From sequence record SRR9188677_168: 34,226 bases of DNA. One strand, written 5' to 3'. Position numbers and translations under genes: made by a program. How positions within the stretch are numbered: the first letter of the stretch is position 1; each line of letters begins with the position of its first letter. Positions 1-34,226 of the stretch are shown here, in pieces. The notes under the pieces are model-generated. The model did not search any database and was not told the DNA's origin. It saw nothing but the letters and a program-made list of their open reading frames with translations.

Positions 1-474
1 ATTGATGTATTTGTGCCCATCAATGCCACCGTACGATTTGGCCAGTTCCACGCCTTCATTGATTGCTACGCGGTATGGAATGCTCATGTCAAACATTAAT
101 TCGTAACCGGAAATACGCAATACTGCATGTTCGATCGGGCTAAGTTCTTCAAGTTGACGGTCAATAAACTGGCTGATCATGGCATCAATATCAGCCGTAT
201 GCTCAAGCACGCCTGTCAGTAATTGTTTGAAGTAGCCTTCGTCCGCTTTGGTGTAATCCGGGTCATCCAGACTATCAAACCGTAACTGTTTTACATCGCC
301 GGCATTCATGCGGTTGCGATACAGCGCTTTTAATGCCAGTTCGCGTGATTTACGACGATTTTTAGTGCCTCTGCTTCTTGCTGAAGAGCCCTGCGGCTTA
401 TCAGATGACTTGCTTGACGGGTCTTGATTGCCTGAGGCGTTCTCCCGACTCCCTGGGGTCTTTTCCTGACTCAT
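1..474 (-). CDS. nusB: Transcription antitermination factor NusB (3' end runs off window)
   Basis: Manual translation from ATG at 474, which overlaps the ribH stop (ATGA): MSQEKTPGS...[13 protein letters not shown]...[16 protein letters not shown]...[27 protein letters not shown]. Canonical ribH-nusB order. Absent from the ORF track because it is truncated. Confidence 0.95.
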
Positions 475-920
475 AGTGCGTTTACCAGGTTGGCCATTTC
501 GATGGCTACCTGCGCCGCTTCGGCGCCTTTAACCGCAACGCGTTCTTCTGCCTGCTCATCGTTTTCAGTAGTGAGAATCGCATTCGCCACCGGCACGCCG
601 GTATCACGTTGCACTTCAGAAATGCCTCGTGCGGATTCATTGGAAACCACTTCGAAGTGGTAGGTTTCACCTCGGATAATGGCACCGAGCGCTATCAATG
701 CATCATAGGTTTCAGTCAATGCCATATGCTGCAGCACCAGCGGGCTTTCCAAGGCGCCAGGTACGGTTGCCAGGGTGATGTCTTCGGCTTTAACACCCAG
801 CTTCAACAACTCCTGTTCACAAGCGTGCAGCAGGCCTGTACCGATGTTTTCATTAAAACGTGAAAGAACGATACCGATTTTTTTGCCGGTACCGTCCAGA
901 TTTGGGGAGATTTTATTCAC
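471..920 (-). CDS. ribH: 6,7-dimethyl-8-ribityllumazine synthase
   Basis: [30 protein letters not shown] motifs; GTG start; upstream of nusB. Confidence 0.96.
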
Positions 921-997
921 TTGGAAATCCGTAGGCTAATACTTAAAACGTGTATTTTAACCCAAACCGCAGGTATCGCGTTTGATTGAATGGTGAG

Positions 998-1036
998 CAG
1001 GCTAAAAAGTGTTTGCTGATGCTACTTTTTAGCCTG
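998..1036. terminator. 13-bp inverted repeat between MFS gene and ribH (possible terminator or stabilising hairpin)
   Basis: CAGGCTAAAAAGT (998-1010) / ACTTTTTAGCCTG (1024-1036); no clear U-tract on the minus strand. Confidence 0.45.
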
Positions 1037-1079
1037 TTTCTAGTCTTGCCTTATGAGGTTTTATTGCCGGCGAATTAGC

Positions 1080-2747
1080 CTAGGCAAACAGCGCCCAAGC
1101 CTTTTGTACCGTCATCGAGATGCCATAGGTGATTGGAATTAAAACTGCCAGCCAGGCCAGTCTGACCAGCCATGGCGAGCTAGGCTTGCCATCATTGATA
1201 GGCTTAACGTTTGTTGCGCCAGTTTCTTTGGATTTACCCAGGGATTGTTCAACAGCAAGTTCGGCATCGGTCATGAAGTATTTACTATCCACCGGCCTCA
1301 CCAGCAGATTGGCAACAAAACCAATGCCTAATAGCGCTGCAAGTGTCAGGAAAATCGGTGCATAGATGTCTGCAAACGGTACTTTCGCTTCCAGGCGTAC
1401 ATCATGCATGTAATTGACGATGACAGGCCCAACGATGCCTGCTGTGGACCATGCCGTGAGCAAACGGCCGTGAATTGCCCCTACAAACTGGGTGCCAAAC
1501 AGATCAGCAAGATAGGCAGGAATGGTAGCAAAACCGCCACCGTACATGGAAGCAATCACGCAGAATGCGATCAAAAACAGCGCAAGCTGGTGATGGTTGG
1601 CAGCATAGGTGGCGGTGATATACATGAATGCGCCGAGTACAAAAAAGATGAAATAGGTATTACGCCGTCCCAGTTTGTCTGAAGATGTTGCCCAGCCAAT
1701 GCGGCCGAAGATATTAAATACCGAAATCAGTCCGACAAAACCGGCACCTACAGCGGCTGCCGCAGCAGTCAATGACTCATCCGCTTTGATATCGGCAAAA
1801 GTCAGTGATGGTTGTGCGATCAGTTTGCCGCCAAAAGTTTCCTGGAGCATAGGTGCCGCAGCGCCAATAATACCAATCGCTGCTGACACGTTCATGCACA
1901 AGATCAGCCACAGTAGCCAGAATTGCGGTGTTTTATGTGCATTTTTCAGGTGTACATGTTTGTTCACCACCATACGTTTATGCTGCTGGTCTGGTGGTGT
2001 CCATCCCTCCGGTTTCCAGTTGGCGGCCGGGATACGATAGCCTAAAGAACCGCAGGTCATGAAGATAAAATAAACAATGGCCAGAACGACAAAGGTTTGC
2101 CAGACACCAGGTTCAGTAGGCGTTGCAAACAGGCTCATCAGCTTGGTTGCGAGGGGTGAGCCTATCATGGCGCCGCCACCAAAGCCCATAATCGCCATGC
2201 CGGTCGCCATGCCTCTGCGGTCAGGAAACCATTTGATCAGCGTCGACACGGGAGATATGTAGCCAAGGCCAAGACCTATGCCGCCTATCACGCCACTACC
2301 CAGCCACATCATCCATAACTGATGGTGATAGACACCACAAGCCGAGATCAACAAGCCACCGCACCAGCAGAGTGTCGCCACCAGACCAGCCTTGCGCGGT
2401 CCTGCACGTTCCAGCCAGCCACCCCATAATGCAGCAGAGCAACCAAGCAGCACAAAAAACAGGGTGTACATCCAGCCCAGGTCGAACTGTGTCCAGTTGC
2501 AATCAGTCGCAAATAAGGCCTCAGCCGTGCCTGCAAGCTTGTCTGAAAAAGTGCTCGCGCCAGCTGCACATGCAGCCAGTGGTGCGCCATCTGGCCCGGT
2601 CAAAGCTGTGCCAAGTGGTTTCCAGAACACACTGAATCCATAAGCCATGCCAATCGATAAATGTACTGCTAGTGCGGCTGGTGGAACCAGCCAGCGGTTA
2701 AAGCCTTTGCCTGCCGTAATATGTTCTTTTGACAGATTGAACAACAT
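1080..2747 (-). CDS. MFS transporter, oxalate/formate antiporter (OFA)-like
   Basis: NRWLVPPAALAVHLSIGMAYGFSVFW, GLGLGYISPVSTLIKWFPDRRGMATG, MYGGGFATIPAYLADLFG; 12+ hydrophobic segments. Confidence 0.88.
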   Translation of the reverse strand: MLFNLSKEHITAGKGFNRWLVPPAALAVHLSIGMAYGFSVFWKPLGTALTGPDGAPLAACAAGASTFSDKLAGTAEALFATDCNWTQFDLGWMYTLFFVLLGCSAALWGGWLERAGPRKAGLVATLCWCGGLLISACGVYHHQLWMMWLGSGVIGGIGLGLGYISPVSTLIKWFPDRRGMATGMAIMGFGGGAMIGSPLATKLMSLFATPTEPGVWQTFVVLAIVYFIFMTCGSLGYRIPAANWKPEGWTPPDQQHKRMVVNKHVHLKNAHKTPQFWLLWLILCMNVSAAIGIIGAAAPMLQETFGGKLIAQPSLTFADIKADESLTAAAAAVGAGFVGLISVFNIFGRIGWATSSDKLGRRNTYFIFFVLGAFMYITATYAANHHQLALFLIAFCVIASMYGGGFATIPAYLADLFGTQFVGAIHGRLLTAWSTAGIVGPVIVNYMHDVRLEAKVPFADIYAPIFLTLAALLGIGFVANLLVRPVDSKYFMTDAELAVEQSLGKSKETGATNVKPINDGKPSSPWLVRLAWLAVLIPITYGISMTVQKAWALFA

Positions 2748-2832
2748 GTAATACCCCTTAAATTTCTCCCGGTAACATCTTGTTACAATTTCACCTAAAA
2801 GGCAATCCGCGCAAATTTAAAATTATGTGAGG

Positions 2833-2861
2833 TTGTCATTAAAATGTCACAATACATTCAT
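2833..2861 (+). promoter_or_regulatory. Pho box (three half-sites at 11-bp spacing) upstream of phoB
   Basis: TTGTCAT (2833)-TAAA-ATGTCAC (2844)-AATA-CATTCAT (2855), matching the CTGTCAT-N4-CTGTCAY consensus, about 55 bp before the phoB ATG. Confidence 0.8.
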
Positions 2862-2917
2862 AAACTGGCGAGCAATTAAAGAAGTACATTTTGTTGGAAA
2901 TCCTAAAAGGGAGCGTC

Positions 2918-3622
2918 ATGGCAGCAGCTAATATTTTGGTCGTAGAAGATGAGCCGGCAATCCAGGAATTGCTTGCATTGAATATCAAACAAGCCGGACA
3001 TCATGCGATTCGCGCTACCAGTGTAGAACATGCGCAGATGCTATTACGTGAAACCATGCCTGACCTGATTCTGCTGGATTGGATGCTGCCTGGTATGAGC
3101 GGTATCGAGTTTGCCCGTCGCCTGAAGTCAGATGGTTTAACCAAAGAGGTACCGATTATTATGCTGACCGCGCGTGGTGATGAATTTGATAAAGTGCGTG
3201 GCCTTGAAGTTGGTGCCGATGACTACGTGACCAAGCCGTTTAGCCCTCGCGAACTAAATGCACGTATCAAGGCAGTCTTGCGTCGCCGTGCGCCCCAGAT
3301 GACAGATGACCCGATTGAAATCGCGGGCCTGCATCTCGACCCTACCACCCACCGCGTCACCGGTCATAATGTGCATATTCCACTAGGCCCAACCGAATTC
3401 AAGTTGCTGCACTTTTTCATGACTAATCCTGAGCGTGTGCACAGCCGCACACAGCTGCTGGATAAAGTCTGGGGTGACCGTGTATTTGTTGAAGACAGAA
3501 CCGTGGATGTGCATATTCGCCGTTTACGCAATGCACTGGTGGCATCTAACCATCAGGATATGATTCAAACCGTACGTGGTTCCGGCTACCGTTTTTCGGT
3601 ACATACTGATCCCGGTCAATAG
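2918..3622 (+). CDS. phoB: Phosphate regulon response regulator PhoB
   Basis: [15 protein letters not shown] phospho-Asp, [50 protein letters not shown] at 2918 after GGGAG preferred over TTG 2891. Confidence 0.93.
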
Positions 3623-3633
3623 TTATTTTGCCT

Positions 3634-3660
3634 AAAGCCTGCATGCCTGCAGGCTTTTTT
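3634..3660 (+). terminator. Rho-independent terminator after phoB
   Basis: AAAGCCTGCA-TGCC-TGCAGGCTTT followed by a T run. Confidence 0.85.
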
Positions 3661-3727
3661 GTGTGCGGGGCGGGGGGCGCACTATCATAAGCGTTTGCGG
3701 CATGATACGCTTGCGAGTTCGTTTTTC

Positions 3728-5371
3728 ATGTTTGTAATGCCTATGAAACCTGCGCCTGCCCACTTGTCGTCTGCTTCAACGCTGACCTGGTTAACACGTC
3801 TATTCTGGTTAGGGTTAATTGTCTGGGTCGCCTTGACTTTCAGGCAGCATGGCATCAGCAATGACGAGTATGTACAACATACATACGGCCAGATGTTGCT
3901 GGATTGGTACAGTTCAGGTTTTACCGACCAGGATGCTTTTCACTACCGCAACCTTTACCTGTATGGCGGTTTGTTCGACATTATTGCGGCTGCGCTAGAC
4001 CCCTATGTGCCCATTATGATTTGGGACATCCGCCACTTACTCTCCGCCTTGTTCGGCCTGCTGGGTTTTTACGGTGTTTCACGGTTTGCCTATTTATTAG
4101 GCGGCCAGCGCCTGGCCTTAGTCTCCATGCTGATGCTGCTACTGACCGTATCTTGGTCAGGTGCCATGTTTACCCATACCAAAGACATTCCATTCGCTGC
4201 TTGTATGTTGTGGGCGCTATACGCTACGGCACTGGTCGTGCGTGATATGGAAAATATCAGTGGCAAAGCCATCGTATTGTTGGGCTTTGCCGTCGGTGGC
4301 GCGCTAGGCTTGCGCGTAGGCGGTGCATTCGCTGTGATCTATCTTATCTTGCTGGTAATCTGGCGTGCATGGCTGGATCATAAAGCGAATGGCTCACCCG
4401 TGCTGTCACGCTTGTTACGCATGGTGCTGGTGTTGTTGCCTGCTGCTGTATTGGCGTTTGTATTTATGGCCATCTGCTGGCCATGGAGCGTGATCGATGT
4501 CGATAACATTCTCGAAGCCGCTGAATCATTCTCACATTTTGATTTCAATATGCAGACCATGGCCAATGGGGTTATGTACAACATCAGTGATGTGCCGCGC
4601 AGTTACCTGTTCCAGTATCTGGCGGTGAAATTGCCGGAAGCCGCATTGCTCGGGTTAGCCTCAATTCCGCTGCTATGGCTGGCATGCAGAAACGCTGTAC
4701 AGGCTGCCGACATGAATACGCGGATTACTATGCATACGCTGCTGGCCGCTATTCTATTACCTTTAATGTTTGTACTAAACGACAAGCCGGCACTTTATAA
4801 CGGTGTCCGCCACTTCACTTTCTTGCTGCCATTGCTGGCGATTCTTGGTGCATGGGCGGTAATGACCGTGTATGACGCTTTTGCAAACAGCCGCTGGTCC
4901 GGCCGCGTAGTTTATCAATCACTCTGGGCTGGGGTCGTGGCTGGGTTAATGCTGGTTACATTTATCGATATTGTGCAGTTACATCCATTTGAATATGTAC
5001 GACTTAACCGGCTGGTTGGTGATCAAAAGCAGGCGCAATTCAATTGGGAAGGCGATTACTGGTCTAGTGCTTTGCGAGAGGCCACGGATCAGTTGCAGGC
5101 GATGAAGCTGCCTGAGCGCTCGCAACCATATTGGATCGGTGCTTGTGTAGATACACCGCAAATTGAACCTTATCTTGATCACCGCTTTAAGGTGACACGC
5201 AGATGGGAAGAAGCTGACTTTTATATTTCAACCACCAATATGCATTGCCACGAAGTAATGAAGGGCAAAGTGATCGTTAATATTGAGCGCCAGGGTATGT
5301 CACTAGCGGTAGTGAAAGACAGGCGTAATCTGCAGGCGAATGATCGTTCAGCAACACCTGCCAAAAACTAG
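3728..5371 (+). CDS. GT-C superfamily membrane glycosyltransferase (GT39/PMT_2/ArnT-like)
   Basis: About 12 TM segments; acidic DE motif in the first loop (HGISNDEYVQ), TKDIPFA, LYNGVRHFTF, GDYWS; soluble C-terminal domain. Start uncertain (ATG 3728/3737/3743). Confidence 0.78.
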   Translation: MFVMPMKPAPAHLSSASTLTWLTRLFWLGLIVWVALTFRQHGISNDEYVQHTYGQMLLDWYSSGFTDQDAFHYRNLYLYGGLFDIIAAALDPYVPIMIWDIRHLLSALFGLLGFYGVSRFAYLLGGQRLALVSMLMLLLTVSWSGAMFTHTKDIPFAACMLWALYATALVVRDMENISGKAIVLLGFAVGGALGLRVGGAFAVIYLILLVIWRAWLDHKANGSPVLSRLLRMVLVLLPAAVLAFVFMAICWPWSVIDVDNILEAAESFSHFDFNMQTMANGVMYNISDVPRSYLFQYLAVKLPEAALLGLASIPLLWLACRNAVQAADMNTRITMHTLLAAILLPLMFVLNDKPALYNGVRHFTFLLPLLAILGAWAVMTVYDAFANSRWSGRVVYQSLWAGVVAGLMLVTFIDIVQLHPFEYVRLNRLVGDQKQAQFNWEGDYWSSALREATDQLQAMKLPERSQPYWIGACVDTPQIEPYLDHRFKVTRRWEEADFYISTTNMHCHEVMKGKVIVNIERQGMSLAVVKDRRNLQANDRSATPAKN

Positions 5372-5419
5372 ACTGAATCCGCTACAATCCCAATCAGTTC
5401 ATTACCAGAATGTAATGCC

Positions 5420-6439
5420 ATGACAATCACAGATTCTGCCCGTCCGACTGCCCAGCCGCATATTACGGTCATGGTACCGGCTTACAATGAAGAAAAAAAC
5501 ATCGCCAGTACCCTGCAAAATATCAGCAGCGTCTTGCAGCAAATGTCGCCGTATTGGGACATTGTAGTGGTGGATGACGGCAGTCGTGACCAAACGGCGC
5601 AGGTCGTGCAAAGCCTGATAGATGTTCATCATGTCACCCTGGTCAGATTCTCGCGTAACTTTGGTAAGGAAAACGCCATCAGTGCTGGCTTAGGTTTTGC
5701 CAAAGGTGAGCTGGTGATTTGTATGGATGCTGATGGCCAGCACGCTTCAGACCTGATGTTTACCATGCTGGAAAAATGGCGCGAAGGCTACGACATGGTC
5801 TATGCCGTCCGCCAGGACCGCGAACAGGAGTCCTCGTTCAAGCAGTGGGGTTCGCGCCTGTTTTACCGCATGATGAGTTCCAGCAGCCATATCGATATTC
5901 CGCGTGATGCCGGTGATTTCCGCCTGATGGATAGGAAAGTGGTGGATGCTCTGTGTGCGTTGCCAGAGCGTAACCGCTTCATGAAAGGCATTTATGCCTG
6001 GGTTGGCTATAAATCGATTGGTATCCCCTATACGCCTCTACCAAGATTACATGGCGAAAGTGCTTATTCAAAACTCAAATTGATTGCACTGGCGTGGACA
6101 GGTATTACCAGTTTTTCCGTATTACCTTTACGGTTGGCCAGCTTGACCGGTGTGGTACTGGCGCTGATAGCGTTTGCCTATGGCGCAGTAGTCGTGATTG
6201 ATGCTTTATTCTTTCATGAATCCATTCCAGGGTGGCCAACGGTGGTCGCCAGCATGATGTTTTTTGCAGGTGTGCAATTGTTGTTCATAGGCGTGCTAGG
6301 TGAATACCTGGCACGGGTGTATGACGAAGTCAAAGGCCGTCCACCCTATATTGTTGCCGAAGTGGTGGAGCCGCTAACGTTTAAACCGGAAGCAGCAGTA
6401 AAGCCTCCGCGTCGTCGAAAACCTAAGATTGACGCCTAG
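5420..6439 (+). CDS. GT2 polyprenol-phosphate glycosyltransferase (GtrB/ArnC-like)
   Basis: VPAYNEE, VDDGSRD, FSRNFGKE, MDADGQH, GDFRLMDR, two C-terminal TM helices, GEYLARVYDEVKGRP. Confidence 0.92.
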   Translation: MTITDSARPTAQPHITVMVPAYNEEKNIASTLQNISSVLQQMSPYWDIVVVDDGSRDQTAQVVQSLIDVHHVTLVRFSRNFGKENAISAGLGFAKGELVICMDADGQHASDLMFTMLEKWREGYDMVYAVRQDREQESSFKQWGSRLFYRMMSSSSHIDIPRDAGDFRLMDRKVVDALCALPERNRFMKGIYAWVGYKSIGIPYTPLPRLHGESAYSKLKLIALAWTGITSFSVLPLRLASLTGVVLALIAFAYGAVVVIDALFFHESIPGWPTVVASMMFFAGVQLLFIGVLGEYLARVYDEVKGRPPYIVAEVVEPLTFKPEAAVKPPRRRKPKIDA

Positions 6440-6446
6440 TTACTCT

Positions 6447-6821
6447 ATGCGCGCTTCAGTATTAGGCTTTGTCAGTGTCGGTGCAGTGGCTGCAGCGGTG
6501 CATTATGTAGTCGCCCTGCTGGCAAATGCGCTAGGCTGGTTGCCATCTGACGCGAACTGGATGGGGTTTCTTGCCGCATTCCCGGTCAGTTACATCGGTC
6601 ACCGCTGGTGGTCTTTTCGCGGCACACAAGCCAGGCACCAGCAAGCATTTCCCAAATTTTTAGCGGTCGCATTAACAGGATTTTTAGGCAATCAAGCCTT
6701 GGTTTGGTTGGCACTTACTTACACGCCATTGCCGTTCTGGTTTGTGTTGGGTGTGGTAATGGTGGTTATTGCGATGAGCACTTGGTTGCTTAGCCGCTTC
6801 TGGGCTTTTAAGCATGGCTAA
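6447..6821 (+). CDS. GtrA-family flippase-like membrane protein
   Basis: Four TM helices; FVSVGAVAAAVHY, SYIGHRWWSF, LSRFWAF. Start ATG 6447 or TTG 6429. Confidence 0.85.
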   Translation: MRASVLGFVSVGAVAAAVHYVVALLANALGWLPSDANWMGFLAAFPVSYIGHRWWSFRGTQARHQQAFPKFLAVALTGFLGNQALVWLALTYTPLPFWFVLGVVMVVIAMSTWLLSRFWAFKHG

Positions 6822-7653
6822 AGTTAAAGTCATTGTCTGTGCGGATGATTTTGCACAATCTGCAGCGATTGATGCCGCTATTCTTGATTTGATTCAACGC
6901 GGCGTACTCACGGCCACTTCATGTATGACCCTCAGCCCGACCTGGGCTAAAAGCGCTACTCAGTTAAGCCCGGAAATTCGCGCGAAAGCCGATATCGGCT
7001 TGCATCTGGATTTTACCCAGTTTTCGCGGACGTTGCGCTTATCTCACCCTGTGCTAGTGTTACGCAGCCTGCTTGGTTTGCTGGATCAACATGCAGTGCG
7101 CGCCAATATCCAGCAGCAGGTAATTGCCTTTGAACAGGCTACCGGCACCGCGCCAGATTATGTAGATGGCCATTTGCATGTGCATCAGTTGCCCATTATC
7201 CGTGATGAGTTGTTAGCGGAAATGCAACAGCGCTATGGAAAATTATCAGCCTCTGCACGCCCATGGTTAAGGATATCCAGCCCGCCAGCGGACAGTGGTT
7301 TTAAGGCGCGGATAATTCATTGGCTGGGTGCAAAAGCATTGCAAACTGCTGCTTTGCAAGCCGGACTCAGGGTGTCGCCTTGCTTGCTCGGTGTATATGA
7401 TTTTGAAGGAGATGCCGCGGATTACCAGGCGCATTGGTTAACCTGGGCAAGGCAACTCAAGCAATACTCAACGTCAACCCCATATAATCTTCCGCCGGTA
7501 TTAATGTGTCATCCGGCCAAGCCATTCGATAAAGCTGACGAAAGCGACCCGATTGCACTGGCGCGTATTGTTGAATGGCAAGTCATGCAGTCACCTGATT
7601 TTTCTACCTGGCTTTCTAAAGCTAATATTCAACCTGTGAAAGGGTCGCATTGA
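6814..7653 (+). CDS. YdjC/ChbG/HpnK-family carbohydrate deacetylase
   Basis: CADDF, GLHLDFT, YVDGHLHVH and LMCHP motifs all present. Confidence 0.9.
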   Translation: MAKVKVIVCADDFAQSAAIDAAILDLIQRGVLTATSCMTLSPTWAKSATQLSPEIRAKADIGLHLDFTQFSRTLRLSHPVLVLRSLLGLLDQHAVRANIQQQVIAFEQATGTAPDYVDGHLHVHQLPIIRDELLAEMQQRYGKLSASARPWLRISSPPADSGFKARIIHWLGAKALQTAALQAGLRVSPCLLGVYDFEGDAADYQAHWLTWARQLKQYSTSTPYNLPPVLMCHPAKPFDKADESDPIALARIVEWQVMQSPDFSTWLSKANIQPVKGSH

Positions 7654-9143
7654 GTAGGTTCAAGCATTGGGCGCAGCAAGCGCCACTCTGGCAACGCGCT
7701 TTATTGGCATTAGCTTTGGGCGCGCTCACCGTATTAGGTTTCGCACCGTATTACCTGTTCTGGTTGCCCTGGTTGTCTTTAGCTATTTTGTTATTCCTCT
7801 GGCAGCAAGCCAGTACCGAAGGTCAGGTGTTCAAACTGGGCCTCGCGTTCGGCATCGGTTTATATTGCGTTGGCATTTACTGGATTTATATCAGCCTGCA
7901 TGACTTTGGCGGTATGCCCTGGTGGTTTGCCGGATTCAGTACGTTTTGCCTGTGTGCATTTATGGCATTGTTCCCGGCACTGTCTGGTTATCTTGCGAAA
8001 AGATCTGGCAACCTGTTGTGGATGGCGCCACTTTTATGGGCACTTTCAGACTGGGTTCGCAGCTGGATTTTTACCGGTTTCCCATGGCTCACTTTAGGTT
8101 ATTCACAAGCGCCATCCAGTCCTTTGGTTGGGTATTTGCCGGTCATCGGCGTATATGGTGTTTCGGCATTGACTGCAGGGATCGCTGCCAGTCTGACCTA
8201 TGCATGGCTGAATAACGCAAATCGTTTACGTGCATGCATATTAACGGTTGCACTTTTAGCAGTTGGCAGTGTGTTGGCAGTAATCCCGTGGAGCCATCCT
8301 GTCGGGCAACCTGTCACCGTCGCCCTGTTGCAGGGCAATATCAGCCAGACCATTAAATGGTCACCCGAGCAGGCACAGCGTACCTTGCGGCAATATCTGG
8401 ATATGGTACGCATGGCGGAGGCGAAACTGATTGTTTTGCCGGAAACCGCATTACCCATGCTGGCCGAACAGATTGATCCATCGTACCTTGCCGCACTCAA
8501 ACAGCATGCCGTCAGCCAGCAAGGCGATATCCTGCTCGGCGTGGTTGAAGCAAAAAATAATAATTATTACAACAGCGCCATCAGTGTCGGCACTTCGCCT
8601 GCGCAATCCTATGCCAAAAGTCATTTGGTACCATTCGGCGAATACATCCCATTAAAAGGCGTATTCGGCTGGATATATGAGGACTTGTTGCATATGCCGC
8701 TCAGTGATTTGTCACGTGGTACTTCCAGAAAACCACTGCACATTGCCGGGCAAAAAATAGGCGTGAATATTTGCTATGAAGATGTGTTCGGTGAAGAGAT
8801 TGCACAACAACTGCCGGAAGCAGAATTACTGGTGAATATCAGCAATGACGCCTGGTACGGTAAATCGTTTGCGGCAGAACAGCATATGCAATTCAGCCAG
8901 GTGAGGGCAATTGAAACCGGGCGTATGATGTTACGCAGCACCAATACCGGCGCCACTGCCATTATTGGTCACGATGGGCAGATCAGGCAGCATGCACCGC
9001 ATGACGAGGGTCTGATTCTGGTAGGCAAGGCGCAAAGCTATCAAGGTAGCACCCCATATATCTGGTGGGGTAATTACTTGTTTATTATATTGAGTGCGCT
9101 GGGTTTGCTGATAAGCCATCGATACACTCGACGTTCAGCCTGA
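7650..9143 (+). CDS. lnt: Apolipoprotein N-acyltransferase
   Basis: TGFPWLTLGYSQ, QGNI, and the nitrilase triad E (LPETA), K (YAKSHLVPFGEY), C (NICYED); SNDAWY; RAIETGR. TTG start overlaps the upstream TGA. Confidence 0.96.
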   Translation: MSRFKHWAQQAPLWQRALLALALGALTVLGFAPYYLFWLPWLSLAILLFLWQQASTEGQVFKLGLAFGIGLYCVGIYWIYISLHDFGGMPWWFAGFSTFCLCAFMALFPALSGYLAKRSGNLLWMAPLLWALSDWVRSWIFTGFPWLTLGYSQAPSSPLVGYLPVIGVYGVSALTAGIAASLTYAWLNNANRLRACILTVALLAVGSVLAVIPWSHPVGQPVTVALLQGNISQTIKWSPEQAQRTLRQYLDMVRMAEAKLIVLPETALPMLAEQIDPSYLAALKQHAVSQQGDILLGVVEAKNNNYYNSAISVGTSPAQSYAKSHLVPFGEYIPLKGVFGWIYEDLLHMPLSDLSRGTSRKPLHIAGQKIGVNICYEDVFGEEIAQQLPEAELLVNISNDAWYGKSFAAEQHMQFSQVRAIETGRMMLRSTNTGATAIIGHDGQIRQHAPHDEGLILVGKAQSYQGSTPYIWWGNYLFIILSALGLLISHRYTRRSA

Positions 9144-9192
9144 GCAATGACGAACTCACTGAATCAATTATTGGTGATTGAGGGATAAAACC

Positions 9193-9606
9193 ATGCAAGA
9201 CTTTACTAAAGACGATGTTAAAAGTAACGATGCAGCATTCGTTAATACCTCTGGTATGGGTAAAGATGCAGTCATCCCTGATGGCGTGAAAGGCTGGAGC
9301 TGGGGCGCGTTTTTCCTGAACTGGATTTGGGCAATCCGCAACAGAACCTGGATAGGCTTGTTATGCCTGATCCCCTACCTGGGATTTGTCATGTCTTTCT
9401 TTCTCGGCGCCAAAGGCCGCGAATGGGCCTGGCGGAACAAGCGCTGGAATAGTGTTGCCCACTTTAATGAGGTGCAGAAAAAGTGGTCATTCTGGGGTGT
9501 GGTACTTGTTGTCGGTATTGCCGGATTAGGCATTGTGGCGGCCATTGCTATCCCTGCATACGTGGATTACCAGCATCATGTCCAGCCTGTCACTGTGACT
9601 ACCTGA
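9193..9606 (+). CDS. Small membrane protein (WSWGAF...W motif) with pilin-like C-terminal helix
   Basis: GWSWGAFFLNWIW, GREWAWRNKRW and terminal GIVAAIAIPAYVDY; ATG 9193 after GAGGG. Confidence 0.75.
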   Translation: MQDFTKDDVKSNDAAFVNTSGMGKDAVIPDGVKGWSWGAFFLNWIWAIRNRTWIGLLCLIPYLGFVMSFFLGAKGREWAWRNKRWNSVAHFNEVQKKWSFWGVVLVVGIAGLGIVAAIAIPAYVDYQHHVQPVTVTT

Positions 9607-9729
9607 CCGATCTTTCCGTTAAAGAATCATTTCCTAGTACTCTGCCAGTCTTTCCGCACGGCGAATCATTTCGTGGCTACCTGTAAATCAGGTAAAATCT
9701 GCCTTTTGCATTTCATCGGATCAGGCAAA

Positions 9730-10674
9730 ATGGTGCTGACCTTTCAACAAATCATTTTAAAACTACAAGAATACTGGGATAAACAGGGTTGTACCTTGCT
9801 GCAACCCTATGACATGGAAGTCGGTGCAGGCACCAGCCACACTGCCACCTTTCTGCGTGCATTAGGTCCTGAACCGTGGAAAGCCGCCTATGTACAACCC
9901 AGTCGTCGCCCCAAAGATGGCCGTTATGGCGAAAACCCCAATCGTTTGCAACATTACTATCAATACCAGGTTGTGCTGAAACCGGCACCGGCTAATATTC
10001 TCGAACTGTATCTGGGTTCACTTGAAGCCCTGGGTTTCAACCTGAAAGAAAACGATATCCGCTTTGTGGAAGATGACTGGGAAAACCCGACCTTGGGTGC
10101 CTGGGGCCTGGGCTGGGAAGTCTGGCTCAATGGCATGGAAGTCACGCAATTTACTTACTTCCAACAGGTCGGCGGCATCAATTGCAAACCGATCACCGGT
10201 GAAATCACCTACGGCCTGGAACGCCTGGCGATGTATCTGCAAGGCGTGGAAAACGTCTATGACCTTGAGTACTCACCGGGTGTGAAATACGGCGACGTGT
10301 TCCACCAGAATGAAGTTGAGCAATCTACCTATAACTTTGAACATTCCGATGTTGATTTCCTGTTCACCGCCTTCAATGCACACGAAAAACAGGCCAAGCA
10401 TTTGATGGAAGTACAACTGGCCTTGCCTGCATACGAGCAGGTGCTCAAGGCCGGGCATACTTTTAATTTGCTGGATGCACGTGGCGCCATTTCAGTCACC
10501 GAGCGTGCAGCCTACATTGGCCGTATTCGCAACCTGGCCCGTGCAGTCGCTGCCAGCTATCTCGATAGCCGCGCGCGTATGGGTTTCCCGATGGCACCTA
10601 AAGAATGGGCCGACGAAGTCATCGCCAAACTGGAAAGCGATAAAGCAGAACAAAATAAGAAAGCCGCCGCATGA
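9730..10674 (+). CDS. glyQ: Glycine--tRNA ligase alpha subunit
   Basis: [49 protein letters not shown]; start placed at ATG 9730. Confidence 0.98.
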
Positions 10675-12770
10675 GTACCCGCAATCTGTTAGTTGAATTG
10701 TTTGTAGAAGAACTGCCGCCTAAAGCGCTAAATAAATTAGGTGAGGCATTCAGTGGTGTATTGGCCGAAAGCCTGAAAGCTTCCGGTTTGCTGGCCGATA
10801 GCAGTGCTGTGACTACGTTCGCTTCCCCTCGCCGCTTGGCCGCGCATATTACGGATGTGGCTGCCAAAGCTGCCGACAAACAAGTCGCGCAAAAACTGAT
10901 GCCAGCGACTGTAGGTCTGGATGCCAGCGGCAATGCAACACCTGCGTTACTGAAGAAACTGCAGGCGCTGGGTGAAAACGAATCTGCCGTTGCCAGATTG
11001 CGCAAAGAAAATGATGGCAAAGCGGATATCCTGTTCCTGGATGCGACGCAATCAGGGGCCAATTTGCAGGAAGGCCTGCAAAAAGCCCTTGATGAAACGC
11101 TGGCCAAGTTGCCTATCCCTAAAGTGATGACTTACCAGATCAATGACGGCTGGCAAAGTGTCAACTTTGTGCGTCCGGCGCATGGACTGGTTGCATTGCA
11201 TGGCGATGAGATTATCCCTGTTTCCACTTTGGGTTTGACCGCAAGCAATACCACGCTAGGCCACCGTTTTGAAGCGAAGAATCCAGTGGTGATACTCAGC
11301 TCAGCTGACACTTATGCGCAACAATTAGCCGACGAAGGTGCTGTGATTGCCAGTTTTGCAGACCGTCGTGCTGAAATTGTGAAACAGCTGCAAGCCGCTG
11401 CTGCCAAAGAAAATCTCAAGCCGATTGAAGATGATGCCTTGCTGGATGAAGTGACTGCGCTGGTGGAGCGTCCCAATGTGTTGCTCGGCCAGTTTGAAGA
11501 AGAATTTCTGGCTGTACCGCAAGAATGCCTGATCCTGACCATGAAGGCGAACCAGAAATACTTTCCATTGTTGGACGCCAACGGGAAACTGACCAACAAG
11601 TTTTTAATCGTTTCCAATATCAACCCGGCTGATGCCAGCAAAGTAATTGGTGGTAATGAGCGTGTGGTGCGTCCGCGCCTGGCAGATGCCAAGTTCTTTT
11701 TTGACCAGGATAGGAAAAAGACACTGGACAGCCGTTTGGCTGGCCTGGCTAAAGTGGTGTACCACAACAAGCTAGGTTCACAGGGTGAGCGGAACGAGCG
11801 TGTGGTGACGATTGCCTCTGTCATTGCCCAGCAAATCGGAGGTGATGGATTTGTGGCAAAAGTTGCGCAAGCGGCACGTTTATCCAAGGTCGATTTGCTG
11901 ACAGATATGGTCGGTGAATTCCCTGAGCTGCAAGGTATCATGGGCCGCTACTATGCGCAGCATGAAGGGCTGGCCGATGATGTCGCCTATGCGATTGAAG
12001 ACCATTACCGTCCACGCTTTGCCGGTGATGATCTGCCACGCAGCCAGGTCGGTGTAGTGGTTGCCCTGGCAGATAAACTGGAAACCTTAGTCGGCTTATT
12101 CAGCATAGGCGAAAAACCAACCGGCGACAAAGATCCATTTGCCTTGCGTCGTCAGGCGCTGGGCATTTTGCGCATGCTGATGGAAACAGATTTACCATTG
12201 GCATTCGACAAGCTGATTGCGCAAACATTAAGCGTATTTAACGGCAATCCTGATGTGGCGGAAGCGATCCAGGCATTCTGTTTTGACCGCCTGGCCGTCA
12301 ACCTGCGCGATCAGGGAGCCAGCGCGCTGGAAGTGGATGCCGTACTGTCGTTGTCACCCAACCATCTGGCAGAAGTGCCGCGTCGTTTAGCTGCGGTACA
12401 GGCTTTCGCTAACTTGCCGGAAGCGCCAGCGTTGGCAGCCGCTAACAAGCGCGTCAGCAATATCCTGAAAAAAGTCGAAGGCGAAGTCACGGCGGAAGTG
12501 AACGCCAGCTTGCTGCAGGAGCCGGCCGAAAAAGCGTTGCACCAGGCGCTGGCAAATACCAAACCAAAGGCTGACCAGCTGTTTGAAACCGGTGATTATG
12601 CCGCTTCATTGCAAGCCTTGGCTGCGCTTAAAGCACCGGTGGATACATTTTTTGAGGATGTCATGGTCAATGCTGAAGACCCTGCATTGAAGGCGAACCG
12701 TTTAGGCCTGCTGGCAACGTTGCACCAGGCCATGAACCGCGTAGCAGATTTATCGAAATTAGCCAGTTAA
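10671..12770 (+). CDS. glyS: Glycine--tRNA ligase beta subunit
   Basis: [52 protein letters not shown]; overlaps the glyQ stop. Confidence 0.98.
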
Positions 12771-12811
12771 TGTAAGACATTCCTGTTGTTCAGGAATGCC
12801 GGAGAAAGTTG

Positions 12812-13354
12812 ATGAAACTCGTTATATTAGATCGTGATGGTGTCATTAACCAGGACAGCGCGACCTTTATTAAAAATCCTAACGAGTGGATCCCGATTCC
12901 CGGTAGCCTGGAAGCGATTGCCTTATTAAACCAGCGTGGTTACCGCGTCGCTGTCGCGACCAACCAGTCAGGAATAGCGCGCGGTTATTTTGATATGGCG
13001 ACCTTGAATGCCATACATGAGAAAATGCATAAAGCCGTCGCGCAAGCCGGTGGCAGGATAGATGCGGTGTTTTATTGCCCGCATGCTGCCGGTGACAATT
13101 GCGCGTGCCGCAAACCAAAAACTGGCATGATAAAAGAAATCGGGCTGCGTTTTAATCTGGAACTTAGTAAAGTCTATGGCGTTGGGGATGCCTTGCGCGA
13201 TCTGCAAGCGTTTGCTGATGCCGGTTGCCAGCCTTATCTGGTGAGAACCGGCAAAGGCGAAGAAACCTACAACCTGGCCGAAGTGCCTGCAAATACCATT
13301 GTGGTGGCTGACCTGGCCGCTGCCGTGCAAGATATTATTGCAGGGGATAGATAA
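12812..13354 (+). CDS. gmhB: D-glycero-beta-D-manno-heptose 1,7-bisphosphate 7-phosphatase
   Basis: HAD motif LDRDGVIN, ATNQSG, CPH...CACRKP, GDALRDL; conserved glyS-gmhB-plsC order. Confidence 0.93.
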   Translation: MKLVILDRDGVINQDSATFIKNPNEWIPIPGSLEAIALLNQRGYRVAVATNQSGIARGYFDMATLNAIHEKMHKAVAQAGGRIDAVFYCPHAAGDNCACRKPKTGMIKEIGLRFNLELSKVYGVGDALRDLQAFADAGCQPYLVRTGKGEETYNLAEVPANTIVVADLAAAVQDIIAGDR

Positions 13355-14070
13355 TGGGTAATGCCGTGTTGTATATGCGGGCGCTGTTGTTTTATGTCGG
13401 GCTGTTTGCATTAACTATTCCTTTTTCAATATTTGCATTGATATTGATCCCCATGCCATCAGCGGTCACGCGCTCGCGCTGGGTAAGTCGATGGGCGGAC
13501 TGCGTGTTGTGGTGGCTGAAAATCACCTGCAACTTAAGCTATGAAGTGAAAGGCCGTGAACATATTCCTGATTCGGCTTCAGTGATTTTGTGCAAGCATC
13601 AATCCGCCTGGGAAACCATCGCTTTACAATCTATCTTTCCACCACAGGTGTGGGTGCTTAAAAGAGAGTTACTGATGCTGCCATTTCTTGGCTGGGCACT
13701 GTGGGCGGTAGGTTCTATTCCCATTGATCGCAGTTCGGGCCGTGAGGCTTTGAAGAAACTGGTCAATCATGGCAAAGACCGTCTCAAGCGTGGGTTATGG
13801 GTGGTTATTTTCCCTGAAGGCACGCGTACTGCGCCGGGTGCACGTGGCAAATACCATATCGGTGGCGCCTGGCTGGCGTCGCACAGTAACAGCACCGTTG
13901 TTCCGGTCGCACACAATGCCGGCCGGTTTTGGCGCAAGAGTTCTATCCTTAAATATCCTGGTGTCATTCAGGTAGTGATTGGTCAGCCGATTGATACTAC
14001 TGGCCTGAAGCCGGATGCGGTGAATAAACTGGTGGAAGACTGGATAGAAACCGAAATGCAATCCCTGTGA
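13354..14070 (+). CDS. plsC: 1-acyl-sn-glycerol-3-phosphate acyltransferase
   Basis: KHQSAWET, LKREL, IDR, FPEGTR, VPVAHN motifs. Confidence 0.9.
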   Translation: MGNAVLYMRALLFYVGLFALTIPFSIFALILIPMPSAVTRSRWVSRWADCVLWWLKITCNLSYEVKGREHIPDSASVILCKHQSAWETIALQSIFPPQVWVLKRELLMLPFLGWALWAVGSIPIDRSSGREALKKLVNHGKDRLKRGLWVVIFPEGTRTAPGARGKYHIGGAWLASHSNSTVVPVAHNAGRFWRKSSILKYPGVIQVVIGQPIDTTGLKPDAVNKLVEDWIETEMQSL

Positions 14071-14080
14071 TCATGGCAAC

Positions 14081-14794
14081 ATGATAGAACAAGTGTTGCA
14101 ATTGCCTGACGGGCAAACCATTGCTTATCAACTCGATCTGCGGGTGCGCAGAACCATAGGCCTCAAAATTACTGCTGAAGGCCTGGTAGTGCATGCCCCC
14201 AAACGCATTAACGCCAGCCAGCTACAGCAAGTATTATTGCAAAAAGCCAGCTGGATCCAGCAAAAACTCGCATTGCGTGAAAATAACCATGTGAGCCCGA
14301 TGCAGTGGGTTGATGGCGAGCCGCTGATGTTTATGGGGCAGGATATCGTGCTGTCGCTGCAGCATCACGCGACGAATAAAGCGGTTGTGCTGCAAGGCAA
14401 CCAGTTACTGGTGAGGTCGCCACAAATAGATCAGCAGGCGTTTGTTGCCCGCAAAGTATTGCAATGGTTTGCACAGCAGGCATTGCCGGACTTTAAACGG
14501 CGGGTAGAACTGCTAGCGGCCCAGATGGGTGAAAAGGTGACTGGCGTAGCACTTTCAAATGCCCGCTCACGCTGGGGGAGTTGTAATAGCCGCAGGCAGA
14601 TACGCCTCAACTGGCGGTTGATACAAGCGCCGCCGCATATTATCCAATATGTGATTTGCCATGAGATGGCGCATCTGAAAGAGATGAACCATTCGGCAAG
14701 GTTTTATGCGGTGCAGGCTAGTCTGTTTCCCAATCATGTACAAGCCGAAAAAGAACTGAAAGCCTTGTCTGCCATTTTGCATCGCATGGCCTGA
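14081..14794 (+). CDS. YgjP/DUF45 (M48-like) zinc metallohydrolase
   Basis: ARSRWGSCNS, IRLNWRL, YVICHEMAHLKEMNHSARF (HExxH). Confidence 0.88.
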   Translation: MIEQVLQLPDGQTIAYQLDLRVRRTIGLKITAEGLVVHAPKRINASQLQQVLLQKASWIQQKLALRENNHVSPMQWVDGEPLMFMGQDIVLSLQHHATNKAVVLQGNQLLVRSPQIDQQAFVARKVLQWFAQQALPDFKRRVELLAAQMGEKVTGVALSNARSRWGSCNSRRQIRLNWRLIQAPPHIIQYVICHEMAHLKEMNHSARFYAVQASLFPNHVQAEKELKALSAILHRMA

Positions 14795-14819
14795 TCAAAC
14801 TTGGTGAGCACTAAACCCG

Positions 14820-15326
14820 CTAGCGCGACTGTTTGATGACTGCCACCAACTGATCAAGTACCGCGCTCCAGCCTTCCTGAAAACCCATCGCCTCATGCCG
14901 CTGTTTAGAAGCTGCGTCGGCATGCAAGGCATAAGCGGTATAGCGAGTTCCATTAGTGATTGCTTCCAGTACGATACTGGCCGTCATCATGAATTCTGCG
15001 CATTCATAGCCGGGAGACTGTTCAGGGCTTTTGGCTGGCCTGAATCCGGGTTCCAGCGCATTGGTCCATGTCAGTTTCTTGCCGGGGATGACTTCAAGGT
15101 AACAGCCACTATTGGGAAACTGCTGGCCTTCTGGTGATTGCATGATGGTGCGGAAAAGGCCGCCTGGTTTCAGGTCAATTTCACAATCTATCGTTTTCCA
15201 TGGCAGTGGACAGAACCATTGTTTGAGATGTTCCGGTGTCGTCCATGCATGCCAAATTTCTTCCGGTAATACATCGACTTCTTTTTCCAGTACCAAATCC
15301 AGTTCCGGGTTGATTGCTATTGCCAT
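14820..15326 (-). CDS. SRPBCC/AHSA1-like ligand-binding protein
   Basis: [47 protein letters not shown] 15326 after AGGAG. Confidence 0.88.
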
Positions 15327-15389
15327 ACGCACTCTCCTTTAATTTGGCAATTGGGCATAACGGTTACCTCTTGGTCGCCCTGATGCTGA

Positions 15390-16292
15390 TTAGTTTATTC
15401 TATTCGCAAGCCATATCCCTGTGAAGATGGTGAGCATCCCCAGGAATTGGTACAAGTGAAAAGCTTCGTGCAACAGCAGCGTGGAAAGCACTGAACCAAA
15501 AATCGGCATGGCATGGATAAAGACACTCGCGCGTACCGAGCCCACCAGCGTCACCGCTTTTGAATATGCCAGCAGCGCAATCACAGACGGGAAAATGCCG
15601 ATATAGGCCAGTATCCACAACGTTTGCGGGTTTTGCAGGTGTATGGTTGTGGTCTGCAGTTCCCAAACGCAAAGTGGGAACAGGAAAATTAAGGCAATCA
15701 TCACCTGGCATAACATCAGCCCGGTACGGTTGATGGATGCCGGAATGTCTTTCAGCCACAGGGTATATAAGGCCCAGAACACCATCGCCAGGAAGATAAT
15801 CACATCTCCTTCTGCAAAAGCCAGTGTCAGCAATATTTGCAAATCGCCGTGTGAGACGACAATCAATACCCCAGTCAGCGACACCAGTAAGCCTATTAAC
15901 TGGCTGGCTGGTAATGTTTTCCGGTAAAACACAAAGCCGAAGATAGCGACCAGGAATGGAATAAACGAATTGAGGATAATGCCGTTGGTAGCACTGGTCG
16001 TATGCAAACCCCAATACACCAGTAAGTTAAAGGCTGCCACGCCCGTGATCGCGGTACCAAAAATAGGCCAGCGGTAAGCGTAATAATAGATGCGGTCACG
16101 CAAAAATGGCCGCAGGGCAAAAGGCAACAAGCAGGCGAAAGCAATGCTCCAGCGGATAAGTGACAAAGTCACTGGCGGCACTGAAGTGTTAATAGCGCGC
16201 CCGGCGATAAAGTTACCTGCCCATAATAAAGGCGGCAATAGTAGCAACAATAGAATGCGCCAGTTTAAGGTTGGTGACTGGTTGTCTGACAA
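15390..16292 (-). CDS. DMT/EamA-family transporter
   Basis: LWAGNFIAGR, PVTLSLIRW, two EamA repeats, PIFGSVLSTLLLHE; 10 TM segments; TTG start. Confidence 0.9.
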   Translation of the reverse strand: MSDNQSPTLNWRILLLLLLPPLLWAGNFIAGRAINTSVPPVTLSLIRWSIAFACLLPFALRPFLRDRIYYYAYRWPIFGTAITGVAAFNLLVYWGLHTTSATNGIILNSFIPFLVAIFGFVFYRKTLPASQLIGLLVSLTGVLIVVSHGDLQILLTLAFAEGDVIIFLAMVFWALYTLWLKDIPASINRTGLMLCQVMIALIFLFPLCVWELQTTTIHLQNPQTLWILAYIGIFPSVIALLAYSKAVTLVGSVRASVFIHAMPIFGSVLSTLLLHEAFHLYQFLGMLTIFTGIWLANRIN

Positions 16293-16368
16293 TGAGTAAA
16301 TAAGCTAGATTAAGATACTGGAATTGTATGGAGGATTGGGATACCTGCAAAGCCTGAAGCATACATGC

Positions 16369-16394
16369 AAAAAGGGGCCGAAAGCCCCTTTTTT
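16369..16394. terminator. Rho-independent terminator downstream of bfd
   Basis: AAAAAGGGGC-CGAAA-GCCCCTTTTTT. Confidence 0.85.
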
Positions 16395-16416
16395 GAATAT
16401 CATACGCCGGTATTAA

Positions 16417-16644
16417 TTAAGCCGCGCCTAATTGCACCGGTGTCAACTGAATCAGTTTTTTGACCAGGCCCGGATGTTGTTCAGCGTGAGCCTCTTTCAG
16501 GCAGGCTTTTGCGCAACTGACACATTTTCCACAGTCGGCACCGACGCCGAGCTGCTCTTTCAAATGCTTAACGGTTTTAGCGCCGTCCCTGACTGCCTGA
16601 TGAACCTGGCGCTCGGTCACTGCATTACAAACGCAAACGTACAT
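16417..16644 (-). CDS. bfd: Bacterioferritin-associated ferredoxin [2Fe-2S]
   Basis: MYVCVCNAVTE...CGKC; adjacent to bfr genes. Confidence 0.94.
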   Translation of the reverse strand: MYVCVCNAVTERQVHQAVRDGAKTVKHLKEQLGVGADCGKCVSCAKACLKEAHAEQHPGLVKKLIQLTPVQLGAA

Positions 16645-16664
16645 ATGTTCTCTATTAGGTTACT

Positions 16665-16700
16665 AATGATAATTATTATCATTTATTGAGAGTTTGTCAA
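16665..16700 (-). promoter_or_regulatory. Fur box overlapping a sigma70 promoter of bfd
   Basis: Perfect 9-1-9 palindrome AATGATAAT-T-ATTATCATT (16665-16683). Minus-strand TTGACA (16700-16695), 17-bp spacer, then AATAAT (16677-16672) inside the Fur box. Confidence 0.88.
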
Positions 16701-16726
16701 GCGTAGTTTGGTTCCGGCAGGGCGTG

Positions 16727-16748
16727 AAAAAAGCCGCAAAAGCGGCTT
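16727..16748 (-). terminator. Rho-independent terminator of the bfr operon
   Basis: Minus strand AAGCCGC-TTTT-GCGGCTT followed by a T run; separates bfr from the bfd promoter. Confidence 0.8.
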
Positions 16749-16774
16749 AATTCATAAGATCTGAAAATCAGTGA

Positions 16775-17251
16775 TTATTCAGATTCTATTTGTGTTTGCA
16801 GATAGTTAGGCAAAGTGACATCGACAATCAGGCGTTGCTGGGTTTCCAGCCAGTCAATGGCTTCTTCGCAGGCTTCCAGTAACTCAGTCAGTAAATCACG
16901 CGTCACGTAGTCTTGCAATTTTTCAGCTTCGGCAATCGCTTCAATCAACTGCGGGCGCTGTACGTCCTTCTCAAAACTCAGGTCACCTTGCAGGCATTCC
17001 ACCACCTCTTCACCAATCAGCAATTTACCAAGGTTTTGCAGGTTAGGCAGGCCGTCCAGAAACAGGATGCGCTCAATCACTTCATCCGCTTCTTTCATCA
17101 CACGGATGGATTGTTTGTATTGGTAGTCGTTGAGTCTTTCCAGGCCCCATTTCCTGAACATGCGCGCATGCAGGAAATACTGGTTGATAGAAGTCAGCTG
17201 GTTTTTAAGCACTTTGTTCAACGTGCTGATAATGTGTTTTTCGCCTTTCAT
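16775..17251 (-). CDS. bfr: Bacterioferritin subunit, haem-binding type (Met52 kept, ferroxidase centre degenerate)
   Basis: MKG...[10 protein letters not shown]...[13 protein letters not shown]...IDWLETQ; Q18, V51, M52, E54. Confidence 0.92.
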
Positions 17252-17260
17252 GCGGGCTCC

Positions 17261-17752
17261 TTAAACTGCAACAGCAGGGCCGTCGCCCATCTGGCTTTGG
17301 CAATAGTTTTCAATGCCGATCAGTTTGATCAGGCTTAACTGTTTTTCCAGCCAGTAAGCATGATCCATTTCGGTATCTTCCAGTTGCACCAGCAACATTT
17401 CACGCGTCACAAAATCCTGAGCTTCTTCACAGGCTTGCATGGCTTTTTTCAGGTGCTTGACTACGGCATATTCCAGGTCCAGGTCAGATTCCAGCATGGA
17501 TTTCACATCTTTCCCAATATGGATTGGGTCACGCTTGGTCAGGTTAGGGGTGCCTTCAAGAAACAGGATACGCTGGATCAGCGCACGGGCATGTTCACGT
17601 TCATGCAGTGATTCGTGGAGGATGCGTTGGGAAATCACACCCAGACCCATGTCGGCATACATTTCGCCGTGAATCAAATACTGGTCGGTAGCAGTAAGCT
17701 CTCCTGCCAGTAAATCATTCAGAATATCAATAATCTTTTTATCGCCTTTCAT
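17261..17752 (-). CDS. bfr: Bacterioferritin subunit, ferroxidase type (no haem Met52; BfrA/FtnA-like)
   Basis: E18, E51, H54, DLDLE and EDTEMDHAYWLE retained; R52 in place of Met. Confidence 0.92.
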   Translation of the reverse strand: MKGDKKIIDILNDLLAGELTATDQYLIHGEMYADMGLGVISQRILHESLHEREHARALIQRILFLEGTPNLTKRDPIHIGKDVKSMLESDLDLEYAVVKHLKKAMQACEEAQDFVTREMLLVQLEDTEMDHAYWLEKQLSLIKLIGIENYCQSQMGDGPAVAV

Positions 17753-17827
17753 GATCGGCTCCTGTATGCATTTTCAATGAAAAGCATGATACAGGAAAAT
17801 GGAAAGTATGCAATAAAAAATATGTTG

Positions 17828-17883
17828 TAACTTGTTGATTTAAAATGAGTTTTTAAACACTAATATAAATGAAAATCGTTCTT
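17828..17883. promoter_or_regulatory. IHF consensus plus Fur-box-like site upstream of the bfr operon
   Basis: TAACTTGTTGATT (17828-17840) is the reverse complement of WATCAANNNNTTR. ATAAATGAAAATCGTTCTT (17865-17883) matches 12/19 of GATAATGATAATCATTATC. Confidence 0.5.
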
Positions 17884-17923
17884 GATCCAGTATTTCTCAG
17901 AATTATCGAAAGTCTGCTCAATA

Positions 17924-18514
17924 CTAGATTAGCAGCTGCAAGTCATGCGCGATATTGGCTGGTTTTTCCCCATACCCCAGGTAAATGCGCGGTGCGCCTG
18001 TTTTATCAAACACATATAACCCTGCACTATGGTCCATGGTGTAGCCGTCTTGGCCTGCCTCACTCACTTTAGCAGCATAGACTTTATATTCGGCCAGGTT
18101 GGTGGCGACTTCCTCGGGTGTGCCCCGCAGGCCAATAAAACGTGCATCAAAGCCAGGTACAAATTGCGCCAGCACTTCCTGCGTGTCGCGCTCCGGGTCT
18201 ACAGTCACAAACAGCACCTGCACATCATTAGCCTTGTCTCCCAGCAATTTCATGGTTTGCTTGAGGTCGCTCATGGTGGTCGGGCACACATCTGGACAGT
18301 GGGTATAGCCGAAAAACAGTACCACTACCTTGCCTTTAAAATCATTGATACTGCGTAACTTGCCGGTATGATCAGTCAAGCTCAAAGGTTTGCCAAACTG
18401 GGTGCCGGTCAGGTCAGTGCCGATAAAGGTGGCCGTTTTGTCAGGTTGGCACCCGGCGAGCAGGCCAGTCACTAATGCTGCGATTAACCAAAGCCACGTG
18501 AAACGAGTGCGCAT
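17924..18514 (-). CDS. SCO1/SenC-family copper chaperone lipoprotein
   Basis: Lipobox LLAGC, FGYTHCPDVCP, TVDPERDT, YTMDHS; start placed at ATG 18514. Confidence 0.93.
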   Translation of the reverse strand: MRTRFTWLWLIAALVTGLLAGCQPDKTATFIGTDLTGTQFGKPLSLTDHTGKLRSINDFKGKVVVLFFGYTHCPDVCPTTMSDLKQTMKLLGDKANDVQVLFVTVDPERDTQEVLAQFVPGFDARFIGLRGTPEEVATNLAEYKVYAAKVSEAGQDGYTMDHSAGLYVFDKTGAPRIYLGYGEKPANIAHDLQLLI

Positions 18515-18625
18515 ACAAAAATCCTTGTAAATCATCATTGAAATGGATTTTAGCATAGGCGAAAAGCGCGCAGATTGGTTTACAATACTGGTTTTTGACG
18601 ATAGACGGATTAAGGGCGAGTTTAA

Positions 18626-19561
18626 ATGGCAATACCGAGTTCGATGGCAGACCGTGACGGCGTTATCTGGTACGACGGCAAAATGGTCAACTGGCGTGAT
18701 GCCACTACCCATGTATTAACCCACACTTTGCATTACGGCATGGGCGTGTTTGAAGGCGTGCGCGCTTACAAAACAGATAAAGGCACGGCTATTTTCCGTT
18801 TAAAAGAGCATACCGACCGTTTATTCCGCAGTGCGCATATTCTGGGCATGAAAATGCCGTTTGATAAAGCGACCCTGATTGAAGCACAGCGAGCAGCCGT
18901 ACGCGAAAACAATCTTGAATCTGCTTATATGCGCCCGATGGCATTTTATGGTGCCGAGGCGATGGGTATTTCTGCCAAAACCTTATCGACCCACGTGATT
19001 GTCGGTGCCTGGAGCTGGGGTGCGTATATGGGTGAAGAAGCAATTACCAAAGGTATCCGCGTGAAAACTTCTTCTTTTGCACGTCACCACGTGAATATCA
19101 CCATGTGTAAGGCTAAAGCGAACGGCAACTATATGAACAGCATCCTGGCACATCAGGAAGCCGCACAAGATGGTTACCAGGAAGCGTTACTGCTGGACGT
19201 GGATGGTTTTGTGGCTGAAGGTTCCGGCGAGAACATTTTCATTATCCGTAACGGCAAGCTGTACACCCCGGATTTAACCTCTGCGCTGGAAGGCATCACC
19301 CGCGACACCATCATCACATTGGCTAAAGATGAGCTTGGCCTGGAAGTGATTGAAAAACGTATTACCCGCGATGAGGTTTATAGTGCTGATGAAGCATTCT
19401 TTACCGGTACGGCAGCTGAAGTGACGCCTATCCGTGAACTGGATAACCGCGCCATTGGTGAAGGCACACGTGGCCCAATCACCGAAAAACTGCAAAACCT
19501 GTACTTTGATGTGGTTAAAGGTAAAAATGCCAAATATGAACATTGGCTGACCTTGGTTTAA
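18626..19561 (+). CDS. ilvE: Branched-chain amino acid aminotransferase
   Basis: LHYGMGVFEGVRAY, KAKANGNY (PLP Lys), EGSGEN, LEGITR, FFTGTAAEV. Confidence 0.96.
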   Translation: MAIPSSMADRDGVIWYDGKMVNWRDATTHVLTHTLHYGMGVFEGVRAYKTDKGTAIFRLKEHTDRLFRSAHILGMKMPFDKATLIEAQRAAVRENNLESAYMRPMAFYGAEAMGISAKTLSTHVIVGAWSWGAYMGEEAITKGIRVKTSSFARHHVNITMCKAKANGNYMNSILAHQEAAQDGYQEALLLDVDGFVAEGSGENIFIIRNGKLYTPDLTSALEGITRDTIITLAKDELGLEVIEKRITRDEVYSADEAFFTGTAAEVTPIRELDNRAIGEGTRGPITEKLQNLYFDVVKGKNAKYEHWLTLV

Positions 19562-19610
19562 GTTCTTAAAGGTTTCAAGTCACTAAATGGCTATGTGCGG
19601 GAGAAGCTGA

Positions 19611-19799
19611 ATGTCTGATGTAAAAGAGTTTGAAGTAGACGGTAACGATTTGCCACTGCATTGCCCAACCAAGGAAGTTGCTTTGTGGGCTTCACACCCG
19701 CGCGTGTTTCTCGATGTGGCGAAAACAGGCCAAGTAGCCTGCCCTTATTGCGGCACCAGATTCAAGCTTAAACCTGGCACACAAGTGCACCACCACTGA
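19611..19799 (+). CDS. CHCC-type zinc-finger protein
   Basis: LHCP...SHPRVFLD...CPYCG; GGAG RBS. Confidence 0.85.
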   Translation: MSDVKEFEVDGNDLPLHCPTKEVALWASHPRVFLDVAKTGQVACPYCGTRFKLKPGTQVHHH

Positions 19800-19813
19800 G
19801 TCTTTACTTAAAC

Positions 19814-19838
19814 AAAACCCACGCAATGCGTGGGTTTT
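19814..19838. terminator. Bidirectional terminator between the zinc-finger gene and murI
   Basis: AAAACCCACGCA-A-TGCGTGGGTTTT between convergent genes. Confidence 0.85.
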
Positions 19839-19849
19839 ATTTATTTCAC

Positions 19850-20629
19850 TTAAAGCATTTGCCAGAGCTGCCGCATGATAGCTTGCGTTTCTTCTTTTCC
19901 ACTGGTTAAAAATTGCAGTTGGCCTTGATCACTGGCTGTGTTGAGTAAATCTTGTTGGGCCAATACCTGTTGTAAACGCTTGGCAACCGCCGCACCGGTA
20001 TCAATCAATGTCACATCAGGCCCGACAATTTTTTGAATGTGGGTACGCACAAAGGGATAGTGGGTACAGCCCAGTACGATGGTATCGGCACCGGCATTGA
20101 TCAGGGGCTGGCAATAAGTGTTTAACAGGGCGATTGTTTCAGGCTGGTCGAGTAAACCTTGTTCTATGCGTTCAACCAGGCCGACACACGCTTGAGTTAC
20201 CACTTGCACACCATGTCCGTAATGCTCGAGCAAGGCCGCAAACTGTGCGCTCTGTAAAGTGCCCGTGGTGGCGAGTACGCCGATGACATTGTTTTTACTG
20301 GCCGCCGCCGCCGGTTTGACCGCGGGTTCCATGCCGATAATCGGTAAGGGAAAATGCTCACGCATCGGGGTGATGGCTGCGGCGGTGGCAGTATTGCAGG
20401 CGACAACCAGGGCTTTGGCACCTTGAGCAATCAAGGTTTCGGCGATGGTAAAGCACCGTTGTTGAATTTTTACCGCAGATTGGTTGCCATAAGGCGCATA
20501 GGCACTATCGGCAAAATAGATGAAATGCTCGTGCGGAAGCTGGCGTGTCAGGTGCTTGAGGACGGTAAGTCCGCCCACCCCTGAATCCATTACGCCAACT
20601 GGGGCACTGACTGCAATCGCTGGGCACAT
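19850..20629 (-). CDS. murI: Glutamate racemase
   Basis: DSGVGGLTV, PYG, VACNTATA, LGCTHYP. Confidence 0.96.
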   Translation of the reverse strand: MCPAIAVSAPVGVMDSGVGGLTVLKHLTRQLPHEHFIYFADSAYAPYGNQSAVKIQQRCFTIAETLIAQGAKALVVACNTATAAAITPMREHFPLPIIGMEPAVKPAAAASKNNVIGVLATTGTLQSAQFAALLEHYGHGVQVVTQACVGLVERIEQGLLDQPETIALLNTYCQPLINAGADTIVLGCTHYPFVRTHIQKIVGPDVTLIDTGAAVAKRLQQVLAQQDLLNTASDQGQLQFLTSGKEETQAIMRQLWQML

Positions 20630-20691
20630 CGAAATGGCACGGGTTGATTTATAATGAGCGGATTATATAGGATTTTAGTCAGGTTTCAGGA

Positions 20692-21243
20692 ATGGCCAAT
20701 CGGTTGAGCAAGATTTACACACGTACCGGAGACAGTGGCACCACTGGCCTTGGCGATGGCTCGCGGGTTGCCAAGTTTGACCTGCGCGTGCAGGCGATGG
20801 GCGAAGTCGATGAGCTGAATGCCGTGCTGGGAATGTTGCTGGTGGAGGAGTTGCACGCCGACGTCCGCGAGCAGCTGGAAGCGATCCAGCATGATTTGTT
20901 TGATATGGGTGGCGAGCTCAGTATGCCTGGACATACCTTTATGAAGGCCGGGCGCGTTGCTATCCTGGAACAGGTTCTGGATCGCTGGAATGCCGAGTTG
21001 AGCCCACTGAAAGAGTTTATATTGCCGGGCGGTAGCCGTGCTTCGGCAGTTTGTCATCTGGCACGTACTGTGTGCCGCCGTGCCGAGCGCGTGTTGCATG
21101 CCCTGCATGCGCAATCACCAGTCACGGCAGTCAATCTGCAATACCTGAATCGCTTGTCGGACCTGTTGTTTGTATTATGTCGTACCTTGAATCGGCATGC
21201 CGGTGTGCCGGATGTGCTTTGGAATAACCAACATAAACTTTAA
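20692..21243 (+). CDS. PduO-type ATP:cob(I)alamin adenosyltransferase
   Basis: KIYTRTGDSGTTGL, GEVDELNA, FILPGG, RTVCRRAER, YLNRLSDLLF. Confidence 0.93.
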   Translation: MANRLSKIYTRTGDSGTTGLGDGSRVAKFDLRVQAMGEVDELNAVLGMLLVEELHADVREQLEAIQHDLFDMGGELSMPGHTFMKAGRVAILEQVLDRWNAELSPLKEFILPGGSRASAVCHLARTVCRRAERVLHALHAQSPVTAVNLQYLNRLSDLLFVLCRTLNRHAGVPDVLWNNQHKL

Positions 21244-21273
21244 TGCGCATGATGCGCTGATGTTCACTGAGTA

Positions 21274-22656
21274 ATGATTAAACAATTTCTGCAAAAAGTA
21301 TTTGGCAAACGCGGTCTGCCACCAGGTCAAACCTCCGAGCCTGGCCAAACTTCAAAAAAAGGTAAATCATCTGCGGTGCAGGTGATTACGGCCAGCAAAC
21401 ACAAGATCAATCCCAAGCTGATTAGCCAGGCCGCACTGAAAACCTGTGACGGCCTGCAAAAAGCCGGATTTGAGGCCTATATCGTTGGTGGTGCTGTACG
21501 CGATTTGCTGCTTAACCACCCGCCAAAAGACTTTGATATTGCCACCAATGCCACGCCGGAGCAGGTGCATAAGACATTCCGCCGTTCGCGTATTATTGGC
21601 CGCCGTTTTCGCCTGGTGCACGTGTTATGGGGGCAGGAAACGATAGAAGTATCCACTTTCCGCGGCCACCACCAAAGCGAGGGCGATGGAGAGACCAATG
21701 ACAGTGGCCGCATTATCCGTGACAATATTTTTGGCTCGATTGAAGAAGATGCCGTCAGGCGCGATTTTACCGCCAACGCGCTTTACTACGATCCCAAACG
21801 CCATGAAGTGCTGGACTTCCACAATGGTGTGGCGGATATCCGTGCCAAAACCTTGCGTATTATTGGCGACCCGGTCAAGCGCTATCAGGAAGATCCGGTG
21901 CGTATGTTACGCGCCGTACGTCTGTCGGCCAAGCTGGGGTTAAAACTCGAGCAGACCACCGAAGCCCCGATACGCAAACTGGCAGACTTGCTGGAAGATG
22001 TACCGCCTAGCCGCCTGTTTGATGAAATGCTGAAGCTGTTTTTATCCGGGCATGCGATTGAGAGCATCGGTGCACTACGGGCTCAGCATTTGCATCATGG
22101 ATTATTGCCTTTGCTGGACGTGGTGCTGGAACAACCGCTAGGCGAAAAATTCGTCATGCTGGCCCTGAAAAATACCGATGATCGCATTCTGGCTGGCAAG
22201 TCTTCCAATCCGAGTTTCTTGTTTGCGACCTTGCTATGGCATGAAGTTTTGCAAGCCTGGCTGGAAAATCAGAAGCGTGGTGAGCCTTTGATTCCGGCCT
22301 TGCACCTGGCAATGAATGAAATCATTGATAAACAGGGTGAGAAAATGGCGATCCATAATCGCTACACTGCCACCATGAAAGAAATCTGGGCCATGCAGCC
22401 ACGCTTTGAACAGCGCTCCGGCAAACGTCCATATGCCTTGCTGACCAACCCGAAATATCGGGCAGGTTACGACTTCCTGTTATTGCGCTGTGCCTCTGGT
22501 GAGTTGCCTGAAGAGCTTGGTGAATGGTGGACGAGATTTGCTGACGCCGGCACCGAAGAGCGCACCACTATGCTGTTACCTGACAGCGGCTTGCAAAAAC
22601 GCCGTCGCCGGCCACGCAAGAAAAAACCGGCAGCTACGAATGGTGAGTCGGCGTAA
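21274..22656 (+). CDS. pcnB: Poly(A) polymerase I
   Basis: VGGAVRDLL, KDFDIAT, PAP signature IIGRRFRLVHV, RRDFTANAL, EDPVRMLR, basic C-terminal tail; pcnB-folK synteny. Confidence 0.95.
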   Translation: MIKQFLQKVFGKRGLPPGQTSEPGQTSKKGKSSAVQVITASKHKINPKLISQAALKTCDGLQKAGFEAYIVGGAVRDLLLNHPPKDFDIATNATPEQVHKTFRRSRIIGRRFRLVHVLWGQETIEVSTFRGHHQSEGDGETNDSGRIIRDNIFGSIEEDAVRRDFTANALYYDPKRHEVLDFHNGVADIRAKTLRIIGDPVKRYQEDPVRMLRAVRLSAKLGLKLEQTTEAPIRKLADLLEDVPPSRLFDEMLKLFLSGHAIESIGALRAQHLHHGLLPLLDVVLEQPLGEKFVMLALKNTDDRILAGKSSNPSFLFATLLWHEVLQAWLENQKRGEPLIPALHLAMNEIIDKQGEKMAIHNRYTATMKEIWAMQPRFEQRSGKRPYALLTNPKYRAGYDFLLLRCASGELPEELGEWWTRFADAGTEERTTMLLPDSGLQKRRRRPRKKKPAATNGESA

Positions 22657-23153
22657 TGGCCCTGGCCTTGATTGCGCTCGGCAGCAATTTGCAGCAGCCG
22701 CAGGTGCAGGTAGCCAACGCCATCCAGGTGTTATCACAAACGCCAGGTTTGAGCTTAGTGAAAGCTTCCAGCCTGTATGCCACGGCGCCGTTAGGCTACG
22801 ATAACCAGCCTGACTTTATCAATGCAGTCATTCAGGTGGCTACCGAAATCCCAGCGCCAGAACTGATGCAGTTACTGCTAACGATTGAACAAACATTCGG
22901 GCGTGAGCGGCCTTTCCCCAATGCACCGCGGATTCTAGACCTCGATCTGCTCGATTATGCCGGTATGCGCATGCAGACTTTCCTTCTCACATTGCCACAT
23001 CCACGCATGCACGAACGTGGCTTTGTTATTTTGCCGCTGGCTGAAATTGTGCCCGACTTTGTACTGCCAGACGGGCAGTCTGTTGTAGAATGGGCAGCAG
23101 AGTTCCCGCATGATGATGTGCGAAAACTGGACGCGCAAAAACTGGATCACTGA
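22656..23153 (+). CDS. folK: 2-amino-4-hydroxy-6-hydroxymethyldihydropteridine diphosphokinase
   Basis: IALGSNL, QPDFINAV, PRILDLDLL, LTLPHPRMHERGFV. Confidence 0.96.
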   Translation: MALALIALGSNLQQPQVQVANAIQVLSQTPGLSLVKASSLYATAPLGYDNQPDFINAVIQVATEIPAPELMQLLLTIEQTFGRERPFPNAPRILDLDLLDYAGMRMQTFLLTLPHPRMHERGFVILPLAEIVPDFVLPDGQSVVEWAAEFPHDDVRKLDAQKLDH

Positions 23154-23179
23154 TTAATTTAGCTGAACGAGCAATAACA

Positions 23180-23818
23180 ATGTTTACCCGTTTTCCTTAT
23201 GTTGTAATTGAAGGCCCGATAGGCAGTGGCAAGACTACGCTGGCACGCATGCTGGCAGACAAGTTCTCGGTAGAACTGCTATCCGAAAAAGCTGAGTCCA
23301 ATCCTTTCCTGACCCGTTTTTACCAGGATGCCCAGCGTTACGCCTTACCGACGCAGCTGTTTTTCCTGTTCCAGCGTTCACGCCAGATTGAAGACATGGC
23401 ACAACGTGATATGTTTGGCCAGCCAACCGTATCTGATTTCTTCCTCGAAAAAGACCCGCTGTTTGCACGCCTGAATCTGGATGATGAAGAGTACTCTCTG
23501 TATCACCAGATTTACCAGCACCTGCAACTCAAAGCGCCCAAGCCTGATCTCGTGGTGTATTTGCAAACACCTATCGATGCGCTGGTTGACCGGATAGAAG
23601 AGCGCAACATCAGTTACGAACAGGATATGCCGCGCGAATATATTGCCCGGCTGGCCGAAGCCTACAGTGAGTTTTTTCATACCTATGACGCATCGCCCTT
23701 GCTGATCGTCAACAATGAAAAGCTCAATATTATTAAAGACGCGGAAGCTTTCAATTTGCTGATTGAGCGGATCAACCAGATCAAGAGCAGCCGCGAATAC
23801 TTTAATCCTAACTTTTAA
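23180..23818 (+). CDS. Deoxynucleoside kinase family protein
   Basis: P-loop IEGPIGSGKTT, NPFL..FY, TQLFFLFQR, PDLVVYL. Confidence 0.9.
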   Translation: MFTRFPYVVIEGPIGSGKTTLARMLADKFSVELLSEKAESNPFLTRFYQDAQRYALPTQLFFLFQRSRQIEDMAQRDMFGQPTVSDFFLEKDPLFARLNLDDEEYSLYHQIYQHLQLKAPKPDLVVYLQTPIDALVDRIEERNISYEQDMPREYIARLAEAYSEFFHTYDASPLLIVNNEKLNIIKDAEAFNLLIERINQIKSSREYFNPNF

Positions 23819-23920
23819 TTAAATGCATCTGCGTGCAAACTCCTGTATTGCGCGGTGCTCAACATCCTCATGTAATACATGTTCCGCTGGTTCTGGATTT
23901 TATCCGGTACAAGCATTTAA
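23819..23920. repeat. About 100-bp structured intergenic element with terminal inverted repeats
   Basis: TTAAATGC (23819-26) / GCATTTAA (23913-20); internal CATGTA-A-TACATG and CTGGAT-TTT-ATCCGG hairpins. Confidence 0.4.
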
Positions 23921-23935
23921 AAGTCTCATCCAATT

Positions 23936-24745
23936 ATGCTAAACGCTCTCTTATCACGTGCAATGTCCGGCGAGAAAATCGCCATGTTGACATGTTATGA
24001 CGCTACTTTTGCCAAGTTGATGCATTTGGCCGGTGTGGACATGCTGCTGGTAGGTGACTCATTAGGGATGGTCATACAAGGGGGTGATAGTACTCTGGGC
24101 GTCACCATGCAAGATATGCTGTATCACACCCGTATTGTGGCTAAAGGAGCGCCTGGTGCCGTGATCATGAGTGATATGCCGGTTGATAGTTACGAACACG
24201 ACCTCGCAGATGCCTTGCAAAATGCACAGGCCTTGATTGAGGCTGGCGCACATATCGTCAAGATTGAAGGTGGTGGTCACATGGTGGAAACAGCCCGCTA
24301 CCTGGTTGAAAACGGTGTGCCAGTATGTGCGCACCTGGGATTCACACCGCAATCGGTAGAAAAACTCGGTGGGTATAAAATCCAGGGAAAAACTGAAGCA
24401 GCCGCCCAGGTGATATTAAAAGATGCGCAAGAGATGGCGGCGGCTGGAGCAAGCATGGTGCTGTTTGAAATGGTGCCGGCAGCATTGGCAACCCACATTA
24501 CAGAGACTATTTCCGTCCCTACCATTGGCATTGGCGCTGGTGCAGGCTGTAGTGGCCAAGTGCTGGTGTTGCAGGATTTATTGGGTATTTATACAGGGCC
24601 GGCAGAAAAAAATCCTCAAGATTATAAAGCGCCCAGGTTTGCACAAAATTTCCTGGGCCAGACTGGTAACATAGAGAAAGCGATCATAAATTACGTTCAA
24701 GCTGTGAAATGCGGTGAGTTTCCGGCCGTGCAGCATAGCTATTAA
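23936..24745 (+). CDS. panB: 3-methyl-2-oxobutanoate hydroxymethyltransferase
   Basis: LTCYD, LVGDSLGMV, KIEGG, AHLGFTPQ, IGIGAG..CSGQVLV. Confidence 0.96.
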   Translation: MLNALLSRAMSGEKIAMLTCYDATFAKLMHLAGVDMLLVGDSLGMVIQGGDSTLGVTMQDMLYHTRIVAKGAPGAVIMSDMPVDSYEHDLADALQNAQALIEAGAHIVKIEGGGHMVETARYLVENGVPVCAHLGFTPQSVEKLGGYKIQGKTEAAAQVILKDAQEMAAAGASMVLFEMVPAALATHITETISVPTIGIGAGAGCSGQVLVLQDLLGIYTGPAEKNPQDYKAPRFAQNFLGQTGNIEKAIINYVQAVKCGEFPAVQHSY

Positions 24746-24802
24746 AAGAATTCATTGATTCTACCGATGATGTCAAATCGTGTTTGATCAACAATCATTA
24801 TC

Positions 24803-25504
24803 ATGAAATTACTCGCCATCGAATCTTCTACCGAATTCCTCTCACTGGCCTTGCAAACCGAAGCTGGCCTTACTTCTTTCCATGAAGCGACAGGTCCTGC
24901 AGCTTCACAACGTATCCTGCCCGAAATTCAGCGTTTGCTGGCAAAAGCCGGTGCAAAACTGGCCGAACTGGATGGTATTGTCTATGGCACCGGTCCTGGC
25001 GCTTTCACAGGCGTACGGATAGCGGTAGGCGTCACCCAGGGTCTGGCTTTCGGGGCTGACCTGCCTGTGTTTGGGGTGAGCTCTGTGCAGGCGGTGGCGC
25101 AGGCAGCCTGGCTGGAAACCGGGGCTGAAAAAGTGCTGGTGTGTCTGGATGCCCGGATGGGCGAGGTATACCATGCCGCGTTAATCAAACAACAGCATGG
25201 CTGGATAGAAGTTTCGCCGCCGGTGGTGTGCAAGCCGCAGGAGGTGCCAGCGATTGCGGGTGATGACTGGTTGGCGGCAGGTTCTGGCTGGGCTGTATTT
25301 GGTGAAGTGCTCTCAGCACAATATACTCAGCAGATAAGCCACATTCACGCGGAAATCATGCCTACGGCCAAGGCTATGCTAATGATTGCAACTCCCGGAT
25401 TTATTGCGGGAGATACCCAGTCTGCGCAACAGGCCGCACCGCTTTATATACGTAACCGCGTCGCATTAACCGCTGATGAGCGTGCGCAAGGGCAAACACT
25501 GTAG
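24803..25504 (+). CDS. tsaB: tRNA threonylcarbamoyladenosine biosynthesis protein TsaB
   Basis: LAIESS, GPGAFTGVRI, LDARMGEVY, PLYIR. Confidence 0.94.
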   Translation: MKLLAIESSTEFLSLALQTEAGLTSFHEATGPAASQRILPEIQRLLAKAGAKLAELDGIVYGTGPGAFTGVRIAVGVTQGLAFGADLPVFGVSSVQAVAQAAWLETGAEKVLVCLDARMGEVYHAALIKQQHGWIEVSPPVVCKPQEVPAIAGDDWLAAGSGWAVFGEVLSAQYTQQISHIHAEIMPTAKAMLMIATPGFIAGDTQSAQQAAPLYIRNRVALTADERAQGQTL

Positions 25505-25513
25505 GGTAAATCA

Positions 25514-25975
25514 ATGAGTGCATTACCTCAATACCAGCCACAATTCCGGCTCATGTCTTACGAAGACCTGATCGCGGTTTGCCGCATAGAGCCGATAATT
25601 TACAGTCACCCGTGGACCTACGGTAATTTCAAGGACTCTCTGGACTCAGGCTATTGCGCATGGGTAATGGAGATGTCCGGGGAAATCATAGGTTATGCAT
25701 TGGTGATGATGGTGCTGGATGAAGCGCACCTGTTAAATATCAGTGTCGGACAAACGCATCAGGGGCAGGGGTTGGGGAGAGCCTTGCTTGCGCATATGAT
25801 AGAAATTTCCAGGCATCGGCTTGCGGCTAATATGTTTCTTGAAGTGCGTGAAAGCAATACCAAAGCGATTGCTTTATACGAGACGATGGGTTTTTGTGAA
25901 ATGGGCATTCGGCGTAATTATTACCCGACCAAGTCAGGGCGTGAAGATGCCGTGCTGATGGGGCTCGCCTTATAA
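25514..25975 (+). CDS. rimI: Ribosomal protein S18 N-acetyltransferase
   Basis: HPWT, EAHLLNISV, QGQGLG, LEVRESN..A..LY, RRNYY, REDAVLM. Confidence 0.94.
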   Translation: MSALPQYQPQFRLMSYEDLIAVCRIEPIIYSHPWTYGNFKDSLDSGYCAWVMEMSGEIIGYALVMMVLDEAHLLNISVGQTHQGQGLGRALLAHMIEISRHRLAANMFLEVRESNTKAIALYETMGFCEMGIRRNYYPTKSGREDAVLMGLAL

Positions 25976-26017
25976 GGGCTTAAGGTTGACGAGAGATATT
26001 CAAAACAGGAGCATGCC

Positions 26018-26638
26018 GTGAGTCTGGGGCGCGAAGATATATTGCGGGAATTGGAGTTGTTGCCTGTCTGGCGGTTGCGCACGCCAGTAGCGGAAAGCGC
26101 ATTGCCGGCGATTACAGTACGAACTTCCCCTGAAGTTCCAACAGAATTGCTCATTGAACAAAGCAGTCAGGTTTTGATTGAAACCATAGGCGCTGATCCA
26201 GTCATCGAACTGAGGGCTGACAGTGAGCCTGCGCCGATAGCGGAGATTCCTGAAAACAAGCAACCTGAAATTGCGCCTGCGCCAATGATTCAATCCCCCT
26301 GGTGTTTAATGTGCCCAAAAGTTGATGACGCTGCTGCGCAAGCTTTACTGCAAAATATCGTGCGTGCCTTGAAGCTGGCTCCTGAAGAATTACACGTTTC
26401 TCACCAGCCGTTTAAAGTTGCGCAAGTACAAAGCCGGTTTGCTGTTTTGTTTGGCCTGGAAGCCGCCAATGCCTTTTTGGGAACCAATCACGCGGATCTC
26501 GTTTCTATACGTGGCCAGTTATTCACGCACGATGATATGCGCTACGTCATTACGCATCATCCGGATGCCATGCTAGCCAATCCTTTGCTAAAAAAAGAAG
26601 TCTGGCATGATTTGTGTCTGCTACTCGCCGAAAAGTAA
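26018..26638 (+). CDS. Degenerate uracil-DNA-glycosylase-fold protein; candidate DNA polymerase III psi (HolD)-like subunit
   Basis: C-terminus resembles family-4 UDG (SIRG...VITHHP..ML.NP..K..VWHDL) but lacks the GE[A/G]PG motif and the 4Fe-4S Cys set. N-terminus REDILRELELLPVWRLR is followed by a Pro/Glu-rich linker. Confidence 0.65.
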   Translation: MSLGREDILRELELLPVWRLRTPVAESALPAITVRTSPEVPTELLIEQSSQVLIETIGADPVIELRADSEPAPIAEIPENKQPEIAPAPMIQSPWCLMCPKVDDAAAQALLQNIVRALKLAPEELHVSHQPFKVAQVQSRFAVLFGLEAANAFLGTNHADLVSIRGQLFTHDDMRYVITHHPDAMLANPLLKKEVWHDLCLLLAEK

Positions 26639-26754
26639 GCTGGTTGCGAAGCAGACACAATCAATCTTGCAGAAAAAATAAAACCGGGCCGGGCTAGTTG
26701 TAGCCAGGGATCTGGCCCCCATATAAATCAAAACTATTAATGAGGAAAATCACG

Positions 26755-27348
26755 ATGCGTCAAATATTTAAGGTTGTATTGTTAGCCGGAGTGTTAATGC
26801 TTTCTGGCTGTGGTTATAACCAGTTTCAATCGCTGGATGAAGAAACTAAGGCAAGCTGGTCTGAAGTATTGAACCAATACCAGCGCCGTGCCGATCTGGT
26901 GCCTAACCTGGTGTCTACCGTGAAAGGCTACGCCAGTCATGAGGAAAAAGTGCTGACTGAAGTCACTGAAGCGCGCGCCAAAGTTGGCAGCATGCAAGTG
27001 ACGCCGGAATTGCTGAATGACCCTGAAGCGTTTGCCAAATTCCAGGCCGCACAAGGCCAGTTGACCAGTGCGTTATCGCGCCTGATGGTGGTGTCTGAAA
27101 ACTACCCTAACCTGAAAGCGGATGCCAGCTTCCGTGATTTGCAGGCGCAACTGGAAGGCACCGAAAACCGTGTGACTGTGGCGCGCAACCGTTATATTGA
27201 GGCGGTGAAGCAATACAATGTCACGGTGCGTAGTTTCCCCAACAACCTGACCGCGATGATGTTTGGCTACCAACCTAAACCATCGTTTACGGTAGAGAAT
27301 GAAAAAGCGATTTCATCTGCACCAAAAGTAGATTTTGGCGATAAGTAA
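26755..27348 (+). CDS. lemA: LemA-family lipoprotein
   Basis: Lipobox LSGC-GYN, YQRRADLVPNLV, ENYPNLKA, LEGTENRV.VAR.RY, FP. Confidence 0.93.
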   Translation: MRQIFKVVLLAGVLMLSGCGYNQFQSLDEETKASWSEVLNQYQRRADLVPNLVSTVKGYASHEEKVLTEVTEARAKVGSMQVTPELLNDPEAFAKFQAAQGQLTSALSRLMVVSENYPNLKADASFRDLQAQLEGTENRVTVARNRYIEAVKQYNVTVRSFPNNLTAMMFGYQPKPSFTVENEKAISSAPKVDFGDK

Positions 27349-27354
27349 TTGTTG

Positions 27355-28233
27355 ATGGCTTTGAAGTTGATGCTGTCGGTTTGGTTGCGTGTGCTGCTGG
27401 TTTGTAGCCTGTTACTGACAGGTGCCAGCGCACATGCCGCCAAAGGTCTGGTCGACATTCCGCCGCTAAGCGCCGCTGTCACTGATTTGACGCAGACGCT
27501 GTCGGCAGAGGAGCAGACAGCGCTCAACGAAAAACTGTCGCAGTTTTCGCAGCAGAGCGGTTCGCAAATTGCCGTACTGATATTGCCGACTACACAACCG
27601 GAAGATATCGCGCAATTTGGCATCCGCCTGGCTGATGCCTGGAAAATTGGCCGCGAAAAACAGGATGATGGCGTCATCGTCATTGTCGCCAAGCAAGACC
27701 GTAAGATGCGGATTGAAGTCGGTTATGGGCTTGAAGGCGCTATCCCGGATGCGGTCGCCAAGCGCATTGTCGCTGAGCAACTCAGCCCCGCATTCAAACA
27801 AGGCCAGTTTTACCAGGGCTTGCATGTTGCGACAGATACCCTGATCAAACTAATCCAGGGCGAACAATTGCCGGCACCTGCCAAAGGGCAAGCTGCGGCA
27901 GGGCAACGGGGCTTGATGCACTGGCTGCCTATCCTGATGTTTGCTGCCATTTTTCTTGGCGCTATTTTGCGCGGCATGCTTGGCTCGTTTTTTGGTAGTG
28001 CCCTCACTGGCGGTGCTTTAGCTGTACTCGCTGGTTTCCTGGGTGCAACGCTTTTGGTCATGGGGCTGGTCGGCCTTGCCGCATTTATCTTCACGCTGGC
28101 CATGGGCGGCGGTCAGGGTGGTTTGCCGATAGGCGGATTCCCGGGCGGCTTCGGCGGTGGAGGCGGCGGCCGCGATATATTCAGCGGCGGCGGTGGCGGT
28201 TTTGGTGGCGGTGGCGCATCAGGAGATTGGTAA
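27355..28233 (+). CDS. TPM-domain membrane protein (YgcG-like) with Gly-rich tail
   Basis: Signal peptide (AHA), VTDLTQTLS, WKIGREKQDDG, RIEVGYGLEGAIPD, TM helices, GGGFGGGGASGDW. Confidence 0.92.
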   Translation: MALKLMLSVWLRVLLVCSLLLTGASAHAAKGLVDIPPLSAAVTDLTQTLSAEEQTALNEKLSQFSQQSGSQIAVLILPTTQPEDIAQFGIRLADAWKIGREKQDDGVIVIVAKQDRKMRIEVGYGLEGAIPDAVAKRIVAEQLSPAFKQGQFYQGLHVATDTLIKLIQGEQLPAPAKGQAAAGQRGLMHWLPILMFAAIFLGAILRGMLGSFFGSALTGGALAVLAGFLGATLLVMGLVGLAAFIFTLAMGGGQGGLPIGGFPGGFGGGGGGRDIFSGGGGGFGGGGASGDW

Positions 28234-28742
28234 TGAAACCCGTACACCCATTCAGACGTTTCTTCCGTCATCTCACCAGCCATCCATGGCAGGTCAAACG
28301 CCATTTCTCTGAGTCTGCGTTGCAACATATCGAACACGCAATTGCAGCGAATGAGCATTTGCATGCCGGTGAAATCCGTGTCGTGATCGAGTCCGGCCTG
28401 CCGCTTGCTGCCATTTTGCAAGGCGTGTCACCACGGCAACGGGCGATACAACTGTTCGGCCAACTGAATATCTGGGATACTGAACAGAACAACGGCGTGC
28501 TGATTTACCTGATGCTGGCGGACAAGGATGTAGAGATTATCGCTGACCGTGGCATACACAGGCACTTGCAAGCGCAGGGCTGGCAGCATATTTGCCAGCA
28601 AATGGAAGGGATGTTTAGAAGTGGGCAGTTTGAACAAGGCGTTACATACGGCATTACCGCAATTGGCGATCATCTTGCAGAATACTTCCCGCCTCAAGCG
28701 ACTCCGCGCAACGAGCTTTGCAATCACGTATTGGTGCTCTAG
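28233..28742 (+). CDS. TPM-domain protein (second type)
   Basis: GEIRVVIE, RAIQLF..L.IWDTEQNNGVLIY, EIIADRGI, NEL; translationally coupled (TAATG). Confidence 0.9.
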   Translation: MKPVHPFRRFFRHLTSHPWQVKRHFSESALQHIEHAIAANEHLHAGEIRVVIESGLPLAAILQGVSPRQRAIQLFGQLNIWDTEQNNGVLIYLMLADKDVEIIADRGIHRHLQAQGWQHICQQMEGMFRSGQFEQGVTYGITAIGDHLAEYFPPQATPRNELCNHVLVL

Positions 28743-29352
28743 TGTTTTGTCGGGCGGTTTATTACTGATTGCAGCCGGCACAGCGCAGGCTGACTTAAAA
28801 GATATTTATCGCATCTACCACACCCAGCCCAGCCTGACGTCATTCGAAATCTGCCAGGGAGGTGGCTGCACCCATTCAGATACATTGAAACTGGCTGAAT
28901 CCGAGTGGGATCATATACTAAGAATCTTCTCTCCCCTCCCCGAAACCGCTGAACAAGAACGCATCCAGATAGCCGAAGCCATCGGCATGCTGGAAGATAT
29001 CGTAGGCACCAAAACCGGCACTGCTGCTGATCGCGCCGGTACCTTTGGCAATAGCGATTACCAGCACCAGCAAGACTGTAATGATGAGGCCATTAATAGC
29101 ACTACCTATATGCGTTTGATGCAGCAGGCGGGCTTGATACGCTTTCACACCATTCAGGATACCCGCACCCGCAAATTCTTCTTTACCGGCTGGCCACATA
29201 GCACTGCGGTTATTCGCGAGAATGATACCCAGGCTGAGTTTGCGGTCGACAGCTGGTTTTACGATAATGGTCATGCCGCGACTATCGTGCCGATGGCGCA
29301 ATGGAAAGATGGCTATATTCCTGAAGACAGCCCGATTCACCATCGAGAATAA
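28675..29352 (+). CDS. Putative exported protein with a Cys-His-Asp (papain/transglutaminase-like) motif set
   Basis: Signal-like SVLSGGLLLIAAGTAQA-D; ICQGGGC; QDCNDEAINST, WPHSTAVI, AVDSWF.DNG. Start uncertain (TTG 28675 assumed). Confidence 0.65.
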   Translation: MQNTSRLKRLRATSFAITYWCSSVLSGGLLLIAAGTAQADLKDIYRIYHTQPSLTSFEICQGGGCTHSDTLKLAESEWDHILRIFSPLPETAEQERIQIAEAIGMLEDIVGTKTGTAADRAGTFGNSDYQHQQDCNDEAINSTTYMRLMQQAGLIRFHTIQDTRTRKFFFTGWPHSTAVIRENDTQAEFAVDSWFYDNGHAATIVPMAQWKDGYIPEDSPIHHRE

Positions 29353-29445
29353 ACCCAGCTTATTTGCTGACTTGTTTACTTGCTGACTAGCGCCGCATTT
29401 AAGGCTAGAATTCGGCCTTTAGAATTCTGTTAGAACTCCATTCTT

Positions 29446-31155
29446 ATGCGCGCATCACAATTTTTCATTGCTACCCAAAAAGAAGCACCTTCAGATGCTG
29501 AACTGATCAGCCATAAACTGATGGTCAGGGCCGGGCTTATCAAAAAGTTAGGCAGCGGGCTGTATAGCTGGATGCCACTAGGTTTGCGCGTGTTACGTAA
29601 AGTAGAAAATATCGTGCGTGACGAAATGAACAAGGCAGGCGCACTGGAATTACTGATGCCAGCCGTGCAACCTAAAGAATTATGGGAAGAGACCGGTCGC
29701 TGGGCAGTGTTTGGCCCGCAGATGCTCAAAATCCAGGACAGGCACGAACGTGACTTCTGTTTTGGCCCGACACACGAAGAAGTGATTACTGACATCGCGC
29801 GTAAGGAAATCAGCAGCTACAAACAATTACCGCTGAATTTCTACCAGATCCAGACCAAATTCCGTGACGAGATCCGTCCGCGGTTCGGCGTGATGCGTGC
29901 CCGTGAATTCCTGATGAAAGATGCTTACTCTTTCCATACCAGCGTTGATTGCCTGGTGGAAACTTACAACAGTATGCACACCGCTTACAGCAATGTGTTT
30001 ACCCGGTTAGGGCTCAAGTTCCGTGCAGTAAAAGCCGACTCCGGCGCGATTGGTGGCGATGGTTCGCAAGAGTTTCATGTACTCGCCGACAGCGGCGAAG
30101 ACGCTCTGGCTTACTGTGAAGACTCTGATTATGCGGCTAACGTCGAGATGGCTGAAGCAATATCGAATACCAGCCGCCCGGCCGCCACTGAAGCCATGCG
30201 TGAAGTCGATACCCCTAAGCAAACCACCTGTGAAGACGTGGCTAAACTGCTGGAAGTACCAGTGGCTAAAACGGTCAAGTCTGTCGCTTTAATGGTTGAT
30301 GAAGTATTCACACTGGCTTTACTGCGTGGCGACCACCAGTTGAACGAAGTGAAATTCGGCAAAGTGGAGGGCGTACAAAATTTCAGCCTGGCGACTGAAG
30401 AAGAAATTCGCGCTAATTTAAGCTGCCCGCCAGGCTTTATCGGCCCGGTCGGCGTCAATGGCAATGTGCGCGTGATTGCCGACAGGGCAGTGGCAGTGTT
30501 AAGCGATTTTGTGTGCGGCGCCAATAAGCCTAAATTCCATTTGGCGGGAGTCAATTTTGGCCGCGATTTGCCAGAACCGGTGATTGTGGCTGACATCCGT
30601 AACGTGGTGGCAGGTGATGCCAGCCCGGATGGTAAAGGCACGCTGAATTTATGTCGCGGCATTGAAGTCGGGCATATCTTCCAGTTGCGCACCAAATACT
30701 CTGAAGCCATGCAGGCGACTTACCTGGACGAAAACGGGCAGTCGCAAGTGATGGAAATGGGCTGTTACGGTATTGGTGTGTCACGGATTGTCGGCGCGGC
30801 GATTGAACAGGGCCATGATGACAAAGGCATTATTTTTCCTCGCAGCATGGCGCCGTTTGATGTGGTGATCTGCCCGATTGGCCTGGATAAAAGTGATGCA
30901 GTGAAACAAGCTGCGTTTGATTTGTACAAGCAGTTGCAGCAGGCTGGCGTAGATGTGTTGCTGGATGACCGCGGCGAGCGCCCGGGCGTGATGTTTGTTG
31001 AAAGTGACCTGATGGGCGTCCCGCATCGTATCGTGATTGGTGACCGTGGTCTGGCCGAAGGTAAAGTGGAATACAAAGGCCGTACCGATGCCGAGGCACA
31101 GAACTTGCAATTGGCTGACAGTGTTGCGTTTTTACGTGACAAACTTGGGCATTAA
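29446..31155 (+). CDS. proS: Proline--tRNA ligase (with INS editing domain)
   Basis: [56 protein letters not shown]. Confidence 0.98.
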
Positions 31156-31219
31156 CTAGTAGGCTTTATTGCTTCTGTTCTGCGCCTGGATCGCTTCTCT
31201 ATTGCATAGAATAGGCAAG

Positions 31220-31852
31220 ATGAATAAACCACGCTTTTTACCTGCTGCCATGATGTTGACCGGCCTGTTGTTATGGTCGTCACTCACCTTGGCCGGTAAC
31301 CAGAAAGAAGAGCCGTTAGCTAACAGCGTCAAATCTGTGATGCAAAAATCAGTCAGCGATGTGGCAGCACCTCGCTTGCTGTTCGATACCGAGCAAACCG
31401 CACAGCAATGGTTGCAGGAAATGTCAGTGCGGTTAACAAAACGCATGCCGGATACACAATACCGCGAAGATTTTTTAAAGTCAGTGCATTATGAAGCGAC
31501 GCGCGCGGGCCTGGATCCGCAGCTGGTGCTGGGCTTGATCCAGGTTGAAAGCGGTTTCAAGAAATATGCTGTTTCCAGCGTCGGTGCCCGTGGCTATATG
31601 CAGGTGATGCCGTTCTGGGTGAAAAGCATAGGCGCCAACGAACATAACCTGTTTGATATGCGCCTGAACCTGCGTTACGGTTGCACGATTTTGCGTCACT
31701 ACCTGGATATAGAACGAGGTGATTATTACCGTGCACTAGGCCGCTACAACGGCAGCCTTGGCAAGCCGGAATACCCTAACCTGGTGGTGGGGGCCTGGCG
31801 CAATCACTGGCATTATGACTCTCCGCTAAAAATGAATATTGCCAGCCAATAA
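31220..31852 (+). CDS. Lytic transglycosylase (SLT domain), exported
   Basis: Signal peptide, LIQVESGF (catalytic Glu), GARGYMQVMP, ALGRYNG; ATG 31220. Confidence 0.92.
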   Translation: MNKPRFLPAAMMLTGLLLWSSLTLAGNQKEEPLANSVKSVMQKSVSDVAAPRLLFDTEQTAQQWLQEMSVRLTKRMPDTQYREDFLKSVHYEATRAGLDPQLVLGLIQVESGFKKYAVSSVGARGYMQVMPFWVKSIGANEHNLFDMRLNLRYGCTILRHYLDIERGDYYRALGRYNGSLGKPEYPNLVVGAWRNHWHYDSPLKMNIASQ

Positions 31853-31864
31853 GGCATGATTGAT

Positions 31865-31902
31865 TGAATAAAAAACCGCGCTGCTGCGCGGTTTTTTATT
31901 CA
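31865..31902. terminator. Bidirectional Rho-independent terminator
   Basis: TGAATAAAAAACCGCGC-TGCT-GCGCGGTTTTTTATTCA, a 17-bp perfect stem between convergent genes. Confidence 0.9.
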
Positions 31903-31911
31903 TTAAAATGG

Positions 31912-32784
31912 CTACTTCACTACTTTGAATCCGTAATAAGTGCCAAACTCGCCTTCGTTCTCGTGATACACAAACAGCATGCCGTTGCTGTAACCGGCGC
32001 CATTGAAATGGTTGTGTGAACGCAGCTTCATGGTTTTAGGCAACGCACTTTTACCGACATACTGCCCATTCAGGTCAAAGATCAACACTGCTTTATGGTC
32101 AACATCAAGCAAGGCCAGTTCGTTACCCGCAACACCGGTAAACGCAATAAAATGGTCGCTGACGTCATCGTAAACCACTTGCGCTTTGCTGTAGTCCAGC
32201 TTGATTTCTTTTAGTTTCTCGCGCTGCTTCGCATCAACCACAAACACCAGGTTGCCATGTTCCTGTTTGGCATAATAGTGATTGGTTGCCGGGTCGTAGC
32301 TCGGCATCGTGCCTGCGTCACCAAACGCAGGATTGAACTGGTAAAGCTCATTAGAGCTCGTGAGCACTTCACCCTTGTTGTCCACGTCTAGGCTAAAGAT
32401 ACCGGTGTTAGGTGAAAAACCAGCGGCTGTAGAAATGTTGTAAGTGATGGTTTCAATCTTGTTGGAGTTTGCGTTGTAATACAGCGAACGGTTATCAAAC
32501 CCCGGCTTGGCAGAATTCACGTATTGGCCATTAGCGGTATAAGCATGCACTTCTGATTTTGAAATGGGCGCTTCAAACTCGCTACCCATAGGCGCCAGGC
32601 CACCATCCGCAATGTAGTAGTGTTGGTTGCCGGGCAGATAAGCGACAGTCATCGGGCGTGTGGTTGGTTTTTTGCTGAGCGGGATTTTAATACCGACTTC
32701 TGCTTCCGGCAGAATTTCCGCCTGGCTGGTAAGCGACAGGCATAGCAGTGCCAAACCGCTGAGTAATTTTTTATTCAATTGCAT
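31912..32784 (-). CDS. Exported hypothetical protein, beta-rich (propeller-like)
   Basis: Signal peptide (SQA-E), GGAG RBS, no further TM segments, repeated NGQYV motif. Confidence 0.75.
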   Translation of the reverse strand: MQLNKKLLSGLALLCLSLTSQAEILPEAEVGIKIPLSKKPTTRPMTVAYLPGNQHYYIADGGLAPMGSEFEAPISKSEVHAYTANGQYVNSAKPGFDNRSLYYNANSNKIETITYNISTAAGFSPNTGIFSLDVDNKGEVLTSSNELYQFNPAFGDAGTMPSYDPATNHYYAKQEHGNLVFVVDAKQREKLKEIKLDYSKAQVVYDDVSDHFIAFTGVAGNELALLDVDHKAVLIFDLNGQYVGKSALPKTMKLRSHNHFNGAGYSNGMLFVYHENEGEFGTYYGFKVVK

Positions 32785-32853
32785 ATCTCCGTGATCCTGT
32801 TTATGGGTGTTAGGTAGACGCTATTTTAAGCGGCAAGTTTAATGCAGCTTTGA

Positions 32854-33900
32854 TTAACGCTTCTTTTTATTAAGTGGTGCACGCGTAATCAGCATGGCAT
32901 CGCCATAACTGAAAAACCGGTAAGATTCCTGAATGGCATGCGTATAAGCGCGACGCAGTAAATCATAACCGCCAAAGGCAGAAACCAGCATCATTAATGT
33001 GCTTTTCGGCAGGTGAAAGTTAGTGATCAAGCGGTCGACCAACTGAAACTCAAATCCAGGTGTGATGAAAATATCGGTTTCGCCATGGTGGGCAAAAAGT
33101 TTCTCTGCACGCGCCACACTTTCCAGCGTGCGTAATGAAGTCGTGCCAACTGCAGTCACGCGCTTGCCGGCTTCACGTGCATGCAGAATCGCAGCGATGG
33201 TTTCTTCAGGCAGGTGATACACCTCGCTATGCATGTGATGCTCGGCAATATTATCTACCTTCACCGGCTGGAAAGTGCCTGCGCCTACATGCAAGGTGAC
33301 ATAGCATACATGCACACCCTTGTTGCTCAGTGCACTCAACATCTCGTCATCGAAATGCAGGCCTGCTGTTGGCGCAGCTACTGCGCCTTCATGTTTGGCA
33401 AATACCGTCTGGTAGCGGGTGTCATCAGCCGTATCAGCTGCATGTTCAATGTAAGGTGGTAATGGCAGTTGACCATGCTGCTCCAGAAAGTCATACCACG
33501 ATTCATTGCCAAGCAGCCGGATATGAAACATATCGGCATGACGTCCCAACACCTCTGCCTGGTAGCTGTTAGCCAAATGCAACAGGCTGCCCGCTTTTGG
33601 TGAGCGGGAAGCTTTGATTTGCGCGTAAGCCTCCTGGGTATTGAATACGCGATCTATCATTACCTCGATATTTCCGCCGGTGGCTTTTTGCCCGAATAGC
33701 CGCGCTTTAATCACCTTGGTATCGTTAAGCACCAACACATCGCCAGCTTCAAAATAATCGCTGATCTGGCGAAAAAAATTGTCCCGGATGGTGTTTGCAA
33801 TTGCGTCTACTTCCAGCAGGCGGCTTTGTGATCGATTTGGTAAAGGATGTTGTGCAATCAGGTGCTGCGGGAGATGAAAATCGAAATCTAGAGTTCTCAT
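32854..33900 (-). CDS. queA: S-adenosylmethionine:tRNA ribosyltransferase-isomerase
   Basis: DFDFHLP..LIAQHP, PLPPYI, YQTVFA, AVAAPTAGLHF, TLHVGAGTF, AVGTTS.R.LE, TNFHLPKS, FFSYGDAM. Confidence 0.98.
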   Translation of the reverse strand: MRTLDFDFHLPQHLIAQHPLPNRSQSRLLEVDAIANTIRDNFFRQISDYFEAGDVLVLNDTKVIKARLFGQKATGGNIEVMIDRVFNTQEAYAQIKASRSPKAGSLLHLANSYQAEVLGRHADMFHIRLLGNESWYDFLEQHGQLPLPPYIEHAADTADDTRYQTVFAKHEGAVAAPTAGLHFDDEMLSALSNKGVHVCYVTLHVGAGTFQPVKVDNIAEHHMHSEVYHLPEETIAAILHAREAGKRVTAVGTTSLRTLESVARAEKLFAHHGETDIFITPGFEFQLVDRLITNFHLPKSTLMMLVSAFGGYDLLRRAYTHAIQESYRFFSYGDAMLITRAPLNKKKR

Positions 33901-33922
33901 AAATCAAAAATATGGTTATAAT
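33894..33922 (+). promoter_or_regulatory. Putative sigma70 promoter for tRNA-Leu
   Basis: TTCTCA (33894-99), 17 bp, TATAAT (33917-22). Confidence 0.55.
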
Positions 33923-33953
33923 AGCTTCTTTGTTGTCCAACATTATATCCCAT

Positions 33954-34038
33954 GCCGGGATGGCGGAACTGGTAGACGCACTGGACTCAAAATCCAGCGC
34001 CGCAAGGCGTGCCGGTTCGATTCCGGCTCCCGGCACCA
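33954..34038 (+). tRNA. tRNA-Leu (anticodon CAA), 85 nt, long variable arm, encoded CCA
   Basis: Acceptor stem GCCGGGA/TCCCGGC-ACCA, D loop TGGTAGAC, anticodon arm CTGGA-CTCAAAA-TCCAG, T loop GGTTCGATTCC. Confidence 0.97.
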
Positions 34039-34045
34039 TGTAATA

Positions 34046-34145
34046 GCACAAAGAAGTCCGAAGCAGTCAAATTTAGCCCATAAATCAATGATTTACGGGC
34101 TTTTTTGTGTCCAAAGCAGTCCAAAGCCATCGTTTGACATCCATT
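34046..34145 (+). mobile_element. Putative att-arm region of a tRNA-integrating (P4-like integrase) element or its scar
   Basis: Paired 10-bp-period repeats GTCCGAAGCA-GTCAAA (34056) and GTCCAAAGCA-GTCCAAAGCC (34109) flank AATCAATGATTTA (IHF consensus, 34083-95); then TTGACA and an AT-rich tail. Confidence 0.55.
34076..34106 (+). terminator. Terminator-like hairpin after tRNA-Leu, containing an IHF consensus
   Basis: AGCCCATAAATC-AAT-GATTTACGGGCT followed by a T run. Confidence 0.7.
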
Positions 34146-34226
34146 AACTATCACCATGGGATTGATAAACTTGCATATGCAAAGTAAGCTACATGGAAAG
34201 CAATATATTTTATTAGAACTATAATT

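Follow-up and report, generated by a model that had tools for sequence, protein, structure and literature searches.

In Escherichia coli, the psi subunit of DNA polymerase III (HolD) bears an N-terminal motif which penetrates the DnaX collar, as described in the available text of PMC11253446. According to the accessible part of a review on bacterial replication proteins, chi is found in alpha-, beta- and gammaproteobacteria and psi, the anchor of chi on the clamp loader, only in the gamma class, and psi may have diverged past detection (PMC3290774). Family-4 uracil-DNA glycosylases (UDGs, here UDG4) are repair enzymes whose motif A is GE(A/G)PG (PMC10359453, available text). Our literature search turned up no publication that connects psi/HolD with UDG. 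An Atlas cluster with PF03603 in 68% of its members bears the automatic name 'UDG-like domain-containing' (scores ≤0.87, a lead only), and a database-level hint of such a link may therefore already exist. Here, we analyse a gene located downstream of rimI in a Methylophilus window, i.e., the whole stretch of DNA of 34,226 nucleotides from sequence record SRR9188677_168.

Results

The gene downstream of rimI

In the window, tsaB and rimI are followed by an ORF encoding a protein of 206 residues, hereafter called the psi-like protein. The features of the locus and of the protein are the following:

24803..25504, plus strand: tsaB (TIGR03725, 176.9 bits), which opens the conserved tsaB-rimI-X arrangement
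25514..25975, plus strand: rimI (TIGR01575, 130.5 bits), conserved neighbour of psi and of N-peptide UDG genes
26007..26011, plus strand: AGGAG, Shine-Dalgarno-like, six bases 5' of the GTG; read from the sequence
26018..26638, plus strand: whole CDS of the psi-like protein, GTG start, 206 aa plus stop; from the ORF list
26018..26086, plus strand: N-terminal peptide (N-peptide), residues 1-23, with the psi-type motif L9..L12.L14...W18..R21; putative DnaX-collar binding element
26087..26281, plus strand: Pro/Glu-rich disordered linker, residues 24-88; from pLDDT, ortholog variability and dN/dS
26282..26635, plus strand: globular domain, residues 89-206, a family-4 UDG fold in stripped form that corresponds to the psi core; putative chi-binding module
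26300..26329, plus strand: relic of UDG motif A, residues 95-104, W-C-L-M-C-P-K-V-D-D; from alignments with full-length relatives
26555..26578, plus strand: relic of UDG motif B, residues 180-187, H-H-P-D-A-M-L-A; from alignment, His-Pro kept and final Arg lost
26588..26632, plus strand: C-terminal helix, residues 191-205, with K192, W196, D198 and L199; common to UDG4, degenerate forms and psi

A preliminary description of this DNA, made from the letters alone, had read the ORF as an unannotated psi derived from an inactivated UDG. We confirmed the ORF with its 206 codons as quoted there, together with the N-terminal string, the Pro/Glu-rich stretch at residues 24-88 and the C-terminal strings; the three blocks of E. 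coli psi given in that description occur letter for letter in the translated E. coli K-12 holD gene. The GTG start at 26018 is supported by the orthologs, which all open with M/V-S-L-x-R-E-D. We found 109 homologs of the psi-like protein; their source names are 'hypothetical', 'uracil-DNA glycosylase' or 'DNA polymerase', and 'uracil-DNA glycosylase' is the JGI label of many of these relatives. In a scan of positions 24600-26900, the minus strand had a single promoter-like site and terminator-like sites were absent, fewer than in shuffled sequences. Parts of the gene are covered by contigs from three metagenomic runs whose label is RNA-Seq but which are 'probably DNA'; these contigs are neutral on its expression.

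The predicted structure of the psi-like protein comprises helices at residues 5-13 and 191-205, a linker with pLDDT below 50 (residues 22-84) and a confidently folded domain (about residues 89-206, pLDDT about 90). As seen in alignments, both the length and the sequence of the linker differ among orthologs. The dN/dS values calculated over 11 orthologs were 0.09 for the N-peptide, 0.18 for the domain and 0.52 for the linker: purifying selection acts on the N-peptide and the globular domain, the linker is fast-evolving, and constraint is strongest on the N-peptide. At the level of single residues, L9 is kept in 70 of the 71 filled alignment rows and W18 in 72 of 73, and at the C-terminus K192 and W196 are kept in 71 and 72 of the 73 aligned rows, respectively.

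The globular domain is a reduced family-4 UDG

Alignments with full-length relatives showed that W95-C-L-M-C-P-K-V-D-D104 occupies the columns of W-L-L-V-G-E-A-P-G-A. Motif A, GE[AG]PG, is absent from the psi-like protein, which has C99-P100-K-V-D instead, with Pro100 at the position of the Glu. The N-terminal C-x2-C region is missing as well, and a 23-residue block (K-C-R-P-P...C) with the two remaining Cys positions is deleted; in UDG4 enzymes, the four cysteines ligate a 4Fe-4S cluster. Motif B, HPS(S/A)(L/V)(L/V)R, reads H181-P182-D-A-M-L-A187 in the psi-like protein: the His-Pro is retained, and the Ser and the final Arg are gone. E. coli psi has S-P-A-L-T-D-L-R in these columns. As His181-Pro182 survive, some residual nucleic-acid function is possible. 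The protein scored 23.7 bits against TIGR00758 and 19.9 bits against PF03167, below the respective cut-offs of 125.3 and 24.3. The preliminary description had reported the lack of GE[A/G]PG and of the Fe-S cysteines, which the alignments confirm, and had considered the protein as probably not a glycosylase; judging from the sequence, the loss of motif A, of the four Cys positions and of the 23-residue core block, together with scores far below the UDG cut-offs, makes this a well-founded prediction.

The UDG alpha/beta fold is present in the domain model, which matched UDG4 structures at Z 11.5-12.0 (4zby: Z 12.0, 121 aligned, rmsd 2.8) and, with Foldseek, the UDG4 1ui0 at E 9.5e-6. In profile-profile comparison (hhalign), the domain matched the full UDG4 domain at 98.4%. 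When the mixed alignment A1 was searched against PDB sequences, only UDG4/UdgX matches and no psi were returned at E≤10, as expected from an alignment that includes true UDGs. We conclude that the globular domain is a reduced family-4 UDG and that this reduction arose within Methylophilaceae, from a full-length UDG4 which already bore the same N-peptide.

The psi-like protein resembles psi in both of its conserved parts

For the hhalign tests of the domain, the N-peptide and the linker were removed before comparison. The domain matched a set of 15 psi sequences at 99.2% (E 1.1e-19) and the 10 compact psi only at 98.2% (E 4.8e-14), versus 0.0-1.2% for the controls chi, RimI and TsaB. The domain model aligned with E. 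coli psi 1em8_B (Z 7.9, 98 of 110 residues, rmsd 3.1) and was matched by Foldseek to psi 1em8_D (E 7e-3, prob 1.00). In a Foldseek-independent fold search of 48,161 chains, psi 3sxu_B came at rank 7 (Z 7.1, 95 of 102 aligned), E. coli psi being the sole chain among ranks 1-8 without a UDG-superfamily name; unrelated folds began at Z 6.2. The psi Z values of 7.1-7.9 fall in the middling range of the tool and are equalled by MUG, so that structure alone identifies the domain as no more than a member of the UDG superfamily.

The N-peptide of the psi-like protein aligns with the N-terminus of E. coli psi. Using hhalign, psi N-peptides matched the family of this protein at a modest 68% (E 4.8e-5) and the full-length UDG family at 94.7% (E 5.6e-8), and the N-termini of the orthologous full-length genes match positions 1-29 of the Pfam psi profile and positions 1-27 of the NCBI psi profile. 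The whole psi-like protein scored 16.1 bits against PF03603 (E 0.013, residues 99-141 to profile positions 42-82; cut-off 22.2) and did not match TIGR00664 (cut-off 150.55 bits) at E≤1; both cut-offs are diagnostic thresholds and not biological properties. With BLASTP, the match to E. coli psi was marginal (E 0.021 for one comparison), phmmer against PDB sequences gave nothing significant (best E 0.22), and hhalign with the single E. coli psi sequence gave 8.2% to this family and 0.6% to UDG4, neither being significant. The resemblance is beyond chance in profile-profile and structural tests, but not in single-sequence tests. With these results, both similarities that the preliminary description had proposed to look for, to psi and to UDG families, have been found, and its proposal of an unannotated psi, i.e., of a gene not named as such, is in line with the profile probabilities, with the structural Z of 7.9 and with the alignable N-peptide, pointing to a putative psi.

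The psi-like family bridges UDG4 and psi, whereas E. coli psi alone fails to reach UDG4. Starting from a model of a compact beta psi, psi was retrieved first (Z 7.9) and UDG4 (Z 6.0) was level with unrelated Argonaute MID domains; the UDG link is thus invisible by structure from a fully reduced psi. Taken together, these results demonstrate that the psi family is homologous to family-4 UDG, and they suggest that psi in general evolved from a UDG-type repair enzyme. It had also been proposed that the protein is an intermediate between UDG4 and psi. The bridging of both profiles upholds the connection; in the tree, however, the Methylophilaceae form looks like a reduction that ran in parallel and went less far, and not like the literal ancestor of E. 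coli-type psi. A first tree of 73 rows gave many long-branch warnings; its placement of E. coli psi and the other compact psi is unreliable and was not used.

The rimI-adjacent slot across genomes

The nearest genome, G001, which shares 59% of 31-mers, was used as a stand-in for the window's own assembly. G001 has chi (109.5 bits) and one N-peptide match. No separate canonical holD was found in it above either curated cut-off, as the preliminary reading would have it, and its best Pfam psi match is the ortholog of the psi-like gene itself. Order-wide, chi is above the cut-off in 195 of 201 genomes and Pfam psi in 3 of 201; in these 3 genomes, the protein above the Pfam psi cut-off sits in the rimI-adjacent slot. 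A Sulfuriferula relative in the same slot bears the NCBI name 'DNA polymerase III subunit psi'. In E. coli K-12, holD directly precedes rimI, in agreement with the preliminary description.

A gene with the psi-type N-peptide is present once per genome in at least 97 of the 201 order genomes (192 of 301 class-wide). It adjoins rimI in 58 of the 60 loci inspected and is a complete UDG4 by motif in 47 of the 60, which is the commonest form; the full-length forms passed TIGR00758 at 197-216 bits (7 of 7 tested). Full-length, rimI-linked UDG4s with the same N-peptide, of which the preliminary description had spoken, exist. In the phylum sample, no peptide match was obtained in any genome labelled only 'same phylum'; this result does not show absence in Alphaproteobacteria, since the peptide profile was built from beta and gamma sequences.

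Discussion

We propose that the psi-like gene downstream of rimI is probably the missing psi of the clamp loader, built from a dead UDG, and the ortholog of E. coli holD by position and by sequence. Residues 1-23 would insert into the collar of DnaX domain III, as the N-terminus of E. coli psi does, and the flexible linker of ~65 residues would tether the compact domain (residues 89-206). This domain, which from its sequence has probably lost the uracil-excision chemistry, would serve as a scaffold holding chi, and chi would in turn bind SSB.

Presence of the N-peptide does not strictly follow that of chi. At the class level, peptide and chi were found together in 175 genomes, the peptide only in 16, chi only in 73 and neither in 36; given the non-independence of related genomes, these counts are descriptive only. 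Family f47, which lacks chi, is ambiguous as a natural control: in 3 of 4 genomes, rimI is still followed by a UDG-like gene whose N-terminus is divergent, so that neither the slot nor the extension is strictly coupled to chi. One could imagine a replisome-tethered, chi-independent module, in which the N-peptide docks on the clamp loader and the dead UDG domain serves to sense uracil, abasic sites or ssDNA, or to bind DNA at the fork. The 16 class genomes with the peptide and no chi match, and the motif B His-Pro and general DNA-binding scaffold of UDGs that the domain retains, are compatible with such a module, as is the report that Pseudomonas psi, and not E. coli psi, binds ssDNA (PMC3197488, available text). 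We nevertheless regard it as unlikely: motif A, the Fe-S region and the 23-residue core block are gone, canonical psi is among the closest profile relatives, and G001 has chi and no other psi candidate.

The linkage to tsaB and rimI is itself very conserved, both genes flanking the N-peptide gene in 30 of 30 order-level loci and rimI being adjacent to it in 28 of 30 class-level loci. The N-peptide might then have some other partner than the clamp loader, for instance one tied to tsaB/rimI, the likeness to psi reflecting common descent and not a retained function. However, we know of no functional meaning of the holD-rimI linkage in E. coli. The peptide is under the strongest constraint in the protein (dN/dS 0.09) and the equivalent motif of E. 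coli psi enters the DnaX collar (PMC11253446, available text), which makes this explanation quite improbable.

The UDG fold (Z 12), the retention of His181-Pro182 and the JGI name of many relatives could also be taken to indicate a still active, highly divergent glycosylase. With Pro100 at the position of the motif A Glu, the cysteine positions missing, a TIGR00758 score of about one fifth of the cut-off and three bona fide UDGs encoded elsewhere in G001, we consider this very improbable. Finally, despite the large deletions relative to full-length relatives, a functionless, decaying relic of a rimI-linked UDG is hardly credible, as all 12 Methylophilus-labelled loci and most of the Methylotenera loci have an intact ORF, peptide and domain are under purifying selection (dN/dS 0.09 and 0.18) and the predicted fold is confident.

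If the psi-like protein is indeed the clamp-loader psi, the rimI-adjacent gene with a psi-type N-peptide provides a concrete candidate answer to the missing-psi puzzle in the beta/gamma lineage, and the annotation of relatives now called 'hypothetical', 'uracil-DNA glycosylase' or 'DNA polymerase' would be corrected. The origin of psi that we propose is a family-4 UDG tethered to the clamp loader, in which catalysis was then lost several times. On balance, we lean slightly towards a broader reading, in which the psi of most beta- and many gammaproteobacteria is a complete, probably active Fe-S UDG4 with a collar-binding peptide, E. coli-type psi and the Methylophilus protein being independent dead remnants. 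Uracil excision would then be physically part of the replisome. Full-length forms that are active and replisome-bound would parallel, in bacteria, the viral UDGs with a structural role in the replisome, implying co-replicative uracil surveillance.

Comparison with known systems

E. coli psi (HolD; PF03603/TIGR00664; 1EM8, 3SXU) is similar to the window protein in that its gene lies beside rimI, its N-terminal motif is alignable, its core aligns over 98 of 110 residues, and both proteins have a relic of motif B and a C-terminal K..W..L helix. The two proteins share 21.9% identity over 128 aligned columns. They differ in that E. coli psi does not have the 65-residue linker, that the window protein has preserved a larger part of the UDG scaffold (LRG loop, His-Pro), and that the window gene is located after rimI whereas E. 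coli holD is located before it. The 'cryptic' psi of Pseudomonas aeruginosa likewise consists of a conserved N-terminal element, a long disordered region and a core, and was overlooked by annotation until it was sought (PMC3197488, available text). However, it was recognised from psi-to-psi similarity, and the available text of that paper makes no link to UDG, the word 'glycosylase' occurring 0 times in it.

The window domain has the fold of family-4 UDGs (TIGR00758; 1UI0, 1L9G, 4ZBY), and the UDG4s of Methylobacillus and Novimethylophilus, which belong to the window protein's own family, occupy the same genomic slot and carry the same N-peptide; in contrast to these enzymes, the window protein is devoid of GE[AG]PG, of the four Cys positions and of the 23-residue block. 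UDG folds have been put to use in replication elsewhere. Poxvirus D4 and gamma-herpesvirus UNG are architectural replication factors with a UDG fold and a catalysis-independent role, according to the accessible parts of PMC1936997 and PMC5934625. They are family-1-type viral enzymes with other partners (A20, the viral polymerase), and their recruitment is analogous, not homologous. The N-terminal domain of a phage family-A DNA polymerase (9QHS_A, phiLo; 'SPO1 DNA polymerase-related'), which matches the domain model at Z 9.0-9.1, also joins a family-4-like UDG fold to a replicative enzyme; there, however, the UDG domain is joined to the polymerase by covalent fusion, as opposed to a peptide tether to the clamp loader.

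The psi-like gene and its product

The gene under study is preceded by tsaB and rimI and followed by a LemA gene, as listed here:

24803-25504, plus strand: tsaB, above its curated cut-off, upstream of the psi-like gene
25514-25975, plus strand: rimI, above its curated cut-off, directly preceding the psi-like gene
26007-26011, plus strand: Shine-Dalgarno-like AGGAG, six bases 5' of the GTG
26018-26638, plus strand: psi-like open reading frame, 206 codons, GTG start
26740-27348: LemA gene, downstream of the psi-like gene
26740-28742: the LemA gene and two TPM-domain genes
28549-29352: 267-aa frame overlapping the second TPM gene, without Pfam family

At several further loci within the order, LemA likewise lies downstream of the psi-like gene. 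The window was assigned to Methylophilus from the names carried by homologs; the nearest genome, G001, has 59% of sampled 31-mers in common with it, encodes a 206-aa ortholog and was used as a stand-in for the host.

In the AlphaFold2 model of the protein (input alignment A2, 64 sequences), residues 5-13 form a short helix (pLDDT about 60-66), pLDDT stays below 50 over residues 22-84, and a confident alpha/beta domain spans residues ~90-206 (block means 88-94). The median dN/dS over pairs of 11 Methylophilus/Methylotenera orthologs was 0.09 for the N-terminal peptide (residues 1-23), 0.52 for the linker (24-88) and 0.18 for the globular domain (89-206), with 46, 39 and 41 of 55 possible pairs, respectively, falling within dS 0.05-3. 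Both ends of the protein are constrained and the middle is a free tether, which argues against a decaying relic.

The globular domain is a stripped family-4 UDG

By itself, the window protein scores below every curated threshold: 19.9 bits with PF03167 (cut-off 24.3), 23.7 with TIGR00758 (125.3) and 16.1 with PF03603 (22.2). The UDG motifs are described as GE(A/G)PG (motif A) and HPS(S/A)(L/V)(L/V)R (motif B) (abstract of PMC10359453). When the protein is aligned with its full-length relatives, their W-L-L-V-G-E-A-P-G-A corresponds to W95-C-L-M-C-P-K-V-D-D104, which puts Pro100 where motif A has its Glu. The window protein has lost ten residues C-terminal to motif A, the N-terminal C-x2-C region and a 23-residue block that carries the fourth Cys together with the K-C-R-P-P stretch; motif B keeps H181-P182, its final Arg being gone. 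The best structural matches of the model are family-4 UDGs (4zby: Z 12.0, 121 aligned, rmsd 2.8; 1ui0: Foldseek E 9.5e-6). These data bear out the preliminary description, which had reported a UDG scaffold lacking GE[A/G]PG and the Fe-S cysteines: the domain is a stripped family-4 UDG (UDG4).

Homology of the same domain to psi

Foldseek ranked UDG4/UdgX entries first, then E. coli psi (1em8_D: E 7e-3, prob 1.00, TM 0.59 normalised to psi), then TDG and MUG. VIA-align superposed model residues 85-206 on psi residues 27-132 (1em8_B: Z 7.9, 98/110 psi residues aligned, rmsd 3.1). A Foldseek-independent search of 48,161 representative chains returned, at ranks 1-8, UDG4, UdgX, a phage polymerase UDG-like domain, UDG5, two MUGs, psi (3sxu_B: Z 7.1, 95/102 aligned) and SMUG1, unrelated folds starting at rank 9 (Z 6.2). 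Because a structural Z <8 can mean a common arrangement, as the search tool itself warns, the argument for psi rests on rank, coverage and sequence profiles.

Profiles were compared with hhalign after removal of the N-terminal peptide and linker. A psi set (14 Pfam-positive loci of other orders plus E. coli) matched the reduced window-like family (Methylophilus type) at 99.2% (E 1.1e-19) and the rimI-linked relatives with UDG4 motifs (full-length UDG4 type) at 98.9% (E 1.3e-17); the latter two matched each other at 98.4% (E 4.3e-15). The controls chi, RimI and TsaB gave 0.0-1.2% against psi, Methylophilus-type or UDG4 alignments. Because UDG-like sequences occur among the Pfam-positive psi, the comparison was repeated with 10 compact psi only, which matched the Methylophilus type at 98.2% (E 4.8e-14) and full UDG4 at 94.9% (E 4.5e-8, 87 columns). 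In this alignment, E. coli psi S-P-A-L-T-D-L-R-A-N-P...A-L-W-Q-Q-I-C corresponds to UDG4 H-P-A-Y-L-L-R-N-L-P...K-A-W-A-D-L. The single E. coli psi sequence reached 0.6% against UDG4 and 8.2% against the Methylophilus type; since it misses UDG4 and profiles with the window family match both, it is this family that makes the psi-UDG4 link visible. The likeness to both families claimed earlier is thus upheld, and by homology the globular domain is also a psi domain.

For a beta-proteobacterial psi that occupies this slot in fully reduced form, the model had psi as its top match (Z 7.9); UDG4 reached Z 6.0, level with unrelated folds. Four loci of other orders (L087, L089, L090 in G416, L094) encode proteins over the Pfam psi cut-off with UDG4-like strings, e.g. 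I-I-G-E-A-L-D...G-E-P and L-R-G-K-I-H...V-T-Y-D-T-A-Y-L-L-R, so that intermediates are not confined to Methylophilaceae.

Full-length rimI-linked UDG4s carry a psi-type N-terminal peptide

The N-terminal peptide of E. coli psi (M-T-S-R-R-D-W-Q-L-Q-Q-L-G-I-T-Q-W-S-L-R-R-P) enters the collar and touches three DnaX subunits (excerpt of a review, PMC11253446). Its counterparts read M-S-L-G-R-E-D-I-L-R-E-L-E-L-L-P-V-W-R-L-R-T-P in the window protein and, for example, M-K-D-R-R-A-L-I-L-K-E-M-G-I-T-E-W-R-L-R-P in same-slot full-length UDG4s. The Leu and Trp are invariant over a 36-row alignment; across 73 rows of full length, L9 is retained in 70/71 filled rows, W18 in 72/73 and R21 in 66/73. In peptide-only hhalign comparisons, psi matched the full-length forms at 94.7% (E 5.6e-8) and the Methylophilus type at 68% (E 4.8e-5), and the Methylophilus type matched the full-length forms at 98.1%; the psi-like peptide first noticed by inspection is thus recovered by profiles. 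In independent six-frame whole-genome searches, Pfam psi model positions 1-29, 2-26 and 2-21 matched frames of 277-333 aa at their N-termini in three genomes, and the NCBI psi model matched residues 1-27 of one of these frames.

Peptide profiles were built from sequences of the same genome surveys. Profile A3 (25 positions) matched at least 97 of 201 order genomes at E<=0.01, once each (88/185 good-quality genomes), a lower bound, the 12-bit threshold having missed real peptides in Glaciimonas, Rubrivivax, Aquabacterium and Sideroxydans. Profile A5 (23 positions) matched 192/301 class genomes at E<=0.01, and the peptide profile also recovers 12 of the 14 Pfam psi matches at E<=1e-3 in the class. 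All 47 peptide matches (E<=0.001) in a phylum sample of 401 genomes fell in genomes labelled as the same order or class. Pfam psi was over cut-off in 3/201 order and 12/300 class genomes, chi in 195/201 and 247/300. These counts include unpublished genomes (G027 in the order; G240, G342 and G496 in the class), whose omission shifts each count by at most 2.

Inspection covered the 60 top loci, 30 per survey. tsaB and rimI lie beside the peptide gene in all 30 fetched order loci, and rimI adjoins it in 28 of the 30 best class loci. GE[AG]PG is present in 24/30 order loci (missing in 6) and GEAPG in 23/30 best class loci (missing in 7); 7/7 tested full-length forms passed TIGR00758 (196.6-215.7 bits). 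The peptide-bearing, rimI-linked UDG4s anticipated by the preliminary description do exist. Two peptide frames exceed 500 aa (L065 in G194, L193 in G433), with UDG motifs appearing only towards the end of the retrieved locus; their products contain either very long linkers or additional domains. Outside the order, many genomes have chi on the same contig as the peptide gene, at a distance of 7-30 kb (G423, C3:16849 and C3:24069; G334, C139:20122 and 29046; G348, C1:1521784 and 1531386), which may reflect regional synteny, not functional clustering.

chi and holD in the host and class

chi is reported in alpha-, beta- and gamma-proteobacteria and psi in gamma only, perhaps having diverged past detection (review excerpt, PMC3290774); the psi-binding site of chi looks conserved where psi cannot be found (excerpt of PMC3197488). 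In G001, chi (109.5 bits) adjoins pepA, and three bona fide UDG-superfamily genes lie elsewhere (97.3, 61.8 and 43.3 bits). A separate canonical holD was not found there with PF03603 (best match 14.2 bits, the ortholog of the psi-like gene) or TIGR00664 (best match 13 bits, an 82-aa frame with a stop), in keeping with the earlier proposal that the window gene is a hidden holD. G001 also carries a 528-aa frame (C4 1465-3048, minus strand; L004) with DUF4130 then a UDG domain, whose motif A, G-E-Q-P-G, is the UdgX-type variant; this frame is unrelated to the rimI slot.

Across the class (G448 dropped), 175 genomes had peptide and chi, 16 peptide only, 73 chi only and 36 neither, a descriptive cross-tabulation, related genomes not being independent. 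In one genome family, f47, chi was not found in 4/4 genomes; the gene after rimI is UDG-like (250-290 aa, divergent N-terminus L-L-Y-N-x-L-W-L) in three (L235, L236, L238; G102, G048, G148) and an unrelated opposite-strand gene in the fourth (L237, G191), a pattern that speaks neither for nor against a coupling to chi. Five genomes (G242, G250, G375, G379, G429) have a Pfam psi match (E<=1e-3) and lack a chi match at that E-value; in these, either chi has diverged strongly or psi persists in its absence.

Probable catalytic loss within Methylophilaceae

GExPG is missing from 12/12 Methylophilus-labelled loci (167-240 aa) and from 14/16 Methylotenera-labelled loci, GEAPG being kept in 2/16; the Novimethylophilus locus keeps GExPG, and Methylobacillus encodes true UDG4s of 312-331 aa whose N-terminal peptide is 79-95% identical to that of the window protein. 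A full 73-row tree was dominated by long-branch warnings. A quick ML tree of 53 rows omitted 20 very long rows, namely every compact psi (that of E. coli among them) and three degenerate sequences on long branches. All 19 Methylophilaceae rows lie on one side of a branch (SH-aLRT 94), and 13 degenerate Methylophilaceae rows form one clade (support 98). A single grouping of all 16 degenerate rows was rejected (p-AU 0.013). Because the degenerate rows cluster in Methylophilaceae and the one-clade tree is rejected, catalysis was probably lost within this family, separately from its loss in at least some other lineages. The protein had been proposed as a possible intermediate linking UDG4 to psi: judged from the 53-row tree, which excludes E. 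coli psi, it illustrates in parallel how E. coli-type psi was reached and is probably not the ancestor of that form.

A tethered UDG4 as the proposed origin of psi

The window gene appears to be a psi ortholog lying under family thresholds that keeps a recognisable, probably dead UDG4 core. Its product would bind chi and the DnaX complex and would have lost glycosylase activity. More broadly, and of interest beyond the window gene itself, we infer that psi descends from a clamp-loader-tethered UDG4, the tethered enzyme probably still being intact in most relatives. The UDG-to-psi direction is suggested by the widespread occurrence of peptide-less UDG4s (Thermus, Thermotoga and Sulfolobus structures), not by a rooted tree.

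The psi-UDG link was not found in the open-access literature searched; a 2022 review on the non-catalytic regions of DNA glycosylases has zero mentions of clamp loader, psi or polymerase III, and the excerpt of a 2024 replication review terms chi and psi 'homologs', silent on UDG (PMC11253446). One Atlas cluster, with PF03603 in 68% of members, bears the automatic name 'UDG-like domain-containing'; this is a lead only, and some database signal for the link therefore exists. The N-terminal UDG-like domain of the phage phiLo family-A DNA polymerase (PDB 9qhs_A) matches the model at Z 9.0-9.1 and is another family-4-like UDG fold joined to replication machinery.
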